Source: Candidatus Moraniibacteriota bacterium (GTDB lineage: Bacteria; Patescibacteriota; Minisyncoccia; Moranbacterales; UBA1568). From it: DNA of 64,000 bases. This document shows, piece by piece, positions 1-64,000 of this stretch. Made by a program: the position numbers and the translations under genes. The DNA lies in the NCBI GenBank assembly GCA_013334575.1, contig JAAXXG010000002.1, positions 69,377 through 133,376 of the forward strand, given 5' to 3'. How positions within the stretch are numbered: position 1 is the first letter of the stretch; each line of letters starts with the position of its first letter. The notes under the pieces were generated by a model. That model was not told the DNA's origin. It made no database searches and saw nothing but the letters and a program-made list of their open reading frames with translations.

Positions 1-409
1 CTCCTTCGATCGATACTTCCTGCTCATGGCCCTGTCGGGAATATCGCTCGGCATCTGCCTTACCGCCGAACGCGCCCTTCAGAAGATGACAGGGTTCTCG
101 GCTGGCACGCTCCTCTCGTGGTGGTCACAGAGCGCCTTCCTCGGGCTGACAACGCTCGCATACCGGGAAAAGGGTCCGTATTCCGCCATCGATATCTCCG
201 TGACCGGCATTCTCCGATTCCTGCAATCCCTTTCCTGGGTCATCCTCATCTTCGTCGTCGGAAATCTCAGTATCGTCTCGAGCATTACCACGTTCAAGGT
301 GGTGATCGTCTTCGTCTTCGCAGCCCTCTTTCTCGGCGAGCGGGACGACATTCGGAGAAAAATCATCGGCAGCCTCGTCGCCGTCGCCGGACTCCTGATG
401 ATGAAATAG
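1..409 (+). CDS. DMT/EamA-like transporter, C-terminal part (5' end outside window)
   Basis: ORF 26..409 is open to the window edge. Hydrophobic helices and an EamA-type C-terminus VVIVFVFAALFLGERDDIRRKIIGSLVAVAGLL. Confidence 0.45.
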   Translation, partial: SFDRYFLLMALSGISLGICLTAERALQKMTGFSAGTLLSWWSQSAFLGLTTLAYREKGPYSAIDISVTGILRFLQSLSWVILIFVVGNLSIVSSITTFKVVIVFVFAALFLGERDDIRRKIIGSLVAVAGLLMMK

Positions 410-423
410 GTCCGACAACCAGG

Positions 424-1542
424 TCACCTACCGATAATACAGTCGAGGGTCTCGCGAGCGCAGCGGTCCCAGGAAAATCCACGCACACGCTCGTACCCCT
501 TCGCCCGCAGGTCGTCACGGACCGACGCGTCGCCCCAGAGGAGCGAAAGTTTGCCGGCGATATCGTCCTCATCATGCGGATCGGCATAGAGCGCCGCCTC
601 GCCACCGACCTCCGGCAGGCTCGAGACGTTGCCGAGCAGGACCGGCGTTCCGGATGCCATGGCCTCGAGCGCAGGAAGCCCGAACCCCTCGTACAGGGAC
701 GGGAACGCGAACAGACGGGCATTCCGATACCATGTCGGCAATTCCGAAAACGGCACCTTTCCGGTCCGCACGATATCGCCGGAGAACGGACTCCGGTCCA
801 TTCTGGTTACGATGGAATCGGACAGCCAGGCGCGCTCACCGACGATCACCAGCTTCATCTCCGGATGATGCAGTTTCGCCTTCTCGAAGGCGCCGACAAG
901 CCGGATCAGGTTCTTCCGAGGCTGGATCGCACCGACATAGAGCGCATAGGAACCGGGTTCGAGCCCGTAGCGGGACAAGATCGCGTCCCGCTCGGATCGG
1001 GGCGGTTCGGCCTCGAAAAAACCGGCATTGACCCCGTGATGAACGACATGGATCCTGGTCTCGGAAAGATCCGGAAACGAGACGAGCAGGTCCCGCTTCG
1101 TCGCTTCGGAGACCGCGATGATCCGGGTCGCCTTCCGCACCGTCGCCCCGAGCAGCAGGTTGAGCTTCGCGCGGGAAGCCGCCGGGAACGTTCCCGGAAA
1201 ATGCCGAAAGGCGAGGTCGTGTACGGTCGCGACGATCTCGACTCCATCCGGGGTCGCGATCGGCACGGCCTGCAGCGGTATGAATACCCGATCGGGACGC
1301 AGACGGAACAGAGCCTTCGCGAACGCGGTCTGCATCCACATCCGATCACCCGGAAACGTCCGGATATCGTAGTTCGGAAAGAAAGGCGGCGTCAGCTCCG
1401 GATTGAATGCCTCGCGATGGCAGACGAGAAACATATCGTCCGGCGCGAGCGCGCCGAACCGCTTCAGCAGTTCCAGGAGATAGACCCGAGTCCCATCCAC
1501 CCGCGAGGCGTCCAGATCGGCAGCCTGTACCGCGATACGCAT
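424..1542 (-). CDS. glycosyltransferase family 1 (GT4-like)
   Basis: Only the C-terminal ~373 aa of the 734-aa ORF look real, starting [10 protein letters not shown] at rc ATG 1540-1542. GT1 C-domain motifs [23 protein letters not shown] are present. The upstream part of the ORF is Arg-rich compositional read-through. Confidence 0.75.
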
Positions 1543-1547
1543 ACGTG

Positions 1548-2258
1548 TCAGGAGATAAGAGTCCCGTCGAACGCTCCGCCCGAAAGGTACCGGGAAACGT
1601 TCCCGAGATCGGCACCCGAAAGGATCGCGACTTCCATCCGTTCCTCTTCCGCGAGCCGGGAGGCGATCGGATCGAACGGCGCGCTCATGCCCGGACTCCA
1701 GCGGTCGCCGACAAGCGCACGGAATTCCGCCCAGGTCATCCGTTCGTACCGCTTCGCGTCCGGATGTTCCCGTGGGTCCCGGTCGTATACGTGATCTATG
1801 TTCGAAAGGTTCACGATACGGCGCACGCCGAGATACTTCCCGAGCAGGGTCGCGTCGTAGTCGGTGGAGAATCCCGGCCGCCAGCCGGCCGCGACGAGAA
1901 CCGGATCCTTGGCGACATAGAAGTCCTCGAGATCGTGCGGATTGGTGTTGATGCGAGGATACGCGTGATCGCGAAGGATCGTCCGGAGCAGGTGCGCGTT
2001 GAGCCGCGTCGCGTGGATACCCATCCAATCGCGATCCTCGTCCGTGACCGGGAACGCTTCGGCCGCGGCATCGATATACGATCGTGCCGTCCGTCCGCCT
2101 CCGGTAACGATGATGAACCGCTTGCCGGCGGCCACCTCGTCGTCGATGAAGGACCGGAACGATTTCAGGAACTCGCGATCGATGCCGTCCGGCACGATAA
2201 GCGATCCGCCCAACGATATGATGACGCGGTCCGATTCCTGCATACTCGTACGGTTCAA
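1548..2258 (-). CDS. pyrH: UMP kinase
   Basis: Amino-acid kinase fold with IISLGGSLI and VTGGGRTARSY motifs. 236 aa. Stop abuts the GT gene. Confidence 0.8.
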   Translation of the reverse strand: MNRTSMQESDRVIISLGGSLIVPDGIDREFLKSFRSFIDDEVAAGKRFIIVTGGGRTARSYIDAAAEAFPVTDEDRDWMGIHATRLNAHLLRTILRDHAYPRINTNPHDLEDFYVAKDPVLVAAGWRPGFSTDYDATLLGKYLGVRRIVNLSNIDHVYDRDPREHPDAKRYERMTWAEFRALVGDRWSPGMSAPFDPIASRLAEEERMEVAILSGADLGNVSRYLSGGAFDGTLIS

Positions 2259-3506
2259 TTACGCCTTCTGGGCCAGGTACGACGGAAGATCCGAAAGCGG
2301 GACGTCGACAGCCGAGTCTTCCGTCCGGCGCTTCACCTCGGCCGTGCCGGATTCCGCGGCACGCTTCCCGATGACGACACGGTACGGGATACCGAGAAGA
2401 TCGCTCTCCGCGAACTTCTCGCCCGCTCGCAGGTCGCGATCGTCGTAGAGGACCTCGATTCCCGCTTCCGAGAAGGCGCGATAGGTCTCGTCGGCGAGGT
2501 CGTCCGCCCCGAGGGAAAGCAGGTGCACCCGGAAGGGTGCGACCGACCCCGGCCACACGAGCCCCTTTTCGTCGGCGAACAGTTCGGCTATGACTCCCAT
2601 CAGGCGACTGATCCCGATGCCGTAGCACCCCATGACGATCGACTGATTCTCCCCCTTCTCGTCGTTGAACGACACTCCCAGCGCGTCGGTATATTTCGAT
2701 TCCAGATGGAACGTATTTCCGACTTCGACCGCCTTTTTCGGGACGAGAGCGCTCCGGTCGAGTCCGAGTTTCTCGAGGTTCTCGTCCGTCAGTATCTCCT
2801 CGTTCACGGCAATTCCCTTCGATTCGTCGAGATAGATGACGTCCTCCCCGACCTCGGTCAGGGTCTGGAACTCGTCGCTGAACCGCGAAGTGAAGATCCC
2901 TCCGTCGGCATGCGTGCGGTACGTGATATCGCCGAGACCGAGCCGCCCGTAGACCCTGAAATAGGCCTCGACGATCCTTTCGTATTCGCGCTCGTGCTGT
3001 TCCTGGTCCCGACTGAACGAATACATGTCCTTCATCAGGAACTCGCGCCCCCGAAGCAGCCCGCTCTTCGCCCGCAGTTCGTTCCTGAACTTGTTCTGGA
3101 TCTGATAGACGGAAAAAGGAAAATCCCTGTATGAGCTGACGTACTCGCCTATCGCATCGACGATCGGTTCCTCGTGGGTCAGTCCGACACCGAGTTCGGC
3201 GCCGCTTACCAGTCTCGTTTTGAACCAGTTATCGACTTTGGAATCGTCCCACCGGTCGGTCTTCTCCCAGATATCCTTCGGCTGCAGCGTCGTCATCATC
3301 AGTTCCTGTCCGCCGACGGCGTTCATTTCCTCGCGCACGATCGCCTTGATCTTCTCGAGGACGCGCAACCCGAGCGGCAGGTACGCATATACCCCCGCCA
3401 TCTCCTTATGGATGAATCCAGCCCGGATGAGCAGCTGCGCGTTCCGGCTTTCCTCGTCCTTCGGCGTCTCCCGTCTCGCTTTCGTGAACAACTGGCTCTG
3501 TCGCAT
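2259..3506 (-). CDS. proS: prolyl-tRNA synthetase, short bacterial-type form lacking the editing insertion
   Basis: MRQSQLFTKARRETPKDEESRNAQLLIRAGFIHK, then KDMYSFS and GCYGIGISRL motifs. About 416 aa, shorter than the INS-containing ProRS. Confidence 0.85.
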   Translation of the reverse strand: MRQSQLFTKARRETPKDEESRNAQLLIRAGFIHKEMAGVYAYLPLGLRVLEKIKAIVREEMNAVGGQELMMTTLQPKDIWEKTDRWDDSKVDNWFKTRLVSGAELGVGLTHEEPIVDAIGEYVSSYRDFPFSVYQIQNKFRNELRAKSGLLRGREFLMKDMYSFSRDQEQHEREYERIVEAYFRVYGRLGLGDITYRTHADGGIFTSRFSDEFQTLTEVGEDVIYLDESKGIAVNEEILTDENLEKLGLDRSALVPKKAVEVGNTFHLESKYTDALGVSFNDEKGENQSIVMGCYGIGISRLMGVIAELFADEKGLVWPGSVAPFRVHLLSLGADDLADETYRAFSEAGIEVLYDDRDLRAGEKFAESDLLGIPYRVVIGKRAAESGTAEVKRRTEDSAVDVPLSDLPSYLAQKA

Positions 3507-3607
3507 AGTCGAAGCGGTTAGTATCGCGTCCATGATATCCCGGATACGCCGCTCCGTCAAAGCAAAACCGGCCCGACAAGCGGACCGGAATGCGGGACGC
3601 TCGCCCC

Positions 3608-4825
3608 CTAGAACCGGACCGGAATCGCAAGTTCCTTTCCATCCCGAAGAACGAGAAGCGATGCCTCGTCCCCCTTCGAATGCCCGCCGATCGCGACCGA
3701 AAGCGGATTGTCCAGATTGATTTCCTTCCCGTCCACCGCGATAACGATATCCCCGAAACGGAGCCCGGCCTTCGCAGCCGGAGATCCGGCGAGAACCGAA
3801 AGTCCGGTCTTTCCCGACGGCGAATAGATAAGCGCGCCGCGATCGCGGCCGGAAGCCCCATCCCCGACCGCCGAGGCCTTCGTGAGCGTAAGGTAATACG
3901 CGCCAAGCGAGGCGCGATCCGACAGTTTTCCGGCGACGGCAAGCGAAAGAGTGTCTCGGACGACGTTCGAAGGAAGCAGGAAATGCCGTTCCTTCCCGTC
4001 GAAGACGACGCTCCCGAACAGTCCGACCATCTCGCCGCGAAAATTCACCGCCGGACCGCCAAGATAGGGGCTGGGATCCGCTATGTCCGCTTCAAAAACG
4101 CCCTCCCATTTCTCGGACGAGGCCACGGTCTTCCCGGACAGGTTGAACAGCTTGTTCCGGTTCGAAAGCACGCCGATCGAAAACCGGTTCTGATATTCCT
4201 CGTACGCGTTCCCGATGGCGACGAGCTTCTTTCCCGGTGCCGAATCGTCGGAATTCGCGAGTGCGATCGCCGGAAATCCCGTTCCGTCGATACGAAGGAA
4301 CGAGAGGTTCGTCAGACGGTCGTACCCGAGAAACTTCGCTTCGTGATCGGAGCCGTCATAGAGAAGCACATGGAAAGACGATCCGGGATACGGAACCTGA
4401 GCGGACTCCGAGGGGACGTCGTCCCGCTGGGAAGGGTCGCCGTACGTCGCGACGACGCCGTCGTTCGTAAGGATGACACCGGTACGGCTGCGCGACTCAC
4501 GGACGGACGAAGAAGTGCCGTTCGGGAGTGATATGACGATATTGACCACCGCCGTCGCGGGCTGCGAAACGATCGTCTCCACGGAATCGTCTTCGCGGAC
4601 GACCATCTGTTCCTTGCGCTCGATGACCATGGTGCTCCCGGCGACGTCCCGAAACAGCTCCATGCGCGACAGTCCCGGAAACGACGCGACCAGGGACGGC
4701 ACGACGTGTCCGCGAAAATAGACACCGCCCGATCCGCCGATCACGAACACCGAGACGACGAACGCGAGCCATTTCGCGAGCGTCTTCAATTTCTCCTTCC
4801 CGAACATGTTCCGTATCTTTCCCAT
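3608..4825 (-). CDS. HtrA/DegP-like trypsin-fold protein with PDZ domain, predicted catalytically inactive
   Basis: N-terminal TM helix, an S1C-like core (VAIGNAYEE, YDRLTNLSFLRIDG) and a C-terminal PDZ-like part (GLRFGDIVIAVDGKEI). Triad positions read TNDGVV (His>Gly), NLSFLRI (Asp>Asn) and PYLGGP (Ser>Leu). Confidence 0.6.
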   Translation of the reverse strand: MGKIRNMFGKEKLKTLAKWLAFVVSVFVIGGSGGVYFRGHVVPSLVASFPGLSRMELFRDVAGSTMVIERKEQMVVREDDSVETIVSQPATAVVNIVISLPNGTSSSVRESRSRTGVILTNDGVVATYGDPSQRDDVPSESAQVPYPGSSFHVLLYDGSDHEAKFLGYDRLTNLSFLRIDGTGFPAIALANSDDSAPGKKLVAIGNAYEEYQNRFSIGVLSNRNKLFNLSGKTVASSEKWEGVFEADIADPSPYLGGPAVNFRGEMVGLFGSVVFDGKERHFLLPSNVVRDTLSLAVAGKLSDRASLGAYYLTLTKASAVGDGASGRDRGALIYSPSGKTGLSVLAGSPAAKAGLRFGDIVIAVDGKEINLDNPLSVAIGGHSKGDEASLLVLRDGKELAIPVRF

Positions 4826-4909
4826 AGTCGGAGATATTCTCTTATGATCCGTGAAGCACACCATCCGGAATACCATACCGGAAGCGTTCCGGCAAGGGTC
4901 CGATGCCGT

Positions 4910-5725
4910 TCAGACCTGCAGCGTCCACGGCGACGTCGCGAGCAGGAGCGCGATAAGCAGGAACGACAGGCCGAGGTACCAGAGTGTCCGCTTCCGGGAA
5001 ATGTCTCCGGAAAACAGCGAGTTCGCCATGTCCCAAAGGATATAGAACGCCAGCAGCGACGCGGCTCCGGTCACGAGGTACCCGAACGGCCAAAAAGACA
5101 CGATCCAGGCGATTTCGCCGATTCCGAAAGCGATGATCGAGGAATAAAGCGCCACCCGACTCCGGTCTCCGGGAAGCGAAAGGGAGAGCGTCTGATAGGC
5201 AGCGCCGAACGAACCCAGCGCGAACGAGACGACGAGCGATGCGAGCGGGACGGCAAAGTTCAGATAAAACCCGAAGGCTGCCGCGAAAAAGAAGAACAAG
5301 GCGGACAGCATCGAGACCGCGAGAAAGGTCGCCGCGGTACGGTCCTTGGGCGCGAACCGCATACGGTAGAGCCCCAGGAACGCGACGTAATAGACGCCGG
5401 TCGCGATAACGGAGAATGCGAGTTTCTCCGACGGATCGTCGACGAGCGACAGGAGCGACGGGGCCGAGAACGATATAAGCAGCGGAACGAAGCCGTTCCG
5501 ATACCGTTTCGTTATCCTTTTCGCCGATACGAGCGACAGGACCGAGAGGAACAGGATCGAAAAGACGTATCCGACCCAGAACGAATCGTATTCCCGCGCC
5601 GCAACGAACTGCATTCCGAGGAAGAACGCGACCGACCAGAAAAAGACGGTGAAGTGGAAAATCATATCGTTTCGGAGATATCGGTAGCGTAGCAGGGAGC
5701 CATGAAGGAAGCAAGCCGATAACAA
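4910..5725 (-). CDS. polytopic integral membrane protein, unknown function
   Basis: 271-aa ORF with about 7 hydrophobic helices. No recognisable motifs. Confidence 0.45.
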   Translation of the reverse strand: MLSACFLHGSLLRYRYLRNDMIFHFTVFFWSVAFFLGMQFVAAREYDSFWVGYVFSILFLSVLSLVSAKRITKRYRNGFVPLLISFSAPSLLSLVDDPSEKLAFSVIATGVYYVAFLGLYRMRFAPKDRTAATFLAVSMLSALFFFFAAAFGFYLNFAVPLASLVVSFALGSFGAAYQTLSLSLPGDRSRVALYSSIIAFGIGEIAWIVSFWPFGYLVTGAASLLAFYILWDMANSLFSGDISRKRTLWYLGLSFLLIALLLATSPWTLQV

Positions 5726-5834
5726 TAGATCGAATCGAACACGGCAAACAAAACGGCGTCATCAGGGCATAACAAAAGGCTCATGCGACCGAAGTCACAT
5801 GAGCCAACACCTATTCGGTATCTTCTCTTCGTCA

Positions 5835-6662
5835 TCAGGCGAATGCCTTCTTTATCCCCCGCACCTCCCTCAGAAGATCTTTCCTTTCCGGAAGAAATCG
5901 TCGGATAACATTCTCGGCATCGGAAAGATAGAGGTTTTCGATATTCATACGTACCACCTCGATGACGACATCGGGGTGATTCGCGCCCAGAGCTGCGGCC
6001 TGATCGTAATGCCGATCGTACAAGAGCTTCCGTAAGTAGACGCGAATATATGCCTCATTCGGCTCGTCATATTCTCTCGCAAGTTCGATCTTCCGCACCA
6101 AGCCGACTTCCTCGTCACGCAACACCTCCTTTGCCAGCTCACGTTTCTGATCCTCGGTAATCGTGAACTTCGTACTCTTCCGAAGAGGATCCCAGTAAGA
6201 ATCCGCCTGAAGAAGGTTTTTATATATCAGTTTCTCGATATCGATGCGGACTTTCGCATCACTGATATATTTTCCGACCCAGTCGAGTTCCGCCGGTGTT
6301 ACGATCATACGTCTCCGTCTCCGTTCTTCGCAGAAATCCCGGAAGCTTTCGAACATTTCCCCATCATTCGTTAAAGATAGGGCATCGGGGCAAAGCGCAA
6401 TGATACTATCCAGCACCTCCAGCTTTTGAAACTCAAAAGCCCCCTTTCTCGAAACGATATACAGGAACGCTTCCTTGGTCAGTTCCCGAAGTTTGCCTCC
6501 GCTCAGGTCATTCTTAAGTACCTTTAAGCGAATCCACGGGTTACGAACGTTTTCGATCAGTGACATGATTCCCCCTTGCGATTTGAGTCCGTCGACTTGT
6601 TTGTTGGCAAAGAAAAGCCCTTGACGGCTTACTACTTTCATGAGCAGCATTCCCGATGCCAT
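5835..6662 (-). CDS. hypothetical protein
   Basis: 275-aa ORF with coding-like composition. Preceded by an AT-rich intergenic region 6663-6860. Confidence 0.4.
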   Translation of the reverse strand: MASGMLLMKVVSRQGLFFANKQVDGLKSQGGIMSLIENVRNPWIRLKVLKNDLSGGKLRELTKEAFLYIVSRKGAFEFQKLEVLDSIIALCPDALSLTNDGEMFESFRDFCEERRRRRMIVTPAELDWVGKYISDAKVRIDIEKLIYKNLLQADSYWDPLRKSTKFTITEDQKRELAKEVLRDEEVGLVRKIELAREYDEPNEAYIRVYLRKLLYDRHYDQAAALGANHPDVVIEVVRMNIENLYLSDAENVIRRFLPERKDLLREVRGIKKAFA

Positions 6663-6857
6663 AAATTCTGATATCGCAAATACTGCCCAAGAAATAACAG
6701 GACAATCTTAACGAACAAGATAAATATTTTAGCATTATTTATAATTTTAGTCAATTACTTGCACATTCATAGAAAAATCAGGGCTTGTACAAGCCCTGAT
6801 TTTTCAGAAAGCGCATTTCGGAAAAATTGCCGCTGTACACCAACCGACAACAATCAT

Positions 6858-9503
6858 TTATTTATCTGCTGTTTTCTGTCTCTTCTTCGCCGCCCCGAAC
6901 GAGAACCCTTCCTTTCCGGCATCCACCTCGATGCCCGCGGCCGGAACCTTCCCTTCGATGACCTCGAGCGCCAGCGGGTCGAGGATATCGCCCTGAATCA
7001 CGCGTCGCAGCGGCCGCGCCCCATAGAACGGGTCGAACCCCTTCTCGGCAAGACGCTTGCGGGCCGCATCCGTGAACGTGACGGCGATCTCCTTCGCAGC
7101 GAGCCGTTCGGCCACCTTCGCGAGCTCGAGATCCACGATCTTCCGGATGATATCGCGTCCGAGCGGATGGAAGATGACGATCTCATCGATACGGTTGAGG
7201 AACTCCGGACGGAAGGTTTCCCGGAGGCTCGACATCACCTTGGTACGGATCGCCTCCTCGGAAAGCTCCTCCTCTCCCTTCTTCGGTTTCTCCTCGCTGA
7301 ACCCGAGCCGCTCCGCCCTCGTAAGGGTCTCGGACCCGACATTCGACGTCATGATGATGACCGTATTCTTGAACGATACCGTCCGCCCCTTCGCATCGGT
7401 CAGTCGTCCGTCGTCGAGGATCTGCAGCAGGATATTGAACACGTCGGGATGCGCCTTCTCGATCTCGTCGAAGAGGATCACGGCATACGGCCGGCGGCGG
7501 ACCTTCTCGGTGAGCTGCCCGCCCTCGTCGTAACCGACGTATCCCGGCGGCGACCCGATGAGCTTCGCGGTCGAATGGGATTCCATGTACTCGCTCATGT
7601 CCACGCGCACGAGCGCCCGCTCGTCGTCGAACAGGAATCCGGCAAGCGCCTTCGCGAGTTCGGTCTTACCGACGCCCGTCGTGCCCAGAAAGATGAAGGA
7701 GCCGATGGGGCGCCCCTCCTCGGAAAGTCCGGCCCGAGACCGACGAATGGCGTTCGAAACCGCCTGGATCGCCTCGTCCTGCCCCACGACACGTCTCTCG
7801 AGTTCCCGCTCCATATGAACGAGCTTCTTCGCCTCGGTCTCGAGCATCTTGGAGACGGGAACGCCGGTCCACTTGGATACGACCGCCGCGACGTCTTCCT
7901 CGGTGATCTCCTCCTTGAGGATGGAGCCCGCCTGCTGAAGCTTCGTCAGTTTCTTCTCCTCGGCCGCGAGCGCCTTCTGGATCTCGGGAATCTTCCCGTA
8001 CCGGATCTCGGCGACGCGGTCGAGTTCCCCGCGTCGCTCGGCCATATCGGCTTCCGATTTCAGCCGATCGATATCGGCCTTGTGCGCCCGCAGGCCCGCG
8101 ATCAGATTCCGCTCCCCCTTCCACTGGAGCGAGAGCTTACCCGACTTCTCGCGCAGGTCCGCAAGTTCGCGGTCGAGTTCCGCGACCTTCTTCCCGGACT
8201 TCTCGTCCGAGTCCTTTTCGAGAGCGCGCTTCTCGATCTCCATCCGGCGGATGTTCCGTTCAAGCGTATCGAGTTCGGTCGGCAGCGAATCGATCTCCAT
8301 GCGGCGCAGCGATGCGGCCTCGTCCACGAGGTCGATCGCCTTGTCCGGCAGGAACCGATCGGAAATATACCGCCGGGAAAGCCGCACCGCCGCGACGATC
8401 GCGTCGTCCGTAATGCGGACCCCATGATGCAACTCGTACTTCTCCTTGATGCCGCGCAGGATCGCGATCGCGTCCTCCTCGGACGGTTCGGATACGAAGA
8501 CCGGCTGAAACCGCCGCTCGAACGCCGCGTCCTTCTCGATGTATTTCTGGTATTCCTTGAGGGTCGTGGCGCCGATCGTCCGCAGCTTTCCGCGAGCCAA
8601 AGCGGGTTTGAGCATGTTCGACGCGTCGAGCGTGCCCTCGGTCGCGCCCGCTCCGACGAGCGTATGGATCTCGTCGATGAACAGGATGAACCGGTCGGCG
8701 GAGCGTTCCACCTCCTTCAGGACCGCCTTCAGGCGCTCCTCAAACTCGCCGCGGAACTTAGCACCCGCCAGAAGCGCCCCGAGGTCGAGCGAGATGATCT
8801 CGCGGCCCGTGAGATTCTCCGGCACGTCGCCCGAGACGATCCGCTGCGCGAGCCCCTCGGCGATCGCCGTCTTGCCGGTCCCGGCCTCACCGATCAGGAC
8901 CGGATTGTTCTTCGTCCGGCGCGACAGGACCTGCATCACCCGGCGGATCTCCTCGTCGCGGCCGATAACCGGATCGAGTTTCTCCTCGCGAGCGAGCTTG
9001 GTCAGGTTCACCGCATACTTGTCGAGCGCCTGATACGACGCTTCCGGATTGTCGCTCTCGACACGCGCACCGCCGCGTATTCCCGAGAGCGCCCGGAGAA
9101 CCTTGTCCCGGTCGGCACCGGAACGTTCCAATATCTTTTTCGCCTCGCTCTCGACCGACAGGAGTCCGAGCAGCAGGTGCTCGGTCGAGACGAACGAGTC
9201 TCCCATCGCTTTCATCTCCTTCTCGGCCGCATCGAAGGTCTTCGCGAGCGCCGGCGTAAGATAGAGTTGCGGACCGGTCGACCCCTTCGGGAACGCATCG
9301 ATCACCGAAAGCGTCGCGCCCTTGAGCGCGGAGAGGTCCGCTCCGGCCTGCGAGAGCGCGACCGGAACGACCGAATCCTCCTGAAGGAGAAGCGCGTAGA
9401 GCAGGTGCTCCGGACGAAACTCGGCGTTCCCCCGCGAAAGCGCGTTCTCCTGCGCGTTACGCAGCGCCTCCTGGCTCTTCTGCGTGAAATTGCTGATATT
9501 CAT
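6858..9503 (-). CDS. clpB: ATP-dependent chaperone ClpB
   Basis: 881 aa. Clp N-domain, two AAA+ modules ([25 protein letters not shown]) and a long middle coiled-coil typical of ClpB. Confidence 0.9.
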
Positions 9504-9617
9504 AGCCGTGAAGAATCAAGGATTACGAACCGGGAACGAAAGCCTCCATTCCGTATGATTCTCGCTTCCCTTTTTCCCGATCCTTCTTCGGCTCCATTCT
9601 ATACCGAAAAACAAAAA

Positions 9618-9644
9618 TTAGCAATCTCATATAGAGAGTGCTAA
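9618..9644 (-). promoter_or_regulatory. CIRCE-like inverted repeat (HrcA operator) upstream of clpB
   Basis: TTAGCAATC-N9-GAGTGCTAA about 115 bp upstream of the clpB start. One mismatch to the CIRCE consensus TTAGCACTC-N9-GAGTGCTAA. Confidence 0.7.
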
Positions 9645-9850
9645 TCCCGTCAATCCGATCTGCGCGATACATTTTACGGAAATTTACTTTCCCAAGCGAT
9701 TCTTCTGCCTGAATTTCCGCCCCATATCCTCACGTTCTATATTTCCAAAATCGAACGGATGTCTCGTATCGAACGATTCTTGACAGGCGAAGCAGGATGG
9801 CCGAGGATGCGAATGAACGTCTTCGCTCACCTTAAAAACAAGGAGTCCTT

Positions 9851-10300
9851 ATGCTGACACCGGTTAACTTCCAGAATGATCCGCTTCGTCACGCGAAACG
9901 GAGTCTCAGGCTGATTTCCGTTCTGCTTCTCATTCCGATTCTCATTCCAGCCATCTGTTGGATGCTCCCAAAAGGGGCACAGCGTTCCATATCGGCATCC
10001 GCCGATAGATTGGCCTCGTTTCTCGACGGAAATGAGTATCTGATGTATGAAATAACCGCCACTTTCCTGCTTTTCGTTTTCGTTTTCTTCGCCTTACGCA
10101 TCGTCACCGAACTCATCACGACCATCTCCCGCCATTTACTTGAAAGATTCCGCAACGAAACGACCGAGGGCAGGATATTCCGCTTTCATCCCGTACTCAC
10201 GCTCACCTTGACGTTCCTCGCGACCATTTTTTTTCTTTTCACGGAATGGGGGCGGAACTCCATCCTGTTCCTTGCTAACATACTCTTTCTCTCGAACTAG
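9851..10300 (+). CDS. hypothetical small membrane protein
   Basis: AAGGAG about 7 nt upstream of the ATG. 149 aa with 3-4 hydrophobic segments. Confidence 0.4.
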   Translation: MLTPVNFQNDPLRHAKRSLRLISVLLLIPILIPAICWMLPKGAQRSISASADRLASFLDGNEYLMYEITATFLLFVFVFFALRIVTELITTISRHLLERFRNETTEGRIFRFHPVLTLTLTFLATIFFLFTEWGRNSILFLANILFLSN

Positions 10301-10363
10301 CGAGCCGAAAGAACAAAAAAAGGCATGTAACCATGCCTTTTTTTATTTTCGAATCCGTATCCG

Positions 10364-11629
10364 TCACTCCTTCCGCAGGGCTTCCATCGGAGAAAGACGG
10401 GAAGCGCGAACCGCGGGAGAGAGCCCGAACAGGACTCCTACCGCGACCGAGAACCCCGCCCCGAGCAGGAGCGAACGCGGTGTGAGTACAAGCGGAACGG
10501 AAAAGCCCGCGCGACCGAGGGCGAGCGACGACGCCCAGGTGAACGCGACACCGAGTGCGATACCGATAAGACCGCCGAGCCCCGTCACGATGACCGCCTC
10601 GACAAGAAACTGCGACAGGACGTCCCGTGATTTCGCACCGACCGCCTTGCGCAAGCCGATTTCGCCCGTACGCTCGGCAACTGAAACGTACATGACGTTC
10701 ATGATACCGACCCCCCCGACGATGAGCGAGATGGACGTGAGCGCGACCAGGAGGATCGAGATGGTCCCGACCACGTCGCCGAGGGTCTTCTGCGCCTCCT
10801 TGGTCGACGTCACCGCGAAATCGTCCCGCGATGGATCCTCGATATCGTGCTCCTTCCGAAGAAGCCGCGTGATGAGATCCACCGTCTCCTCCTCCCGTCC
10901 CGGGTCCTCCATGCGGACCGAGATCATCTGCACATAGTCGACACCGAGCAGCTTCTTCTGCAACGTCCGAATCGGAACGTATGCCATGGCGTCGAGGTCA
11001 AAGAAGGCGGCCGAGCCGCGTTTCCCGAGCGTGCCGATCACCCGGTACCGCTCTCCGGAAATCGTGACAGACTCCCCGACCGCGTCGCGGTCCCCGAAGA
11101 ACGACCGCTTCACCCCGTATCCGAGGACGATGACCCTGGAAAGGCTCTCATCCTCCTCGGACGAATAGAACCGACCGCTCTCGAGCTTCAGGTTGGAATC
11201 GACGAGCGGCGCACCGGCGCCGGCGCCGAACAGCATGACCCGTTTTCCGACGGAACCATAGGTAGCCCGTTCCTGCGCGATACTGCCGGCGTACGAAGCC
11301 AGGACGTTCGGTAGCCGATCGACCCGTTCCTCGTCGTCGAGCGTCAGCGTGGTTATCTGAATACCCTGCGCAATACCGCCGGAGTTTTCCGTCGAGGTCT
11401 TGCCGGTATTAGGCACCTTGACCTCGATCTGGATCAGGTCCGTCCCAAATGTCTCGACCAGGCCGGTGACATACCCCTTCACCCCGTCGCCGAGCGACAT
11501 GATCACGACTACCGCGAAGACACCGACGACCACGCCAAGCAGTGCGAGCGCGGTCCGCGCCTTGTGCGTACGGATGGTCCGGACCGCGAAGAGCACCGGA
11601 CGGAAAAAGGTGGATCGGAAGAGAGACAT
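10364..11629 (-). CDS. ABC transporter permease, MacB/FtsX family
   Basis: 421 aa. N-terminal TM helix, large extracytoplasmic domain and a C-terminal FtsX-like 3-TM bundle. Paralogous to 14954..16195. Confidence 0.8.
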   Translation of the reverse strand: MSLFRSTFFRPVLFAVRTIRTHKARTALALLGVVVGVFAVVVIMSLGDGVKGYVTGLVETFGTDLIQIEVKVPNTGKTSTENSGGIAQGIQITTLTLDDEERVDRLPNVLASYAGSIAQERATYGSVGKRVMLFGAGAGAPLVDSNLKLESGRFYSSEEDESLSRVIVLGYGVKRSFFGDRDAVGESVTISGERYRVIGTLGKRGSAAFFDLDAMAYVPIRTLQKKLLGVDYVQMISVRMEDPGREEETVDLITRLLRKEHDIEDPSRDDFAVTSTKEAQKTLGDVVGTISILLVALTSISLIVGGVGIMNVMYVSVAERTGEIGLRKAVGAKSRDVLSQFLVEAVIVTGLGGLIGIALGVAFTWASSLALGRAGFSVPLVLTPRSLLLGAGFSVAVGVLFGLSPAVRASRLSPMEALRKE

Positions 11630-11633
11630 GGCT

Positions 11634-12533
11634 TCAGGCGACCGGAGGGATACCCTTCGAGGCGGCGCGACGCCTCAGGAAGAGTATCGTCCGCGAGATG
11701 ATCCGGACGACGACGAGCGTCGCGACGAGCGCGACCGAACCGGCATACATGACCCGCGCCCATCCGTGAACGGAGTCCGTACCGCTCATGAACCCGTGCA
11801 GGACGAACAGCGGATAGGCGGCGAAGCTGGCATAATGGACGATACGCCATGACCGGGCCGGAAGCTTCGAACGGAATTCCGCGGTCAGGATAAGCGCGAC
11901 GACGAGATAGAACGCGATCACCCCGAGCGCGACCGGAATCCGGACATCGAACCCGGCGGAAGAGACGAGCCCCTCCCGGGAGAACAGAAACGGTACGAGC
12001 GCTTCGACCGGGGTCAGTCGGAGGAAGCCGTCGAACATGAGGCTCACGAAGTGGAGCACGACGGCGACCAGTCCGGCAAGCGATATCGATCGATGCAGTT
12101 CGTACGCATCCACACCGGGAATGAGACGGGTAAACGCACGCGACGAAATGATGAGGCCGAACACGACCGAAAGCGTAAGCAATCCGAAGGCGGCCACTCC
12201 CGCAGCACGACCGAAGTACCACGGATATTTCTCCGGCTGCCCGGAGATGCCCGGATCCGAGAAATCGCTCGCGGAAACGGTGCGGACGTCGGCGGACAAG
12301 GGGTCCGTCCCGTCGGTCACCTCCTGACCGTCCGATATGCCGTCCCCGTCCGTGTCGGCGTTCGCCGGGTCCGTGTGATAGATCGATATCTCCCCGTCAT
12401 CCGTCAACCCGTCGATATCGGCATCCTTGACCGCCGCCCGGGCGACGGATGTCAAAGAGAGCGTGATGATGATCGTGGCGACGGCAAGCGAAACGGAAAA
12501 CCGGCTATTTTTCGTCGGTTTCGGCATACACAT
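11634..12533 (-). CDS. exported Ca-binding-repeat protein with C-terminal ferric-reductase-like bis-His membrane domain
   Basis: Signal peptide, then D-x-D-x-DG repeats (DADIDGLTDDGE, DTDGDGISDGQE), then 5 TM helices with H-x14-H (HRSISLAGLVAVVLH) and H-x13-H (HYASFAAYPLFVLH). Confidence 0.5.
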   Translation of the reverse strand: MCMPKPTKNSRFSVSLAVATIIITLSLTSVARAAVKDADIDGLTDDGEISIYHTDPANADTDGDGISDGQEVTDGTDPLSADVRTVSASDFSDPGISGQPEKYPWYFGRAAGVAAFGLLTLSVVFGLIISSRAFTRLIPGVDAYELHRSISLAGLVAVVLHFVSLMFDGFLRLTPVEALVPFLFSREGLVSSAGFDVRIPVALGVIAFYLVVALILTAEFRSKLPARSWRIVHYASFAAYPLFVLHGFMSGTDSVHGWARVMYAGSVALVATLVVVRIISRTILFLRRRAASKGIPPVA

Positions 12534-13467
12534 AGGGTTTCATGAGGTCATTATACATCGTCCGACCGTCATCCGTCACCAGGAACATCGGGAGCGCGTG
12601 TCGCCTCGCGAACGGTTCCGCCTCGGAGGAACCCAGGATACAGAGCGACTTGGCGAACGTCTCCGCGCGGATGACCGACTCCGAGACCACCGTCGCCGAA
12701 ACGATATCCGTCTCCGCGCTCTTCCCCGTCCTCGGATCGATCAGGTGGTGCCGGACCCTCCCGTCGACCGTCGTCCATCGGCGCCGATCGGTTCCGGATG
12801 TCGCCACCGCCCGGTCGGACAGGATGAGTAACGCCGCGGAACCCGACCTGCCGACCGGATCCGCAACGTCGATCGCCCAATACGGATTCCCCTTCTCCGC
12901 GTCTCCGCCGGCAGCAAACATGTCGCCGCCCGCATCGATCAGGAAATCGGTATATCCGCGCTCACGCAGGAGACACGCTGCCCGATCGACCGCATACCCC
13001 TTCGCGATTCCGCCGAAATCGATCCGGACGCCGTCCGGCACGCGGACTTCGCCGTCCTCCCGGAGCACGATATCCCCGAACCGGAACGGCGCGACGGATC
13101 CGCGTTCTCCGAGAATCCCAAAAGCTTCGGTCCCGAAGCTACCGACGTATCCTTCGGACTCGAGCGACGGCAGAATCGCGGGATCGAAGAGTCCTTCCGT
13201 CTCCCGATAATACGAAAAGGAGTCCGCCAGCAAACGTCGGAACTCGGACGACGGGCGACGATTCGATCCGGCATTGAATCTCGACAGTTCGCTTTCCGGA
13301 TCGAATCGTCCGAACCGCCGTTCGACATCCCGGAACGAGACGAACACGTCGGCGAGATCACGAGACATGCGCCTCTCGTCTCGGCTACCGGAAACGAGCC
13401 TCACGAACACGTCGGTCCTCATGATCTCGCCGCGGAGCTCCCTTTCAACGGACCGGTAATCTTCCAT
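12505..13467 (-). CDS. apbE: FAD:protein FMN transferase (ApbE family)
   Basis: DFGGIAKGYAVD motif plus ApbE-like flanks. Start taken at MEDYRSV (rc ATG 13465-13467). The N-terminal extension of the ORF is Arg/Thr-rich read-through. Confidence 0.8.
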   Translation of the reverse strand: MEDYRSVERELRGEIMRTDVFVRLVSGSRDERRMSRDLADVFVSFRDVERRFGRFDPESELSRFNAGSNRRPSSEFRRLLADSFSYYRETEGLFDPAILPSLESEGYVGSFGTEAFGILGERGSVAPFRFGDIVLREDGEVRVPDGVRIDFGGIAKGYAVDRAACLLRERGYTDFLIDAGGDMFAAGGDAEKGNPYWAIDVADPVGRSGSAALLILSDRAVATSGTDRRRWTTVDGRVRHHLIDPRTGKSAETDIVSATVVSESVIRAETFAKSLCILGSSEAEPFARRHALPMFLVTDDGRTMYNDLMKPYVYAETDEK

Positions 13468-13927
13468 ATGCGTCAACGATGCCGTCGTGATCGGCGTCGG
13501 TCCCGTTCTCGGAATAGGCCAGGTCGTCCTCGTCGGGATGCCGATCGAATACGTTCGGGACGGCATCGCCATCGTCGTCCGTGAAGTACTCCCATTGCGG
13601 AACCTTCGGGTCCGGATCGAGCGCATCGACCAGCCGGTCGCCATCGGAATCCGTCCGGTACTCTTCCGGCATCACGAGGACCGTCCTCGTCACCTGTCGC
13701 GTCTCGTATCGCGTCTCCCAGACCGTGACCGTCCCGCCGGATGAGGATCCGTCACCGTCATCTTCCCCGTCATCATCCTCCCCGTCATCTTCGTCGTCCT
13801 CGCCGAGCACATACGCCTGCTGGACGAACCCGGATGGGATACGAAATGACGGCACGAGCACCGAGACGACTGCCGACAGCATCGCGAACGTCGCGATCAA
13901 CAGCATCCGGAACCTCAGTCGTTCCAT
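13445..13927 (-). CDS. membrane-anchored acidic Asp-rich repeat protein (putative Ca-binding)
   Basis: N-terminal TM/signal, then an EDDEDDGEDDDGEDDGDG run and DSDGDRLVD, DDDGDAVPN, DADHDGIVD repeats. Confidence 0.45.
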   Translation of the reverse strand: MERLRFRMLLIATFAMLSAVVSVLVPSFRIPSGFVQQAYVLGEDDEDDGEDDDGEDDGDGSSSGGTVTVWETRYETRQVTRTVLVMPEEYRTDSDGDRLVDALDPDPKVPQWEYFTDDDGDAVPNVFDRHPDEDDLAYSENGTDADHDGIVDAYGRLPVR

Positions 13928-13932
13928 ACGCG

Positions 13933-14346
13933 TCAGGATGATGATTTCGTCGTCCGACTGCTCGACGGCTTCGTCACCGGAACCTGGACCGGTACCGTCT
14001 CGGTGACCGTCTTGGTCGTCGTCTGCCGGCTCTCCTCGACGAGCGCCGGTTGCCTGCCGAGCAGTTCGTCATATCTCGCGCGGGCATCCTCCATGAGGCG
14101 GCGGAGTCCGTCGCGCTCGGAGGCGATCCGACCGAGGTATGCCTCTCTCGCGTCGCCCTGCACGCGCAGTGACGTGAGAAAATCGTCGAGCCTCGCGTCC
14201 CGGGCCTCGAGCCGCTTTTCCTCCTCTCCATGTAACACGGCGAACGTCGCTCCCCCGAGCAGTGCGAGCGATGCCGCCGCGACAACCGACCTGATTTCCC
14301 AGATCCGTTTCATCTCCGTCACGTTAGTACTCGTATCATACCACAA
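13933..14346 (-). CDS. hypothetical membrane-anchored coiled-coil protein
   Basis: TM segment followed by a charged helical region. 137-aa ORF. Confidence 0.35.
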   Translation of the reverse strand: MWYDTSTNVTEMKRIWEIRSVVAAASLALLGGATFAVLHGEEEKRLEARDARLDDFLTSLRVQGDAREAYLGRIASERDGLRRLMEDARARYDELLGRQPALVEESRQTTTKTVTETVPVQVPVTKPSSSRTTKSSS

Positions 14347-14357
14347 AAAAGACCGGA

Positions 14358-14603
14358 CTACGGTCCGGCCTCGATCTCCCGAACACTCCGCACAGCCTCC
14401 TGCCCGGGAGCTTCTTCGGATTCGACGCGCTCCTCGATGCTCTCGTCGTTCATGCCGCTCACGACCGAGACCAAGTCCCTGACCCTGGGATGTTCCATGA
14501 ACGGGCTCGACGGAGCGATAACAAGCGATACGAGAAAGGTCGCCACCAGCATGGCGCGGTATCGTTTCCTGATTCGGTGAAAACCTCGCTTCATACGCCG
14601 CAA
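14358..14603 (-). CDS. hypothetical small protein
   Basis: 81-aa ORF with a basic N-terminus and one hydrophobic helix. Confidence 0.3.
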   Translation of the reverse strand: MRRMKRGFHRIRKRYRAMLVATFLVSLVIAPSSPFMEHPRVRDLVSVVSGMNDESIEERVESEEAPGQEAVRSVREIEAGP

Positions 14604-14615
14604 AACATCATCTTC

Positions 14616-14867
14616 TTACGAGGCACGCGTCGAGCGAGTCGGCGTCGGCACCGACTGAGTCGCCGCTTCGCCCTTCGATACCGTGGTTGCCGTACCGGAC
14701 GAAGCACCGGCACCGGTCGATACGTCCAGAGCCGACGGACGGGACGCCGGTACCGTCGATCCTGTCGACGACTTCACTTCGGTCTTCGAGAAGACCCAGA
14801 GGAAGACTCCGCCGAATATTCCCGCCACAGCGAGTGTCGATATCACGATTATACCGATCCTTTTCAT
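14616..14867 (-). CDS. hypothetical small membrane-anchored Ser/Thr-rich protein
   Basis: MKRIGIIVISTLAVAGIFGGVFLWVF TM helix followed by an S/T/A-rich tail. Confidence 0.35.
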   Translation of the reverse strand: MKRIGIIVISTLAVAGIFGGVFLWVFSKTEVKSSTGSTVPASRPSALDVSTGAGASSGTATTVSKGEAATQSVPTPTRSTRAS

Positions 14868-14953
14868 ACCATTGGTACGTTACCGTTTTTCGGAACCCGT
14901 CGCGGTCTCCCAACCGCTCCACCGGATACTACGGGCGCTCCGAAACCAGGTTT

Positions 14954-16195
14954 TCACTCGTACCGCAGCGCCTCTATAGGCGGAATCCGCGATGCTCGCC
15001 ACGCAGGAAAAAGCCCGAAGACGAATCCGACCGAGAGCGACACGGCGAGTCCAATAAGAACGGACGATACGGGAACGATAAACTCCCACTCATACCCGAG
15101 CCGCGGGATGATGACCGACGCCAGGTAGGCCACAAGGATACCGAACGCGACCCCTGCCGCCCCGCCGAGCCCCGCAATGAACGCCGACTCGATAAGGAAC
15201 TGTGTCATGATGTGACGCGGCCGGGCACCGACCGCCTTGCGCAGGCCGACCTCGCGGATGCGCTGATTCACCGCGATGAGCATCGAGTTCATGATGCCGA
15301 TCCCGCCGACGAGCAGTGAGATGGAGGCGATCGCCGTCAGGAAGTACGTGAGCACGTTCGTGACGTTTCCCAGGACCTCGAGCGCCTGTGCGGTGCTGCG
15401 GACCGAAAAGTCCGACTCTTCGCCATCCTCGAGATCGTGCCGGTCGCGCAGGAGTGTCGCGATGTCCTCCATCGCGCGGTCGATGTGCGACGTGTCGTCG
15501 ATCTTGGCACGGGCGAAGTTGAGGTAGTCGATGCCAAGCAGCGTCTTCTGCGCCGTCGCGAGCGGGACATAGACGAGGTTGTCCGGATTGGAAAACGTGG
15601 ACGACCCGCGAGCCGCCAGCACGCCGACCACGCGGAACGGGATATCCTTGATGACGAGCGTCGATCCGAGCGCGCCGCCGTTCGGAAACAGCTCATCGGC
15701 CCGCGTCGAGCCGAGCACGGCGACACGGGAGAGATCCTCTTCTTCCTCGAGGAAGAAGAATCTCCCCTCGGAGACCTCCATGTTCTCGATCGAGACCGCA
15801 TCCGGCGACACCCCCTGATAACTCGTCACGAAGGACTCCCCGGACGACTCGACCACCGCCGATCCCGAGACGTAGCCGCTCGCGGCGACCAGATCCGGCA
15901 CGTTGGCCTTCTGGCGAAGCGCCTTGAGATCCCCGTTCTTGAGCGTGGTCGTAACGATGCCCATCGCGCTCGCCGGCGGTCCGTTCTCTTCCGACGCGCC
16001 GGGAAGGATGCCGACGAGGTTCGACCCGACCTTCTCGACCTGCGAGAGGATGAGTGCCTGCGCCGAGGCGCCGATCGACATGACGAGGATGACCGCCGCG
16101 ACCCCGATGACGACGCCGAGCACGGTCAGGAAGAACCGCAGTTTGGCGGCACGGAGCGAACGAAGCGCGATCTTGATCGGATCGGAGAATTTCAT
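14954..16195 (-). CDS. ABC transporter permease, MacB/FtsX family
   Basis: 413 aa. Same architecture as 10364..11629. Sits immediately downstream of the ATPase gene. Confidence 0.8.
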   Translation of the reverse strand: MKFSDPIKIALRSLRAAKLRFFLTVLGVVIGVAAVILVMSIGASAQALILSQVEKVGSNLVGILPGASEENGPPASAMGIVTTTLKNGDLKALRQKANVPDLVAASGYVSGSAVVESSGESFVTSYQGVSPDAVSIENMEVSEGRFFFLEEEEDLSRVAVLGSTRADELFPNGGALGSTLVIKDIPFRVVGVLAARGSSTFSNPDNLVYVPLATAQKTLLGIDYLNFARAKIDDTSHIDRAMEDIATLLRDRHDLEDGEESDFSVRSTAQALEVLGNVTNVLTYFLTAIASISLLVGGIGIMNSMLIAVNQRIREVGLRKAVGARPRHIMTQFLIESAFIAGLGGAAGVAFGILVAYLASVIIPRLGYEWEFIVPVSSVLIGLAVSLSVGFVFGLFPAWRASRIPPIEALRYE

Positions 16196-16390
16196 GTATC
16201 AGACAGCGATGAGCAGATAACATTTAACGACAGACTATGAGATTCAACTCGATGAAAAAATATGAATACATCGACTATCAATCCTCGAGACCTTTTCGTC
16301 CGTAATGATACCGATGGCCGGAAAATGGAATAATTACAGGACTTCATTTCGGTGCCCCGTTATCTGTTCATCGATATCTGTTATCTGACC

Positions 16391-17113
16391 TTATTTCAAC
16401 GTCACCTCGCCGTCCCGGGCGATACGGCGGTTCGTAACCGGCTCGTCGCCGACGATGCGCCCGTCCGCGACACGGAGGATGCGCTTGGCATGCTCCGCGG
16501 TCAGCGTCTCGTGCGTCACGAGGATGACCGTCCGCCCCGCATCATTGAGCTGCTGAAGGATCTTCATGACCTGGAGCCCCGACTTCGAATCGAGGTTTCC
16601 AGTCGGCTCGTCCGCGAAGACGATGTCCGGATCGTTCACGAGCGCGCGGGCGATCGCTACACGCTGCTTCTCGCCACCGGAAAGCTGTCCGGAAAAGTAC
16701 TTCGCCCGGTGGGTCATGCCGACTGCCTCGAGTGCCGCCGCGACGCGCTTCCCGTTCCGCTCGGTCGGATCCTCGTCGTAGAGAAGCGGCAACTCGACGT
16801 TCTCCTCGACCGTCGTCTTGGGCAGCAGGTTGAACGCCTGGAACACGAACCCGATCCGTCGGTTCCGGAGTCCCGCGAGCTCGTCGTCGGAAAGCTCGGT
16901 CGCGTTGCGGCCGTCGAGCAGGTAGGTCCCGCAGTCCGACCGTTCGAGCAGTCCCAGGATGTGCATAAGGGTCGACTTGCCCGAGCCCGAGGGTCCCATG
17001 ATCGCGACGAACTCCCCTTTCTCCACGGAGAACGACACGTCATGAAGCACGGAGGTCCGGACACCTTCGTTCTCGTACGTCTTGCAGAGATCCTTCACGG
17101 AGATGAGAGGCAT
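16391..17113 (-). CDS. ABC transporter ATP-binding protein (MacB/LolD-type)
   Basis: Walker [10 protein letters not shown], signature [15 protein letters not shown], Walker [13 protein letters not shown]. 240 aa. Confidence 0.85.
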
Positions 17114-17283
17114 GTCCGAAATAAAGCGTTATCGTTACCATTGTAACACAAATCCTTTCCAATGAACCGGAATGGACCAAGATCTCCGAGTCCGACCGAG
17201 AATCGTGTTTTTTCGATTTCACGAAAAAAACATAGCTCAATAAAGCCATGATTTCAGCCATTATTTCATTTCGACCCTATCCC

Positions 17284-17340
17284 ATTCTCCGCGATATTTC
17301 CGTCGAGGAACCGGGCGGTCGTATTCCTGATGTTCCCACT
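17284..17340 (-). pseudogene. duplicated fragment of the 3' end of nucleotidyltransferase gene 17873..18373
   Basis: About 90% identical to 17884..17940, which encodes the C-terminus EHQEYDRRFLDGYIANL, and carries a 1-nt indel. Lies downstream of the intervening 126-aa ORF. Confidence 0.5.
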
Positions 17341-17392
17341 CAAGCGGTTCTGATTAGCAAAAGATCCGCAAGTGATCTTTTGCTTGCGGATC

Positions 17393-17773
17393 TTATATCA
17401 CCGGAACCGATGGTGACGGATTCGATTCCCGCCACTCCTTAACACACTGCTCCACCGCGTCTTCATGATGCCGAACAGTCACGCTCACGTCTCCGATTTT
17501 CAGTACTTGTATTTTCATTACTTCTAAATATAATTGTCCCCCTTTCTCGACATGAAAAATATTATTTCCTAGCAAGTCGTCGGGTTTTTCCGTACAGATG
17601 ATAGTCGGAACGTCGATTATGCGGAAACACGCTCTTCCTCTAATTTTTCCGACATACGGCCCGATAAGCTCGCCGGATTCCCCTGGCTTGATGACGACAT
17701 CCGGTCCGTATTCGCAATCATGTACTGTCGCGTATGCGATCACGTTAAACGACGTTGCGTTGATAATTTTCAT
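17393..17773 (-). CDS. hypothetical protein (lower-GC ORF between direct repeats)
   Basis: 126-aa ORF, noticeably AT-richer than its flanks. Bounded by the two copies of the nucleotidyltransferase 3'-end repeat. Confidence 0.45.
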   Translation of the reverse strand: MKIINATSFNVIAYATVHDCEYGPDVVIKPGESGELIGPYVGKIRGRACFRIIDVPTIICTEKPDDLLGNNIFHVEKGGQLYLEVMKIQVLKIGDVSVTVRHHEDAVEQCVKEWRESNPSPSVPVI

Positions 17774-17872
17774 CCTACACCTCGGATTTATTTTTTGATG
17801 GATTATGCTGAAAAACTACAACCGATGAGAATACTGCCGTTTGAAAATATTGTCAACATCGGCAATATGTTC

Positions 17873-18373
17873 TCATCCTTTCCTCAAATTGGCGATATAT
17901 CCGTCAAGAAACCGGCGGTCGTATTCCTGATGTTCCCCGTCGAGGTGTTCCTTGTACTCGCGCAGCACCCGAGGGTCCATGAGCATGACAGAGACATTGT
18001 CGATCTCCATCCTCACGTCCGGATATCGGCCGTAGATCTCCCGGTTCCGGATCCACACCGCCCCGCCCTTGTCGCGCATGAGAAGCGTATCGGCGTCGGT
18101 CAGGTCGATGTCCTGTCCGTGATACGAGAGCGAGAGCGTCTCACAGTCCCACTTCTCGGTCAGATAGTGCTTCGGTCCCGCGACGATATACTCCTTCACA
18201 AGCGGGACGATGACCGGAAAAACCTTGCCGGAAATCGAGATGTCGATATCGTTCACCGGACGACCGGAACCGTAGAGCGCGGTCGCGAGTCCCCCGCCGA
18301 TCTGATACGGCACTCCGACCCCGTCGAGCACCCCGACAATCCATTTCATTGCATTGATGGTTTTCGTGATCAC
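17873..18373 (-). CDS. small nucleotidyltransferase, Lnu(A)/ANT-like family
   Basis: GGGLATALYGSGRPVNDIDISI matches the GG-x-G-x(n)-DIDI nucleotidyltransferase motif. 166 aa, similar in size to Lnu(A)-type enzymes (161 aa). Confidence 0.5.
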   Translation of the reverse strand: MITKTINAMKWIVGVLDGVGVPYQIGGGLATALYGSGRPVNDIDISISGKVFPVIVPLVKEYIVAGPKHYLTEKWDCETLSLSYHGQDIDLTDADTLLMRDKGGAVWIRNREIYGRYPDVRMEIDNVSVMLMDPRVLREYKEHLDGEHQEYDRRFLDGYIANLRKG

Positions 18374-18428
18374 ACACGTTCAAATATTATTTACCGATCC
18401 CGTGCCCCGATAAGAACATACCACCTCT

Positions 18429-19181
18429 TCACAAGACAGACACCCTTCCCAACAGCGGTCTCATGTAGTGATCAAACTTTCCCGGTCCGGACACCAGGAA
18501 TTCGCTGACGGACCCCTTCGGCAGATAGATGAGCGATCCGAATTCGGGAACCTCCCCCTTCTCGATCAGTTCCTCTTCAAACCGGGCATAATGCTCGGCA
18601 AATTCCGCCGCAGTCAACCGAAGCTTCAGCAAGAAAATCACCGCGATCGAATGGATGCCCGAATCATAACGAAGATACCCGGCATCAAGCCGCAGAACAG
18701 CCTTTCGGTCCTCGGACTCGATCCCGACTTCCTCCCGAAGCTCCCTCCCGATACCGTGTTTCATGTCGATTGCGTTTTCCCGAACATCTTCGAAGTCCAG
18801 ACCTCCGCCTACGCACTGGATATTTCCGGGATCGGACGTATGCTCGGCCATCCTGCCGAAAACGAGCACGTCATCCGCTGCCTCAATCAGACACGACGTA
18901 TGGATATTCTTGCAGGCGTACTTTTCAGGAAGCCCTACCCTCCTGGTATAGACATAGTGGGCATAATCCGAAAGATCGACAGCCACTCTCACCTCGCCGC
19001 CACGCTCTTCTATGCCCGAGATGGTAAAGACCTCGCCGCGAGTATACCGTTTCCCCTCCGCCATCAGTCCGTTCCAATACTCGTCGACCGCCTTTTGCGT
19101 CTCTGCCGGCAACATGAACCGATTCCCGGTATATGTCACGATCGGCTCGGACTTCAGTTCCAGAAGCGTATCTGACAGCAT
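18429..19181 (-). CDS. NUDIX-like hydrolase
   Basis: Nudix-box-like GGGLDFEDVRENAIDMKHGIGRELREEVGIE with the REx2EE core. Confidence 0.5.
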   Translation of the reverse strand: MLSDTLLELKSEPIVTYTGNRFMLPAETQKAVDEYWNGLMAEGKRYTRGEVFTISGIEERGGEVRVAVDLSDYAHYVYTRRVGLPEKYACKNIHTSCLIEAADDVLVFGRMAEHTSDPGNIQCVGGGLDFEDVRENAIDMKHGIGRELREEVGIESEDRKAVLRLDAGYLRYDSGIHSIAVIFLLKLRLTAAEFAEHYARFEEELIEKGEVPEFGSLIYLPKGSVSEFLVSGPGKFDHYMRPLLGRVSVL

Positions 19182-19201
19182 ATCGATACGGTTAAATAGG
19201 T

Positions 19202-19906
19202 CTAGGAAAGAATATTTGCGACCACTCTTACCATATCCTCGCGAAATGACCCGGTAAAGTCGTGCGTACCGGGAGTCGATATGACACGCATATCCGAAAG
19301 CGGGCGGGGAAGTTCGGCATCACCAAGAATCTCGTCATCCTGTGCCCGGACGAGGTACAGTTCGGTCTTCGCTGAAAATGCCTCATAGAGCGCAGGATGG
19401 TCGAGCGATTCTCGCTCCTTCCAGTACTCGGCTGGAACGATCGTAACCGTTCCGTCGGTGCGGGGCAATCGCGATACGCCATCAAGGTCGATGACCGCGC
19501 CCGGCTTTCCCTTGTAGCGCGCGATCGAACGGCGGATATCCGTCATGAACGGCGGAGCGAGAAATACCGCCTTTCGGATGCCGTCCGAATTCGCAAGCGC
19601 AGCCGTGATACAGCCCTGCGAATGTGCCACGAGGTCAATAACCGCTTCGGGATCCTGATTTCTGATTTCGCCGATCGTCTCGCTCAACCTCCGGACCTGA
19701 TCGCTAAACGGATGAACATGAAGTATCTTCCCGTCCTCGGACAGATCATTGTAGTCGAACATGACCGGAACGTATCCAACCCCGAGACCCTTCGCGATAT
19801 CCGCGAACAGCCCATCTCCGCCGCCATCCTTCCGCACGCCGAATCCGTGAGAAAAGACGACGTATCGGTGCATACCATGTTCAGGTAATTCTGTTTCGTC
19901 GTTCAT
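19202..19906 (-). CDS. alpha/beta-hydrolase fold protein
   Basis: Nucleophile elbow AHSQG (GxSxG). 234 aa. Confidence 0.55.
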   Translation of the reverse strand: MNDETELPEHGMHRYVVFSHGFGVRKDGGGDGLFADIAKGLGVGYVPVMFDYNDLSEDGKILHVHPFSDQVRRLSETIGEIRNQDPEAVIDLVAHSQGCITAALANSDGIRKAVFLAPPFMTDIRRSIARYKGKPGAVIDLDGVSRLPRTDGTVTIVPAEYWKERESLDHPALYEAFSAKTELYLVRAQDDEILGDAELPRPLSDMRVISTPGTHDFTGSFREDMVRVVANILS

Positions 19907-20057
19907 AAGAGTAATAAATACTCGGACCCGGCATCTGTCTTACCGGATTTGACCCGAAATACGTCTACCTCCATCCTGAAGTCAAACCTTTTCCCGCGAG
20001 CGTCAAAATTGATTCAGGATTACAGCGGAAATAGACAGCGCCTCCTTCAAGATTCTC

Positions 20058-20092
20058 ACACCGAAAACCCGCTTGTAAAGCGGGTTTCGCGA
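20058..20092 (-). terminator. intrinsic terminator downstream of 20169..20795
   Basis: Hairpin aaacccgcttgtaaagcgggttt, followed on the minus strand by TTTTCGG. The same stem recurs at 21352. Confidence 0.5.
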
Positions 20093-20168
20093 TTTCATCG
20101 AAAAAATGAGGCTTATATAAGCGACTAAGTAATTAGTTTTCGGATTTCAAATAATAAGGAATACCGAA

Positions 20169-20795
20169 CTAAACATCGTTGATCGATATATCTGCGACCC
20201 CAGACACCGGGTTGCGCCAAAAAAAGATTCTTCTCCGTTCAATTACGAGTATCAGGGTCATATTCACGACCGAAAGGTAAACCGGAAATGCAAGACCGGA
20301 AAAATTCCATGATTCCACGACTGCAAACCCCGTCAAGGCATTCAGCAGACCGGTAAGAAATGCAACAGCGGATTCTGATTCTGGATGACTCCACGACTTC
20401 ATGATCGTAGGTACGGCAGCAAGCAAATCGCTAGCTATCGCAAAAACAATGGCAATATTTGGCTCCTTGGTAATTCCCCATAAAACAAGCGCGAGCAAAG
20501 AAAACAGACCGCATGCATAATCGGACGTTTGTAGTCTCCAGAATCCCTTTCTATTTAAGAACGATGCGAGAAAGACAAGAAATGGAATGAATCCGGACAT
20601 AAATACCGGAACGACTGCGAGACCGACCCCCTTCGCAATCCCCGCTCCCGTTGCAATCATCGGCGCAATCGACCACAAAAGCCACGAAATCCGGTTCGGG
20701 CGAGTTCTCCCCGCCAAAGTTTCTCGGATATACGCGAATCCACCGAACAGATTTATCGCCGCACCCACAAAAACAAGATATGCCATATCGATCAT
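20169..20795 (-). CDS. integral membrane protein, unknown function
   Basis: 208 aa with 5-6 hydrophobic helices. Confidence 0.45.
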   Translation of the reverse strand: MIDMAYLVFVGAAINLFGGFAYIRETLAGRTRPNRISWLLWSIAPMIATGAGIAKGVGLAVVPVFMSGFIPFLVFLASFLNRKGFWRLQTSDYACGLFSLLALVLWGITKEPNIAIVFAIASDLLAAVPTIMKSWSHPESESAVAFLTGLLNALTGFAVVESWNFSGLAFPVYLSVVNMTLILVIERRRIFFWRNPVSGVADISINDV

Positions 20796-21328
20796 AAGCC
20801 AAATAAACGCGTATACCCGAACCGTTTCAGATCGGGAGCGATGTCGTCGTAGGTCTTGCCCGCGAGGAATCCGCCGGCGATGAACTCTTCCTGCGTGACC
20901 TCGGAGAGGCAGAAGTCCGGCATCGGGAACGCATCCTTCTCCGCCTCGGTCTCGAATTCGAAATCGACGAGGACGAGTCCCTCGAGCGCGGCCGCAAACA
21001 CGTCCACCTCCGCCGTGAGCCCCTCGTATCCGTACCGGTAGCGGACCTTATCGACCCGCTTTCCGGGAACGGACGAGAGCGCGGCATACTCTTCCTCCGA
21101 CAGTCTGATCGTCTGTTCCTCCATCCGGGACGAGTCCGCTTCCGTAAGCTGTGTCTTCTTCGTCATCTCGTATCGGTCGCCGTTCTTCCGCAGACGGAGC
21201 ACCGGGTGTCGCGCGATAACCGGCAGATAGATATCGAGCATCTCCTTACTCGGGGCATCGGAAAGCCCCTCCGGCGGCCGCTTCGCGAGATAGGTCCGTT
21301 CGAGTTCGATCATAGGAGGTGCGGTCAC
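20792..21328 (-). CDS. CYTH-domain protein (CyaB/ThTPase-like triphosphate tunnel enzyme)
   Basis: N-terminal ELERTYL (E-x-E-x-K-like) and acidic beta-strand motifs VRYRY, VDVF, LVLVDFEFE. 4-nt overlap with the downstream gene. Confidence 0.6.
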   Translation of the reverse strand: MTAPPMIELERTYLAKRPPEGLSDAPSKEMLDIYLPVIARHPVLRLRKNGDRYEMTKKTQLTEADSSRMEEQTIRLSEEEYAALSSVPGKRVDKVRYRYGYEGLTAEVDVFAAALEGLVLVDFEFETEAEKDAFPMPDFCLSEVTQEEFIAGGFLAGKTYDDIAPDLKRFGYTRLFGL

Positions 21329-21351
21329 ATATGTTCATCCCCATCTTCCCA

Positions 21352-21387
21352 CCGAAAAACCCGCCTGTAAAGCGGGTTTGTTGTTTC
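21352..21387 (-). terminator. intrinsic terminator downstream of 21398..21757
   Basis: Hairpin aaacccgcctgtaaagcgggttt followed by TTTTTCGG on the minus strand. Confidence 0.5.
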
Positions 21388-21397
21388 AGATATTCCC

Positions 21398-21757
21398 CTA
21401 TTCCTCGCGCTTGCCGGTATTCTCAAACGGATCCATCGCTTTCCGGACTTGCTCGACTTCCTTCTCCGCTGCCAACCGGTCGAGTCTCGGTTTCATGATT
21501 TCCTCTTCAAGAGGCGAACCCGGAAACTCGACGGTCTCACGGATTATTTCCTGGTCCGCAGCATCATCCCTTCGTTCCTCCTCGTACTGCTGCTGATATT
21601 TCTCGTCACTTTCCCGCATAAGCGCTTGCAAACGCTCCTCATCCGGGAGCGGTGCCCGATTCGCATTCTTGAACTCGATATCGGCCGCTATCAAAGCGGC
21701 CTCGTCATCCGGATCCGGCTCCTGGACCGGATATGTGAACTTCTCTTTCATATTCAC
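21398..21757 (-). CDS. hypothetical acidic protein
   Basis: 119-aa ORF with high Glu/Asp content. No motifs. Confidence 0.35.
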   Translation of the reverse strand: MNMKEKFTYPVQEPDPDDEAALIAADIEFKNANRAPLPDEERLQALMRESDEKYQQQYEEERRDDAADQEIIRETVEFPGSPLEEEIMKPRLDRLAAEKEVEQVRKAMDPFENTGKREE

Positions 21758-21809
21758 TCTTATCCGATTATGACCATAACTGCACGGGCGAAAACCGAGA
21801 CCAAGCTCC

Positions 21810-22805
21810 CTATTTCACCTTCGCGACGACGACCGATTCCCCTTCGGACAGCCCCGATTTGATCTCGATGGTCCCCTCGTCGCCCTCGATGCCGAGCATC
21901 ACTTCGCGCCGCTCGGACGAGATACCGTCGGGAGACACGTCCACGAACGCCTTGCTTCCCTGCCGGGTAACCGCGCGGAACGGCACCGAAAGCGCGTTCT
22001 CGGCCTTGGCCGTCACGATATCGATGGTCGCGCTCATCCCCTCGCGCAGGCGCGAATCGGCGTCGGCCATCCGGAACCGCGTCACGTAGGAAACGACATC
22101 CTGTACGACGGTAGCCGACGGCTCTATCTCGTAGATCTCGGAACGGAACACGTCGTCTTTGGTAAGCGCGTCAAAGGTGACGTCACCTTCCATCCCGTCA
22201 TGCAGCTTCGTCACGTCGGCTTCCGGAACCCGGGATTCCAGGATGAGGCCTTCACCGGCCGACACCCGACCCACGATGCTTCCCGCGATCGCGGTTTCCC
22301 CCTCGCGCAGGTCGAGCCGGGTCACGACGCCGTCCATCGGCGAGACGATGTCCGCCTCGGCGATCTGCGTTCCCAGGGTGCGAACCTTCTGCCGCGCCTG
22401 CTCGGTCGTCAATTTCTTCGCCTCGCGTTCCTCGGGCTTCAGCGAATCCCACCCGCGCCGGGCGAGCTTCTCGGCTTCGACGGCGATATCGAGCGCGATC
22501 TGCGCGTCGTGCAGCTGCGAGCGCAGTACGGAGGTGTCGAGGGTCGCGACCGTCTGTCCCTTCTTCACCGTATCGCCCCGCGTCACGAGCACCTTCCCGA
22601 CCGTTCCGACCGACGCATACGAAAGGTCGGCGTACGACTTCGGTACGAGCTCGCCGGTCACCGACACGGTCTGCATGACCGTCGCCCGTGAGACGGCTTC
22701 GGTCTCGTACAGACGCTTCGGTGGGCGCGTCATGAACCACGCGACCGTTCCGATCACCGCGACCGCCAAGACCGACAGCCAGACGACTTTCGTTCTTCTC
22801 TTCAT
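21810..22805 (-). CDS. HlyD-family periplasmic adaptor (membrane fusion protein)
   Basis: N-terminal TM, lipoyl/beta-barrel hairpin architecture. Motifs VKKGQTVATLD and VSPMDGVVT. Confidence 0.7.
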   Translation of the reverse strand: MKRRTKVVWLSVLAVAVIGTVAWFMTRPPKRLYETEAVSRATVMQTVSVTGELVPKSYADLSYASVGTVGKVLVTRGDTVKKGQTVATLDTSVLRSQLHDAQIALDIAVEAEKLARRGWDSLKPEEREAKKLTTEQARQKVRTLGTQIAEADIVSPMDGVVTRLDLREGETAIAGSIVGRVSAGEGLILESRVPEADVTKLHDGMEGDVTFDALTKDDVFRSEIYEIEPSATVVQDVVSYVTRFRMADADSRLREGMSATIDIVTAKAENALSVPFRAVTRQGSKAFVDVSPDGISSERREVMLGIEGDEGTIEIKSGLSEGESVVVAKVK

Positions 22806-22826
22806 ACGACCGTTCCGACGTTAGTT

Positions 22827-23265
22827 TCAAAACATGCGCTCCTGCGCCGCCGCGGCGGCCGCACCGTCCATCGCCTTGTTCGCTTCGGCGTCCGCGACCG
22901 TGTTCCGCTCGCGGGGCACGTGCGAGAACTCCACCTGACCGAAATCGAGCATCAGGTTCCACACCTCGAAGAAGAGCGGCTGAAGCTTCCCGTTCTCGAT
23001 CTTGTAGACATGGTTGAGCTGGCGGCACGCGAGCTCCGAATCCATCCGGCAGTCGATCCGGCACTTCTTGGCCCGATCCTTGCCGATGAGCGCCTTTATC
23101 TTGCGCAGACCGGCAGCGATAGCGGCGTATTCGGCTTCGTTGTTCGTCTTCGTGCCCAGGAACTCGCCGAAGCGCTTGTCGAGCGTCTCTATGAAGACAC
23201 CCAGGGCCGCCGGCCCCGGGTTTCCCCTCGATCCCCCGTCCGTATACATGACGATGGTTTCCATA
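22827..23265 (-). CDS. rnhA: ribonuclease H (RNase HI-type)
   Basis: METIVMYTDGGSRGNPGPAALG and NNEAEYAAI motifs. Start at rc ATG 23263-23265. Confidence 0.75.
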
Positions 23266-23281
23266 GAAGAAGTATAGCACA

Positions 23282-24970
23282 TCAGGCGGAACGCCGAAGA
23301 TCGATAAGCTTCAGCTGCACCGTCACGCGGCCGTTCCATTCGTTCTCATCGAGCTGGAAAAGTATGTCGACCGCGTCGCCAGAAACGATGCCGGCAGCCG
23401 TGTCGGCGAGCGAGAACCCGATCGCGTCAACCGTCCTGCCATCGGGAAGAGAGAGGGCAAGTTTCACATGCTTGCCGTCGGAACCGACCGGACGGATCTC
23501 GGCGACCCGGACCCCCTCGAGCAGGAAGACCGGCTCGGGATTCCCTTCGCCGAACGGCGCCAACCGCCGAACCTGTCGGACGAAATCAAGAGTGATGAGC
23601 GGATGCGGCAGACGCAGGTCCGCGGCAGGTCCCGGCTCCGGAAGCGCTCCTCCCATCCGCTCGGCAGCCAGGCGCTCGAGCCGCTCCTCGAGTTCCGGGA
23701 GGTGTTCGTTCCGCACCGTAAGCCCCGCCGCCTGCGAGTGCCCGCCGAACCGCTCCAGGATGTCGGCACACTCTCCGATCGCCTCTATGATATTGAGACC
23801 CGGGACGCTCCGGAGCGATCCACGGCTCGTCTCCTCTCCCTTCGTGAGGACGATGGTCGGACGCCCGAACTCGTTGGCGATACGGCCGGCCACCAGTCCG
23901 ACCACCCCGAAATGGAAATCCTCATGCGCGGCGAACACGAACCTGCGATCCGACCGGGCGAACGCCGTCTCGCGGACCGATTTGGCGATCCCATCGGAAA
24001 CCTTGCGACGCTCGACATTGTACGACTCGAGGATATCCGCGAGTTCCCCGGCCCGGTCGGCATCCTCCTCGACCAGCAGGTCGTGCGCCGCACGTGCATG
24101 CGCCATCCGGCTCGCAGCGTTCAGTCGCGGCGCGACATGGAACGCGATATCACGGGCGACCGGCGCCCTCCCGTCCGGCGCGATACGCGCGCGGGAAATC
24201 ATCTCGCGGAACCCGTTCCGACGGGTCTTGCCGAGCACGATGAGCCCGAAGGTCACGATGACGCGATTTTCGCCGATAAGCGGCATGACGTCGGCCACCG
24301 TTCCGACCGCCGCCACGTCGAGGAACCACTTGAGCTGTCCGTATTCATCCGGAAAGAACTCGAGATACACGGCCTGCAGTACCTTGAAGGCGATCCCGGC
24401 CCCGCAGAGCTCCTTGAAGGGATACGGTTCGCCGGGCAACCGCGGATTGATTATCGCGTACGCGTCGGGAAGGGTTTCCGGGACATGATGATGATCCATG
24501 ATGATCACGTCCATGCCGCGACGGTTCGCATCGGCGACCGCCTCGTGGTCCGTCATCCCGCAGTCGACGACACACACGAGCGTAACACCCTCGGCAGCGA
24601 AGGATTCCAGGGCGCGCAGGCTCAGTCCGTGCCCTTCGGCATGCTTGTCCGGAATATAGGTCGTGACCGGGACGCCAATCTTCGTCAGCGCCTCGCGCAG
24701 GAGAACCGACGACGTGATCCCGTCCGCATCGAAGTCCCCGAAAATGCCGACCTGCTCGCCCGCATCGCGCGCGGAGCGGAGCCTGTCCATGACCCGCCGC
24801 ATCGACCGGAACAGGAAGGGATCATGCAATCCGCGGTCGTAATCCGGCAGAAGGAACGCCTTGCGGTCCTCTTCCGTGACGATGCCGCGCAACGAAAGCA
24901 GCCTCTCGATTATCAATGCCGGGTCCGGAGCGATATCCTCTTCCGTTTTCGGATTCCATACGGACGGCAT
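23282..24970 (-). CDS. recJ: single-stranded-DNA-specific exonuclease RecJ
   Basis: DHH motifs (IFGDFDADGITS, DHH), DHHA1 region and C-terminal OB domain. 562 aa. Confidence 0.85.
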   Translation of the reverse strand: MPSVWNPKTEEDIAPDPALIIERLLSLRGIVTEEDRKAFLLPDYDRGLHDPFLFRSMRRVMDRLRSARDAGEQVGIFGDFDADGITSSVLLREALTKIGVPVTTYIPDKHAEGHGLSLRALESFAAEGVTLVCVVDCGMTDHEAVADANRRGMDVIIMDHHHVPETLPDAYAIINPRLPGEPYPFKELCGAGIAFKVLQAVYLEFFPDEYGQLKWFLDVAAVGTVADVMPLIGENRVIVTFGLIVLGKTRRNGFREMISRARIAPDGRAPVARDIAFHVAPRLNAASRMAHARAAHDLLVEEDADRAGELADILESYNVERRKVSDGIAKSVRETAFARSDRRFVFAAHEDFHFGVVGLVAGRIANEFGRPTIVLTKGEETSRGSLRSVPGLNIIEAIGECADILERFGGHSQAAGLTVRNEHLPELEERLERLAAERMGGALPEPGPAADLRLPHPLITLDFVRQVRRLAPFGEGNPEPVFLLEGVRVAEIRPVGSDGKHVKLALSLPDGRTVDAIGFSLADTAAGIVSGDAVDILFQLDENEWNGRVTVQLKLIDLRRSA

Positions 24971-25045
24971 ACGATGATCGACACGGAATAAGACCGAAGG
25001 CCCCGAGCCCCTCGAGGACCCGGAGCCGGAGACATGAAAACGGGA

Positions 25046-25597
25046 TCAGATACAGACGAGCTCCGCCTCGAACCGGCGAGAGTTCGCATCCTTGAGGGTC
25101 AGCCGAAAGGCAAGCTTCTCGCCGCCTTCGGAACAGAGAAAGTCGCGGTTGAGACCGAGATCCTGCGCGAGCCGTTGCGCGTCGAGCTCGTAAGGATTCG
25201 GGACAACAAGATACTGCGAGTGGGAGAAGAGCGCATTCAGACGGCCCAGGATGTCGCGCGGCGGCGACATGGTCGTCACGAAGAAATCGTTCACCCCGAG
25301 CACCTGTGCGCGGGCGCGGTCCTCCTCGCGGCCCATGTGTGACAGGAAAATGACCGGGATATTCGCGGTCATCACGTTCCGTTTCAGACTCTCCACCAAG
25401 CCGAACCCGTCCATCCGCGGCATGATGATACCGGTAAGGATCACGTCCGGCGTCACCTGACTCACTTTCTCGAGACCATCGAGACCGTCGACCGCCTCGA
25501 TGACATCGAATCCTTCCTGGCGGAGGATTTCCACGAAGAGCGCCCTGGTCTCGGTATCGTCGTCGATCACGAGGACGTTCCGCTTCACATTTTCCAT
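25046..25597 (-). CDS. response regulator receiver-domain protein with uncharacterized C-terminal region
   Basis: CheY-like VLVIDDD ... DVILTGIIMPRMDG. Confidence 0.65.
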   Translation of the reverse strand: MENVKRNVLVIDDDTETRALFVEILRQEGFDVIEAVDGLDGLEKVSQVTPDVILTGIIMPRMDGFGLVESLKRNVMTANIPVIFLSHMGREEDRARAQVLGVNDFFVTTMSPPRDILGRLNALFSHSQYLVVPNPYELDAQRLAQDLGLNRDFLCSEGGEKLAFRLTLKDANSRRFEAELVCI

Positions 25598-25699
25598 AGA
25601 TCGCACGTTACACCACGCATACGTGCCGATTATACCAGGAAAAGAAGGAACCGAAAAACCGGCCCGAAAAGCGGGCCGGCCATATGCGAAGTCCGTATC

Positions 25700-26791
25700 C
25701 TATCCCTTCCGCTCGGTATCCCGGAGCTGTTCCACGAGCTTCCGCTCCTTTCCCGAAAGATGTTTCGGAACGGCGACCGTCACCGTCACGAGATGGTCGC
25801 CCTGTCCGAAGCCGCGGACGTTCCGAAGGCCCTTGCCCCGTATACGGAACACTTCGCCGGGCTGCGTTCCCGCAGGAATCTTCATACGGACCGGCCCCTC
25901 GACCGTCTCGACGGAAACCGTATCGCCAAGCGCTGCCTGCGCGTACGAGATCGGCATCTTCGAAAGCACCGTCTCGCCGCGACGCATCAGCGTCGGATGA
26001 GGCTTTACATGCACCGCGACAAACAGGTCTCCCGACGGAGCGCCCGGCTCACCGGCCGCCCCCTTGCCTGGAACCGAGATCACCTGACCGTCGTCGATAC
26101 CGGCCGGAATCCGTACCGTCACTTCATCCTCGCCCGTCATCCGGCCGGTCCCGTGACATTTCGGACAGTCCTCCTCGAAGCGCTTCCCCTTCCCGTGACA
26201 TTTCGGACACTGTACGACCTGCTCGAAGGTTCCCAGGACGCTGCGGACCGCCTGCCTGATACGGCCGCTGCCACCGCAATCGGAACACGAAACCTCCTTC
26301 GACCCTTTCTTTCCCCCGGTACCCCCGCATTCCGTACATGGGATCGCCTTCCGGATACGAACCGTCTTCTCCGTGCCCGAGACCATCTCCATGAACGGAA
26401 TTTCCACATCGACCTGGATATCGGAACCCGCCCGCGGCCCACGCGAACGTGCCCCGGCAAAGCCTCCGCCGAACAGGTCCGAGAAGATGTCCTCGAAACC
26501 GCCTCCGCCGCCGAACTGGAAATCGCCGAAGTCGAACCCGCCCGCCTGACCGCCGGAAAACCCGCCGAACCCCGTCGGCCCGTCGGCACTCCCGAACTGG
26601 TCGTACCGCTTGCGCTTTTCCGGATCCGAGAGCACGCCGTATGCCTCGTTCGCCTCCTTGAACTTGGCTTCGTCGCCGCCCTGCTTGTCCGGATGGTGCT
26701 TATGCGCGAGCTTTCGGAACGCCTTCTTGATGTCGTCCTGCGACGCATCCTTCGACACGCCGAGAATGGAATAGTAGTCCTTGTTCGCCAT
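25700..26791 (-). CDS. dnaJ: molecular chaperone DnaJ
   Basis: J-domain with HPD (YYSILGV...HHPDK), G/F-rich linker and four CxxCxGxG zinc motifs. Starts MANKDYY. Confidence 0.9.
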
Positions 26792-26834
26792 AGGTTCGAT
26801 CCGTTTCCTTCCACTGTACATGAAAACGAAAAAA

Positions 26835-26861
26835 TTAGCAATCTCTTTAAGAGAGTGCTAA
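26835..26861 (-). promoter_or_regulatory. CIRCE-like inverted repeat (HrcA operator) upstream of dnaJ
   Basis: TTAGCAATC-N9-GAGTGCTAA about 45 bp upstream of the dnaJ start. Same variant arms as the clpB copy. Confidence 0.7.
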
Positions 26862-26882
26862 GAACACTCATCATCACTCTAT

Positions 26883-26911
26883 TTGACAATATCTAATATA
26901 TATAGTATACT
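26883..26911 (+). promoter_or_regulatory. candidate sigma70-type promoter
   Basis: TTGACA-17 nt-TATACT in the AT-rich spacer upstream of ORF 26994..27338. Confidence 0.35.
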
Positions 26912-26993
26912 TATTAACACAATCGATAGCGTAGAAATTTTATAACATAAAAAAGCCGTAGGAATTGCTTCTCCGGCAAAGGAGCTAGGAAAA

Positions 26994-27338
26994 ATGATTG
27001 TTATCAGATCATGGTGCTTGCCGGCACTTGATGAACAAGCGTTGAACGACTTACACGATTCGATCGTTAAGGCCGTAATTTCAACGCCGACCTCTGGGGT
27101 GAAGTCGGAAAAAGACATGCTCAATCTCTTCCCTTCCGACATGATGACTTACGGATTAGGGTGTGAGGTGTACGTCGAAATCATGCATCTCCCGGAAAGG
27201 ATGCTGCCTTTCGAACGCCAGGTACTTGGTAACCTGGTCCGGACCGAGATTTGCAACGCCCTTGAGCGCTCGGGGGAAAAGCCTCCGAACATGCAGCTCT
27301 TTATCCCCGCGACGCATCCCGACGACATCGTCATGTAA
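26994..27338 (+). CDS. hypothetical protein
   Basis: AAAGGAG RBS 8 nt upstream. 114 aa. Followed by a strong terminator. Confidence 0.4.
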   Translation: MIVIRSWCLPALDEQALNDLHDSIVKAVISTPTSGVKSEKDMLNLFPSDMMTYGLGCEVYVEIMHLPERMLPFERQVLGNLVRTEICNALERSGEKPPNMQLFIPATHPDDIVM

Positions 27339-27342
27339 CGTT

Positions 27343-27390
27343 CCCGCTACACAGAGAATCCTCTGCATACGTGTAGCGGGTTTTCTGTTT
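27343..27390 (+). terminator. intrinsic terminator
   Basis: cccgctacac ... gtgtagcggg stem followed by TTTTCTGTTT. Confidence 0.55.
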
Positions 27391-27431
27391 CCCGCGGTTC
27401 CAAGTATCGAAATCAATTCGAAGGATTCGCA

Positions 27432-28493
27432 TCAAAGCCCGTTCTTTGCCTTGTTGGCGACGTGCTCCTCGAAAGTCTCGGCGAAGACCGTCTCGCCGGT
27501 CTCGGGATTATTCAGGAAATACAGGTACCGGTTCGGTGTCGGATCGAGCACGGCCCGGATCGCGGAAAGTCCCGGGTTCGAAATCGGGCCGGGCGGCAGC
27601 CCCTTGTTCGCATAGGTGTTGTACGGCGAATCGACGGCGATATCCTTGAGTGAGTGCTTGACTTTGGTCTCGCCGAGCGCGTACCGGACGGTCGCGTCGC
27701 TCTGAAGCGGCATACCGAGCGCGATCCGACGCAGGAAGAGGTCCGCGACGACCCCGCGGTCCGCATCGGTCCGAACTTCGGTCTCCACGATGCTCGCCAG
27801 CGTAAGCGCCTCGAACCGCTGTTCGGCCGGTTTCCGCTTCAGAAGCGGCTCGACGGTCTTTCCGAACGCGTCGAGCATCTTTCCGATTACGGCATCCGTT
27901 CCCTGTGTCGGATCGAAAAAGTACGTGTCCGGAAACAGGAACCCCTCGAGAGAGGCTCCTGCCGGCGCAACCGAAAGGAACGGATACCGTTCCCGAAGCG
28001 CGGCAGCGGGATGAGCGACCGCCGACAGGAACGATGCTCCGTCGAAACCGGCAGCATCGAGCCTTTCCGCCATCTCCGCGGCCGTGAGTCCTTCCGGAAA
28101 CGTCACCTTCACCCCCTTCTCGACCGTCTCGCCGCGGACGATCTTCCGCGCGATATCGGGAATCGACATCTCGCCCGAGAGCGCATACCGGCCGGCCAGC
28201 AAACGCGTCCGAAGTCCTTCACGGAACACGTGATACAGGAAAGGAAGCTCGGAAGCGATGACGCCGCGCCTTCTGAGATCCGTCGCGAGCACGACGACAC
28301 CCTCCCGTTCGCCGACGGTGACGATGACCGGACCGGACCCACCCCGGGAATCCTCGACCGAACGCGACAGCACGGCCAGTCCGATGCCGATAAATACCGC
28401 GATGCCCACCACGAAAAACACGGTCGCCCGTGCGAGACGTACAAACATATTCCGGCTTTTCGGGGCGGGCGGGTTTGTTTCGGTAGTATCCAT
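27432..28493 (-). CDS. mltG: endolytic murein transglycosylase MltG (YceG family)
   Basis: LEGFLFPDTYFF and GLPPGPISNPG motifs. Start taken at MDTTETNP (rc ATG 28491-28493) to avoid the overlap with pcm. Confidence 0.8.
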   Translation of the reverse strand: MDTTETNPPAPKSRNMFVRLARATVFFVVGIAVFIGIGLAVLSRSVEDSRGGSGPVIVTVGEREGVVVLATDLRRRGVIASELPFLYHVFREGLRTRLLAGRYALSGEMSIPDIARKIVRGETVEKGVKVTFPEGLTAAEMAERLDAAGFDGASFLSAVAHPAAALRERYPFLSVAPAGASLEGFLFPDTYFFDPTQGTDAVIGKMLDAFGKTVEPLLKRKPAEQRFEALTLASIVETEVRTDADRGVVADLFLRRIALGMPLQSDATVRYALGETKVKHSLKDIAVDSPYNTYANKGLPPGPISNPGLSAIRAVLDPTPNRYLYFLNNPETGETVFAETFEEHVANKAKNGL

Positions 28494-28500
28494 ATCCTGT

Positions 28501-29133
28501 TCAGGTCGTCGCGGGCGAGTTCTCGATAAGCGGGACGAATATGAATCCCGCGAACCGCTCGACATAGAAGTCGTCTTTGCCACGCTTCTCGACGTATGCG
28601 AGGGAATTATAGATGGGCATCACCATCTTGCCGCCGATCGTCAACTGTTCCTTGTACGTGTCCGGAATTTCCTCCAACGAGGCGGACACGAGAATCCGGT
28701 CGTACGGAGCGTCCTTCGCATACCCCTGAGACCCGTCGCCAAGCACGCACTTCACCCGCTTGAGCGAGACGAATCCGAACTTGTCGATATTCTTCTTTCC
28801 GAAGTCGTACAGTTCCGGAATCCGCTCCACCGCCACGACGGACCCTTCATCACCGACGACCTCCGCCATAAGCGCCGACGTCCACCCTGAGCCGCTACCG
28901 ATATCCAACACCTTCTGGCCCGGGCGGAGATCAAGCAGTTCGAGCATCATCGCTACCGTCAGCGGTTGCGAGATCGTCTGGCCGTATCCGATCGGAAGCG
29001 GAATGTTCGTATCCGCCTCCGAAACGAACTCCTCGGGAACGAATTCCTCGCGACCGATACGGTTGAACGCGTCGATGAGCGCATCGGACTTGAGATACCC
29101 CTGAGTGATGAGATTGTTGATGAGTCGGCTCAT
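28501..29133 (-). CDS. pcm: protein-L-isoaspartate O-methyltransferase
   Basis: ISQPLTVAMML, SAM-binding VLDIGSGSGW and ILVSAS motifs. Confidence 0.85.
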   Translation of the reverse strand: MSRLINNLITQGYLKSDALIDAFNRIGREEFVPEEFVSEADTNIPLPIGYGQTISQPLTVAMMLELLDLRPGQKVLDIGSGSGWTSALMAEVVGDEGSVVAVERIPELYDFGKKNIDKFGFVSLKRVKCVLGDGSQGYAKDAPYDRILVSASLEEIPDTYKEQLTIGGKMVMPIYNSLAYVEKRGKDDFYVERFAGFIFVPLIENSPATT

Positions 29134-29158
29134 GATCGGAAACGTTCGTGACGGACGG

Positions 29159-29599
29159 CTATTCGCCCATGACCTGGACGACCACGTCGCGCTTGCGCGA
29201 ACCGTCGAACTCGACGGCGAATACGGTCTGCAGGTCGGTTAGCATGAGATGTCCACGCTCGACCGGGATCGTCTCACTCGAACCGAGCAGGAGCGTCTTG
29301 CAGTGCGAGTGACCGTTCGAACGGCCGTCGGATTTCATGCCGCGCTGGAGTTCGAACAGGTCGTGAGAATACTGGTCATCCACCGGAACGACCCGATAGA
29401 GGATGCGCATGAAGTCCTGCAGAAGCAAAGGCTCGTTATGATTGATCACGACGCTCAGCGTCGTATGCGGAGAAAAGACCGTCACGACCCCCTCCCGGAT
29501 CCCGGACTTCGCGAGAATCTCGGATATGCGGTCGGTCAGATTCACGAACTCGATCTGCGTCTTCGTCTCGAATTCGATACGTTCCCGGAAAATCTTCAT
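29159..29599 (-). CDS. YjbQ/UPF0047 family protein
   Basis: MKIFRERIEFETKTQIEFVNLTD ... VVINHNE ... HSHCKTLLLG, typical of the YjbQ fold. Confidence 0.65.
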   Translation of the reverse strand: MKIFRERIEFETKTQIEFVNLTDRISEILAKSGIREGVVTVFSPHTTLSVVINHNEPLLLQDFMRILYRVVPVDDQYSHDLFELQRGMKSDGRSNGHSHCKTLLLGSSETIPVERGHLMLTDLQTVFAVEFDGSRKRDVVVQVMGE

Positions 29600-29648
29600 A
29601 GCTTTTCTGTTTGTCACTTTATCGTACTATCGCGCCGTCACACGGCGC

Positions 29649-29963
29649 CTAGACCGACATGAGTTCGTCCTTGAGGCGGTCCTTCGTCTGGATGCCCATG
29701 AATTCCTTCACGACCTTCCCGCTCTTGAAGATCTTGAGCGTAGGGAGGGACATGACGTCGTATTCGGCCGCCGTATCGGGATTCTCATCGACGTTGAGCG
29801 CACCGACCTTCGCCCCCGTAACCTCCTCGGAAACACCCTTTACGATGGGCTCCATCATCTGACACGGACCACACCACGGAGCGAAGAAATCCACTAGGAT
29901 CGGAACGTCACACTCGAGGACCTCTTTCTTGAAATTCTTGTCCGTCAGATGGATCGCTGCCAT
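29649..29963 (-). CDS. trxA: thioredoxin
   Basis: WCGPC active site and full Trx fold. 104 aa. The rest of the 349-aa ORF is antisense read-through of the exonuclease gene. Confidence 0.85.
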   Translation of the reverse strand: MAAIHLTDKNFKKEVLECDVPILVDFFAPWCGPCQMMEPIVKGVSEEVTGAKVGALNVDENPDTAAEYDVMSLPTLKIFKSGKVVKEFMGIQTKDRLKDELMSV

Positions 29964-30131
29964 ACGAATTGTCTTCAAAATGTTCGAATCTGCCTCGGCT
30001 ACACAAACGCCGATATCATCATCAGTATATCGCCGCCTCGGATGGAGGTCAAAACGGGATCGGCAGACCTTGCCGCCGCAGCCGCCTTCAGCGATACTGG
30101 AAAACAGAAACACCCCCCTAACCATACCGTC

Positions 30132-30662
30132 ATGCCGCTTCACCCGTTCTCCGACGACATCGTCTTCCTCGATGCCGAATTCACGTCGCTTGATCCGTAT
30201 ACGGGAGAGATCCTGTCCGTCGCGCTCGTGAAGCCTGACGGTTCGGAGCTCTACCTCGAGATAGACCGCGACCCCGGAACACTGAGTCCCTGGGTCGCCG
30301 AGCACGTCCTCCCCTTCCTCGACGGGCCGCGTGTCGCGCCGGACGACGCCGTGATAAGGATCAGGGATTTCGTCGGTGCCGACGAGCCGTTTCCCGTCTC
30401 GTTCGTCACCCCGTACGACACCGTCTTCCTCCGCAAACTCGTTCCCGAATCGGCATGGCCGTTCCGACGGTATCCGATCGATTTCGCCGCCCTGCTCTTC
30501 GCGTCCGGCCTCGATCCGGCGAATCTCCTCGAGAACGACCGGATCCTCTCCGAAAAGATCGGGGTCGCGCCGTCGGAACACCGTCGCATGCACCATGCAC
30601 TCAACGACGCGCAGCTCCTCCGCGACGCCTACGGAAAATTCTTCCGATACCTGGCGGACTGA
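30132..30662 (+). CDS. 3'-5' exonuclease, DEDDh (DnaQ-like) family
   Basis: Exo I FLDAEFT, an Exo II-like region and Exo III HHALNDA. Start taken at MPLHPF. Confidence 0.65.
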   Translation: MPLHPFSDDIVFLDAEFTSLDPYTGEILSVALVKPDGSELYLEIDRDPGTLSPWVAEHVLPFLDGPRVAPDDAVIRIRDFVGADEPFPVSFVTPYDTVFLRKLVPESAWPFRRYPIDFAALLFASGLDPANLLENDRILSEKIGVAPSEHRRMHHALNDAQLLRDAYGKFFRYLAD

Positions 30663-30713
30663 ACGAAACCGGCCGATACCGCCGCAATCCCGGAGCAAAA
30701 GAATCCGGCCTTC

Positions 30714-31406
30714 CTATCGCAACAGGTTCCGGTTCACGTTCTCCGGAACCGAATAGAAGACCGGTTTGAAACTCATGCGGTGAATCGGACACGCCCCGAG
30801 ACGACGCAGGGCGTCCATATGCTCCTTGGTCCCGTATCCCTTGTGTTTCGCGAACCCGTACGCCGGATAGAGCGCGTCGTATTCGAGCATCATCCGGTCG
30901 CGTGTCACCTTGGCGACGATCGACGCGGCCGCGATCGACCGTACGCTCGCGTCCCCTCCGACGACCGTCTCCTGCCGCACCGAGAGATTCGGAATCATCT
31001 GATTCCCGTCGACCAGAAGCAGAAGGTCGTCCGTCGCAAGACCGGTTTCCTCCGCTTTCCGCCGAAAGTCGGACAAGGCCTCCTTCATGGCGAGGAACGT
31101 CGCCTCCAGGATATTCATCCGGTCGATCGTCTCGGCGGAAACGATTCCGACCCCCACCACGAAACGGTCCCGTACGAAAGCGAGCGCCTTCTCACGCTGC
31201 TTCTCGGAGAGTTTCTTCGAATCCCGGACGAGTTTCCATTCCTTTTCCGTTTCCGTATCGATCGGAGCGAAGTCCTGTTTCCTGAACGCGGCGACCGCCG
31301 CCACGACCGGCCCGGCCAACGGCCCGCGCCCAGCCTCGTCGATCCCGACGATACAGGTCGCTCCGTCACGCCGTCGACTCCGTTCAAACTCGAATACGCT
31401 TTCCAT
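30714..31406 (-). CDS. rnhB: ribonuclease HII
   Basis: IVGIDEAGRGPLAGPVV catalytic motif. Start MESVFEF at rc ATG 31404-31406. Confidence 0.85.
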   Translation of the reverse strand: MESVFEFERSRRRDGATCIVGIDEAGRGPLAGPVVAAVAAFRKQDFAPIDTETEKEWKLVRDSKKLSEKQREKALAFVRDRFVVGVGIVSAETIDRMNILEATFLAMKEALSDFRRKAEETGLATDDLLLLVDGNQMIPNLSVRQETVVGGDASVRSIAAASIVAKVTRDRMMLEYDALYPAYGFAKHKGYGTKEHMDALRRLGACPIHRMSFKPVFYSVPENVNRNLLR

Positions 31407-31460
31407 ACAGGGAAGATACGATTTCTCACATTCTACCGTCACCAGTTTCCGAATGCGATA

Positions 31461-31489
31461 TTGACATAGTTATTACAATATTTTATAAC
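31461..31489 (+). promoter_or_regulatory. candidate sigma70-type promoter
   Basis: TTGACA-17 nt-TATAAC upstream of 31536..32207. Confidence 0.35.
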
Positions 31490-31535
31490 AGGAATTCACT
31501 CTTTCCCAATCTTTCCCAACCAAAATCATCCGACC

Positions 31536-32207
31536 ATGCCGTTCAAAGAATACCTTATTGACCGGTCACTGCTCCCGGAGCCGTATTCCACGGCACAAAA
31601 AGCGGAAACGTACGATTGCATCGTTCCGCAGGCGTACAGCAGAAACGGCTACCCGAATTCGGCGCTCCACGAGATCCACTGCGAGAGGGTCGAGCACGGA
31701 TCCGATATCGCCATGTTCCAGTGGTTGCAAGAACAAGCCTTCGAACCCGGCCAGCCAAACCGGTTCATCTCGGAGTCCTGTTATCAGGCAGCGGAGCTCC
31801 TCGGCCGGCACGTTCCGGTCATCGGGCAGTGGGAGGTCATGTTCGCCCTCTGGAAAGCGTATCCGCAATGGTACGAGTCCAATACGGACGCTCTGGTCGC
31901 CATCTGGCCGGCGGAATGCGGCAGGCAAAATACCTACGAGCTTCTCCTGGAGGCGAGGGAGGTCTGCAAGACACGAAACGTATCCGTGCCGCTCATCCCC
32001 GCCGCACCGCAGCATACGCCAAGGACGTTCTTCCTCGCGAAGAAGATCTTCGGCACCTCGCCGGCGGTCGTAAAACGGTATCCGGATGAAGATCCGAATC
32101 ATTGGTACGACCCCAAATCGGTCCAATGGCAGACCCGATCGGAGAGGCTCTGGCTCCTCTACGAGTCACTCTCCCGGATCCACCATCACCTGTTCGGATG
32201 GCTCTGA
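31536..32207 (+). CDS. hypothetical protein
   Basis: 223-aa Trp-rich ORF with no recognisable motifs. Followed by a terminator. Confidence 0.4.
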   Translation: MPFKEYLIDRSLLPEPYSTAQKAETYDCIVPQAYSRNGYPNSALHEIHCERVEHGSDIAMFQWLQEQAFEPGQPNRFISESCYQAAELLGRHVPVIGQWEVMFALWKAYPQWYESNTDALVAIWPAECGRQNTYELLLEAREVCKTRNVSVPLIPAAPQHTPRTFFLAKKIFGTSPAVVKRYPDEDPNHWYDPKSVQWQTRSERLWLLYESLSRIHHHLFGWL

Positions 32208-32215
32208 ACCGAAAG

Positions 32216-32251
32216 AAGGCTTGCGAAAACCGCGAGCCTTTCTTTCTTTTT
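32216..32251 (+). terminator. intrinsic terminator
   Basis: aaggcttgcg aaaacc gcgagcctt hairpin followed by TCTTTCTTTTT. Confidence 0.5.
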
Positions 32252-32540
32252 CAGCCGTCTGCTATACTGTCCCCGTAACCCCTTCCCCGCGGAATCCAGG
32301 GCGCAAGCCGGAGCACGGGGGAAGCAAAAACCTATGAACTCCGTCATCCGATCTTATCGAGCGTCTCTTCCCGTCGGGACAGGCGTTTTTTGTTCGCCAA
32401 AACCAAGTAGCGCACCCGCTCCGTCATCACCCCCGGTTTCAAAATTCGAAATTCGCGTCGGTCGTTCAACCTTATAGGCATTCGACCTTCCATTGCTACC
32501 GTTTTCTGTTTACTGTTCCCTGTTGATTGCTGACTGCCTT

Positions 32541-35500
32541 ATGTCCGATTTCGTCCACCTCCACGTCCGGTCGCACTATTCGCTCCTCAACGCCCTCCCG
32601 AAAATCGAGGGGCTCATCGCCGAGGCGAAAAAGTATGGCATGGACGCGCTTGCGCTCACCGACACATCCAACATGTACGGCGCGGTCGAGTTCTACGTGC
32701 GCTGCAAGGACGCCGGCCTAAAGGCGATCATCGGGACCGAGCTGCACGTCGTGAAGGATCATACGAGCCGGACGCCGTCGGCCGACGACCGGCCGCGCAA
32801 CACGATCGTCCTGCTCGCGACGAACGAAACCGGCTATCACAACCTCCTCGAACTCGTCTCGAAGGCGCAGCTCGACGGCTTCTACTACAAGGCCCGCGTC
32901 GACAAGAACCTCCTCAGGCAGCATCACGAGGGGCTCATCGCGCTTTCCGGCAACATGACCGGCGAGATTCCGGCGAACCTCATCTACGACAACTACGAGG
33001 CCGCCAAGGCCGCGGCGATCGACTACCGGGACATCTTCGGGGAGGACAACTTCTTCCTCGAGCTCGGTCCGAACATCGAATACGAGAGTCAGGCGACCGT
33101 CAACGCGGGACTCCGACAGATCCACGAGGAAACCGGCATCCCGCTCGTTGCGGCGAGCGACGTCACCTACCTCCGACCGGAAGACCGCGACACGCACGAC
33201 ATCCTCCTGTGCATCCAGAACAACTGGACCGTCGCGCAGGAGAACCGGCCGCGCATGACACATCTCGACCTCTCTTTCCGCAGTCCCGAGGAGATGGAAA
33301 TCCTCTTCCGCGACTACCCCGATGCGATCGCGAACACGAGGCGCATCGCCGACCGCTGCGACCTGAAGATCAAACTCGGCGAGACGCAGCTTCCGCACTT
33401 CGACGTGCCGGAAGGACTGACCGCCGACTCGTATCTCAGACAGCTTTGCGAGGAGGGACTCGTGAAACGGTACGGGACGACGGACGTGGACCAGACCCAC
33501 CGGCAGCGGCTCGACTACGAACTGGACGTTATCGAGAAGACCGGCTTCGCGTCGTACTTCCTCATCGTCGCCGACTTCGTGAACTGGGCCAAAAAAAACG
33601 GGGTCGTCGTCGGACCGGGCCGTGGTTCGGCCGCCGGTTCGTTCGTCGCGTACCTGACCGAGATCACCAACATCGACCCTATCAAGTACGATCTTCTCTT
33701 CGAGCGGTTCCTCAATCCGGAACGTATCTCGATGCCGGACGTCGACATGGACTTCGCCGACGACCGACGCGACGCGGTGCTCGAATACGTCCGTCAGCGA
33801 TACGGCCGCGACCACGTCGCGCAGATCATCACCTTCGGGACGATGGCCGCCAAGGCCGCCATCCGCGACACCGGCCGGGCACTCGGATTCCCCTACGCCT
33901 TCTGCGACCAGATCTCGAAACTCATCCCGATGTTCACGTCGCTGTCGAAGGCCGTGGAAGAGGTCCCCGACCTCAAGGCGCTTTACGACGGAAACCCGGA
34001 CGCGAGACGCATCATCGACACCGCCAAGAAACTCGAGGGCAACGCGCGCCACGCCTCGGTCCACGCCTGCGGCGTCGTCATCACCAAGGATCCCGTCACC
34101 GCCTACTCGCCGCTCCAGAAGGTCGCGGGCCACGGCGACGCGGCCGTGACGCAGTACGCCTCGCAGTCCAAACTCTCCGCGGTGGAGAAGATCGGCCTTC
34201 TCAAGATGGACTTCCTCGGCCTCAAGAACCTCACGATCATCCAGAACACCGTCCGCATCATCCGCGCACTCGGGAAGTTCCCGGACCTCGCGGAGCGACT
34301 CGGGATCGACCCGGAGAAAGGCTCGGCCGCGGACGTGATGGACCGGATCCCGCTCGACGACGAGGCGACCTACCGGCTGCTCCAGGAAGCCCGCACGACT
34401 GGCGTGTTCCAGCTGGAAAGTAACGGGATGAAACGCTATCTCAAGCAGCTCAAGCCGACCGTCTTCGAAGACATCGTCGCGATGGTCGCCCTCTACCGTC
34501 CGGGGCCGATGGAGTGGATCCCCGACTTCATCGACGGCAAACACGGCCGGAAGGTCGTGGAATACCTGCACCCCAAGCTCGAGCCGATCCTCCGCAACAC
34601 CTACGGGGTCGCCGTCTATCAGGAACAGGTCATGCAGATCGCGCGCGACCTGGCCGGATTCACCCTCGGCGAGGCGGACGTGCTCCGCAAGGCCATGGGA
34701 AAGAAGATCAAGGAGCTCATCGCCGAGCAACGCGAGAAGTTCATCGAGCGCGCCGTACAGGAGGGCGTACAGAAGAAGATCGCCGAACAGGTCTTCGCCT
34801 TCATCGAACCGTTCGCCGGATACGGGTTCAACCGCTCCCACGCCGCCTGCTACGCGCTCGTCGGCTACCAGACCGCCTTCCTCAAGGCACACTACCCCGC
34901 CGAATTCATGGCCGCGCTCCTTACGAGCGACCAGAACGACACCGACCGTATCGCCATCGAGGTCGAGGAAACACGCCAGATCGGCGTCGAGGTACTCCCG
35001 CCGGACGTGAACGAAAGTTTCGAGGACTTCGCCGTCATCAAGGGGGACGACGAGAAGGAACGCATCCGGTTCGGTCTCAACGCCATCAAGAACGTGGGAC
35101 GCCCCGCCGCCGAAGAGATCGTCCGCGTCCGCAAACAAGACGGGCCGTTCGCCTCGATGGAAGACCTGCTCGAACGGGTCCGCGTAAAAGACCTGAACAA
35201 GAAGTCGCTCGAAGCGCTCTCCAAGGTCGGCGCGCTCGACCGGTTCGGAGAGCGGAATCTTCTCCTCGAGAACCTCGACGCGATCATCTCCTTCGCCAAG
35301 AATATCGACAAGATCAAGGACACCCACCAGGACAGCCTCTTCGGCGGGATGACGCTCGAGAAGCCGGTCATACGCTTCACGCCACCCGGACGTCCCGCGA
35401 CGAAGAAGGAACGTCTCTCGTGGGAGAAGCAGCTCATCGGCCTCTACATCACCGACCACCCCGTCTCCGACTACGAAGACTACCTGCGCGAGATAGCCCG

Positions 35501-36098
35501 TCCGGTCCGAGACCTCGAGACGCTGCCTGACGGCGCCCAGGTCCGCATAGGCGGCGTGGTCGCGACGGTCCGCAAGATCCTCTCCAAGAACGGACAGCCG
35601 ATGTTCTTCGTCGGGGTCGAGGACCTCACCGGCCGGATCGAGGTCGTCGTCTTCCCCCGGGTCGCCGCCGAGACCGAATCGCTCTGGGTCGAGGACAGCC
35701 TCGTCATCGTGGACGGGAAGGTGAACCGCAAGGACGGTATGACCAAGGTCATGGCCGATACCGGCAGCCGCCTTGACGAGACGGAGATAGCCCGATACCG
35801 TTCGATCAAGCTCACGAGGAAGCGCCACGAACGCCCGAGGGCGGAATCTTCCGCGACCGGTCAGGAGAAGGCCGCCACGCCTCCGGAACGTCGCTACACG
35901 CTCGTCCTCGACGAGGCATCGGCATCGGAAGCGCTCAACCGTCTCTCCGAGGAGCTCGGCCGACTCCCGAAAGGCGAGGACCGCATCTTCCTCCGAGTCG
36001 CCGGAAAACTGATCCGGACCGCCTACGCCGTAACGCTCGACGACGCGGCAAAGGACCGCCTCGCCCGGATTCCCGGAGCGCGGAGTGCCGAAGGATAG
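32541..36098 (+). CDS. dnaE: DNA polymerase III alpha subunit
   Basis: PHP domain N-terminus (HLHVRSHYSLL), polymerase core and OB fold. 1185 aa from MSDFVHLH. Confidence 0.9.
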   Translation: MSDFVHLHVRSHYSLLNALPKIEGLIAEAKKYGMDALALTDTSNMYGAVEFYVRCKDAGLKAIIGTELHVVKDHTSRTPSADDRPRNTIVLLATNETGYHNLLELVSKAQLDGFYYKARVDKNLLRQHHEGLIALSGNMTGEIPANLIYDNYEAAKAAAIDYRDIFGEDNFFLELGPNIEYESQATVNAGLRQIHEETGIPLVAASDVTYLRPEDRDTHDILLCIQNNWTVAQENRPRMTHLDLSFRSPEEMEILFRDYPDAIANTRRIADRCDLKIKLGETQLPHFDVPEGLTADSYLRQLCEEGLVKRYGTTDVDQTHRQRLDYELDVIEKTGFASYFLIVADFVNWAKKNGVVVGPGRGSAAGSFVAYLTEITNIDPIKYDLLFERFLNPERISMPDVDMDFADDRRDAVLEYVRQRYGRDHVAQIITFGTMAAKAAIRDTGRALGFPYAFCDQISKLIPMFTSLSKAVEEVPDLKALYDGNPDARRIIDTAKKLEGNARHASVHACGVVITKDPVTAYSPLQKVAGHGDAAVTQYASQSKLSAVEKIGLLKMDFLGLKNLTIIQNTVRIIRALGKFPDLAERLGIDPEKGSAADVMDRIPLDDEATYRLLQEARTTGVFQLESNGMKRYLKQLKPTVFEDIVAMVALYRPGPMEWIPDFIDGKHGRKVVEYLHPKLEPILRNTYGVAVYQEQVMQIARDLAGFTLGEADVLRKAMGKKIKELIAEQREKFIERAVQEGVQKKIAEQVFAFIEPFAGYGFNRSHAACYALVGYQTAFLKAHYPAEFMAALLTSDQNDTDRIAIEVEETRQIGVEVLPPDVNESFEDFAVIKGDDEKERIRFGLNAIKNVGRPAAEEIVRVRKQDGPFASMEDLLERVRVKDLNKKSLEALSKVGALDRFGERNLLLENLDAIISFAKNIDKIKDTHQDSLFGGMTLEKPVIRFTPPGRPATKKERLSWEKQLIGLYITDHPVSDYEDYLREIARPVRDLETLPDGAQVRIGGVVATVRKILSKNGQPMFFVGVEDLTGRIEVVVFPRVAAETESLWVEDSLVIVDGKVNRKDGMTKVMADTGSRLDETEIARYRSIKLTRKRHERPRAESSATGQEKAATPPERRYTLVLDEASASEALNRLSEELGRLPKGEDRIFLRVAGKLIRTAYAVTLDDAAKDRLARIPGARSAEG

Positions 36099-36123
36099 GC
36101 CGCCGGAAACGCAAGACGAACCT

Positions 36124-37050
36124 ATGGAAACGATCGTCGTGGTCGGACCGACCGCGTCGGGAAAATCCGACTATGCCATCTCGCTCGCGCGCGAGACCGG
36201 CGGAGAGATCGTCTCCGCCGATTCGCGGCAGGTCTACCGCGGGATGAATATCGGCACCGGGAAGGTTCCCAGAGATACGTTCAATGTAGAGACGGGGCAT
36301 ACCCCGTCTCTACGGAATGACATTTCGTATATCTCCGGCGGTATCCGGCATCACCTTCTCGACGTCGCCTCGCCGAAACGGACCTATACCGTCACGCATT
36401 TCCTCCGTGATGCCAGGGCGGCGATCGACGACATACGGAAACGCGGCAAAACGCCCATCATCTGCGGCGGGACGAACTTCTGGATAGAGGCGCTCGTCTC
36501 CGATACCTCGTTTCCCGCGGTCAGACCCGATCCGCCCCTCCGAAAAACGCTCGGCCGACTCACCGCGCCCGAACTCTTCACGATGCTCGAGGAAAAGGAC
36601 CCCGACCGCGCGAAGACGATCGACCGTCACAATAAGGTCCGGCTCATCCGGGCACTCGAGATCGTCGCGACGCTCGGTAAAGTACCGACAAGCGGAACAA
36701 GGACTCAAGAATCAGGAATGAAGCGGGATGAGAAATTCCGATTCATCGGAGTCGATATCTCACGAGAACAGTTACGTGAAAATATCGTGAGACGACTCGA
36801 TAAGCGGCTCCGGGAAGGGATGGTCGACGAAGTACGACGGCTCCGCGAGGAAGAAGGAATCTCCTGGAAGCGCCTCGAGGGATTTGGACTCGAGTACCGC
36901 TGGTGCGCGCTGTTCCTTCAAGGAAAGATAACGGAAACGGAACTGCGCGACGGTATCACCCGCGACAGCCTCTCCTACGCCAAGCGGCAAATGACGTTTC
37001 TTCGGAAACTGGAACGAAACGGGATACGGATAGAATGGAGGAGAATTTGA
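36124..37050 (+). CDS. miaA: tRNA dimethylallyltransferase
   Basis: P-loop GPTASGKS, DSRQVYRGMNIGTGK and HHLLD motifs. Contains a 28-nt palindromic element in-frame at 36286-36313. Confidence 0.85.
   Translation: METIVVVGPTASGKSDYAISLARETGGEIVSADSRQVYRGMNIGTGKVPRDTFNVETGHTPSLRNDISYISGGIRHHLLDVASPKRTYTVTHFLRDARAAIDDIRKRGKTPIICGGTNFWIEALVSDTSFPAVRPDPPLRKTLGRLTAPELFTMLEEKDPDRAKTIDRHNKVRLIRALEIVATLGKVPTSGTRTQESGMKRDEKFRFIGVDISREQLRENIVRRLDKRLREGMVDEVRRLREEEGISWKRLEGFGLEYRWCALFLQGKITETELRDGITRDSLSYAKRQMTFLRKLERNGIRIEWRRI
36286..36313. repeat. perfect 28-nt palindromic element (REP-like), copy 1, inside the miaA coding sequence
   Basis: gtagagacggggcataccccgtctctac is translated in frame as VETGHTPSL. 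Confidence 0.75.
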
Positions 37051-37063
37051 AATATCGAATTGG

Positions 37064-37100
37064 ACAGTAAAGACGCCTCAGTGGGGCGTCTTTTATGTTT
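37064..37100. terminator. bidirectional terminator / REP-like hairpin between miaA and the RAYT gene
   Basis: aagacgcc tcagtgg ggcgtctt stem followed by TTTATGTTTGATTT. The stem core gacgcc/ggcgtc resembles copy 3 of the palindromic element. Confidence 0.5.
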
Positions 37101-37632
37101 GATTTATCGGATTCTCCTCATCCGTATCCCATTCCCGAGGATTGATACGGATATATTCCTGGATCAACCGTAGAGACTCCTCGTTCCGGATAATATGATC
37201 ATGGAATCGCGATTGCCATGAGAATCCGGATTCGGCATGCGACGCCCGGATTCTTTTCGTACAAACAGATTTGAACGACCCGACAATCGTCGCCAAAGTC
37301 GGTCGTTTTCGTGGTTCACTGTTTTCCGTAGAGACGGGGCATGCCCCGTCTCTACACGGAAGGATCTCGATGATTCCGTGAACATGATTCGGCATTACAA
37401 CAAATTCATCCGTTCGGATATCTCGAAAATGGTCCGGGATACTACCCCAGCAATCCCGGACGATTTCCCCGATTCCGGATAATGTCATCTCCCCGTTTTC
37501 GATATCGCCGAACCAGAGACACCGATCCGCGGCACAGATGGTCACGAAATATGCGCCAGGTTGGGAATAATCATATCCGGGTAAGCGTGATGATCGAATC
37601 CTGTATTTGCCTTTGTAGTTATCCGCTACCAT
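37093..37632 (-). CDS. REP-associated tyrosine transposase (RAYT, IS200/Y1 family)
   Basis: YRIRSSRLPGYDYSQPGAYFVTICAADR; HuH motif VVMPNHVHGIIEI; C-terminal WQSRFHDHIIRNEESLRLIQEYIRINPREW. Flanked by REP-like hairpins. Confidence 0.75.
   Translation of the reverse strand: MVADNYKGKYRIRSSRLPGYDYSQPGAYFVTICAADRCLWFGDIENGEMTLSGIGEIVRDCWGSIPDHFRDIRTDEFVVMPNHVHGIIEILPCRDGACPVSTENSEPRKRPTLATIVGSFKSVCTKRIRASHAESGFSWQSRFHDHIIRNEESLRLIQEYIRINPREWDTDEENPINQT
37327..37354. repeat. 28-nt palindromic element, copy 2, inside the RAYT coding sequence
   Basis: gtagagacggggcatgccccgtctctac, read on the minus strand as CRDGACPVST. Confidence 0.75.
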
Positions 37633-37667
37633 AAACGTACATACATCATATCCGATTCCCTATAACG

Positions 37668-37696
37668 GTAGAGACGCCCCGGCGGGGCGTCTCTAC
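37668..37696. repeat. palindromic element, variant copy 3, upstream of the RAYT gene
   Basis: gtagagacgcccc ggc ggggcgtctctac has the same outer arms with an inverted inner core. Confidence 0.7.
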
Positions 37697-37721
37697 GGGA
37701 AAAGAAACAAATCAGAAAACC

Positions 37722-37795
37722 CTATCCTTTCATCTTCCCCTTCAGGATCTCCGCCACGACCTCCGGGTTGGCCTTCCCCTTCGTTTCCTTTCGGC
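37722..37795 (-). pseudogene. tandem remnant of the gatB 3' end
   Basis: The rc encodes KETKGKANPEVVAEILKGKMKG*, against KETKGKANPQVVSEILRKRLEA* for the true GatB C-terminus a few nt upstream. Confidence 0.5.
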
Positions 37796-37818
37796 CTGAG
37801 GCTGATCCGCGGTCGGAT

Positions 37819-39300
37819 CTACGCCTCCAGTCTTTTCCGGAGTATCTCGGAAACCACCTGCGGATTCGCTTTTCCTTTGGTTTCCTTCATCACCTGGCCG
37901 ATGAGGAACTGAAACGCGTTCTGCTTTCCGGCATGGTAATCCTCGACAGACTTCGCGTTCGCGGCAAGAATCGCGTCGACGATGCCTTCGAGCTCCCCCG
38001 TGTCGCTCACCTGCGCGAGATTGAGCCGGTCGATGATATGCGACGGATCGTTATCCTCGCCCTTGAGCATCTCACCGAGGACCGTCTGAGCTGCGCTCGA
38101 ATTGATTTTTCCATCGGCAATTATCACGATGAATTCCGCATAGTTCTCGGGAGTGATTCCCGACTCACTGATGGTTTTTCCGGATTCGACCAGTCGTTTT
38201 CGCAATTCGGTCACGATATAGTTCGCGGCGAGCCGGATCGCCTTCTCCTCCCCGGCGACCAACTCCTTGGAATCTTTCTTTTCTCCGATCTCGCTCACGA
38301 CCGCTTCGAAATAATCCGCGGTCGGCTTCTCGGCGGTGATCACCGAGACCGCTTCAGACGACAGTCCGTATTGCTTCGCAAACCGTTCTTCCTTGGCTGC
38401 CGGCAGTTCGGGAATGGTCAGACGGAGCGCCTCGATGTCCGCTTCCGAAAATGAGAAAGGCGGGATGTCCGGCTCGGGGAAATAGCGGTAATCGTGCGCA
38501 GACTCCTTCTTGCGCTGCGAAACGGTTTTCTGTCCGTTCTCGTCCCATCCGCGCGTCTCCTGTTCGATCTTCTCGCCCGATTCGAGCGCCTTCGTCTGTC
38601 GGGCGATCTCGTATTCGATCGCCCCGGCAACCGCCTTGAACGAGTTGAGGTTCTTCACCTCGACCTTGGTACCGGACAGCCGGTCCTCACCTTCCGCATA
38701 CAGCGAGATATTCGCCTCGCAGCGCATCTGTCCCTTTTCCATGTCCGCGTCCGAAATGTCGAGATACCGGAGGATCTGCCGAAGCTTCTGGCAGAAGAGC
38801 CGCGCGTCGGCGGCGTTGTCGATATCCGGCTCGGTCACGAGTTCCATGAGCGGCACCCCCGAACGGTTCAGGTCGACCAGGGTATGTTTGGTACCGGCGG
38901 GATGATACAGCTTGCCGGTGTCCTCCTCCATGTGGATCCGGGTGATGCCGACCGTCTTGCCCTCGCGGATCGTGAGCGCCCCCTTCCCGCAGAACGGTTC
39001 GTCGTACTGCGAGATCTGGTAGCCTTTCGGAAGATCGGGATAGAAATAGTTCTTGCGGTCGAACTTCGAGTGCCTGGCGAGTTCGCAGCCGAGCGCGAGT
39101 CCGGCCCGCTGCACCGATTCGATTGCCAGCCGGTTCGGAGTCGGAAGCGCTCCGGGCTGTGCGGTACAGACCGGGCAGATGTGTACGTTCGGTTCGGCCT
39201 CCTGTCCGAGACCGTTCCTGCACGAGCAGAACATCTTGGACTCGGTCCGAAGCTCGACATGGACCTCCATACCGATGACGGGAGTGTATTTCATAATCAT
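37819..39300 (-). CDS. gatB: Asp-tRNA(Asn)/Glu-tRNA(Gln) amidotransferase subunit B
   Basis: MIMKYTPVIGMEVHVEL N-terminus and C-terminal GatB/YqeY tail. The upstream ORF extension is Arg-rich read-through. Confidence 0.9.
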   Translation of the reverse strand: MIMKYTPVIGMEVHVELRTESKMFCSCRNGLGQEAEPNVHICPVCTAQPGALPTPNRLAIESVQRAGLALGCELARHSKFDRKNYFYPDLPKGYQISQYDEPFCGKGALTIREGKTVGITRIHMEEDTGKLYHPAGTKHTLVDLNRSGVPLMELVTEPDIDNAADARLFCQKLRQILRYLDISDADMEKGQMRCEANISLYAEGEDRLSGTKVEVKNLNSFKAVAGAIEYEIARQTKALESGEKIEQETRGWDENGQKTVSQRKKESAHDYRYFPEPDIPPFSFSEADIEALRLTIPELPAAKEERFAKQYGLSSEAVSVITAEKPTADYFEAVVSEIGEKKDSKELVAGEEKAIRLAANYIVTELRKRLVESGKTISESGITPENYAEFIVIIADGKINSSAAQTVLGEMLKGEDNDPSHIIDRLNLAQVSDTGELEGIVDAILAANAKSVEDYHAGKQNAFQFLIGQVMKETKGKANPQVVSEILRKRLEA

Positions 39301-39337
39301 ATGACAGATAGCACTGAACGGATGGCGGGGAACGGAG

Positions 39338-39763
39338 TCACTGCCTCCCCGTACTCCCGAAATGCCCCTCTCCGCGTATCGTAGCATCGAGCTCCGAAAC
39401 CTCGCAAACCTCCGGAAGCGCGATCGGCACGACGAGCATCTGGGCGATCCGCTCTCCCGACGCGACCTCATACGGCTCATCCGAGGTGTTGAGCATGATA
39501 ACCTTCCATTCCCCGCGATAGCCGGAATCGATGACGCCGCCGAGATTCGTGATCCCGTGCTTCGCCGCGAGCCCGGACCGGTCCATGATCAGTCCGACGT
39601 ACCCCTCCGGGATCGCGATGGCGACCCCCGTCGGTACGATGCGCCGCTCTCCGGGACCGAGGGCGGATCCCTCCGTCGCGTACAGGTCGAGACCGGCATC
39701 GCCCGGGTGAGCGCGCATCGGTAACACCGCATCCGGATGGAGTCGTTTTATTTCCAGTTTCAT
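39338..39763 (-). CDS. dut: dUTP diphosphatase
   Basis: MKLEIKRLHPDAVLP ... AGLDLYA ... GVIDSGYRGE motifs. 141 aa. 4-nt overlap with tmk. Confidence 0.85.
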   Translation of the reverse strand: MKLEIKRLHPDAVLPMRAHPGDAGLDLYATEGSALGPGERRIVPTGVAIAIPEGYVGLIMDRSGLAAKHGITNLGGVIDSGYRGEWKVIMLNTSDEPYEVASGERIAQMLVVPIALPEVCEVSELDATIRGEGHFGSTGRQ

Positions 39764-40464
39764 AAGAGTCCTTCCACGACTTCGTATACCTTCTCGGCGA
39801 TGTCCTCGCGCGCGAGGAGTTCCCCCTTCCGGACACATTCGACCTGGTGCCAGTCGTTCCGCCTCCGAACGAGCCGAAGCGCGCTCTCGCGGCTTTTCGC
39901 GAGATACCGCTCGTCCGTCTCCAGGGTATCCTTCCGGCTTCCGCCCCGAAGATACGGTTTTTTTGATACTGCCTCCTTCCCGGCCAGGAGGCGTCGCGAT
40001 ACCTCGGTCGGAACATGCAGATGGATGATCGCATCCGGACGCGGCAATCCGAATACGCCGAATTCCATCCGGTCGAGCCATTCGAGAAATTCGCGCCGTT
40101 TCCGCGGCTCGGATATCTTTCCTCCCTGATGGATCTGATTCGAACTCACGTACCGGTCAAGAATGACGACGCATCCGTCTCGGAGCCATCGTTCGATCGT
40201 CGCCTTGGATTCGAACCGGTCGGCCGCATAAAGGACGGAGGTGATCTTCGGGTCAAGACCCGCGAAATCCCCATGTTCACCGGCGAGGCATTCGCCGATC
40301 AATGCTCCGAACAGGTTCGATTCGTATCGCGGAAAATCGAGCATCCGCACGCGATACCCGTCCTTCCGCAGACGGGACAACAGAAGCGCCGCCTGTGTCG
40401 CCTTTCCGGATCCATCGGAGCCGTCGATCACGATGAGTCGCCCCTTGCCGTGCCGCTTCGCCAT
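39760..40464 (-). CDS. tmk: thymidylate kinase
   Basis: P-loop IVIDGSDGSGKATQ, DRY-like DRYVSSN, and a lid region. Confidence 0.85.
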   Translation of the reverse strand: MAKRHGKGRLIVIDGSDGSGKATQAALLLSRLRKDGYRVRMLDFPRYESNLFGALIGECLAGEHGDFAGLDPKITSVLYAADRFESKATIERWLRDGCVVILDRYVSSNQIHQGGKISEPRKRREFLEWLDRMEFGVFGLPRPDAIIHLHVPTEVSRRLLAGKEAVSKKPYLRGGSRKDTLETDERYLAKSRESALRLVRRRNDWHQVECVRKGELLAREDIAEKVYEVVEGLL

Positions 40465-40478
40465 ATATCCGTTTTCAG

Positions 40479-41078
40479 TTATTCGCCCGACTCCGCATCG
40501 CGAAGCCGTTTCCGATCGGAAGCCTCCTTCCGCATCTCTGCGATCGCGGTATCGACCGCCGCATAGAGCTCCTCGAGCGACCCCTCGTTGCCAATCACGT
40601 ACCGGGCCTGTCCCTTGAGCGCGGGAATACCGACTTCGGTCTCGAGCGAATGGTCACGTTTGAAATCCTCGAAAGTCTTGGTATCGTCGTCGGCGTTCTG
40701 TCGGCGTTTCACGATACGCCCGTACCGCGTCTCCATCGATGCCTCGACATAGATGAGCGAGAACTCGGGAAATCCTTTCACGGCCTCGATGTCGGACTGT
40801 CGACGCACACCGTCGATGACCACGAGCGGATTCGGATCCCGCACCGCGTCCTCGGCGATGGCGTGTGAGAGCAGGTTCTCGCCGAAGGCGCTACGGAGCG
40901 CTCCCGAGACCTTCGTCAGGTTCTCCCGGGTCTGCGCGACATGGATCCGGTTCAGGACATCCCGCAGCGGATCGGAAAACATGAACGTCCTCGCGCCGTA
41001 CTGGTTGGCCAGATAGCGTGCGACCGTATCCTTCCCCGAGGCGATCTCGCCCGCGATCCCGACGATGATCTTTCCCAT
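40479..41078 (-). CDS. deoxynucleoside monophosphate kinase, phage T4 gp1-like
   Basis: P-loop IVGIAGEIASGKDTVARYL. The C-terminal VIGNEGSLEELYAAVDTAI closely parallels T4 dNMP kinase VITNDGSLEELFSKIKNTL. Confidence 0.55.
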   Translation of the reverse strand: MGKIIVGIAGEIASGKDTVARYLANQYGARTFMFSDPLRDVLNRIHVAQTRENLTKVSGALRSAFGENLLSHAIAEDAVRDPNPLVVIDGVRRQSDIEAVKGFPEFSLIYVEASMETRYGRIVKRRQNADDDTKTFEDFKRDHSLETEVGIPALKGQARYVIGNEGSLEELYAAVDTAIAEMRKEASDRKRLRDAESGE

Positions 41079-41099
41079 ATGCGTGATTATTAGCCCTTA

Positions 41100-42404
41100 T
41101 TATTCGTCCGTCGGCTTCTCCGTGATATCCTGTCCGCCACGACGCACGTCCCAATCGTCCCGGTCCCGGTCGATATGGAGCGCGACATCCGGAAACCGCT
41201 CCGAGATCTCGTCCGCCATCCGCCATGCTACGGGCCGAATGGTCGGATGCACCGTCTTGCCGCTGCGCAGTTCGACGAAGTAGACGAGGGCCGGCAGGTC
41301 GAAGGTGAAGCGGCACGGCACGCGATAGCCCATGGCGACGAGATACTGCCGCTCCTCCGGGTGCGCTCCGATCGCCGCGATGGCCGCCGTCTGCCCGGCG
41401 ATAAGTTCCTCGGCCTCCTTCCGCACCGCCTCCGGCAGCTGATCCAGGTACCACGGATGGAACCCGTGTCGCGTCGAAAGGAGCGGCATGTGATGGATAC
41501 CGGCGCGATGCCGCTGTATGTCACGGTACGAACCGTAGTCGAGCAGGAAGTCGAACGTGAAGGTGCCCGCGTCGCGTACGTACTGCGGCAGGTTCGTCTT
41601 TTGCGGACGCTTCGCGAGGATATCGCGATACGACGCGAGCGCCCCGGCCGAAACCGTCGTCGTAGCACGGAAGTCCGGCGGGAAATCCGCCGGGTCGAAA
41701 TAGGTTTCCGGCGCGAGAACGTCCTCCCGATACGCGTCCTGTTCCGGATAGCGCTTGTGCGAGAAGCTGTTCGGATAGCGCTCCGAAAGTCTCGAAAGGA
41801 CCGTCTCGGCCATCTCGCGGACCTCGGAAAGCGGATGATGCCGCAGAAGCGAGAGTTTGTCCCATGCCTGCCGCAGGTTCGTATGCCACGAAAGCTGCGT
41901 CGTGATACCGGCCGGGAGGAAACCGCGGAGGATATCGAACGTGCGCGCCTTGATCGCCTTGTCGTAGAGCTTCTCGTCCTCGTCCGCGCGACGCGGATAC
42001 TTCACCCGCAGGTGATCCTCGACCGCGGGGCCCGATGCGACATAGAACGAAAGCCACCGTTCCTGTATCGCCCGCGAAGCGTCGTTCCCGACCGGATCGA
42101 TCATCGGCTGACGGCTCATGTCGATATAGCGGGTACTCGTCTCCTGGCCGGAGTACAGCGGCCAGTCCTGGATCGCCTTGTCGCAGAGGATGCTCACTCC
42201 CTCGATGAAGATTGTCGTACTCCCGCAGTCCGCGATCGAATGGTGCCCGTAGCCCACGTAGAACCGCTCCATGAACTTCCCCGATCCGGTCTCCGCGACC
42301 TTCGCGGCGTGGATCTCGACACTCTCGGCGCTCCGGGAATAGAGCGCCTGCATCATTGCGGTATCCTCGGGTCCGTACTCGTCATAGAGGAAGATCTTGG
42401 GCAT
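41100..42404 (-). CDS. thyX: FAD-dependent thymidylate synthase ThyX, tandem-duplicated (two Thy1 domains in one chain)
   Basis: N-domain: GHHSIADCGSTTIFIEGVSILCDKAIQDWPLYSGQETSTRY, with RHR replaced by QDW. C-domain: FTFDFLLDYGSYRDIQRHRAGIHHMPLLSTR plus RFTFDLPALVYFVELRSGKTVHP. Each half also has the FxWTxNxRxL region. Confidence 0.6.
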   Translation of the reverse strand: MPKIFLYDEYGPEDTAMMQALYSRSAESVEIHAAKVAETGSGKFMERFYVGYGHHSIADCGSTTIFIEGVSILCDKAIQDWPLYSGQETSTRYIDMSRQPMIDPVGNDASRAIQERWLSFYVASGPAVEDHLRVKYPRRADEDEKLYDKAIKARTFDILRGFLPAGITTQLSWHTNLRQAWDKLSLLRHHPLSEVREMAETVLSRLSERYPNSFSHKRYPEQDAYREDVLAPETYFDPADFPPDFRATTTVSAGALASYRDILAKRPQKTNLPQYVRDAGTFTFDFLLDYGSYRDIQRHRAGIHHMPLLSTRHGFHPWYLDQLPEAVRKEAEELIAGQTAAIAAIGAHPEERQYLVAMGYRVPCRFTFDLPALVYFVELRSGKTVHPTIRPVAWRMADEISERFPDVALHIDRDRDDWDVRRGGQDITEKPTDE

Positions 42405-42557
42405 AGAGGTTCCCGTTAAGATGACGACCCTAGCACCCTATTTTCGCACGAATCACGACGGGTCGCAAACGTCGCCGCGCAACCGAAAAACGGACGAAAG
42501 TCCGAGAAAAGGAAAAAGCGCCCGCGGTTTCGCGAACGCCCCCTTCCGTTTCCGGGC

Positions 42558-42800
42558 TCAGGCCGTATACGGCGTGATTGCAAGGAATGAGAACTGACCG
42601 ATATTCACGCCTGCCTCAGTATTGAGGTGCGCGACTCGATCTCCTCTTTTTCCGGCGGAACTGATATAGGAAACCACAAAAGGACCTTCCGAATGAGCAT
42701 CCTTTTTATGCCCGTAATCAGGATGGTCGGGATTCCACGTCACCAGATCGCCGACTTCGAACATGACCTTCCTCTCACTCAATTTCTCCGTTTGAGACAT
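42558..42800 (-). CDS. hypothetical small protein
   Basis: 80-aa ORF. Weak support only. Confidence 0.3.
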   Translation of the reverse strand: MSQTEKLSERKVMFEVGDLVTWNPDHPDYGHKKDAHSEGPFVVSYISSAGKRGDRVAHLNTEAGVNIGQFSFLAITPYTA

Positions 42801-43185
42801 AATCCCTCCGCTTTTTTAACTTGCCGATATTCCGTTTTCCGATGCGGGAAATTATCGCACGGACATCGGAACCTGTCAATCGCGATCCCTTCCCGTCGTC
42901 CGTCATCCCTTTGTGTATGAGTGCACGTTCCGTCATTGGAGGAGGACCTGATCTGCATTCACGGATTGACTCGGAATGTGTTCCGTGCTATCGTACCGCT
43001 TTGTGGTCTTCTTTCACAATCGCACGGTGTCCGGCCTTCCTCCCGCCGATATGGTGGGCGGGCGGCCGGACATCGTACCGGCATGCGCTTCGGGCTTCCC
43101 GTCGGAAGGGTCGGCATCATAGTGATGCCTGTATCCTGCCGATTTCCGGCATACCGATGGAACGACCGAATAAACAAATGACGTC

Positions 43186-43767
43186 ATGAGAGCCGTAACT
43201 GTAACAAACGAGCGACAGGAACCGAAAATCACGGTCGAGAAAAAGTTCATCATCAAAGAGGTTGACCGCTGTGGAATCCGGTTGTCGCGAGGTAAAAAAG
43301 AGCCCGTTTTCGTCCTGGTCGGAGAGCGTGATGCTTCCATCGTGAGACGGTCGACCGACTCGAAAACATCCTTCTTCGTCGACCGCATCGGACTCTCCCG
43401 CCGAATGACAGATTTCGGAGACTGGCGATACCGGCTTGTCGATGAACGATTCGGCCAGCGATATCCGAACGACTCCGTCCTGATCCGACTTATCATCGAT
43501 TCAGGAACCGATGATAGCTGCAAGATCCATTACGATCCCGCGGTGGAGATGATCAGCGTGCAGACCTACGCCAAAAAGGAATCTGAGCAAATCTTCACCC
43601 GCTCGGAGGCGCTCGCCATTCTCAAACCGGGACAGTCCCTCTTCGCCGAACGGCATGGGAGCGGCATCGACAAACCGTACGGGTGCATCAGAAACCATAA
43701 CGGACGGATCGAGGTCACCTGGAGCGAATCCAAGGACGATCTGCCTGCCCTCTTCTGCACCTACTGA
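43186..43767 (+). CDS. hypothetical protein
   Basis: 193-aa ORF with no motifs recognised. Confidence 0.4.
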   Translation: MRAVTVTNERQEPKITVEKKFIIKEVDRCGIRLSRGKKEPVFVLVGERDASIVRRSTDSKTSFFVDRIGLSRRMTDFGDWRYRLVDERFGQRYPNDSVLIRLIIDSGTDDSCKIHYDPAVEMISVQTYAKKESEQIFTRSEALAILKPGQSLFAERHGSGIDKPYGCIRNHNGRIEVTWSESKDDLPALFCTY

Positions 43768-43914
43768 TCCGGCAACCGATTATCCGAAACCCTTCGTCAG
43801 CGCACGGAGGGTTTCAATTTTCAATACCTTCCAACCCGTTACGAACCAGAGCGTCTTTTTTTTCCGCTTTGACGTCTCGGGATAAAACCTGCAACACCGC
43901 CCGAATCGTCACGA

Positions 43915-44015
43915 GACGACAGCGGGAAGGTTTTTTCGTTTCAAGCCCCTCCTTTCCGATTTCATCAAAAAAATGAGGCTCATATAAGCCTCATTATTTG
44001 ATCGTTTCGGATTTC
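43915..44015. repeat. intergenic repeat element A (about 100 nt, terminator-containing)
   Basis: Near-identical to B at 44677..44774. Contains a hairpin aatgaggctcatataagcctcatt with an A-run before and a T-rich run after, acting as a bidirectional terminator. Confidence 0.7.
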
Positions 44016-44132
44016 TGACAAAATGAAAGCGTTTGCCTCAGGCAACACCCGGAATTTTGACAGCACCGAAAGAACCCTATAACATGCCAAAAAAAGCCCT
44101 TTCCCATCAACCGAACGATTCCCGGAGGCAAC

Positions 44133-44624
44133 ATGCGAACGCAACGAAGCTATTATCTCGCCGCATTTCTTGGCGCGCTATATGCGCCGATTCTCGGGAC
44201 GGTCTACCCGGACGCCTTGTCGATCGAAGTACCGCTTAGTGTATCCGTAACAGTTGCGGCCGTCTTTATACTGGTCTTCTCCACGCTCCTTCGAAGAAAC
44301 GGTTTCCGCTCCGCGCTTGGGGTAGCGGGTTACCAACTGGCATACCTGACAACTCTACTGTCGCTCGCGGTACAATATCTTAAACATGGAACCGGAGCAG
44401 TCGCTCCCGCCTTCTTCGGAACATTCGCCCATTCTTCCGTTACTGTTCTTTCCTCGATTCAAGACGAGAAATTCCTACTGGTATTTATCTGGACGGCTGT
44501 CGCCATGAACAATGCCATGGTGTACCTTCATCCGCCAATCCACGTATTGTGGACCGTCGCCCTCATGTTCTACGTCCTCTACGGACTGTCCGAGGAGCCC
44601 GAGACGATCGCTCCGGAATCGTAG
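44133..44624 (+). CDS. small integral membrane protein
   Basis: 163 aa with 5 hydrophobic helices. Flanked by repeats A and B. Confidence 0.45.
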   Translation: MRTQRSYYLAAFLGALYAPILGTVYPDALSIEVPLSVSVTVAAVFILVFSTLLRRNGFRSALGVAGYQLAYLTTLLSLAVQYLKHGTGAVAPAFFGTFAHSSVTVLSSIQDEKFLLVFIWTAVAMNNAMVYLHPPIHVLWTVALMFYVLYGLSEEPETIAPES

Positions 44625-44676
44625 GGCCTGTGCCGAATCAAGAATGAAGCCTCCCCGCTCGAATCATCGCAAGATG

Positions 44677-44774
44677 ACGACGGGGAGGTTTTTTCGTTTC
44701 AAACCCCTCCTTTCCGATTTCATCAAAAAAATGAGGCTCATATAAGCCTCATTATTTGATCGTTTCGGATTTCG
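44677..44774. repeat. intergenic repeat element B
   Basis: Same element as A, with an additional upstream stem cctccccg ... cggggagg followed by TTTTTT. Confidence 0.7.
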
Positions 44775-44864
44775 GGCAAAATCTGAACCTATGAACGTCC
44801 CTCGTGATCCGGTAAGAAAGAAGCCCGTGTTCTTGGAACACGGGCCTCGAAAAGAACATACCTG

Positions 44865-46029
44865 TCAGAGGTTCGTCATGATGGCCTCCCCCATCGCCTC
44901 GGTACCGAGAATCATATCGCGGTTATCAACCAGCCTCGCCAAATCCGCGGTACGATATCCCGCCAAAAGCGTCTTCTCCACCGCCTTCTCGATAGCCCCC
45001 GCACCAACCTTCGCTCCGATATGACGAAGCATCATCGCAGCCGTCAGGATCCGACCGATAGGATTCACCTTATCCTTCCCCTTAAGGTCGCAGGCCGTTC
45101 CCGCTCCGCTCTCGAACATTGCGGAACCGGTTTCCGGATTCACGGCGGAACTGCACATCATACCAAGACTTCCCAGCATGCCAGCAGCGCCGTCGGAGAG
45201 AATGTCGCCGTGTTCGTTTCCGCACATGATGACTCCCGCAAGCTTCATCGGCATGCCGAGCAGTGCGTTCGCCGCATCGACATACAGATGGGAAAGCGGG
45301 ACATCGGGGAATTCTGCCTTTCCGATCTCGGTCGCCATTTTCCGCCACAGTACGTAGCGAGCCATCACGTTCGTCTTATCGATCGAGATGACCGGAAGAC
45401 CGCGCTCCCGGGCATACCAAAACACGGCACGCATGTACTTCAGGAGCGTCTCGCGACGATAATAGGCAAGTTCAACGACCGCCTCCTCATCCCCGACGAC
45501 TTCCTTCTTCAACTTGATCATCAACTGGTCCCGCACTCCGCAACCGATATGATCATACAGATCCGAAGTGCCAAAGTAACTGTCCTCGAGCAGCATCCGG
45601 ACGAAAACCTGTACTATACCATCCGATGGGATATTTTCCGGCCGCACGAGACACAGATGATCCAGCGACTTGTGATAGACGACCGGCCGGAAGTTGAGCA
45701 ACAAGCCCATTTCCTTGCGCAGGGCAAGTAATGCCCGTGCTTCCGGCATCATCTCCGGATGTTTCACGCCGAGCGTCTTATCAATCTCAGTATCCCCCAC
45801 TCCTCCGAAGAAGAGTGTCCCGATCTCCACTGCTCGTTTCAACGACTCGGCAGGAAGCGTATCGCCGAATTCCCTGAAGGCGTTCCACCCCATCGGCGTT
45901 TTTTCGAAGACGATCTCGATACCGTCCTTTTTCGCGGCTTCGATGGCGACCGCACATGCGGCCGCCATCATTTCCGGAGCCGCCCCGTCGCCCGTCACGA
46001 GCGCGATTCGAACTTCCCTTCCTTCTTTC
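44865..46029 (-). CDS. isocitrate/3-isopropylmalate dehydrogenase family (LeuB-like)
   Basis: IALVTGDGAAPEMM, a GSLGMMCSSAV region and a dehydrogenase C-terminus. Start assigned to TTG at 46027-46029, preceded by AAAGGAGGG, to avoid a 115-nt overlap with the upstream gene. Confidence 0.7.
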
Positions 46030-46051
46030 AAGAGTCCCTCCTTTTGTTGAT

Positions 46052-48019
46052 TTACAGCTTTCCTTCCGCCTGCAATCCGGCGGCTGTCTCGAACATGAAC
46101 GGGATGACTCCGCCTTTCCTGAGCAGCTCCTTCTGCAGCCAGGTAAGCTTGAACGGAATCTCCCACATGTCCTCACCCGCCGTACCGACGCGGACCACAC
46201 CCTCGTCCGGAAGCACTTCGACCGTGTCCGGTCGCCTCTCACGCAGGTCATTCATGACCTCGTCCGGGAGTTCGACACACAGCAGGCCGTTCGCAAACAT
46301 GCTGGCACTGAAAATACGTGCGAAGCTCGACGCGATAACGCATGTGATTCCAGCCTCGAAAAGGGACCAAGGAGCATGTTCACGCGACGAACCGCAACCG
46401 AAGTTCTTACCAGCGACCAGTACGCTCGACCGGAACAGCCGTTCCTGTTCCTCCCCGGTCAGGTCGACCCCTTCAAGACAGTGCTGTCCAAGCCCGGTTT
46501 TCACGGACGTCGTCAGGTACTTCGCCGGGATGATGACATCCGTATCGACATTGTCCCCTCTCTTCCCCTGGAGATACAAGACTTTCCCCGAGAACTCCGG
46601 CTTGACCGTGATGCGCGTGGCCCGATGCAGTACGCCGTAGTCCGGCCGACTCAACTCGGTCACCCCATCCCAGTCTGTGAGATTGAGCGGATGACCTTCT
46701 TCGGACATGCTCGCGATATCGTCGAGCACACGTCCACACAGCTCCGGACTCGGCACCGCGACGCTTCCCGTCATGGCCGACAACGCCGCCACCGCCGGAG
46801 AACAGAGATGCACCATACCGCCCTTACCCATCCTTCCCTTGAAGTTCCGGTTACTGGTCGAAATGCACACCTCTCCGGGAGCGAGGACGCCTCCGCTCAT
46901 ACCCAGGCACGGTCCGCACGTCGCTGACATGACGACGCATCCCGCGGCCATGAATACATCGATGAGACCCTCATACAAAGCTCGCCGATAGATATGCTGC
47001 GTCGCCGGAATAACGATACACCGCGTACCGTCAGCGATCCTGCCGCCGAAATCACGCATGATGCCGGCCGCGATGCGCAGGTCTTCCAGGCGTCCGTTCG
47101 TGCAGGATCCGATGAACACCTGCTGAAACGGCATACCCTCCAGATCGGACGCTGGCACGACATCGGCCGGGGTATACTCCACCGTGATGAGCGGCTGCCT
47201 GTCAGTCACGTCGATCGTGATGACCTGATTATACTCGGCATTCGGGTCGCTGTTCCACGCCAGCAATTCCTCTTCCTCATATCCCGCCGACTCGATGAGC
47301 GGCCGCAGATATTCGATGGTCTTGTCGTCCACCGCCACCATACCGGATGTCGCCCCGGCCTCGACCACCATGTTCGTCATGGTCATCCTCGCCTCCATGC
47401 TGAGCGCCTCCACGACCGGCCCGCCGAATTCGATGACCGCATTCGTCGCGCCGGCAACTCCCATCACCTCGATCAGCATCAGGATGAGGTCCTTGGCGAA
47501 CACGTTCGCCGGGAGTGTCCCGACATACTCGACGCGGATCACCCGCTGAGGCTGACAGAACCAGAGCTCGGTCGAAACGGCCGCCATCATCTCCGAAGTC
47601 CCGACTCCCGCGGTAAGCGCACCGAACGCGCCACCGGTACAGGTATGACTGTCACCCATGACGGCAATCTGCCCCGGGAACAGCCACCCGCTCTCGGGAA
47701 AAAGCGCGTGACAAACGCCCCCCTGCCCCGCATCGCGGAATTCGATGCCGTGTTCCTTACACCATTTTCGCAGCGTATCGGCCTGAAACGCCGTCGCCTC
47801 GTCGTTGGACGGGCAGACGTGGTCGATCGTCGCTTTTATCCTGTTCGGATCGAATACCACGTCACAGCCGCGGGCCTTCATGTCCACGATACCAGGAGGC
47901 GTCGTGATTTCATGACAGAAGACCTGATCCACTTTCAGCACCATGGTCCCGTCCGGAAGCGTTTTCAGCAAATGCGCATCGACGATTTTCTGATACGCCG
48001 TTTTTCCTCGTTTCTGCAT
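46052..48019 (-). CDS. aconitase-family hydro-lyase, fused large+small subunit (LeuC/LeuD-like)
   Basis: 655 aa. Fe-S cluster cysteines in GSCTNGR and TCGPCLG contexts, and a LeuD-like swivel domain at the C-terminus. Confidence 0.8.
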   Translation of the reverse strand: MQKRGKTAYQKIVDAHLLKTLPDGTMVLKVDQVFCHEITTPPGIVDMKARGCDVVFDPNRIKATIDHVCPSNDEATAFQADTLRKWCKEHGIEFRDAGQGGVCHALFPESGWLFPGQIAVMGDSHTCTGGAFGALTAGVGTSEMMAAVSTELWFCQPQRVIRVEYVGTLPANVFAKDLILMLIEVMGVAGATNAVIEFGGPVVEALSMEARMTMTNMVVEAGATSGMVAVDDKTIEYLRPLIESAGYEEEELLAWNSDPNAEYNQVITIDVTDRQPLITVEYTPADVVPASDLEGMPFQQVFIGSCTNGRLEDLRIAAGIMRDFGGRIADGTRCIVIPATQHIYRRALYEGLIDVFMAAGCVVMSATCGPCLGMSGGVLAPGEVCISTSNRNFKGRMGKGGMVHLCSPAVAALSAMTGSVAVPSPELCGRVLDDIASMSEEGHPLNLTDWDGVTELSRPDYGVLHRATRITVKPEFSGKVLYLQGKRGDNVDTDVIIPAKYLTTSVKTGLGQHCLEGVDLTGEEQERLFRSSVLVAGKNFGCGSSREHAPWSLFEAGITCVIASSFARIFSASMFANGLLCVELPDEVMNDLRERRPDTVEVLPDEGVVRVGTAGEDMWEIPFKLTWLQKELLRKGGVIPFMFETAAGLQAEGKL

Positions 48020-48182
48020 GTTCGTCCCCTGTTTTCGTTGAGTGAATATACTATTTGTTAAACAAAACGGATCCTACAGTGCAGGATCTCGTGCCATTCC
48101 GATATACCAGGAAACGACTCGTATAGCAAGCGGATAATGACATTTACGACTTCAAACCGTCTTTTGGCCACAATCTTCCCAG

Positions 48183-48238
48183 TTTCACCAAAAAAATGAG
48201 GCTCATATAAGCCTCGTTATTTGATCGTTTCCGATTTC
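48183..48238. repeat. intergenic repeat element C (core of the A/B family)
   Basis: tttcaccaaaaaaatgaggctcatataagcctcgttatttgatcgtttccgatttc. Confidence 0.65.
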
Positions 48239-48284
48239 GGGCAGAACCGGGCAGATTCTGGAAACGTTACATAATCTGACGACC

Positions 48285-48401
48285 GCATTATTTTGTAACG
48301 TTTTCTGAGCGATGGATGGAAACGACTTGGTAGATGATTGTGTCGATCGCGGTCACGGTCAGCACCGGCATATCGTCTTCCGTCGCACGGATGAGGTTCA
48401 T
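48285..48401 (-). pseudogene. detached 5' fragment of the GNAT acetyltransferase gene (copy X)
   Basis: rc encodes MNLIRATEDDMPVLTVTAID ...; the first ~50 nt match the start of 50113..50574. Confidence 0.5.
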
Positions 48402-48556
48402 AGCGACCCAGCTCTTCAGGATCGTATCAGGCCCCTTTTCCGATTCCAGATAGCGTTTCGTTCCGTCAATTATTTTTTTCCACGCGAGCGGAATGTTTTT
48501 TTATCTAAAAAAAGCAGGTCCCACATTCGTGAGACCTGCTAAATACTCTCCTTTCA

Positions 48557-50008
48557 TCAGAAATTGCCGCCTCCGCCTGCGCCTGCGGTTTCACCTCCGC
48601 CAAAGGAGATGCCGCTGTCCGGGGTTGAACTCGAATAAATCGGACTCGGACTATATGGCGAAGAAGGACTCGCGACATATGGGTGGCCACCCTCATCGGA
48701 CCGGCTTGACCTGTGCGATACGCCGGACGAAGCATGACTTCCTGACGGCCGTGCGGAGAACGACCGCTGCGGCACGTATATCGACTTCGGAGCAATCTCG
48801 TCGACTGCGGATTTCCTGATCGACCGTGCTTCGTCGTTCAGCAGTTCAAGCAGCAGCGCCGCCTGTAAGAAGTCGAACTGCTTCGGACTCGGCTCTCTCA
48901 ACAGATCCCGACGGAGACTTTCATACGCCTGCCGCTGATCTTCACAGCGATCGCGAAGACGCTGTGAGACACCTGGCTTTCGGACCGCGTCTTCGGCCCG
49001 ATTGATGGCGACACCCGCAGCATCAAGCTTCGCATCGATACCGGATACCGTCTGACGAGCTCCGCGATATACCCTCATCAGCCCGGACAGTTGTGCGATA
49101 AGAGAAACGGCTGCATATCTCGCACCGCTCCAGCCGGTCTCATCAGAACGCTCACCGATACCGGACAACAATCCGTTGAATTTCGATGCTATGTCCGCAG
49201 CCTTCTGACGGGCTTCCATAATGGCAGCATCGGTGACGTACTGACCGGCATTGTCGAGTTGCCGGTTGAAAGAGTCCATCTCCCGATTGAAATCAGCCTT
49301 GAGTTGCTCCACCGCCGCACGACGGCTCCTGGCCCTGCGAGACCGAGCGAACAGATACCGGATTCCGACCCCGATTCCGACTATAGCGAGTACGACGAGA
49401 AACGCCAACAACACGTCTTCGGCTTTCGCATCTGATTGAGCTTTGCCGGTCGCTTCAACCCGCTCTATGCTCTGCTGATGTTCCGTGGAGATCTTCGGCC
49501 CGAGGACCGTCATGATGTCCCGCGACATCTGTTCAAGCGCCGGACCGATATCACCAGCTCGCAGACTACTCGCCAGCAACGGCTTCGCACGGTTGAAGAT
49601 TCTCCCGCATTCGGCATCCGTCAACTCCGTTTCAACCCCCTTTCCGGTCGTAATCCTGACTTTCCGAGGATTGGTGCAGACCGTTATCAGGACACCGTAG
49701 TCGTCACCTTTCTGTCCGATGCCGGTCTCGTGAAAGACGTCGACTGAATACTGCTCGATCGTCGCCCTTCCCGCAAAGTCCTTCGTCGTAAGCACGACGA
49801 TCTGGACCTTCGAATCCTTCTCATACCCCGAGAGAAGCTGATTCAAGTCCGACTTTGACGATTCGGAAATGATACCGGCGAGGTCCGTAATGCGCTCCGT
49901 GAGTTTCGGAAGTTCTTCACCGTTCCCTTCAGCCGCGAATGCCGTTCGGCACCCGTGAGAGAGAAGGAGCAGCAAGAACACCGCCAGAACTTTCATGATT
50001 TTCCTCAT
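48557..50008 (-). CDS. TPM-domain (TLP18.3/Psb32/YgcG-like) membrane protein with Gly-rich C-terminus
   Basis: Signal peptide, TPM-like KVQIVVLTTKDF ... DDYGVLITV ... RKVRITTGKGVE, a TM helix, a long charged linker and a GGGETAGAGGGGNF tail. Confidence 0.6.
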   Translation of the reverse strand: MRKIMKVLAVFLLLLLSHGCRTAFAAEGNGEELPKLTERITDLAGIISESSKSDLNQLLSGYEKDSKVQIVVLTTKDFAGRATIEQYSVDVFHETGIGQKGDDYGVLITVCTNPRKVRITTGKGVETELTDAECGRIFNRAKPLLASSLRAGDIGPALEQMSRDIMTVLGPKISTEHQQSIERVEATGKAQSDAKAEDVLLAFLVVLAIVGIGVGIRYLFARSRRARSRRAAVEQLKADFNREMDSFNRQLDNAGQYVTDAAIMEARQKAADIASKFNGLLSGIGERSDETGWSGARYAAVSLIAQLSGLMRVYRGARQTVSGIDAKLDAAGVAINRAEDAVRKPGVSQRLRDRCEDQRQAYESLRRDLLREPSPKQFDFLQAALLLELLNDEARSIRKSAVDEIAPKSIYVPQRSFSARPSGSHASSGVSHRSSRSDEGGHPYVASPSSPYSPSPIYSSSTPDSGISFGGGETAGAGGGGNF

Positions 50009-50112
50009 GCTAGACTCCGTGTTTTCGTTGTAGGATGCTATTCACTTATAAAAAATACTTCGGTATACGATAATACAGAATATGAATTCTGTCAAACCAA
50101 TCTCTCACTTTC

Positions 50113-50574
50113 TTATATAGAATCGTCTCTTTCTTTCGTGTCACACTCCCTCGTCATGATGATCCGAGGCTGTCCGTCGCCGTAGAGATTATCCTCCCGA
50201 CCGGAAGCGACGAAGCCGAGCGACTCATAGAGCTTCACGGCGTGATTGTCCGGGTGAACGTCGAGGCTCACGCGGTCGAATTCCCGCAATTCCTCGAGCA
50301 GCATTCCCATAGCCTTTCGGGCCAATCCCCTCCGTTGGAACTCGGGCGCGATAATAAGTCCGCTCACGTAGGCATAATCGGTATCCTTCACCCGGTAGGA
50401 GATATCCCCGACGATCACTCCGTCCTCCTCGATCAGATAGACAGTCTCGTCGCGGATCCACTGCCGCATCTCCTCGTCGGTGAAACCCCAGTTGTAGACA
50501 ATCAGATCCCTCGCGGTCTCCTCGATCGCGGTCAGTACCGGCATATCGTCTTCCGTCGCACGGATGAGTTTCAT
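50113..50574 (-). CDS. GNAT family N-acetyltransferase
   Basis: MKLIRATEDDMPVL start, acetyl-CoA motif RRGLARKAMGMLLEEL. 153 aa. Confidence 0.75.
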   Translation of the reverse strand: MKLIRATEDDMPVLTAIEETARDLIVYNWGFTDEEMRQWIRDETVYLIEEDGVIVGDISYRVKDTDYAYVSGLIIAPEFQRRGLARKAMGMLLEELREFDRVSLDVHPDNHAVKLYESLGFVASGREDNLYGDGQPRIIMTRECDTKERDDSI

Positions 50575-50745
50575 AAGATCACATATCATTCATGATCGTA
50601 TTCCTCTCCTGTTTTGATAGACTATCAACAAAAATATCGCCTTTCCAAGCCATAAAATGACACTTGATTTATCTAAGATTTTATGATATCATAAAACGTT
50701 GTGCCTTCATAATCTATAAGCATACTCTCGAGGAGGAGAGTCATC

Positions 50746-51192
50746 ATGCCAAAACTTCTCAAATACGGGCTTTCAACCCTGGGCGTCTGTGGCATTTTTG
50801 CGATTATCATCGTAGCGATGCTTAGCCGCGGGACTTTCGGTCATCTCGTGCCACTATCGGACGAGGATCTGAAAACGATTACCGAGGTGACTACGCAGGA
50901 TTCGAATTCATCCATCGCGTTCCGTTCCCATTCGGAAATACTACGGTGCGGCCCGCTTTCGCTTCGAAAAACAAGCCGCATCTCGGCATTCGTTTTTCGT
51001 GGAGAACCTATCTCGGCGCGCAAGACCGTCATGTACGGTTCACTCCGGTTCGGCAACCAAGCAGACGAAATGATGCCCCCGCTCCGAATACCAGACGGTG
51101 CGAACTCAATGTACTGGTATGAATGCGGCAACACCACCGTATCCCTTGGATCCATACCGGATCCGCATATCGGAATCGGATTCAATTTCTGA
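50746..51192 (+). CDS. hypothetical membrane-anchored protein
   Basis: GAGGAGG RBS, N-terminal TM helix, 148 aa, followed by a terminator. Confidence 0.4.
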   Translation: MPKLLKYGLSTLGVCGIFAIIIVAMLSRGTFGHLVPLSDEDLKTITEVTTQDSNSSIAFRSHSEILRCGPLSLRKTSRISAFVFRGEPISARKTVMYGSLRFGNQADEMMPPLRIPDGANSMYWYECGNTTVSLGSIPDPHIGIGFNF

Positions 51193-51196
51193 AAAA

Positions 51197-51240
51197 AAAC
51201 GGCCGACACGTCATAACGAGTGTCAGCCGTTTTTTCATTC
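51197..51240. terminator. bidirectional intrinsic terminator
   Basis: A-run, then the cggccgacac ... gtgtcagccg stem with one mismatch, then a T-run. Confidence 0.5.
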
Positions 51241-51292
51241 CCTTGTAACACCGAACAACCGCGTAACGCTTCAACATCCGAAACGACCCTAT

Positions 51293-51390
51293 GCGATCAT
51301 GACCATTGCATTGAATTTGCCGTCCTTCTCGGTCTCCTCGATCGCAGTCAGCACCGGCATATCGTCTTCCGTCGCGCGGATCAAGTTCAT
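51293..51390 (-). pseudogene. detached 5' fragment of the GNAT acetyltransferase gene (copy Z)
   Basis: rc encodes MNLIRATEDDMPVLTAIEETEKDG... then a stop after 32 codons. About 90% identical over ~60 nt to the start of 50113..50574. Confidence 0.5.
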
Positions 51391-51394
51391 AGGA

Positions 51395-51850
51395 CTATAA
51401 GGAATCGCTCGTCTTGTGGAACGGCTTCCCGGTTTCGAGGAATGAAAAGATTCCCGCCTTGAGGGAATCGGGAAGAATGTGATGCTCGCGAAGCGAATCC
51501 GCAGATACGACCGCGAACTCGAGATGATCCTCCTGCGATCCGAGAGATATTCCCGTCGGAACCCGGACCTCGAAGACGAAATTCACCTCGTGCTGACTCG
51601 ACGTCTCCGATATCGGAAATGCGTTTTCGCAGACACCGACGAGATCGCCGATCAGATAGTCTCCCTCTCCGAGTTCCTCGACGAGTTCGCGGGCGAGCGC
51701 CGATCGTGCGGATTCCCCGTCTTCCACGTGTCCCCCTGGCAGAAAATTCCAATCCTTGCCCTTCAATCGACAAAGGATCACGTCTTCGCCTTGCCGAAGC
51801 AGCGCCCGCGAAATGAAATGTATATGCGATTCAGGAGCTTCGTAGGTCAT
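51395..51850 (-). CDS. NUDIX hydrolase
   Basis: Canonical Nudix box GGHVEDGESARSALARELVEELGE. Confidence 0.75.
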   Translation of the reverse strand: MTYEAPESHIHFISRALLRQGEDVILCRLKGKDWNFLPGGHVEDGESARSALARELVEELGEGDYLIGDLVGVCENAFPISETSSQHEVNFVFEVRVPTGISLGSQEDHLEFAVVSADSLREHHILPDSLKAGIFSFLETGKPFHKTSDSL

Positions 51851-51859
51851 ATATAATCA

Positions 51860-52411
51860 TTATTCAGATAGCTTACGAAATATATCCTCATTAAGCAATT
51901 CTTCAGATGTTTTATTTATTTCGTTTAGATATGAACGCAATGTTTTTAAATCTAGTTTAATAAAATCCCCATATACCCCATCTTTATCGACGCCAATTTT
52001 CGTCAATACGACAAAGTCATTGCCCATTTCCAACCAACGAGCGTGTATAGCCTTATTCCTTATTACGGCCGCTTCTTTTAATCTCAAATGTAATGATGCA
52101 TACAAAGAAGACAACTCCGGTTTTCCAACATGTTTGCACATGGGAACAAAAAAATCTCTAAACAAATCGACTTTTTGTGAAAAAGTTAGTTTCGCAATAA
52201 CCGTGTAGCCTAAATCACTGGACCTAGAATGAATAAAACTAGTTAGCACATCATCAAGAACACTCTCAAGATAATTAAAGTCCAATATAATTTCCCCAAG
52301 TATCAGCTTTATTTGCTTCAATTTCGCAGCTGATATCGTTGTATCGAAATCATGATTAAAACTCCCATCATCGAGATATATTTTCATATAATTATTTTGG
52401 TTTCGCTCCAT
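51860..52411 (-). CDS. hypothetical protein in an AT-rich island, possible HEPN-like domain
   Basis: GC drops sharply over 51860-52440. R-x4-H motif in AAVIRNKAIHARW. 183 aa. Confidence 0.4.
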   Translation of the reverse strand: MERNQNNYMKIYLDDGSFNHDFDTTISAAKLKQIKLILGEIILDFNYLESVLDDVLTSFIHSRSSDLGYTVIAKLTFSQKVDLFRDFFVPMCKHVGKPELSSLYASLHLRLKEAAVIRNKAIHARWLEMGNDFVVLTKIGVDKDGVYGDFIKLDLKTLRSYLNEINKTSEELLNEDIFRKLSE

Positions 52412-52440
52412 GAAAAAAAGAGGGTCTACTCGCCTCTCTT

Positions 52441-53043
52441 TTATATCGCCTTCACATAACGCTCCGCGACGCTTCGGAAGTCCTCCGTTCCATCGATCAG
52501 CACCGACTTGATCCCAAAACTTCGACCGACCTCGACGTTCTCTTCCTCATCGTCGAAAAAGATGACCTCTTCAGGAGAAAGGTCCAGTTTCTCCAGGATA
52601 ACTTCGAAAAATCGGGGGTCGGACTTCGAGAGTCCCGACTCGAACGAATAAAAGAAACCGTCGAGCTCATGCCCTATCCCGAGGTTCTTCTCTATATATT
52701 CGGCACGATATTTTTCCTGGTCCGTGGCCAAATAGCATTTCAAACCTCTCTCCCGCAGGTCTCTGACCACATCCAAGACATCCGAATCAACGACGCTTTG
52801 GGAAAACCAAAATTCAAGAAAACTCTCGACATCACCCTCCCACTTCCACTGTTTCAGAAACGGCACCAGTTCTTCTTTCAGATCCGCAGTCGCCTTCTGA
52901 CAATCCCTGAACCGCGTCTTAAAGAACGGAATGACCATCTCGGCTGAAACACCGTACTGTTCGTGAAGAATATCGCTGAAATAACGCTGTTTCTTGATCA
53001 GAAGACCGTCGGCGTCCAGTAGTATGGCCTTGATGTCGTTCAT
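52441..53043 (-). CDS. HAD-superfamily hydrolase
   Basis: Motif I LLDADGLL, motif II-like CYLATD, motif IV FFDDEEENV. Confidence 0.7.
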   Translation of the reverse strand: MNDIKAILLDADGLLIKKQRYFSDILHEQYGVSAEMVIPFFKTRFRDCQKATADLKEELVPFLKQWKWEGDVESFLEFWFSQSVVDSDVLDVVRDLRERGLKCYLATDQEKYRAEYIEKNLGIGHELDGFFYSFESGLSKSDPRFFEVILEKLDLSPEEVIFFDDEEENVEVGRSFGIKSVLIDGTEDFRSVAERYVKAI

Positions 53044-53061
53044 AGAGGTTTCCGTTTAACT

Positions 53062-53703
53062 CTATCCTTCAGACCGCACAGATCTACTTGCCTCTTTTTT
53101 GGTCGTTTTCTTGGTTGTCTTGGCCGTGGACTTCTTGCCTTTGGCGAAGTTGAGATACATCTTGGACGCGACGGGCTTCTTGTCGCCGTAGTACTTGGAA
53201 TTGAGCCCCTCCGAGCCGTAGGGCTTCTCGCAGGGCGAGGAGAGCTCCTCGAAGGCGACCTGGCCGATTGCCATCTTGTAGTGAAGCTTGATCGGGAGGC
53301 GCCCCGCGTTGAAAAGCTCGAGGGTGAGCTTGAGCGAATTGCCCGGGTCGAGAAATCCCGCGGTCGTATGGATGATGAGCCCCAGGCGGCCGAGCGAGCT
53401 CTTGCCCTCGAGCCGGCAGGCGTAGCGGTCCGAGACGCCGGTCTCCTCGTAGATGAGGCCGAGCGCGAACTCGCCGGGATGCAGGATGAACGGCTCGTCC
53501 GGCCGGATTTCCATCGGCTTCATAAGGCCCTGCGTGGGGGCCTTGGGATCGATGACGAAGTTGTGTGTCGTATCGAAGACCAGGAAGTGTCGGTCGAGGT
53601 GGACGTCCACGCTCGCCGGCTGGACGTGCTTGCGGTTGAACGGCTTAATGGTGATGTCGCCCTTGCGAAGGGCCTTCACGATGTCGCGGTCGGAAAGGAT
53701 CAT
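53062..53703 (-). CDS. dcd: dCTP deaminase with Lys/Thr-rich C-terminal tail
   Basis: MILSDRDI ... PASVDVHL ... jelly-roll dUTPase-like core, plus a KKSTAKTTKKTTKKEASRS tail. Confidence 0.8.
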   Translation of the reverse strand: MILSDRDIVKALRKGDITIKPFNRKHVQPASVDVHLDRHFLVFDTTHNFVIDPKAPTQGLMKPMEIRPDEPFILHPGEFALGLIYEETGVSDRYACRLEGKSSLGRLGLIIHTTAGFLDPGNSLKLTLELFNAGRLPIKLHYKMAIGQVAFEELSSPCEKPYGSEGLNSKYYGDKKPVASKMYLNFAKGKKSTAKTTKKTTKKEASRSVRSEG

Positions 53704-53927
53704 AGGAGTCTTCGGTTATGGGGATCTGCCGACTCCCTCCGGCACCCATTGTACGGGAAAGGCCGATAAAAAGGAACCTTGGCAGAATTCCATCCCCGTG
53801 TCATCCCGAGCGCAGTCGAGGGATCCACGGATATATCAGGACCAGAGTCGATTCTCCTGGCAGATTCCTCCACTCGAAGACTCTCCGGCATTCGCCGGAC
53901 TCCGGGTCGGAATGACAAGACAAAAAA

Positions 53928-53993
53928 ACAGGCCCCGAGAAGGGCCTGCTTCTGCATTTCGTGCTGTCGGAAACTAGGAGAGCTTCACCGTGA
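53928..53993 (-). repeat. 66-nt direct repeat: duplicate of the rplA 3' end plus its terminator hairpin
   Basis: About 92% identical to 54751..54816. Includes rc ...VKLS* and the aggccc ... gggcct hairpin with a T-run. Confidence 0.65.
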
Positions 53994-54111
53994 CTCACCG
54001 AGTCCGGCAGGAACATAGGCCGGAAGACGCGTTTCTTCCGCGTGTCGGAGTCATAAAATGAAAGAGGAGAACCGATACCGGTTCTCCTCATTCTTGACGG
54101 AATGAATGATG

Positions 54112-54540
54112 TCAGGAGATGTTCCCCCGAATCCCATATACCGCTCGCGTGATGCTCAAGAGAATAAGGAACGCGAGCGCCAGCAGCACCGAGTGGGCCG
54201 TCATCGCCCCTCTCCAGTCAGTGAAGGAGTAGACGCCTGAAATCGCACAAGCGATCAATCCAAACGCCATGTTCGCCGTAAACAGGATGACGAGTCCGGT
54301 TAAAACCTGCGGTACCGAAATGGTCCTTGATGACTCGGGTAGGACCACATACCCGGCGAGCGCAAAGACGAAACATACACCCGCGTACTGAACGAGTGGC
54401 CGATGAAACAACGGCAACCCGATCCCATGCATCCACAGCAGGAAAGCCGTGATAGTCAGTGCTGCAAAAAACGCGGACAGAAAGAAAAACATCCCCGAAA
54501 GCCTTACTCTTTGTGGTAAGACGAACGCAAAATGATTCAT
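54112..54540 (-). CDS. small integral membrane protein
   Basis: AAGGGGG RBS. 4 hydrophobic helices. Lies between the two rplA-3'-end repeats. Confidence 0.45.
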   Translation of the reverse strand: MNHFAFVLPQRVRLSGMFFFLSAFFAALTITAFLLWMHGIGLPLFHRPLVQYAGVCFVFALAGYVVLPESSRTISVPQVLTGLVILFTANMAFGLIACAISGVYSFTDWRGAMTAHSVLLALAFLILLSITRAVYGIRGNIS

Positions 54541-54750
54541 GGTATCCCCCTTTAGCACTTCGTGCCTTAATTTATAGAGTTATTAAACACGAAATGACTC
54601 TAGCATTAAATCCATATAATGTCAAGTCTCTTCACATCAACACAGAAGTCATCTTCTTGTCGTCCAAGCGAGGGCAGGGCCTTTCCGTGCCGAGTAGAAG
54701 ATTCCCGCCTTCGCGGGAATGACCGATAGAGAAGGCTCGACGATACGAAA

Positions 54751-54816
54751 ACAGGCCCCGGGAAGGGCCTGTTTCGGCATTTCGTGCCGTCAGAAACTAG
54801 GAGAGCTTCACCGTGA
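54751..54816 (-). repeat. 66-nt direct repeat (true rplA 3' end and terminator)
   Basis: Overlaps the last codons and stop of rplA. Hairpin aggcccttcccggggcct followed by GTTTTCG. Confidence 0.65.
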
Positions 54817-55489
54817 TGCCCGGGCCCATGGTGGAGCAGAGCGTGATCGAGCGGATGAACTTCCCCTTGAGCGCCTCCGGCTTGGCCTTCTGGACCGCAT
54901 CGCGGAAGGCCTCGAAGTTGGCCGCGAGCTCCTCGGCCGAGAAGGAGAGCTTGCCGATCACCTGATGGACGTTCCCCGAGTCGTCGTTCTTGAAACTCGC
55001 CTTCTTTCCCTTGGAGAGCATCTCCACGGTCTCGGCGATCTTGGTCGTGACGGTCTCGTTCTTCGGGCTGGGCATGAGTCCCTTGGGACCGAGGATCTTG
55101 GCGACCTGCGCGAGCTTGGGCATCATATCGGGCGTCGCGAGCAGAAGGTCGAACGCCGACCCCGGCACCACCTTCCCCTCCTTGATCTGCGCGACGAGTT
55201 CCTCGCCGCCGACCAGGACCGCTCCGGCGTCCTGCGCCTCCTTTGCCTTGTCGACGGTCACCACGGCGACACGCTTCACCCGGCCGGTGCCGGAGGGAAG
55301 GACGACCGTGGCGCGGACCGCCTCGTCGGACTTCTTGGCGTTGATCGAGAGCTTCATGTGCGCCTCGACGGACTCGTCGAACTTCGCGACGGCATTCTCT
55401 TTGAGGAACGCGATCGCATCGGCAAGCGCGTACTCCTCCTTGTCGACCACCTTGCCCGCCGCCTGGCGGTACTTCTTCCCGTGCTTCAT
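54797..55489 (-). CDS. rplA: 50S ribosomal protein L1
   Basis: MKHGKKYRQA ... VVLPSGTG ... GKLSFSAEEL are typical L1 features. Confidence 0.9.
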   Translation of the reverse strand: MKHGKKYRQAAGKVVDKEEYALADAIAFLKENAVAKFDESVEAHMKLSINAKKSDEAVRATVVLPSGTGRVKRVAVVTVDKAKEAQDAGAVLVGGEELVAQIKEGKVVPGSAFDLLLATPDMMPKLAQVAKILGPKGLMPSPKNETVTTKIAETVEMLSKGKKASFKNDDSGNVHQVIGKLSFSAEELAANFEAFRDAVQKAKPEALKGKFIRSITLCSTMGPGITVKLS

Positions 55490-55556
55490 ATGCTTGTCTT
55501 TCGTGGTGATAGCGACCGGATTTTCGCCCGTGTCTCCCACAAATGGATTATATCGC

Positions 55557-55982
55557 CTAGCCCTCCACCTTGATCCCCATCGAGCGGGCGGTGCCGGCCA
55601 CGATCTTGGCCGCCGCGTCCACGTCGTTGGCGTTCAGGTCCTCCATCTTCTGCTCGCCGATCTCGCGGACCTGCGCCATCGTAACGGTGCCGACCTTGTC
55701 CTTGAGCGGGTTCGCCGCGCCCTTCTCCACCTTGGCCGCCTTCTTCAGAAGCTCGGCTGCCGGAGGGGTCTTGAGCACGAAATCGAAAGTGCGGTCCTCG
55801 TACACGGTGATTTCCGCCGGGATGATGTCGCCCATCCGGTCCTTGGTCTGCTCGTTGAACTGCATGCAGAACCCCTGGATATTGAGTCCGTGCTGACCGA
55901 GCGCCGGACCGACCGGCGGAGCCGGGTTCGCCTTCCCGCCCGGGATCTGGAGCTTGATGACCGTCTTGATCGTCTTTGCCAT
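55557..55982 (-). CDS. rplK: 50S ribosomal protein L11
   Basis: [32 protein letters not shown]. Confidence 0.9.
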
Positions 55983-56025
55983 ATGCGTTCGAAAATGATT
56001 GCCGTACCGATCCCTCCATCCATCC

Positions 56026-56571
56026 CTACGCCTTCTTCACCTGGAGGAAGTCGAGTTCCACCGGCGTCTCGCGTCCGAAGAGGGACACGAACACCTTGAG
56101 TTTCCCCTTCTCCTCGTCCACCTCCTCGACCTTGCCGTCGAAATTCTTGAACGGCCCGTCGGTCACCTTGACCACGTCGCCCTTGCGTACGTCCACCTTA
56201 TACTTCGGCTCCGAAACGCCCATGCGCTTCTTGAGGCCCTCGATCTCCTTGGGGTCGATCGGGGTCGGCGTGGTACCGAGACCGATGAAGCCGGTGACGT
56301 TCGGAGTGTTGCGGACCACGTACCACGACGCGTCGGTAACGACCATGTCGACGAGCACGTAGCCGGGATAGATGCGTTCCTCGACGGTGACGCGCTTCCC
56401 GCCCTTGATCTTGATCTTCTTCTCCTTCGGAACGAGGATGTCGAAGATGAAGTCCTGCATGTCCATCGACTCGATGCGCTGGCGCAGGTTGCGGGCGACA
56501 TTGTCCTCGTATCCGGAATACGTGTGGAGGACGTACCAGGCCCGGCCGTGATGCTGTGACTGCTTCGCCAT
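56026..56571 (-). CDS. nusG: transcription termination/antitermination factor NusG
   Basis: NGN domain [11 protein letters not shown] and [14 protein letters not shown]. Confidence 0.9.
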
Positions 56572-56589
56572 AGGATTGGACGTTAGTGC

Positions 56590-56775
56590 CTAGAAGAGGA
56601 AACGTTTCGCAAGGGATTCGAACACGAAGTCGAGCGAACCGAGGAAGACCGCCGTCGCGGCCGAGATACCAAGGACGATCAGCGTATCCCGAATCATGCG
56701 CTCCTTGGTGGGCCAGACCACCCGGAGCAGCTCCGCCCTCGCCTCCTTGAGGAATTCGACGATCTTCTGCATACG
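56590..56775 (-). CDS. secE: preprotein translocase subunit SecE
   Basis: 61 aa with a single C-terminal TM helix. KEARAELLRVVWPTKE motif. Conserved secE-nusG-rplK-rplA order. Confidence 0.7.
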   Translation of the reverse strand, partial: RMQKIVEFLKEARAELLRVVWPTKERMIRDTLIVLGISAATAVFLGSLDFVFESLAKRFLF

Positions 56776-56866
56776 GTTTTCCCGGTCTAAAAAAAGCCCC
56801 AGACAGGCTTCGTATGGGGCAAGCATACCAAAGCCGAATCTTCCTGTCAACCCGCCGCCGCCAAGC

Positions 56867-57613
56867 CTAGGCGACGGACGAATACTCGTCCTTTTTCGAA
56901 TCGGCATCACCTTCCCCGACCTCGTCGGCGATCCGAAGAATCGATTTTGCCGCCTCGGCGACTTGCTTGAGCGAACCGTCCCCGCCTTGCGACCGCGCTT
57001 CAAGGATCTTCCCGAGCTGTTCGCGAACCAGGCTCCATCTCATCTCGAAACCGGATTCCGGCAGATCGTCGAGTTTCGGGATATCCCGTTCGCCGAGGAC
57101 CCGGAGAACGGCTATCATCGCGCGAGCGACTTTGAAATACGACTGTGGTCCGACGGATTCTGCGCGCATGGCGATCGCTTCCGCTTCCCCGACGGCCGAT
57201 CCGAATATCGCCATCCGTTCGGCATCCTGCGCGAGATGATACATGTCCACAACCATCCCCCCGAGACGCACCCTGTCGGACTCGGCCGCCTTGTCGGCCG
57301 CGATCCGCTCCCATTCGGCGGCGATATCCCACTTCATCTTTTCCAGCCTGTCGTTGACCTCCTGCGAATAAGCGGGGTCGAGAAGCCTTCCGGGAAACCC
57401 GTCGTCATGACGGGGCGTCAGTTCGGAGAGCGGAGGGAGGCCGAGAACGCGCATCAGGCGCACGAGCGGCGCATGAAGACACCCGGCATTCCGGACATCC
57501 TGATCAGACAGCTCTCCTACGACCCCGAAGACCGCCTCCCGGTCCGGATTCCAGACAGACGGAACGGCAGTGCGTCCCTCGAAACCGATATTCTCTCGAC
57601 TCATACGGTTCAT
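56867..57613 (-). CDS. hypothetical protein
   Basis: 248-aa ORF with coding-like composition and no motifs. Confidence 0.35.
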   Translation of the reverse strand: MNRMSRENIGFEGRTAVPSVWNPDREAVFGVVGELSDQDVRNAGCLHAPLVRLMRVLGLPPLSELTPRHDDGFPGRLLDPAYSQEVNDRLEKMKWDIAAEWERIAADKAAESDRVRLGGMVVDMYHLAQDAERMAIFGSAVGEAEAIAMRAESVGPQSYFKVARAMIAVLRVLGERDIPKLDDLPESGFEMRWSLVREQLGKILEARSQGGDGSLKQVAEAAKSILRIADEVGEGDADSKKDEYSSVA

Positions 57614-57621
57614 CCGGTCGT

Positions 57622-58152
57622 TTACAGCAGTTCCAGCTCCTTGAAGAAACTCTCGTAGAAGGCAAGGAGCTCGTCGGTCTCCTCTTTCGGGAGGGTGAAG
57701 TCCGGTTCGCGGATGATGCGGTTCCGGACCTTGTGCGCCTCCTGCAACCGCTCGGCGGACAGAAGCTGTCCCGGCATGATGAGCGAGAGCCGCTCGCCGA
57801 TGTTGCCGCCTTCGTAGCCGATTTCCCCGAGCATCTCGTCGGCAAGCGCATCCGCCTCGAGAATCGCAGCCTTGTAGTATGACGGGTTGTCACTCTGGGT
57901 CCGCGCCTTGATAGCCTCCCACCGCTTAAGAAACTTCATCGGCTGGATGAGCGGGCGACGGCCGCCGAAACGCTGTTTCTGGATACTGGCACGAAAATCG
58001 TGCAGGAGAAGCAGCATCACCAAGTCGGCGAACGTGACGACGGTGTATATGCCGAGAAAAAGCTTCGCGAGAAAGAAGAACGCCGAATGCTGCAATCCGT
58101 GCCAGAAGAGGACGGCTATACCGACGAGCGTTGGAATGATATCGGTCGACAT
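57622..58152 (-). CDS. hypothetical membrane protein
   Basis: Start taken at MSTDIIPTLVGIAVLFW. Two TM helices. The upstream part of the ORF overlaps the gatA frame. Confidence 0.4.
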   Translation of the reverse strand: MSTDIIPTLVGIAVLFWHGLQHSAFFFLAKLFLGIYTVVTFADLVMLLLLHDFRASIQKQRFGGRRPLIQPMKFLKRWEAIKARTQSDNPSYYKAAILEADALADEMLGEIGYEGGNIGERLSLIMPGQLLSAERLQEAHKVRNRIIREPDFTLPKEETDELLAFYESFFKELELL

Positions 58153-58165
58153 CCCGGTGTATGCG

Positions 58166-59623
58166 TTATCGTTCCCCGGCGGAGGCCCGTTCGTAGGCGT
58201 CGGCTGCCCGAAGCATCGTTTCCTCGTCGAACCACTTGGCCATGAGCTGTCCGCCGAGCGGGAGCTCCTTTCCGTCCTCGGTGACCGTTCCCATGGGGAA
58301 CGAGACCGCCGGAATGCCGGCAAGGTTGGCCGTCACGGTATAGACGTCGGAGAGGTACATCTTGAGCGGGTCGTCCCCCTTCGCCCCGAACCGGAACGCC
58401 GGTTCCGGCGAAGTCGGCGAGAACACGAGGTCGACGTCGCGGAACGCCTCGGAGAAATCGCGACGGATAAGCGAACGGACCCGCTGCGCCTTCTTGTAGT
58501 AGGCGTCGTAGTAGCCGGCGGACAAGGCATAGGTTCCGAGCATCACGCGGCGTTTCACCTCGGGACCGAAGCCGTACGCGCGCGAATCGAGATAGGTCTC
58601 GAGAAGCGAGTCGGATTCCTTGAACCGATCCGATCCGTCATCGACGGACATACCGTAGCGGATGCCGTCGAACCGTGCGAGATTGGAACTCACCTCGGAC
58701 GGCATGATGATGTAGTAGACCGGAAGCGCATATTTCGCATGTGGAAGAGAGATCTCGCGTACCTCGGCACCGAGGGACCGGAAGCGTTCGACGGCCGTCT
58801 CGAAGACGGAACGGACGCGCGGATCGAGATCTTCCGAGAGGTATTCCTTCGGGATACCGATGCGGAGTCCGCGGATATCGCCGGAGAGAAAATCCTCGAA
58901 CCGCTTGCCGTCACTCTCGGCGGTGGTCACGTCCGCGGGATCGTATCCGTAGATTTCGGAAAGGACTATCGCCGCGTCTTCGACGGATTTCGCGAACGGT
59001 CCGATCTGGTCGAGAGAGGACGCCATGGCGATAAGCCCGTAGCGGGACACGCGGCCGTAGGTCGGCTTAAGCCCCACGACACCACAGAAGGATGCCGGCT
59101 GTCGGATGGAGCCGCCCGTATCGCTCCCGAGCGCGAATACCGCCAGATCCGCCGCGACCGCCGCGGCCGAACCGCCGGAAGATCCGCCGGGCACGCGCTC
59201 CGGATCGATGGGATTCCTGGTCTGCCGATAAGCGCTCGATTCGGTGGACGACCCCATCGCGAACTCGTCGAGGTTCGTCTTCCCGAGAACGACCGAACCG
59301 GCCTCAAGAAGGCGGGACACCGCGGTCGCATCGTACGGGGCGATATAGCCGTCGAGGATCTTCGAACCGGCCGTCGTCCGTGTTCCGGTGCGGCACATGT
59401 TGTCCTTGATGGCACACGGGATTCCTTCCAGGAGACCGATATCCTCGCCGCGAGCAATCTTCCCGTCGACGATCCGAGCCGACGCGAGCGCCTGTTCCCC
59501 AAGCACCGTCAGGTAGGCACCAAGCTCGCCGTCACGCTCGGCGATGCGTGAAAGGTACGCCTCGGCGAGTCCGGTCGCGGTAACCTCGCCATTCTTCAGC
59601 TGTTCGTGGATCGATCGGATCAT
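58166..59623 (-). CDS. gatA: Glu-tRNA(Gln)/Asp-tRNA(Asn) amidotransferase subunit A
   Basis: Amidase signature GGSSGGSAAAVA and Ser-cisSer-Lys region. 485 aa. Confidence 0.9.
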   Translation of the reverse strand: MIRSIHEQLKNGEVTATGLAEAYLSRIAERDGELGAYLTVLGEQALASARIVDGKIARGEDIGLLEGIPCAIKDNMCRTGTRTTAGSKILDGYIAPYDATAVSRLLEAGSVVLGKTNLDEFAMGSSTESSAYRQTRNPIDPERVPGGSSGGSAAAVAADLAVFALGSDTGGSIRQPASFCGVVGLKPTYGRVSRYGLIAMASSLDQIGPFAKSVEDAAIVLSEIYGYDPADVTTAESDGKRFEDFLSGDIRGLRIGIPKEYLSEDLDPRVRSVFETAVERFRSLGAEVREISLPHAKYALPVYYIIMPSEVSSNLARFDGIRYGMSVDDGSDRFKESDSLLETYLDSRAYGFGPEVKRRVMLGTYALSAGYYDAYYKKAQRVRSLIRRDFSEAFRDVDLVFSPTSPEPAFRFGAKGDDPLKMYLSDVYTVTANLAGIPAVSFPMGTVTEDGKELPLGGQLMAKWFDEETMLRAADAYERASAGER

Positions 59624-59652
59624 GGGAGCGCGTCTTGCCGGATAAATCTCGG

Positions 59653-59940
59653 TCAGAATACCGAACGGACCTTCACGTACCCGTCCTTCACGGACGGGAC
59701 GTTCTTCATGATATCGTCGCGACCGACGGAACCGAACGGCTCCGCGCGGTCCTCACGGGTATCGTTCTCCTTCACGGGAACACCCTCCTCGTCCGCCCCG
59801 TCCGACAGATCAAGCGCCTCGAGTTCCCGGAAGAAATCGAGGACCGATGAAAGATCCTTCCGATACCGCTCAATTTCCGCATCGGTAAGTCCGATCCGGG
59901 CAAGGAGCGCGATCCGTTTCACTTCGTCCGTCGAAAGCAT
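59653..59940 (-). CDS. gatC: amidotransferase subunit C
   Basis: MLSTDEVKRIALLARIGLTDAEIERY. About 95 aa. Confidence 0.8.
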   Translation of the reverse strand: MLSTDEVKRIALLARIGLTDAEIERYRKDLSSVLDFFRELEALDLSDGADEEGVPVKENDTREDRAEPFGSVGRDDIMKNVPSVKDGYVKVRSVF

Positions 59941-59975
59941 GTGGGTAGTCTCAGAAAAAGAGGGGGGGGGAACCA

Positions 59976-62060
<2,085 letters not shown>

Positions 62061-62083
62061 TCATACCGGGTTGTCACCGCCGA

Positions 62084-62704
62084 TCAGATCGAGCCGGCGG
62101 CATAATCGTAATCGCGCAACGAGACCGTGGATTGCAGACTCGTTCCGAGCGAGGAAGTCGGTGATTTCTTCACCGAAACAAAGACGGTCACCCGACCGAC
62201 CGAACCGCCCGGAGGATACTCCGTCGGATTCCTGGACGGGGTAGCTTCGAAATGTCCCGTCACCGACGAACCGCTTGAGGCGGTAAGGTTCTGCCACGAA
62301 CAGGAGGGGCTGCCGCACGCGTTCAGAATCCCGGACGTACACTGCGTCTTGACGCTGGTAATCGGCCCGCTTACGGACATCCAACGAGCCTGGATCGCCC
62401 CGGTTCCCGCATCGAACCGGTATCCGAAACAACGGCTGGTCGAATGATCGAAAAAGGTCATGGACTGCGAGGCGGCTTCGATAACCGTACTCGTCCGCAG
62501 GTATTTCGAAAGCGAGTTTACGGCGTACTGCGCCGACTCTATGTCGCGCTGGATTTCGCGAGAATTCCCGAACATGGAAAAAGCCGAGGAGGAAATAGCC
62601 GAGACTCCGGCAGATATCACCGCAAAAATTCCGATAGATACGATAAGCTCCACGAGGGAGAATCCCCGCATCTTCCGTTTCCTGGTTCCGCGCTTCGGTT
62701 TCAT
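62084..62704 (-). CDS. type IV pilin-like protein (prepilin N-terminal cleavage/methylation domain)
   Basis: Basic leader MKPKRGTRKRKMRG, then FSLVELIVSIGIFAVISAG. Confidence 0.6.
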   Translation of the reverse strand: MKPKRGTRKRKMRGFSLVELIVSIGIFAVISAGVSAISSSAFSMFGNSREIQRDIESAQYAVNSLSKYLRTSTVIEAASQSMTFFDHSTSRCFGYRFDAGTGAIQARWMSVSGPITSVKTQCTSGILNACGSPSCSWQNLTASSGSSVTGHFEATPSRNPTEYPPGGSVGRVTVFVSVKKSPTSSLGTSLQSTVSLRDYDYAAGSI

Positions 62705-62727
62705 ACTTTTCTTCGGACGGGATAATC

Positions 62728-63309
62728 CTACGGCCCCCATGGCGTAAGCGTCGACTCCGCGTAGACACAGCCGTTTCCGGCGCGACAATTCGCCCGGATA
62801 TCGGCCGCGTTCGCCGTATTGGAATACGACCCCCAATATACCGCACTGACACAGGTCACCTGTTCCTGCTGAGTGCCGCTCGAATAGGAAAGATATATCC
62901 TCCGTTTGAAACGCCCGCTGGTTCCGGTATGGATATAGTGCCCGCCGGACTCCGCCAGATCGAACGAAGACTGTCCGCAGGATATCTTGGTCGCCGGCGT
63001 ACTGAGCGCGGAGCTGGTAACGTCGATCCGGCAGTTGCTCGCGCTCCAGGGAGCGGACGACGTCGGCAGCCACGCGGTCAGGCTCCGATTTCCGGCCAGG
63101 ACGTTGTTATCCTTCACGTTCTTCAGGAGTTCAATTCCTTCCTGCGCGAGTTCGGATGCGGCGACGGTGTCCCGACTCCGTAACGAGGCATTGAATGCCT
63201 TCGTCGCCGATAACAGCACCGGAAGGATGCCGATAGTAAGAACGGCCACCGAAAGAAGTACTTCAAGGAGCGAGAAGCCTTTCAGATGTTTCGGTCTTGG
63301 ATTCCTCAT
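62728..63309 (-). CDS. type IV pilin-like protein
   Basis: MRNPRPKHLKG, then FSLLEVLLSVAVLTIGIL. Confidence 0.6.
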   Translation of the reverse strand: MRNPRPKHLKGFSLLEVLLSVAVLTIGILPVLLSATKAFNASLRSRDTVAASELAQEGIELLKNVKDNNVLAGNRSLTAWLPTSSAPWSASNCRIDVTSSALSTPATKISCGQSSFDLAESGGHYIHTGTSGRFKRRIYLSYSSGTQQEQVTCVSAVYWGSYSNTANAADIRANCRAGNGCVYAESTLTPWGP

Positions 63310-63328
63310 GTCTTTCTGCTTTTCCTCC

Positions 63329-63781
63329 TTAGCAACCCGAGCCGATCGGACGCTCCTCGACCCTCCCGAGCGGGTAGACGCAGACATGAGCCGTCACACC
63401 GCCTTTCGTGAGCGAGAAATCGACGGATCCGGAAACGAGTTCGACGCCTCCGGAATTTATCGGCTCTCCCTGCGGGACACGGAACGCCACCGCTTGAGAT
63501 GCCGATAAGACGACTCCGTCCGGCAAGTTCACCGCTCCCGACTGGAACGGAACGCAGGGAATCGACGAGCACGAGGAGATATTCTTTCCCGTGACAGCAT
63601 CGTTCTGCGCCTGCCGTAGGGCGGCGGCAACGACACGTTCACCCCCTTCGACCGCGCGACGCGCCTTGAACGGAACGAGGGAAGCCAGGGATGCCGTCGT
63701 AACGATGGCAATGAGTGCCGTCGTGATCATTATCTCGATAAGCGTGAACCCCGCTTCCGTTCGCTTCCGTTTCTTGCGCAT
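63329..63781 (-). CDS. type IV pilin-like protein
   Basis: MRKKRKRTEAG, then FTLIEIMITTALIAIV. Confidence 0.6.
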   Translation of the reverse strand: MRKKRKRTEAGFTLIEIMITTALIAIVTTASLASLVPFKARRAVEGGERVVAAALRQAQNDAVTGKNISSCSSIPCVPFQSGAVNLPDGVVLSASQAVAFRVPQGEPINSGGVELVSGSVDFSLTKGGVTAHVCVYPLGRVEERPIGSGC

Positions 63782-63788
63782 ATCAGCA

Positions 63789-64000
63789 TCACATGAGACC
63801 GACGAACAGTTCTTGAACCATTGTACCAAAGAAGAGCATGAAAATCACGCTTGCCACCAAAAACGGCGCAAACGGCAACTGACTCTTAAGTCCCTTCCGA
63901 CCCGAAACCATGAGTACGATTCCGACGATCGCCCCGGTTCCGAACGCGATCGTCAGAGTCGGCAAAAGAAGACGCCAGCCGACGACGAGCCCGAGCACGA
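63789..64000 (-). CDS. prepilin peptidase (A24 family), C-terminal fragment; gene continues beyond the window
   Basis: Hydrophobic C-terminus LPFAPFLVASVIFMLFFG typical of PilD-type peptidases. The ORF is open at the window edge. Confidence 0.45.
   Translation of the reverse strand, partial: VLGLVVGWRLLLPTLTIAFGTGAIVGIVLMVSGRKGLKSQLPFAPFLVASVIFMLFFGTMVQELFVGLM

Follow-up and report, generated by a model that had tools for sequence, protein, structure and literature searches.

A conserved HtrA homologue without a catalytic triad is paired with a DUF5656 membrane protein in Moranbacteria

Introduction

What job is left for an HtrA homologue when the residues that make it a protease have been replaced? 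This question is raised by a gene from an uncultured Moranbacteria genome of the candidate phyla radiation (CPR), whose product carries the NCBI name ‘serine protease [Candidatus Moranbacteria bacterium]’ (NTW45756.1). We analyzed the gene and its surroundings in a window of 64 kb, by which we mean the whole stretch of DNA under study, and compared both with their counterparts in related genomes. The initial annotation had described the product, which we refer to here as pseudo-HtrA, as an HtrA/DegP-like protein with all three triad residues substituted.

Results and discussion

Pseudo-HtrA retains the HtrA fold and a PDZ domain behind a membrane anchor

In pseudo-HtrA, an N-terminal membrane helix is followed by a chymotrypsin-fold domain of the HtrA type and then by a single PDZ domain (Table 1). 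We placed its start at MGKIRNM, as in its homologues and at NCBI, within a longer open reading frame that extends to position 4876. Pfam detected Trypsin_2 (E = 1.6e-15), PDZ_2 (E = 6.5e-12) and PDZ_6 (E = 1.9e-8), and no extra domain was found by Pfam in the 405 residues. These assignments agree with the initial annotation, in which an S1C core and a PDZ domain were recognized from motifs that are all present. An AlphaFold2 (AF2) model with a pLDDT of 80 had DegQ, MucD and DegP as its best PDB matches (Foldseek E ~1e-22), and hhalign aligned pseudo-HtrA with active Moranbacteria HtrAs at a probability of 100% (E = 3.9e-49). Two hallmarks of the HtrA/Do family (MEROPS S1C), the chymotrypsin-type HtrA domain and at least one C-terminal PDZ domain, are therefore present, but the third, a His-Asp-Ser triad in the context TNxHV ... 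D ... GNSGGP, is absent. The TIGR02037 score of 107.2 bits falls below the family cut-off of 416.2, and pseudo-HtrA likewise stays far under the cut-offs of the remaining HtrA/DegP/DegQ/DegS models.

The membrane helix follows the Lys/Arg-rich stretch MGKIRNMFGKEKLK and thus has a predicted N-in topology. It bears a near-invariant GGxGG motif, in which G30 is invariant and G31, G33 and G34 are each at least 90% conserved. Within the chymotrypsin-fold domain, an L3-like loop, FNLSGKTVASSEKWEGV, is nearly invariant across the family and predicted to be flexible (pLDDT <50 at residues 231-241), with N228, S236, E238 and E241 invariant. The PDZ domain has kept its carboxylate-binding loop (R304..L307-G308-x-Y310), which aligns with the ‘YLGV’ of active paralogues.

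Table 1. Features of pseudo-HtrA and its surroundings, in window coordinates.
Feature	Position	Strand	Remarks
Prolyl-tRNA synthetase (proS), conserved downstream neighbor	2259..3560	-	Synteny marker
Terminator-like hairpin after the pseudo-HtrA stop codon, before proS	3568..3588	-	8-bp GC-rich stem and T-run
Pseudo-HtrA, triad-less HtrA homologue (CDS)	3608..4825	-	405 aa plus stop; 100% identity to NTW45756.1
PDZ domain, residues 300-405	3611..3928	-	Pfam PDZ_2/PDZ_6; conserved columns
HtrA-type chymotrypsin-fold domain without triad, residues 81-297	3935..4585	-	Trypsin_2, Foldseek, hhalign
L255, equivalent of the nucleophile Ser	4061..4063	-	L1 loop PYLGGP instead of GNSGGP
L3-like loop, residues 227-243	4097..4147	-	Nearly invariant in family; predicted flexible
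N173, equivalent of the catalytic Asp	4307..4309	-	In NLSFLRI
D130, equivalent of the catalytic His	4436..4438	-	In ATYGD; column variable in family (E/D/N/T and others)
G123 of invariant TNDG	4457..4459	-	Ordinary conserved Gly of ‘(S/T)xDG’ ahead of TNxHV
N-terminal transmembrane helix, residues 16-37	4715..4780	-	AF2 helix 10-48
GGxGG motif in the transmembrane helix	4724-4738	-	Near-invariant
DUF5656 gene	4910..5665	-	251 aa plus stop; nine predicted membrane helices; Pfam PF18900; AF2 pLDDT 91
DUF5656 C-terminal tail TSPWTLQV-COOH	4913..4936	-	Candidate PDZ ligand
Terminator-like hairpin upstream of DUF5656	5778..5805	-	12-bp stem and T-run; parts the pair from the preceding 271-aa gene
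ClpB disaggregase, conserved upstream neighbor of the DUF5656/pseudo-HtrA pair	6858..9503	-	Pfam

The catalytic triad is missing throughout the family

We mapped the triad positions by three independent alignments: one of the family profile to DegP structures, one that used a profile built from the co-resident active paralogues, and one by hhalign. In none of them does His, Asp or Ser fall on a triad position; D130, N173 and L255 stand there instead. The overall claim of a lost triad therefore stands, as do the initial assignments of the Asp position to the Asn of NLSFLRI and of the Ser position to the Leu of PYLGGP. The His position, however, had been assigned to the Gly of TNDG, which is off by seven residues, as TNDG aligns in active HtrAs with the conserved ‘(S/T)xDG’ ahead of ‘l-i-v-T-N-K-H-V-V’.

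The triad was missing in all 120 of the closest homologues. The column equivalent to the catalytic Asp contains 94 N, 14 D, 7 G, 3 E, 1 S and 1 H, and the nucleophile column contains 75 V, 26 I, 15 L, 3 S and 1 A; the position ahead of the latter is F or Y in the family, filling the pocket. Counts for the column equivalent to the catalytic His, listed for 114 of the 120 sequences (E in 60, D in 23, N in 15, T in 6, M and A in 3 each, G and L in 2 each), include no His. Because the closest homologues show the same loss in these columns, the missing triad is, as judged from the alignments, no sequencing accident. Triad-less homologues form one large clade when representatives at 50% identity are compared, and no His, Cys or Lys is invariant among the columns of the pseudo-HtrA family.

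Pseudo-HtrA is conserved almost as well as its active paralogue

Loss of the triad might be expected if the gene were decaying, wrongly assembled or in truth an active protease that had been misaligned, and the missing triad is itself the one observation in favor of such a reading. Against it, an intact open reading frame occurs in 188 GTDB species stretches as well as hundreds of metagenomic clusters, the family has 43 invariant columns, and the three alignments agree on the absence of His, Asp and Ser. Over the same 946 genome pairs, mean pairwise identity is 51% for pseudo-HtrA compared with 56% for the active paralogue. These conservation data rule out a pseudogene or artifact, a reading to which we give next to no credence, and pseudo-HtrA is under strong purifying selection rather than decaying. 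A kept fold, lost catalytic residues and such selection are what characterizes an HtrA-family pseudoprotease, and, together with the PDZ domain and the anchor behind its Lys/Arg-rich stretch, they bear out the initial view of a membrane-anchored HtrA scaffold that would be unable to hydrolyze peptides.

Constraint is distributed differently in the two paralogues. The two barrel halves are relaxed in pseudo-HtrA (0.49/0.58 vs 0.69/0.74 in the active paralogue) and conservation of the PDZ domain is a little lower (0.55 vs 0.62), whereas the N-terminus and transmembrane helix are considerably more conserved (0.42 vs 0.19). We considered whether pseudo-HtrA could still be a peptidase with a non-canonical apparatus, such as a Ser/Lys or Ser/Glu pair of the SSEKWEG part of the L3-like loop, in which the invariant S236, E238 and E241 are joined by the nearly invariant S237 and K239 in a flexible segment beside the former active-site region. 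The relaxed barrel halves, the aliphatic nucleophile position with its pocket filled by the preceding aromatic residue, and the lack of an invariant His, Cys or Lys all argue against this, and we know of no chymotrypsin-fold enzyme that works with a Ser/Lys or Ser/Glu apparatus of this type, making a residual peptidase activity very unlikely.

DUF5656 is the strictest conserved partner of pseudo-HtrA

The gene immediately upstream of pseudo-HtrA encodes a DUF5656 protein, and this arrangement, on the same strand and with a median gap of 80 nt, was found in 69 of 71 loci; DUF5656 is also the neighbor in the most divergent family members, and the gap exceeds 300 nt in 9 of 57 loci. This makes DUF5656, which the initial annotation had not picked up, and not the active HtrA, the strictest conserved partner of pseudo-HtrA. 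Between the two genes of the window we found no terminator-like hairpin, and two such hairpins bracket the pair, although the region as a whole holds 7 terminator-like sites against 9.2 expected from shuffled sequence and is thus not enriched. No DUF5656-HtrA fusion was found among 407 HtrA-like proteins. The window contains no tRNA or Rfam feature, and PADLOC defense-system models matched none of pseudo-HtrA, DUF5656 and the 271-aa neighbor.

An AF2 model of DUF5656, computed from database homologues, had no PDB fold match (best Foldseek E 0.23), and we detected no similarity to transporters or solved folds. From the AF2 helices and the positive-inside rule, the C-terminal tail of DUF5656 is predicted to be extracytoplasmic. 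Across the family this tail follows the motif (S/T)(S/T)PW(R/H)(I/M)x(V/A)-COOH, and it looks like a PDZ ligand. Of 158 distinct tails, 157 have W at position -4 and 148 end in a hydrophobic residue (V/A/I/L). Covariation between tail and PDZ domain over 69 pairs gave scattered mutual-information peaks that are confounded by phylogeny.

An active HtrA is a looser neighbor

Gene order in 80 related GTDB species runs TrwB-like protein, DivIC, PpiC rotamase, active HtrA, (ClpB), DUF5656, pseudo-HtrA and prolyl-tRNA synthetase, the last of which is not thought to be functionally linked to pseudo-HtrA. In 32 of 60 loci, the gene immediately upstream of DUF5656 is ClpB. For 42 of 56 related species or loci, an active paralogue with its TNKHVV, D and GNSGGP motifs intact was found no more than 10 kb upstream, but there is none in the window, where neither the family HMM run over all six-frame open reading frames nor tblastn with an active HtrA found a second HtrA. 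The rotamase, DivIC and TrwB were also not found in the window. The 20 best active-HtrA clusters contained no NTW accession that would represent the same metagenome-assembled genome (MAG), which may be incomplete, and two active-HtrA candidates came from samples other than Logan sample SRR11449211.

Could the main job of pseudo-HtrA be to regulate this active HtrA, through mixed oligomers or allosteric activation, with DUF5656 being incidental? HtrAs oligomerize via their protease domain, the tree topologies of the two paralogues are parallel, and the active HtrA sits directly beside DUF5656 in 21 of 60 loci in addition to its frequent presence upstream. There is also a precedent in MamO and its active paralogue MamE (PMC4794232). 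The adjacency of the active HtrA is nonetheless looser than that of DUF5656, four species keep a rotamase-(ClpB)-DUF5656-pseudo-HtrA order with the HtrA slot empty, and the two paralogues are only 24-32% identical. Given also that no active HtrA was seen in the window or assigned to this MAG among those 20 clusters, we regard regulation as the main job to be rather unlikely.

Comparison with known HtrA proteins

The best sequence and structure matches of pseudo-HtrA, DegP/DegQ/HtrA (Do, MEROPS S1C), share its protease fold and PDZ domain. Unlike DegP and DegQ, pseudo-HtrA has all three triad residues naturally replaced, a single PDZ domain and a membrane anchor. An engineered Ser-to-Ala variant of DegP, S210A, reportedly keeps chaperone activity (Spiess and colleagues, 1999). 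In its N-terminal membrane anchor and single extracytoplasmic PDZ domain, pseudo-HtrA resembles DegS, whose PDZ domain is reported to bind hydrophobic C-termini (Walsh and colleagues, 2003). The hydrophobic C-terminus that is conserved in DUF5656 suggests, by analogy, a similar PDZ-tail contact. DegS, however, cleaves RseA as an active site-1 protease and its ligand is a stress-exposed OMP tail, whereas pseudo-HtrA is without canonical catalytic residues, its proposed ligand would be a constitutive neighbor protein, and it scored 64 bits with the DegS model against a cut-off of 423.

A further parallel is MamO, an HtrA pseudoprotease whose activation of MamE does not involve catalysis and which depends on its polytopic membrane domain (PMC4794232). 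Like MamO and LimO of magnetotactic bacteria, pseudo-HtrA has kept an HtrA-type chymotrypsin fold and presumably lost catalysis (PMC4794232), and like MamO beside MamE it would have arisen by duplication beside an active HtrA paralogue and is retained under selection; coupling to a polytopic membrane module may be a further likeness, via DUF5656. The origin of pseudo-HtrA in a Patescibacteria clade is independent, with a score of 18 bits against a cut-off of 800 for the MamO model NF040961. MamO has a His/Asp/Thr pseudo-triad, a surface di-His metal site and a fused TauE domain, whereas pseudo-HtrA has no conserved His and combines a single N-terminal transmembrane helix and a PDZ domain with a membrane partner of no known fold that is encoded by a separate gene. 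By its model score, its lack of a di-His site and its lack of a fused TauE domain, pseudo-HtrA falls outside the MamO family proper.

The same comparison bears on whether pseudo-HtrA might serve a DUF5656 transporter as an accessory that binds metal or ions, by analogy with the metal-binding protease domain and the TauE domain of MamO. A dead HtrA domain alongside a polytopic membrane protein recalls MamO, and acidic clusters (REDD, NSDD and SSEKWEG) are conserved. The NSDD cluster is a general HtrA motif, though, and with neither a conserved His pair, nor a match to the MamO model, nor a detectable resemblance of DUF5656 to transporters, we find this idea highly improbable.

More broadly, pseudo-HtrA belongs to the class of serine-protease homologues (SPHs), for which a genome survey counted 42 without catalytic residues among 966 in prokaryotes (PMC2605481). 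This survey predates CPR genomes and does not include the pseudo-HtrA clade, its DUF5656 partner or the synteny (PMC2605481). In the literature on DUF5656, on HtrA in Patescibacteria and on HtrA pseudoproteases or pseudoenzymes, we found nothing on this clade.

A model for pseudo-HtrA and DUF5656

Since pseudo-HtrA is kept throughout the lineage and almost always beside DUF5656, it very probably has a non-cutting job. Our preferred explanation, which we think probable, is that it is a non-catalytic binding or adaptor module working with DUF5656 in envelope proteostasis. It would have arisen by an old duplication of HtrA in the same envelope-proteostasis block, which comprises a PpiC/PrsA-like foldase, the active HtrA and ClpB, and would then have lost His, Asp and Ser, while its fold was kept along with the peptide-binding loop of the PDZ domain and the GGP segment of the L1 loop. 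Held by its single N-in anchor, with the dead chymotrypsin-fold domain and the PDZ domain facing outward, pseudo-HtrA would be in complex with the nine-helix DUF5656 in the membrane, contacting it through the unusually conserved GGxGG helix. A second contact is possible if the PDZ domain clamps the outward ...PW-R-I-x-V-COOH tail of DUF5656. In this complex, pseudo-HtrA may bind unfolded or exported polypeptides as a holdase or substrate trap, tune the neighboring active HtrA, or both, in keeping with the chaperone, substrate-trap or regulator role that the initial annotation had inferred.

A bolder proposal, and one we would bet against, is that DUF5656, as a nine-helix protein of new fold, and the dead HtrA together make up a hitherto unrecognized membrane device of two proteins that is peculiar to CPR bacteria of the Moranbacteria type. 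Here the PDZ domain would clamp the DUF5656 tail, and competition from unfolded envelope proteins, for either the dead cleft or the PDZ domain, would gate DUF5656 or release or activate the neighboring HtrA/PrsA machinery, such that a pseudoenzyme would serve as an envelope-stress sensor.

Implications

As MamO sets the precedent, the class of HtrA pseudoproteases is already known and the pseudo-HtrA clade is a new variant of it, an independent and PDZ-retaining addition to a very small set in bacteria. The public names ‘serine protease’, ‘S1C family serine protease’ and ‘serine protease Do’ need correction for these proteins. The pairing with pseudo-HtrA gives a first clue to the function of Pfam DUF5656, and PDZ-tail docking is a concrete hypothesis within reach of in vitro work on peptides and recombinant domains. 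CPR/Patescibacteria are episymbiotic bacteria with genomes of ~1 Mb and few dispensable genes. That a triad-less HtrA copy is kept in such genomes, evolving only slightly faster than the active enzyme and almost always with DUF5656, therefore suggests that these bacteria have an unstudied envelope function that needs no catalysis.

Pseudo-HtrA belongs to a clade of HtrA-like proteins without a catalytic triad

Pseudo-HtrA, the triad-less HtrA-like protein encoded in the window, is 100% identical to NTW45756.1 (database representative P0001; 134,881-bp contig), recorded as "MAG: serine protease [Candidatus Moranbacteria bacterium]". Pfam identifies Trypsin_2 (E 1.6e-15), PDZ_2 (E 6.5e-12) and PDZ_6 (E 1.9e-8), and the NCBIfam HtrA/DegP/DegQ/DegS models all match, each far under its curated cut-off (TIGR02037, 107 bits against 416). 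An AlphaFold2 model built from 52 family members (mean pLDDT 80, pTM 0.72) predicts two beta-barrel halves and a PDZ domain following a long N-terminal helix, and its top PDB matches are DegQ, MucD, DegP and mycobacterial HtrA (Foldseek E 1e-22 to 1e-19). The carboxylate-binding loop of the PDZ domain is kept. Because a Lys/Arg-rich stretch, MGKIRNMFGKEKLK, precedes a hydrophobic helix, LAKWLAFVVSVFVIGGSGGVYF, at the N-terminus, we infer a single-pass membrane anchor in N-in, C-out orientation.

The initial annotation had read the triad positions as Gly (TNDG), Asn (NLSFLRI) and Leu (PYLGGP). Three independent alignments, all concordant, were used to map these residues. A profile of pseudo-HtrA relatives compared with DegP-type structures places 'GvlltnDGlvvtysekll' opposite 'GFIISNDGYILTNNHVV'; a MAFFT alignment that includes 149 representatives at 50% identity, among them many active enzymes, places TNDG VVATYGD over (S/T)xDG LILTNKH; and when the family profile is compared by hhalign with a profile of 31 active Moranbacteria HtrAs (probability 100%, E 3.9e-49), T127-Y128-G129-D130 falls opposite T-N-K-H. 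Given this concordance, the Gly of TNDG was rejected as the His position; it is an ordinary conserved Gly seven residues ahead of the His column, and the His equivalent is D130. The other two assignments hold in profile alignments, with N173 in place of Asp and L255 in place of Ser, PYLGGP standing where active HtrAs read GNSGGP. Because profile alignment shifts one position and recovers no His, Asp or Ser, it does not relocate the triad, and the flagged observation of a triad-less HtrA is real, with that one mapping error.

Triad loss is not an accident of one sequence. Among the 120 closest database clusters (48–100% identity to pseudo-HtrA), TNDG and GGP are invariant, and the His-equivalent column holds E60, D23, N15, T6, M3, A3, G2 and L2, with no His among these 114 of 120 clusters listed. 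The Asp-equivalent column reads N94, D14, G7, E3, S1 and H1, and the Ser-equivalent column V75, I26, L15, S3 and A1. A peptidase with a cryptic alternative catalytic site is very improbable, since no His, Cys or Lys is invariant in the family and an aromatic-aliphatic pair fills the old nucleophile pocket. When 1.84 billion representative proteins were searched with a profile, TNxH and GNSGG were missing from all top-scoring representatives; the first relative with both is P0163, at 281 bits, and below ~225 bits such relatives predominate. A rough neighbour-joining tree gathers the motif-less sequences into one large clade apart from active HtrAs; a few other motif-less lineages, some retaining the nucleophile Ser, fall close to the base on the active side. 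Partial triads also occur in the HtrA-like representatives P0177, P0186, P0195, P0213 and P0239 (e.g., Ser kept, His replaced by S/E/Q/R), and their position close to the base of the active clade in the same tree suggests that these lineages lost catalysis repeatedly or in steps.

The triad-less copy is an old duplicate under purifying selection

Both paralogues could be read at the same locus in 44 species, giving 946 genome pairs. Across these same pairs, triad-less copies average 51% pairwise identity and active copies 56% (r = 0.79), and inside one genome the two are only 24–32% identical. Pseudo-HtrA is thus a long-standing duplicate that strong purifying selection maintains, rather than a gene in decay; a pseudogene or artefact reading was excluded. 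Constraint is relaxed where catalysis once mattered, in the two barrel halves (0.49/0.58 versus 0.69/0.74 in the active paralogue), whereas the N-terminal and transmembrane segment, which bears a near-invariant GGxGG motif, is far more constrained (0.42 versus 0.19). An L3-like loop, FNLSGKTVASSEKWEG, is nearly invariant in the family, yet predicted to be flexible.

Pseudo-HtrA is encoded beside the membrane protein DUF5656

Features of the window around the pseudo-HtrA gene
Feature	Position (nt)	Strand	Remark
ClpB	6858-9503	-	first in window order ClpB, 271-aa gene, DUF5656, pseudo-HtrA, ProRS
271-aa ORF, lineage-specific	5835-6650	-	between ClpB and DUF5656
Terminator-like hairpin, 12-bp stem	5778-5805	-	follows 271-aa ORF
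DUF5656	4910-5665	-	between 271-aa gene and pseudo-HtrA
DUF5656 C-terminal tail, TSPWTLQV	4913-4936	-	fixed length and sequence in family; predicted outward-facing
Pseudo-HtrA CDS	3608-4825	-	405 codons + stop
D130 codon	4436-4438	-	His equivalent by three alignments
Terminator-like hairpin	3568-3588	-	after pseudo-HtrA
ProRS	2259-3560	-	after pseudo-HtrA

Two terminator-like hairpins flank the DUF5656/pseudo-HtrA pair, with none between the two genes; the scan overall found no enrichment of such hairpins versus shuffles. The 271-aa insertion, which matches nothing in Pfam, NCBIfam or PADLOC, is confined to this lineage (locus L001 too). No second HtrA, rotamase, DivIC or TrwB was found within the 64-kb window, and no active HtrA of the same MAG could be traced via accession or sample. 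On the contig of a 62% identical pseudo-HtrA (P0023, MBP9751287.1), an active HtrA, MBP9751281.1, lies six accession numbers away. The whole window (1-64000) has no tRNA genes and no Rfam families above gathering score. GC falls to 0.49–0.51 at 50000-54000 against ~0.60 elsewhere, and the ORFs there encode ordinary small enzymes (GNAT acetyltransferase, NUDIX, HAD hydrolase, dCTP deaminase-like); high GC gives many long spurious antisense ORFs, such as 6759-9644 (+) opposite clpB.

Relatives are encoded in 188 stretches when one genome per GTDB species is scanned, and the best 80 of these loci, labelled almost all Moraniibacteriota or Moranbacteria, were used. Mapping homologues of the window neighbours onto them gave a conserved order: TrwB/VirD4-like ATPase, DivIC, PpiC-type rotamase (PrsA-like), active HtrA, (ClpB), DUF5656, triad-less HtrA and ProRS, the upstream HtrAs having TNKHVV, D and GNSGGP all present. 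DUF5656 lies immediately upstream of pseudo-HtrA on the same strand in 69 of the 71 loci with enough flank (median gap 80 nt), and a DUF5656 homologue (HMM E 1e-45 to 1e-72) likewise occupies the adjacent upstream position for the divergent triad-less members P0129, P0152, P0167 and P0171 (4/4 cases), with ClpB ahead of it in the 3/3 loci long enough to show it. Immediately ahead of DUF5656 stands ClpB in 32/60 loci and active HtrA in 21/60.

That pseudo-HtrA is purely a regulator of the active paralogue is unlikely: active HtrA does lie inside the 10-kb flank in 42/56 loci, but this adjacency is looser than that of DUF5656, and in four species (loci L031, L043, L046 and L048) the rotamase is followed directly by (ClpB)-DUF5656-pseudo-HtrA with the HtrA slot empty. 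For these two reasons we favour DUF5656 as the obligate partner. The conserved block, TrwB and DivIC included, is otherwise present in these four loci.

A second, shorter ClpB-like AAA+ gene (~840 aa), for which no Clp_N match is listed, occurs beyond ProRS in many of the related loci (L002 18069-20591, L017, L031, L035 and others), 6–9 kb downstream of pseudo-HtrA; the window ends short of the corresponding position. Many loci (L008, L015, L017-L019 and others) come from third-party MAG records titled 'uncultured Bdellovibrionales bacterium' that hold the Moranbacteria-type cluster with 42–64% identical proteins, and this label is probably wrong.

DUF5656 has a near-invariant tail predicted to face outward

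AlphaFold2 predicts nine long helices for DUF5656 (pLDDT 91); Foldseek of this model against the PDB gave nothing significant (best E 0.23), and NCBIfam and PADLOC gave no match. Lys/Arg-rich loops follow helices 2, 4, 6 and 8, which by the positive-inside rule would leave the N-terminus on the inner face of the membrane and the C-terminus on the outer. A Trp lies four residues from the C-terminal end in 157 of 158 distinct tails (consensus (S/T)(S/T)P-W-(R/H)-(I/M)-x-(V/A)-COOH), and 148 of the tails end in V, A, I or L. Covariation between tail and PDZ domain over 69 pairs gave no interpretable signal, and no fused DUF5656-HtrA protein occurs among 407 HtrA-like sequences.

Discussion

Inactive serine-protease homologues are a known general class (42/966 in a 2008 survey; PMC2605481); in the open-access literature we found no description of the triad-less clade or of DUF5656, nor any paper giving DUF5656 a function. 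Among known systems the nearest is MamO of magnetotactic bacteria, a pseudoprotease of the HtrA family. MamO originated next to its active paralogue MamE, boosts MamE activity non-catalytically and needs its own polytopic TauE domain (PMC4794232). The pseudo-HtrA family plausibly works in a MamO-like way but is no MamO member: it is of independent origin, keeps its PDZ domain, and has neither the di-His site nor a fused transporter domain, its membrane partner being a separate gene, DUF5656, whose fold has no known match. A MamO-like metal site is hardly credible, as the needed His residues are missing.

We consider it fairly probable that pseudo-HtrA serves as a binding or adaptor module, non-catalytic and extracytoplasmic, that would form a membrane complex with DUF5656 and work in the envelope-proteostasis neighbourhood of the PrsA-like foldase, active HtrA and ClpB. 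There it may hold or present unfolded exported proteins, tune active HtrA, or both. PDZ domains of the HtrA family bind hydrophobic C-termini, that of DegS recognizing OMP YxF tails and those of human HtrA1-3 ...W-V-COOH peptides; as pseudo-HtrA keeps the carboxylate-binding loop, a tethered contact between the DUF5656 tail and the PDZ domain is a natural hypothesis. This proposal for the DUF5656 tail is specific enough to be tested.

Follow-up and report, generated by a model that had tools for sequence, protein, structure and literature searches.

The closest described systems form the 'MsrQ-like' class of flavinylation-associated electron transfer, in which a PF01794 gene lies beside apbE and is typically joined by a gene encoding an FMN-binding domain (PMC8238504). 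The canonical motif modified by ApbE enzymes is D-x-x-[S/T]-G-A-[S/T]; seven residues are enough for modification and the Asp is dispensable (PMC12052999). In the FMN reductases of Lactococcus, ApbE flavinylates a C-terminal extension, which provides a precedent for terminal acceptor sites (PMC11334425). FAD-pyrophosphatase activity has also been reported for the Treponema Ftp protein (PMC4767422).

The locus described here comes from a metagenome-assembled genome (MAG) of the Candidatus Moranbacteria, a group of tiny-celled bacteria, and was analysed within a stretch of 64 kb (the window). It resembles the MsrQ-like class (PMC8238504) in pairing ApbE with a heme b-type membrane module, as the original prediction had proposed for this DNA. 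The ApbE-FRD pair is a member of this class, as a distinct sub-type that differs in its signal-less ApbE, in a single-pass tail protein encoded upstream and in that FMN_bind was not found.

Results

All genes named by the original prediction were recovered on the minus strand, to which every coordinate below refers, and all except the Asp-rich protein had Pfam matches. In the direction of transcription the order is a MacB/LolD-type ABC ATPase (16391-17113; ABC_tran E=3.4e-35), MacB-type permease 1 (14954-16195; MacB_PCD E=8.6e-42 plus FtsX), three small membrane proteins, a secreted Asp-rich protein, ApbE, the TSP3-FRD protein and MacB-type permease 2 (10364-11629; 38% identical to permease 1). 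The three small genes, which had been overlooked previously, encode tail protein 1 (sm83, 83 aa; 14616-14867), a TM-anchored acidic protein of 81 aa (14358-14603) kept in the closest relatives only, and tail protein 2 (cc137, 126 aa from MKRIW; 13933-14313). Between the latter two a consensus scan, the only method applied to it, located a strong terminator-like hairpin (14349-14372; 10-bp stem with 6 GC pairs, and a T-run), which probably separates the ABC/MacB1 unit from the core operon. This operon is best explained as running from 13933-14313 through 13445-13927 and apbE to the TSP3-FRD gene, with the paralogous tail gene 14616-14867 as an addition.

In nearly all of 84 related loci (38 from genomes and 46 from metagenomes) apbE was found directly upstream of the FRD gene. 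These loci belong to Moranbacteria, Saccharibacteria, Actinobacteria, Chloroflexi and Firmicutes, and thus the clustering is not due to chance: the two genes are genetically coupled in five phyla. The proposed partnership of ApbE with a bis-His, di-heme-type ferric-reductase-domain protein therefore represents a conserved functional pair.

The TSP3-FRD protein (299 aa; 11634-12533; TSP3_bac E=4.7e-12) consists of a signal-anchor/TM1, two outward-facing bacterial TSP3 repeats of the Ca-binding kind and a NOX-like ferric-reductase domain with five TM helices; this domain scored 33.2 bits with Ferric_reduct (gathering score 28). It is 100% identical to P0001 (NCBI HGB18_01750, Candidatus Moranbacteria); the latter begins at 12527, and its residue numbers equal the ORF numbers minus 2 (H147 = H145). 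In the DxDxDG-type repeats (residues about 35-85; 12279-12431) D35, D37, D39, G40, D58-D62, G63, D66 and G67 were nearly invariant in the homologue alignment. These repeats are the only basis on which the module could possibly be considered Ca-dependent.

Translation and alignment placed four candidate heme-ligand His residues at 11796-12095, namely H147 (12093-12095), H161 (12051-12053), H233 (11835-11837) and H246 (11796-11798). Their spacing is of the NOX type: the H-x13-H arrangement claimed for the first pair was correct, whereas the second pair is H-x12-H and not H-x14-H. All four (H145/H159/H231/H244 in P0001) were invariant in 35 homologues. The AF2 model comprises six helices with a mean pLDDT of 84, and both His pairs lie inside TM helices, as had been supposed (helices 138-164 and 224-248, P0001 numbering). 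The best Foldseek matches were SpNOX (8qt6), DUOX1, STEAP1/2 and the NOX5 TM domain (5o0t), and by structure and sequence together its nearest relatives of known structure are SpNOX, DUOX, STEAP and NOX5. This shows that the protein shares with NOX/FRE/STEAP-type di-heme b domains both the fold and the four invariant His residues within the membrane, and it would accordingly be expected to bind heme. However, CPR bacteria are generally considered incapable of heme synthesis, which weighs against a heme-based reading.

Just past H246 lies a clade-specific G-T-D in invariant columns (G249/T250/D251 in P0001; 11781-11789). Where the ApbE-linked clade has conserved T215 and G249-T250-D251 (P0001 numbering), SpNOX aligns V-A-Y and M-G-N. 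In relatives an FNR-like NAD(P)H/FAD module is fused to the FRD or paired with it, whereas the FRD of the window has no dehydrogenase domain. The C-terminal FNR fusions fix the topology of the domain, with G-T-D facing outward.

The ORF of the ApbE-family FAD:protein FMN transferase spans 12505-13644, but comparison with orthologues places the true start at M60 (13467), giving 320 aa (12505-13467; Pfam ApbE E=1.3e-53, 183 bits) and overlaps of 23 and 29 nt with the flanking genes. The protein lacks a signal peptide, a lipobox and TM segments, and about 70 orthologues supported the start and lacked a signal peptide throughout; the enzyme is thus predicted to be cytosolic. The motifs ATSG and HH(L/I)(I/L)DP (here HHLIDP) were invariant, and PDB relatives (E=1e-22 to 1e-16) included TM1553 and ApbE/FmnB of E. 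coli, Salmonella, V. cholerae and Listeria. The protein is therefore an intact flavin transferase of the ApbE family, agreeing by motif and spacing only with the Ser-His-Asp catalytic centre (PMC12052999). The general rule that ApbE flavinylates extracytosolic proteins should not be assumed for an enzyme without a signal peptide.

The secreted acidic Asp-rich protein (asp160, 160 aa; 13445-13927) matched no family in Pfam or NCBIfam. Besides a signal peptide it has a poly-D/E stretch, 3-4 TSP3-like repeats and a T-rich beta segment, and it was kept in Moranbacteria loci at 40-64% identity. In P0052 the FRD protein itself incorporates a segment homologous to asp160.

The absence of FMN_bind from the neighbourhood was confirmed: searches of the window cluster, of selected neighbours and of the families that recur among 93 neighbouring proteins of more than 30 diverse loci gave no match. 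The real ORFs of the 64-kb window contained neither FMN_bind nor the motif D-x-x-[ST]-G-[AS]-[ST]; the search covered these 64 kb of the genome, and an FMN_bind protein or another target may be encoded elsewhere. The flavinylation target, which the original prediction had left unclear, is no longer wholly so, as the two tail proteins of the window are strong candidates. Tail protein 2 has an N-terminal TM helix that runs on into a helix of roughly 70 residues, and then a disordered 30-residue C-terminal segment ending in RTTKSSS (13936-13956), a candidate flavinylation site; in its AF2 model, residues 2-95 are helical with pLDDT >95, and the tail has a pLDDT of about 52. In tail protein 1 an N-terminal TM helix is followed by an S/T/A/P-rich linker and the C-terminus PTPTRSTRAS, with TRSTRAS (14619-14639) as the candidate site.

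The cc137 family comprised 60 representative clusters, and despite an overall identity of just 25-48% its C-termini were conserved: Ser was last in 58 of 59, T stood at -3 in 55 and K/R at -2 in 53 of them. The tail consensus is ...T-K-[T/S/A]-S-COOH in Moranbacteria and ...[S/T]-G-[A/G]-S-G-G-COOH in Actinobacteria (e.g., PPxASTGASGG, PPDGSSGGSGG, PSGTTGGSGG and VPDGVSRASGG), the latter almost literally the canonical ApbE motif. The actinobacterial proteins have both termini invariant around a spacer of 93 to 125 aa. A cc137-family member, P0174, bears the actinobacterial-type tail SGTTGGS, and Firmicutes tails end in DGTTRRS (Paenibacillus) or ERKTKRT (Lysinibacillus). Close relatives of the window encode two or three tail-protein paralogues that share the same tail on unrelated linkers, those of the sm83 type ending, for example, in PRPTRSTRSS, ASRTTRAS or PTRTTKTS. 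At least one single-TM ORF with a [ST]xx[ST] C-terminus was located just upstream in 59 of 87 loci, and such ORFs made up 10.2% of the local same-strand ORFs in comparison to 0.88% elsewhere. In Saccharibacteria the TM-linker-tail unit follows an FNR-like domain in one fused protein, and this fixes an N-in/C-out topology; the tail C-terminus is thus predicted to be extracytoplasmic.

Discussion

We tentatively propose, at somewhat less than an even chance, that the compact ApbE-FRD-tail module transfers electrons out of the cytoplasm through the membrane, with the tails as candidate ApbE substrates that carry flavin on a helical stalk. The flavin acceptor would then be not an FMN_bind domain but the extreme C-terminus of single-pass proteins built from a TM helix, a long helical or Pro/Ala-rich spacer and a conserved tail. 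In ...T-K-[T/S/A]-S-COOH the final Ser would be in register with the FMN-bearing residue of D-x-x-[S/T]-G-A-[S/T]. Tethered outside the membrane, the flavinylated tail could take electrons from the outer heme of the FRD, which would adjoin a clade-specific set of extracellular residues (W, R, F-D, P-F and G-T-D), and hand them on to an acceptor outside the cell. A plausible acceptor would be a metal ion bound by the acidic/TSP3 proteins that are encoded alongside. If true, this would be a new way of carrying electrons out of the cell.

Given how short the tail motif is and how rich in S/T, its resemblance to the canonical motif could be partly compositional. Moreover, in the tails of Moranbacteria and Firmicutes K/R-x replaces the canonical G-A, and we know of no characterised ApbE that accepts K/R-x. 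Since ApbE is predicted to be cytosolic and the tail extracytoplasmic, the proposal needs either modification before export or an unconventional localisation of ApbE, and we are aware of no documented case of either. Given that the host lineages are all monoderm and that ApbE lacks an export signal, the C-terminus may, speculatively, be flavinylated in the cytoplasm before it is exported, and FAD export would then not be needed.

An ordinary MsrQ-like system, whose ApbE target would be an FMN_bind, DUF2271 or NqrB-type protein encoded elsewhere and whose tail proteins would be unrelated envelope proteins, appears unlikely. It would suit the typical gene content of the published class (PMC8238504), the restriction of the analysis to 64 kb of a contig that is at least 135 kb long, and the loci L079/L080 and L033, in which tail protein and FRD are kept with no ApbE beside them. 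However, FMN_bind was not found in the neighbourhoods examined from five phyla, the tail proteins accompany ApbE-FRD far above background with strongly constrained C-termini that in Actinobacteria are nearly the literal motif, and the ApbE is signal-less, unlike those serving exported FMN_bind proteins. We consider it more doubtful still that ApbE flavinylates the FRD itself, either on T217 ('LTAEFR') at the cytoplasmic end of TM4, where a covalent FMN would let electrons enter to the inner heme, or on the Thr of G-T-D, which is invariant and lies in an extracellular loop by the outer heme. Although the FRD is the sole partner beside ApbE in virtually every locus, both sites are conserved in the ApbE-linked clade and differ in SpNOX, and a signal-less ApbE suits a cytoplasmic site, the sequences L-T-A-E and S-G-T-D are both unlike [ST]-G-A-[ST], T215 (P0001 numbering) is inside an AF2-predicted helix, and the FNR fusions direct G-T-D outward.

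Least probable of all, and improbable to a high degree, is that ApbE is not a protein flavinylase but a cytosolic FAD-binding protein or FAD-pyrophosphatase that provides or holds non-covalent flavin on the cytoplasmic side of the FRD, in place of the missing FAD/NADPH domain. Its cytosolic location, the lack in the window's FRD of a dehydrogenase domain that relatives possess and the hydrolysis of FAD by some ApbE/Ftp proteins (PMC4767422) would agree with such a role. Transferase-type catalytic motifs are nevertheless retained, and ApbE is present even where the FRD has FNR-like and 2Fe-2S domains. We also know of no redox role for ApbE-bound FAD.

HrtBA is a MacB-type transporter that handles heme. 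By analogy, the whole interval 10364-17113 might be one machine, in which a heterodimeric MacB-type transporter, perhaps with an HlyD protein, extracts or releases the tail proteins or handles heme; we regard this, too, as unlikely. The order ABC-MacB1-...-FRD-MacB2 is retained in many Moranbacteria at MacB1 identities as low as 38%, the MacB2 gene begins 4 nt past the FRD stop codon, and a MacB/ATPase pair occurs near ApbE-FRD in several loci of Actinobacteria and in a single one of Saccharibacteria. In contrast, the transporter is absent from L002 of a more distant Moranbacteria member, from most Saccharibacteria and from the Firmicutes and Chloroflexi loci, and MacB2 is absent in L009, L010, L012 and L013. 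Since these genomes encode many MacB-type transporters, the adjacency may be due to chance, and NCBIfam yielded no match to a heme-specific family. With synteny restricted to Moranbacteria and linkage sporadic elsewhere, and with the hairpin separating the ABC unit from the core, we do not count the transporter, which the original prediction had included in the cluster, as part of the conserved core; it is probably a neighbouring or accessory system. A HlyD-family membrane-fusion protein encoded outside the reported interval (21810-22805; Pfam HlyD_D23 E=1.1e-13) is a possible partner of this transporter. At the equivalent position, the locus L001 carries a YknX-like gene.

Organisation of the ApbE gene cluster

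The ferric reductase-like protein of this cluster was 100% identical to a protein from an NCBI Candidatus Moranbacteria MAG, which identifies the host as a CPR/Patescibacteria bacterium. The genes of the cluster lie on the minus strand, and those running from 14313 to 10364 overlap or are at most 5 nt apart, indicating that they form one operon. It encodes a 126-aa membrane protein delimited by ORF calling and AF2 modelling (cc137, tail protein 2; 13933-14313), an ORF-called secreted Asp/Glu-rich protein of 160 aa without a Pfam match (asp160; 13445-13927), the Pfam-recognised ApbE (12505-13467) and 299-aa TSP3 plus Ferric_reduct protein (TSP3-FRD; 11634-12533), and MacB permease 2 (10364-11629; Pfam/NCBIfam). 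GC3-based gene calling of the whole window was unreliable for low-complexity genes, and cross-locus protein conservation was used instead. The longest ApbE ORF comprises 379 aa (12505-13644) and enters the Asp-rich gene by 200 nt in a different frame. Its codons 1-59 are an out-of-frame reading of the acidic repeats of asp160, and according to the orthologues the true start is M60 (13467). The remaining overlap of 23 nt with the asp160 gene is typical of translational coupling, and by ORF coordinates apbE and the FRD gene adjoin with an overlap of 29 nt.

Upstream of this operon and on the same strand are the genes for a MacB/LolD-type ABC ATPase (16391-17113), MacB permease 1 with MacB_PCD and FtsX domains (14954-16195), both assigned by Pfam/NCBIfam, and two ORF-called membrane proteins of 83 aa (sm83, tail protein 1; 14616-14867) and 81 aa (sm81; 14358-14603). 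A hairpin scan detected clean terminator-like hairpins on either side of this unit, a strong one at 14372..14349 and another at 17250..17231 (both minus strand), which suggests that it is transcribed apart from the tail-protein/ApbE/FRD/MacB2 operon. One tail-protein paralogue, sm83, nevertheless belongs to this upstream unit. The tRNA and Rfam scans of the window, FMN riboswitch included, gave no match.

Occurrence of the ApbE-FRD pair in other lineages

The FRD core was scanned against one genome per species, which yielded 38 loci, and against JGI metagenomes, which yielded 46. These loci came from Moranbacteria, Saccharibacteria, Microbacteriaceae and other Actinobacteria, Chloroflexi, Lysinibacillus and Paenibacillus, and apbE was located immediately upstream of the FRD gene in nearly all of them; the pairing, with a PF01794 gene within five genes of apbE, is thus conserved in about 80 loci. 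Exceptions were also observed. Two loci (L079 and L080, 3820-5576) retained the tail protein, the asp160-like protein and TSP3-FRD with no ApbE between them, and one further locus (L033, 5714-7555) retained FRD and an FNR-TM-tail protein in the same manner, which implies that ApbE can evidently be encoded elsewhere.

In the actinobacterial loci L017-L024, L052, L056 and L060, genes for an OmpR-type response regulator and a HAMP histidine kinase were found divergently oriented upstream, beside the acidic-protein/tail/ApbE/FRD cluster. Among 93 neighbour proteins, histidine kinase domains were present in 9 and response regulators in 7. This suggests that the actinobacterial module is under dedicated two-component control.

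The ferric reductase-like protein and its acidic partners

The ferric reductase-like domain proposed in the original prediction was recovered by Pfam, since Ferric_reduct (PF01794) scored 33.2 bits against a threshold of 28 and was aligned over profile positions 1-120 of 121. Of the two histidine pairs described there, H-x13-H was read correctly (H147/H161), whereas the supposed H-x14-H is actually H233-x12-H246. The topology check placed both pairs within transmembrane helices: the AF2 model and the alignment revealed six helices, with the pairs on the third and the fifth (mean pLDDT 84), and the alignment showed all four histidines to be invariant in 35 of 35 homologues. As judged from sequence, H-x13-H/H-x12-H is the NOX/FRE pattern, and from the invariant histidines themselves we infer that the protein binds two b-type hemes. 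The closest solved relatives were S. pneumoniae NOX, STEAP4 and DUOX1 when searched by profile, and SpNOX, DUOX1, STEAP1/2 and the NOX5 TM domain when compared by fold with Foldseek. These matches were remote but consistent (profile E ~1e-4; TM-score 0.3-0.4). The Foldseek E-values were weak (at least 0.015), but all of the top matches belonged to the FRD family, and we take them as support for the modelled fold, not as proof of it.

Thus, the protein has in common with the NOX and ferric reductases (SpNOX 8QT6/8QQ7, csNOX5 TM domain 5O0T, DUOX1, STEAP1/2/4) the six-helix FRD fold and the H-x13-H/H-x12-H pairs on the third and fifth helices. It differs from NOX in that TSP3 repeats separate helix 1 from helix 2. 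In addition, SpNOX lacks the extracellular signature of the ApbE-linked clade (W, R, F-D, P-F and G-T-D); these positions, on the outer face beside the predicted outer heme, make up most of the invariant non-histidine residues of FRD. E. coli MsrQ (YedZ) of the MsrPQ methionine-sulfoxide reductase system also belongs to this Pfam family, and some of the homologous database entries bear the MsrQ name. Neither the genes of the cluster nor those scanned nearby encode an MsrP/molybdopterin partner, MsrP being a periplasmic molybdoenzyme. Quinones are generally absent from CPR bacteria. A distinct FRD sub-family was encountered in L087 (1177-2826), where an N-anchored cytochrome-b5-like protein is followed by a SpNOX-like FRD-FAD-NAD fusion of 399 aa; this locus has neither ApbE nor the G-T-D motif.

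The window FRD protein ends 14 residues past its last helix and lacks the C-terminal FAD/NAD(P)H dehydrogenase domain, and no gene for an FNR-like donor was detected anywhere in the 64-kb window. The dehydrogenase domain is present in P0055, a TSP3-FRD-NAD_binding fusion, and in the actinobacterial relatives, where FRD is fused to FAD_binding_6, NAD_binding_1 and a 2Fe-2S ferredoxin domain. In Saccharibacteria an FNR-like protein is encoded by a separate gene. The C-terminal dehydrogenase fusions indicate that the C-terminus of FRD is inside, which places the TSP3 repeats outside, in the loop between helices 1 and 2. These are the DxDxDG-type repeats noticed originally. TSP3_bac (PF18884) matched them in two stretches (E=4.7e-12), and calcium binding is predicted. 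TSP3 repeats were also joined to L,D-transpeptidase (YkuD) domains in P0097, P0100, P0107, P0109, P0115, P0118 and P0120 (source names were given only for P0097, P0107 and P0109, a Falkowbacteria entry; P0097 has a TsaB-like domain as well), and in these lineages TSP3 may serve more generally as a module of the cell surface and not be tied to redox chemistry.

In the homologue P0052 a segment resembling asp160 is fused into the outer loop of FRD, which ties the acidic protein to the outer face of FRD. A secreted D/E/H-rich protein is encoded in the clusters of Actinobacteria and Lysinibacillus as well. Directly downstream of FRD, seven saccharibacterial loci (L026, L028, L031, L032, L033, L036 and L041) carry an N-anchored protein of about 200 aa whose conserved, beta-rich ectodomain contains Cys (weak Big_14 match in L036), and several of these proteins terminate in ...GGGGGTDN or ...NNGGDN. 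This protein may correspond to the acidic protein of the other clusters.

ApbE without an export signal

The assignment of ApbE held firmly in the HMM search (PF02424, E=1.3e-53, 182.7 bits against a cut-off of 25.6, profile positions 12-258 of 266), and ApbEs in the PDB matched the window protein at E=1e-22 to 1e-16. The motifs ATS224G and H240-H241-L-I-D-P were invariant among the orthologues. The catalytic centre of V. cholerae ApbE consists of Ser241, His257 and Asp285 (PMC12052999); by motif and spacing rather than by residue-level alignment, the Ser-to-His distance of 16 and the E/D at 269 fit this published triad. The window protein is a member of the FAD:protein FMN transferase family by sequence and a predicted transferase.

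Neither a signal peptide nor a lipobox was present in this ApbE or in about 70 orthologues, in which only 3-25 non-hydrophobic residues precede the first strand; the window ORF leaves room for at most 15-23 such residues. The lack of an export signal in so many orthologues implies that these ApbEs are cytosolic. Signal-less ApbEs that act in the cytoplasm are known, namely the ApbE of Klebsiella pneumoniae and the ApbE domains of trypanosomatid fumarate reductases (PMC12052999). However, their substrates are cytoplasmic FMN_bind fumarate reductases, whereas the conserved partners in the present cluster comprise a predicted membrane cytochrome together with exported tail proteins.

Small membrane proteins with a conserved C-terminus

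In most lineages ApbE was preceded by a gene for a small protein with one TM segment, the extreme C-terminus of which is conserved. Within 2.6 kb upstream of ApbE/FRD, 10.2% of the ORFs on the same strand were tail-like, compared to 0.88% elsewhere in the loci. These proteins are unannotated, labelled "hypothetical" and devoid of any Pfam or NCBIfam match. A homologue search with cc137 returned one near-identical protein, whereas an exhaustive HMMER search returned 60 representative clusters. Although the overall identity within this family was only 25-48%, the C-termini were strongly conserved, with Ser at the end in 58 of 59, Thr at position -3 in 55 and Lys or Arg at position -2 in 53 (consensus ...KPKSTR-x-T-K-[T/S/A]-S-COOH). 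Close relatives contained two or three tail paralogues which had unrelated S/T/P-rich linkers and the identical type of tail; the window sm83, ending in ...TRSTRAS, is one of these paralogues. The AF2 model of cc137 consisted of a single helix (residues 2-95, pLDDT >95) followed by a disordered tail of 30 residues.

In the positional equivalents from Actinobacteria the TM helix and the tail were invariant, and the Pro/Ala-rich spacer joining them differed in length; the tails were of the type PSGTTGGSGG, PPxASTGASGG, PPDGSSGGSGG or VPDGVSRASGG. In these tails TGAS, TGGS or SGGS, sometimes with Asp, is located 0-3 residues from the C-terminus. The ApbE motif is D-x-x-[S/T]-G-A-[S/T], with FMN attached to the last residue; seven residues are sufficient and Asp is dispensable (PMC12052999), which makes the actinobacterial tails near-canonical motifs at the C-terminus. 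The tails of CPR and Firmicutes kept both hydroxyl positions in register with G-A replaced by K/R-x (Paenibacillus ...DGTTRRS; Lysinibacillus ...ERKTKRT), and the two window tails, RTTKSSS and TRSTRAS, retained just the two S/T positions of the canonical motif. P0174, a member of the cc137 family, has the actinobacterial-type tail SGTTGGS and so bridges both versions. In the actinobacterial proteins P0181-P0194 the spacer between the TM helix and the PSGTTGGSGG tail consisted of a variable count of "APVVE/APAPAP" repeats, with lengths that ranged from 93 to 125 aa, and it looks as if the length of the tether is tuned.

The orientation of the tail could be deduced from Saccharibacteria, where the TM-linker-tail is fused C-terminally to the FNR-like protein. 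This fusion has a single TM helix, which directs the tail outward (N-in/C-out), and the strongly basic N-termini of the Firmicutes tail proteins agree with this orientation. Read-through or a frameshift that would fuse the tail protein to ApbE as an outside tether was considered and rejected, because coordinate arithmetic showed that the ORF frames are mixed across the actinobacterial loci.

Search for the flavin acceptor and a proposed electron path

The original prediction had reported no flavinylation target near ApbE, and our scans agreed with this: both FMN_bind and D-x-x-[ST]-G-[AS]-[ST] were missing from the real ORFs of the 64-kb window. Targeted scans of the neighbours did not find FMN_bind (PF04205) either, and it was missing from the recurrent families of 93 neighbour proteins from more than 30 diverse loci, in which two-component systems and two NuoF-like proteins recurred instead. 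The Asp-rich protein asp160 was rejected as the target, as its S-G-A-T-like stretch SSSGGT is not conserved (L010, L012 and L014 lack it).

We tentatively propose, as a possible but still rather doubtful reading, that the substrate of this ApbE is a bare C-terminal tail, in place of a folded flavin-binding domain, on a membrane stalk of variable length, and that this tail is flavinylated before export and shuttles electrons from the NOX-like di-heme protein into the cell envelope. On this reading the relevant tails would be ...T-K-x-S-COOH for CPR and Firmicutes, with ...[S/T]-G-[A/G]-S-G-G-COOH as the actinobacterial form, and the sub-type would be monoderm-specific and widespread. In the mechanism that we consider most likely, electrons would enter FRD from a cytoplasmic donor, the relatives using an FNR-like NAD(P)H module, and would cross the membrane via the two b hemes predicted from the invariant histidines. 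From there they could pass to a flavin that, as the comparative evidence suggests, ApbE would have linked covalently to the Ser/Thr at the end of each tail protein. More speculatively, the tethered flavin might reduce an external acceptor, plausibly a metal ion on the acidic/TSP3 proteins. As ApbE is predicted to be inside and the tail outside, we suggest as a hypothesis that flavinylation precedes translocation of the C-terminus. Two features are compatible with such pre-export modification. The site is always at the extreme C-terminus, which is the final segment to be translocated, and all lineages that share the arrangement are monoderms, in which export of ApbE and FAD would be costly. A dedicated flavin-export route is required by Listeria (PMC9973259).

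Four other explanations may be considered. A conventional ApbE substrate may be encoded elsewhere in the genome. FRD itself may be flavinylated, either on a clade-specific Thr ending TM4 or in its G-T-D loop, and the predicted transferase may instead have a non-transferase flavin-handling role. The MacB transporter, in turn, may be functionally integrated with the redox module, to which it is tied by synteny alone. Synteny of the MacB/ABC genes is confined to Moranbacteria; the genes are missing in the more distant Moranbacteria locus L002 and in most other lineages, and a MacB/ATPase pair turns up again, encoded on the opposite strand, in a single actinobacterial group and a single saccharibacterial locus. 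All four possibilities are conceivable but explain the conserved tails less well than flavinylation of the tails themselves.

Relation to known flavinylation systems

A PF01794 di-heme membrane protein beside apbE is the hallmark of the "MsrQ-like" flavinylation class (PMC8238504; PMC11334425), and the C-terminal NAD-binding domains and NuoF-like neighbours of the relatives are as described for that class, whose proposed role is the export of electrons to an extracytosolic flavin (PMC8238504). On gene content the cluster belongs to this flavinylation-associated class (Meheust et al.), although the signal peptide or lipidation site on ApbE or on a recognised substrate that its inclusion rule calls for (PMC8238504) was not found here. 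Compared to the class, the present cluster differs in the lack of FMN_bind and of the signal peptide on ApbE, and in the presence of the conserved tail proteins, the TSP3 repeats, the secreted acidic protein and a CPR/Patescibacteria host. Canonical ApbE/FmnB substrates (FMN_bind of NqrC, RnfG and PplA; NqrB/RnfD; DUF2271; DUF3570; Flavodoxin_4; FMN reductase) have the modified Ser/Thr three residues after another Ser/Thr, as is proposed for the tails, and in the Lactococcus FMN reductases the site is likewise on a C-terminal extension. In contrast to these substrates, the tail proteins have no folded flavin-binding domain around the candidate site. It lies 0-3 residues from the C-terminus, in a disordered tail that is carried by a helical or Pro/Ala-rich stalk.

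Na+-NQR, RNF, N2O reduction and extracellular electron transfer in Gram-positive bacteria all depend on flavinylation by ApbE. In a few percent of the genomes that contain ApbE, no substrate is known (PMC8238504). The pairing of ApbE with an MsrQ-like protein is already known. In the searched literature, by contrast, there appears to be no description of an ApbE of this kind without signal peptide and FMN_bind partner, of the tail family and its motif, of the TSP3/acidic partners, or of such a system in CPR bacteria. No paper connecting flavinylation with Patescibacteria was found in that literature, and the searchable part of the supplementary tables of the eLife paper (PMC8238504) gave no text match for CPR or Microbacteriaceae entries. 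Read conservatively, our results describe a coherent module of four unannotated genes, which encode the secreted acidic protein, the tail protein, the signal-less ApbE and the GTD-type FRD and are shared across very distant phyla.

CPR bacteria are usually described as lacking electron-transport chains. If the proposal were correct, they would gain a membrane redox module, which raises the question of where heme and flavin come from and whether the reduced target is iron, oxygen or a host-surface component. Should the tails be the substrates, an "orphan" ApbE sub-type in Actinobacteria, Firmicutes, Chloroflexi and CPR would be explained, and ApbE would be using a minimal natural peptide tag, with relevance to flavin-tag biotechnology. 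Modification before export would let wall-less/monoderm cells skip FAD export, opening a new route to extracytosolic flavoproteins without exporting FAD or ApbE. Whether ApbE accepts this new type of substrate could be tested by a concrete and inexpensive experiment.

The MacB-type transporter and flanking genes

The split MacB-type transporter was recognised as predicted, since Pfam/NCBIfam identified two MacB_PCD and FtsX permeases together with a cognate ABC ATPase. The permeases are paralogues with 38% identity. Permeases of this MacB_PCD plus FtsX architecture with a separate LolD/MacB-like ATPase are shared with MacB, LolCDE and YknXYZ; the two paralogous permeases resemble LolC/LolE, and an HlyD-type protein is encoded nearby. 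The latter is an HlyD/CusB-type membrane-fusion protein (21810-22805, minus strand), 4.7 kb upstream of the ABC ATPase, and a YknX-like gene occupies the equivalent position in L001. The host organism has no outer membrane, and these genes hint at a MacAB/YknXYZ-like tripartite system in such an organism.

Six genes are located at 17393-21328 (minus strand). Four of them have no Pfam match (126, 166, 250 and 208 aa), and the others encode an alpha/beta-hydrolase with weak similarity to Tle3 phospholipase and a CYTH-domain protein. The G+C content of this stretch is about 0.53-0.55, compared to about 0.60-0.62 in the flanks, and it could represent a variable island.

Follow-up and report, generated by a model that had tools for sequence, protein, structure and literature searches.

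An autonomous-looking unit with a single gene (ORF126) sits in the last codons of a gene for a putative nucleotidyltransferase (NTase) in a Candidatus Moranbacteria population. About 60 nt of the NTase gene are present on both sides of the unit, one copy being the working gene end and the other a frameshifted remnant. The NTase gene has stayed open because the insert provides six new codons and a stop, into which the first copy continues. Scars of the same anatomy, each bracketing a single gene, recur at unrelated targets, and no site-specific recombinase was found among the roughly 40 proteins scanned in the window, by which we mean the whole 64-kb stretch of DNA that was analysed.

Anatomy of the insertion

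The features are given in window coordinates, following the minus strand from the NTase gene downstream.

17873..18373, minus strand: target gene, intact, for the 166-aa putative NTase (open reading frame with more than 200 homologues)
17892..17950, minus strand: repeat copy 1, the in-frame, functional NTase end (..EHLDGEHQEYDRRFLDGYIA), with 1 private change relative to the outgroups
17914..17937, no strand assigned: 24-nt identical block in repeat copy 1, covering the conserved GEHQExDR motif of the NTase family
17873..17891, minus strand: new tail and stop (..N L R K G, stop) from the left end of the insert, GC 0.40
17828..17856, minus strand: promoter-like site TTGACA-17-TATTCT upstream of ORF126, a consensus match only (10 of 12 positions)
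17778..17783, minus strand: Shine-Dalgarno sequence GAGGTG, 4 nt upstream of the ORF126 ATG, read from the sequence
17393..17773, minus strand: ORF126, 126 aa, the cargo of the insert, from an uncharacterised family on a ~105-aa domain (remote homologues and AF2 model)
17356..17394, minus strand: intrinsic-terminator-like hairpin of ORF126, a 12-bp stem followed by UUUUGCU (−28.8 kcal/mol, z = −3.9)
17291..17350, minus strand: repeat copy 2, the displaced, frameshifted NTase end, with an extra base at 17313 and about 10 private changes
17314..17337, no strand assigned: 24-nt identical block in repeat copy 2, identical to 17914-17937
17266..17290, minus strand: old tail (..E N G I G S K, stop), contiguous with copy 2 and nearer to the ..SNGL-stop tails of the relatives
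17221..17250, minus strand: terminator-like hairpin and T-run 3' of the old tail, with weak collinear similarity to relatives

The two direct repeats (17291-17350 and 17892-17950) are identical in 51 of 60 columns, which corresponds to 85% over 60 nt and to 91.5% over the best 47 nt. Since self-BLAST of the 64-kb window recovered the pair with E = 1.7e-10, the similarity is not due to chance. A block of 24 nt, GGCGGTCGTATTCCTGATGTTCCC, is perfect in both copies at a spacing of exactly 600 nt, and the lower copy contains the one extra base, at 17313. The copies enclose 541 nt of AT-richer DNA with ORF126 as the sole coding content; the GC content is 0.462 in ORF126, 0.448 in the 600-nt unit and 0.582 in the window, and GC3 rises from 0.50 in ORF126 to 0.75 in the NTase gene and 0.85 in the neighbouring gene for an ABC ATPase. 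The initial annotation of this DNA had described a direct repeat of ~57 nt with a 1-nt indel around a ~540-bp AT-richer segment with ORF 17393..17773, and had proposed a self-comparison as a check; the description was borne out by that comparison with slightly moved limits, the outermost 7 nt of its repeats (17284-17290 and 17884-17890) having no similarity. It was also right that the indel breaks the frame. Read on the minus strand, ORF 17873-18373 truly ends in the upper copy (..EHLDGEHQEYDRRFLDGYIANLRKG, stop), and the lower copy runs ..EPLEWEHQEYDR before it shifts frame into FLDGNIAENGIGSK and a stop.

The NTase has more than 200 homologues of ~165 aa each in Patescibacteria. Its sole Pfam match is weak (PF10706, Aminoglyc_resit, 17.8 bits versus a cut-off of 21), and a sequence search found no relative among solved structures. 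By homology search the product encoded in the window matches a GenBank protein of a Candidatus Moranbacteria MAG at 100%; exact look-up of the product returned no record.

Which end is the old one

The polarity of the insertion is established from the two tails, the hairpin behind the old one and the NTase body. The displaced tail ..IAENGI.. is closer to the relatives' ..IASNGL-stop than is the current ..IANLRKG-stop, and in our own count on the alignment with the closest relative (L003) the old tail matches in 14 of 24 nt versus 9 of 24 for the new tail, which has no similarity to the NTase tails of relatives. Judged from sequence, the hairpin at 17221..17250 is probably the native NTase terminator. 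It is a member of a dispersed family, and the stretch downstream of the remnant resembles the DNA downstream of the NTase gene in L003, L004 and L007 weakly (z ~2, with 8-17 of 200 shuffles scoring as high).

The NTase body is native-like right up to the repeat. We had also considered that the 3' third of the gene might be foreign, which was ruled out because identity to the relatives is uniform up to the repeat. Compared with the nearest outgroups (L003, L005 and L007) the two repeat copies have six derived bases in common, which indicates that both stem from one lineage and that neither is a foreign mimic of the gene end (attP). Divergence is far stronger in the first 15 nt of the remnant (10 of 15 identical) than in its remainder, a pattern in this 5' arm that would also fit an element-derived att arm.

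ORF126 and its expression signals

ORF126 is a real gene, with 50 remote homologues at E <= 1e-3, conserved motifs in the family alignment and a confident AF2 model when the alignment is used (pLDDT 87.8, as against 38 from the single sequence). The product is small and β-rich, is without a long hydrophobic stretch and contains conserved Cys and His residues, among them Cys60 and His102. No match was found in Pfam, PHROGs, PADLOC or NCBIfam, in phage and plasmid collections, or by sequence in the PDB, and Foldseek searches against PDB and BFVD gave nothing significant. The neighbourhoods of the homologues are heterogeneous, with no recurring partner gene. The suggestion in the initial annotation that the protein be sought among toxin, immunity and small-cassette families thus led to no assignment. 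ORF126 defines an uncharacterised family with a confident predicted fold that is unmatched among the solved and viral structures that could be searched.

A search for RNA families in the window found none; a sub-threshold match to CRISPR-DR22 at 17209-17244 (23 bits versus a gathering score of 50) was dismissed as chance.

Distribution among strains and relatives

The same arrangement is present in three independent assemblies of the population, namely the window and one Logan contig each of SRR11449211 (100% identical) and SRR11449212 (99.1%). Its lineage specificity is established: exact look-ups and homology searches detected ORF126 nowhere outside this population, and they yielded neither an empty site nor a donor. 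In the nearest other lineage the NTase protein is at most ~81% identical and the intergenic DNA is unalignable.

The relatives have kept the gene order abhydrolase, NTase, variable slot, ABC ATPase, MacB. The slot is empty in L007 and is occupied by a 117-aa gene in L008, L009 and L062, by an EEP nuclease gene in L010, by a 198-aa gene on the P0004 contig and by Fic/RhuM plus further genes in L003, where a repeated terminator-Shine-Dalgarno module lies between the genes of an accessory-gene array. A profile search of the relatives' loci found no gene of the ORF126 family in the slot or near any NTase locus. Comparison with relatives lacking ORF126, as had been recommended, therefore supports insertion into the NTase 3' end, the slot being either empty or filled with unrelated genes. 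No repeats flank the other lineage-specific gene at the locus, a 250-aa NUDIX-like ORF at 18429-19181, so that the scar is not universal. Pilin-like genes are located at 62-64 kb of the window.

The same scar at other targets

Recurrence at other targets is established by the following cases. In the window the end of rplA together with its terminator is duplicated (69 nt at 93%) around an ORF of 142/148 aa for a membrane protein, and this insertion is present in all three strain contigs, as traced via the neighbouring dcd gene. Also in the window, a 128-nt intergenic module is duplicated at 91% around a 163-aa ORF. Both carry a TTGACA-17 promoter-like site (the promoter scan covered the window cases). 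At locus L015, 41 nt of the 3' end of a glycosyltransferase (GT4) gene are duplicated at 95%, the bracketed gene being in this case that for the NTase, and there is once more both a new and an old tail. At L039, 108 nt of the NTase 5' end are duplicated at 98% around a methyltransferase gene. Scars thus number three in the 64-kb window and at least two more in other CPR lineages.

How the unit may have been inserted

The explanation that we favour, and to which we give about an even chance, is a homology-assisted, non-site-specific insertion of the autonomous ORF126 unit into the last codons of the NTase gene, with duplication of ~60 nt of the target. In an ancestor of the population the 541-nt transcription unit (promoter-like site, Shine-Dalgarno sequence, ORF126 and terminator) would have entered these codons. 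Copy 1 would have remained attached to the NTase body and continued into the codons and stop of the insert; copy 2, with the original tail and terminator-like hairpin, would have been displaced 600 nt downstream, where it decayed afterwards by a frameshift and ~10 substitutions. The joining would have been carried out by the cell's own recombination or replication machinery on DNA of the same or a close lineage, with no element-encoded site-specific integrase. Candidate routes would be one-ended homologous pairing with an illegitimate second join, as in homology-facilitated illegitimate recombination (HFIR), the single-crossover (Campbell-type) entry of a small circle bearing the target segment, or template switching. 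What we infer here is the enzymology and the donor. Two observations agree with a homology-assisted or Campbell-type insertion: the duplicate is of the same or a close lineage, given the six derived bases and the native NTase body, and the targets (rplA, the intergenic module, the GT4 end at L015 and the NTase 5' end at L039) are unrelated. Homologous-recombination and competence genes are carried by Patescibacteria (PMC12455944).

Later, the insert may have spread among the co-occurring strains via ordinary homologous recombination in the flanking genes. This is suggested by the SNPs of the strain variant L002, of which 9 are found in the NTase gene (18303-18025), 1 in the central 1039 nt with the insert and 3 in the ABC gene (Poisson P ~0.001, our own calculation).

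A broader proposal, which we put forward as tentative and rather doubtful, is that Patescibacteria have a general, integrase-independent way of inserting single-gene units at or inside gene ends, or else a host recombinase of relaxed specificity that has gone unrecognised. By this route 40-130 nt of the target would be copied, the interrupted gene rebuilt and a decaying pseudo-end left behind, and the scar between NTase and ORF126 would be one instance of the process that builds variable accessory-gene slots.

Direct repeats of 40-130 nt that replace the 3' end of a gene are typical of integrase-mediated integration, and site-specific integration was how the initial annotation had read the locus. 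Of that reading the insertion into the NTase 3' end, the reopening of the gene end by the incoming DNA and the displacement of the old end have stood; a site-specific integrase system we consider unlikely. The 600-nt unit would then be a miniature or decayed element with an attP mimicking the NTase 3' end, moved in trans by a recombinase whose gene lies elsewhere, or deprived of its own integrase by a deletion, similar to a cis-mobilizable element (CIME) or the microcin H47 island. In its favour, the 60-nt repeats resemble attL and attR, an identical 24-nt block lies between imperfect arms, with strong divergence in the 5' arm of the remnant, and the element supplies a gene end according to the logic of e14 at icd (PMC6379469). 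Moreover, integrase-less islands with imperfect direct repeats can move by host functions (PMC3191183).

Against it, neither the unit nor the ~40 window proteins scanned with Pfam (four batches, covering most window genes) include a tyrosine or serine recombinase; the sole match to a mobile element among them is a weak Y1_Tnp hit 20 kb away, and an integrase could lie beyond the 64-kb window. Reuse of the site was not observed, a second copy of the NTase gene end being found at 0 of ~75 other NTase loci with a scannable end in genome and metagenome collections. The 24-nt core is absent from viral contigs and has, in our own reading of the sequence, no obvious dyad symmetry. As a signature of crossover it was rejected, since a run of at least 24 nt does not differ significantly from what randomly placed differences would give (P = 0.064) and the block overlaps the most conserved motif of the NTase family. 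Lineage-specific derived bases are common to both copies, and because analogous scars occur at unrelated target sequences, an integrase would need several specificities.

The unit does not match other classes of element either. The ends of the insert have no terminal inverted repeats, the duplication is 60 nt rather than 2-15 bp and there is no transposase, unlike what is expected of an insertion sequence, MITE or transposon. An integron cassette does not fit because the hairpin at 17356-17394 is no more than a terminator with a 12-bp stem, no GTTRRRY is found at the junctions, no integrase was found among the window proteins scanned and ORF126 has its own promoter-like site.

Replicative template switching (FoSTeS/MMBIR-like), in which a nascent strand would leave the NTase end, copy the ORF126 unit from another template and re-enter ~60 nt upstream, giving a templated insertion between two copies of the target, is documented chiefly in eukaryotes and stressed E. 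coli, which counts against it here, as does the lack of a source copy of the unit in the window or any database searched. We regard it as quite unlikely as a separate explanation. It would account for the varying length of the duplications (41-128 nt), for the arbitrary choice of target and for an intact target gene with two copies of the same lineage, and on the present sequence data it appears inseparable from the recombination model that we favour.

That the remnant is what was left of a tandem NTase paralogue, an ancestral NTase-ORF126-NTase' array having suffered a deletion that spared only the last 67 nt of NTase', is very improbable. The remnant is indeed a frameshifted gene end, and paralogue remnants (three GNAT N-termini) exist in the window. 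Set against this, a second copy of the NTase end was found in no relative whose end could be scanned; almost every locus yields one NTase hit, with L039 (the 108-nt 5' duplication) and L054/L081 as exceptions; the remnant begins exactly where the ORF126 terminator ends; and the rplA case would require a duplicated ribosomal protein gene. The derived bases common to both copies point to their recent common origin.

An assembly artefact, by which two strain variants were chimerically joined through the shared 24-mer, is hardly credible: mixed-strain metagenome assemblies can misjoin at short repeats, and the co-occurring strains here are 98.9-99.8% identical, but the same path was taken in three independent assemblies, the copies differ by 15%, and collapse or chimerism is in our view not the explanation because the copy-specific bases immediately flank the 24-nt block, so that 26-mers would distinguish both configurations and k-mers >= 26 would resolve them.

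Implications

To our knowledge, the route by which single genes enter Patescibacteria is not understood. These bacteria (CPR) have tiny genomes, yet many of their genes have apparently been transferred individually (PMC12455944). The scar is a concrete and countable signature: it marks the point of insertion, shows the old gene end and recurs at unrelated genes. It can be searched for across thousands of MAGs, by which gene-gain events could be measured and their mechanism inferred, and it is possible that it reflects a general route of gene gain in Patescibacteria. For annotation, the scar flags pseudo-ends and replaced C-termini that gene callers overlook.

Comparison with known systems

One close precedent in anatomy is e14, a defective prophage with several genes whose site-specific integration takes place at a fixed attB in E. 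coli icd (PMC6379469). As with e14 and phage 21 at the icd 3' end, the insert replaces the 3' end, the target remains functional, the old pseudo-end lies on the far side and the two gene ends form imperfect direct repeats. Unlike e14, the insert described here measures 541 nt with a single gene as cargo, and the ~40 window proteins scanned yielded no integrase. In addition, ~75 related loci show no reuse of the site, and the repeat copies are both of the same lineage.

The CIMEs of streptococci are integrase-less and bounded by imperfect direct repeats. With these and with the H47 island our unit has in common att-like imperfect direct repeats and the lack of its own recombinase, so that any mobility must rest on host functions. 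The H47 genomic island comprises 13 kb, its att sites are widespread among strains, and its excision and integration have been shown experimentally (PMC3191183, PMC5426353); the ORF126 unit, in contrast, is a single gene at a unique site.

Integron cassettes are likewise single-ORF units of ~0.5-1 kb that are added serially, as in a variable slot (compare the array in L003). They differ in that neither an attC-like imperfect palindrome around a GTTRRRY core nor IntI or attI is present in the DNA examined here, that our unit has its own promoter-like site and that its repeats copy the target rather than a cassette-borne site.

HFIR and Campbell-type insertion in natural transformation are laboratory-defined mechanisms. 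We know of no description of natural single-gene insertions with 40-130-nt duplications that spare the target as a recurrent pattern. HFIR is discussed in PMC6382021. The likeness to these mechanisms is that foreign or variant DNA is trapped beside homology without an element enzyme, and that a single crossover duplicates the homologous segment on both sides.

Direct repeats at the end of the nucleotidyltransferase gene

Sequence reading, a repeat finder and local alignment concordantly gave a pair of direct repeats, identical in 51 of 60 columns, at the 3' end of a putative nucleotidyltransferase gene (NTase), with the 126-residue ORF126 between them:

17291-17350, lower (displaced) repeat copy
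17314-17337 and 17914-17937, perfect 24-nt block (core) in both copies, spaced by exactly 600 nt
17393-17773, minus strand, ORF126
17892-17950, upper (functional) repeat copy
17873-18373, minus strand, NTase

The initial annotation had placed the same repeats at 17284-17340 and 17884-17940, with limits that differ by several bases at either edge. Self-BLAST of the entire window recovered the pair (E = 1.7e-10). The other observations of the annotation here held: the segment between the copies carries an AT-richer ORF (GC of ORF126 0.462 vs 0.582 for the window), and one additional base in the lower copy, at 17313, shifts the frame. In minus-strand orientation the genuine NTase gene end is the upper copy, reading EHLDGEHQEYDRRFLDGYIANLRKG and a stop codon; the lower copy reads EPLEWEHQEYDR, changes frame and closes with FLDGNIAENGIGSK and a stop codon. 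Given 9 differences in 60 columns, a perfect run of 24 nt is not unexpected (P = 0.064), and it overlaps the most conserved motif of the NTase family.

The repeat-ORF126-repeat structure is also present in Logan contigs of SRR11449211 (100% identical) and SRR11449212 (99.1%; 13 SNPs, none of them in the repeats), and a GenBank MAG of Candidatus Moranbacteria encodes a protein matching the NTase product at 100%.

The gene between the repeats

ORF126 is a real gene. Its GC3 is 0.50 vs 0.75-0.85 in the flanking genes, and it is furnished with the following signals:

17856-17828, promoter-like site of consensus type, TTGACA-17-TATTCT
4 nt before the ATG, Shine-Dalgarno sequence GAGGTG, found by reading the sequence
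overlapping the stop codon, hairpin with a 12-bp stem, then UUUUGCU (-28.8 kcal/mol, z = -3.9)

With these it would form a self-contained transcription unit. Among 5.8 billion proteins searched by word index, the protein itself was the sole match; an exhaustive HMMER search returned 50 remote homologues (top one 51% identity), which have in common a domain of ~105 residues with the conserved motifs MKVTNxTSF, GYGxDVxIxPGE, GPYLGEMG, IxCHExPD and GVTVRHH. AlphaFold, supplied with the homologue alignment, confidently predicted a beta-rich protein with a C-terminal helix (pLDDT 87.8), for which Foldseek found no match in the PDB or among viral models. Sequence searches of the PDB and of phage and plasmid collections gave none either. 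The toxin or immunity role suggested at the outset is unsupported, there being no match in Pfam, PHROGs, PADLOC or NCBIfam and no recurring partner gene in the heterogeneous contexts of the homologues.

Probable insertion and its polarity

Members of the NTase family occur widely in Patescibacteria. The closest lineages keep the order abhydrolase-NTase-slot-ABC ATPase-MacB, and the content of the slot, the gap between NTase and ABC ATPase, varies among NTase loci of other genomes and metagenomes (L numbers) and a further relative contig (P0004):

L007, empty, 471 nt
L008, L009 and L062, gene for 117 aa
L010, EEP-family nuclease
P0004, gene for 198 aa
L003, Fic/RhuM and further genes

None of the other NTase loci has a gene of the ORF126 family. 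The NTase gene body appears to be native, because its identity to the relatives is even all the way to the repeat. Polarised against the nearest outgroups, the two copies have 6 derived bases in common, the functional copy has 1 private change and the displaced copy ~10 plus the indel. The displaced tail (IAENGI) is similar to those of the outgroups (IASNGL, stop), matching L003 in 14 of 24 nt by our count on the alignment, whereas the current tail (IANLRKG, stop), which is AT-rich as is the insert, is unlike them (9 of 24 nt by the same count). Downstream of the displaced end there is a terminator-like hairpin, in a stretch weakly collinear with what follows NTase in L003, L004 and L007 (z ~2). 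Slot synteny, native body, shared derived bases, tail likeness and hairpin, taken together, support an insertion of 541 nt (17351-17891) with duplication of ~60 nt of the target, by which NTase probably gained 6 new codons and a stop and its old end, now useless, began to decay. In this the initial annotation, which had the incoming DNA restore the open gene end and displace the old one, is borne out. It had also proposed looking for the empty site in related genomes; among the relatives examined neither this site nor a donor was found, so that the junctions cannot be reconstructed at base level.

Several further features of the locus were seen. A weakly NUDIX-like ORF of 250 aa (18429-19181, minus strand) separates abhydrolase and NTase, which abut in the relatives having an abhydrolase homologue (L003-L005, L007). 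An intergenic 72-nt element with the hairpin GAGGCTCATATAAGCCTC is dispersed in 4 copies (20085-20156, 43952-44023, 44710-44781 and 48175-48246; chance expectation 0.02). L003 and L007 have a related hairpin on the downstream side of their NTase genes, and in the window a degenerate form, at 17231-17250, follows the displaced NTase end. In L003 (5085-10890), the closest relative, a module of 34-80 nt, made up of a terminator hairpin AAACCCGC..GCGGGTTTTTT and then GGTGGGAGAA, occurs six times and separates genes around and downstream of NTase, among them Fic/RhuM, a 123-aa ORF and GATase_4, in an apparently cassette-array-like organisation; the region also has a 46-nt exact repeat. To the eye, the 117-aa slot gene (L008 6578-6931, ending NTGKREE) is similar to a 119-aa ORF of the window (21398-21757, minus strand) located between CYTH and HlyD-like genes. 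If the two are truly homologous, small genes shift position between lineages.

Similar scars at other targets

Duplicated target segments bracketing a single gene (scars) were found elsewhere:

53925-53993 and 54748-54816, 69 nt (93% identical; ~120 nt if gaps are allowed) comprising the final 20 nt of rplA and its terminator, duplicated 823 nt downstream
54112-54558, minus strand, membrane ORF of 142/148 aa inside the rplA-end repeat, with its own TTGACA-17-TAGAGT site and terminator
43897-44027 and 44655-44787, intergenic two-hairpin module of 128 nt, direct repeat, 91% identical
44133-44624, plus strand, membrane ORF of 163 aa between the module copies, with a TTGACA-17-TAACAT site
L015 (Kaiserbacteria), 3938-3978 and 4518-4558, 3' end of the GT4 glycosyltransferase gene upstream, 41 nt of it in two copies (95% identical)
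L039, 2903-3010 and 3977-4084, NTase 5' end, 108 nt of it in two copies (98% identical)

The rplA-end arrangement, present in three strain contigs (98.9-99.8% identity), matches the NTase/ORF126 scar in anatomy. In L015 the NTase gene is itself the insert; the new tail of the target is SDNVN and a stop, and the displaced old tail, TS and a stop, is followed by a hairpin. In L039 a 268-aa SAM-methyltransferase gene lies between the copies, which would be an insertion at the opposite end of the same gene family. The scar is natural and apparently recurrent, with a single gene in each case.

Two other repeats were noted in the window. A 28-nt perfect palindrome, GTAGAGACGGGGCAT(A/G)CCCCGTCTCTAC, at 36286-36313 and 37328-37355, is in frame within two coding ORFs, a putative miaA-like one (36085-37050, 321 aa) and a 179-aa IS200/Y1-transposase-like gene (weak PF01797 match); it looks REP/RPE-like, beside a possible RAYT. 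The N-terminus MxLIRATEDDMPVLT is encoded thrice (48334-48405, 50507-50578 and 51323-51394; 74-88% identical); the middle copy starts a GNAT acetyltransferase ORF (50113-50589, Pfam), and the outer two appear to be starts or remnants of paralogues.

Mechanism of the insertion

Since integrase features fail and the scars recur at unrelated sequences, we favour, at about an even chance, a homology-assisted recombination event that was not site-specific. It could have proceeded by one-ended homologous pairing and an illegitimate second join, by Campbell-type entry of a small circle bearing the target segment, or by a template switch, with DNA of this or a sister lineage. The recombination and competence genes that homology-assisted insertion requires are present in Patescibacteria (PMC12455944), and the window contains pilin-like genes. 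As a general mechanism of such single-gene insertion in Patescibacteria we propose it only tentatively, and with considerable doubt; the 250-aa NUDIX-like ORF, lineage-specific at the same locus, has no flanking repeats.

Site-specific integration, which the initial annotation had advanced, would here call for an integrase acting in trans and is unlikely. The anatomy of the scar fits e14/icd-type integration, an element-derived arm could likewise account for the strong divergence of the remnant's first 15 nt, and a recombinase may be encoded beyond the 64 kb; but none was found in the ORF126 unit or among the ~40 window proteins scanned, a second copy of the gene end occurs in 0 of the ~75 further NTase loci in which this end was scannable, viral contigs do not contain the core, its length is not unexpected, and both repeat copies, by their shared derived bases, are of one lineage. 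A single site-specific system is rejected because the scar targets are so different. Template switching as the origin of the scar is slightly less probable again, and a remnant that is a decayed tandem NTase paralogue would be quite improbable. A k-mer misjoin in assembly can hardly explain the repeats, because the bases telling the copies apart directly flank the 24-mer on both sides.

Of the 13 SNPs between the window (16826-18323) and the SRR11449212 contig (L002), a 299-nt part of NTase (18303-18025) has 9, the central, insert-bearing stretch of 1039 nt has 1, and a 160-nt part of the ABC gene has 3 (Poisson P ~0.001, our calculation). This pattern suggests that the insert later spread between strains via ordinary homologous recombination, with a recent exchange of the insert-bearing kilobase.

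Comparison with known systems

In outcome, a replaced gene end and a leftover pseudo-end, the scar is like e14/icd, where a site-specifically integrating element brings the replacement gene end (PMC6379469). Like the integrase-less microcin H47 island (PMC3191183), the ORF126 unit is without a recombinase of its own. It lacks what would place it among integrase-borne elements, integron cassettes or IS/MITEs. The closest match is single-crossover or homology-facilitated illegitimate insertion, both of them defined in the laboratory and here met in a natural case.
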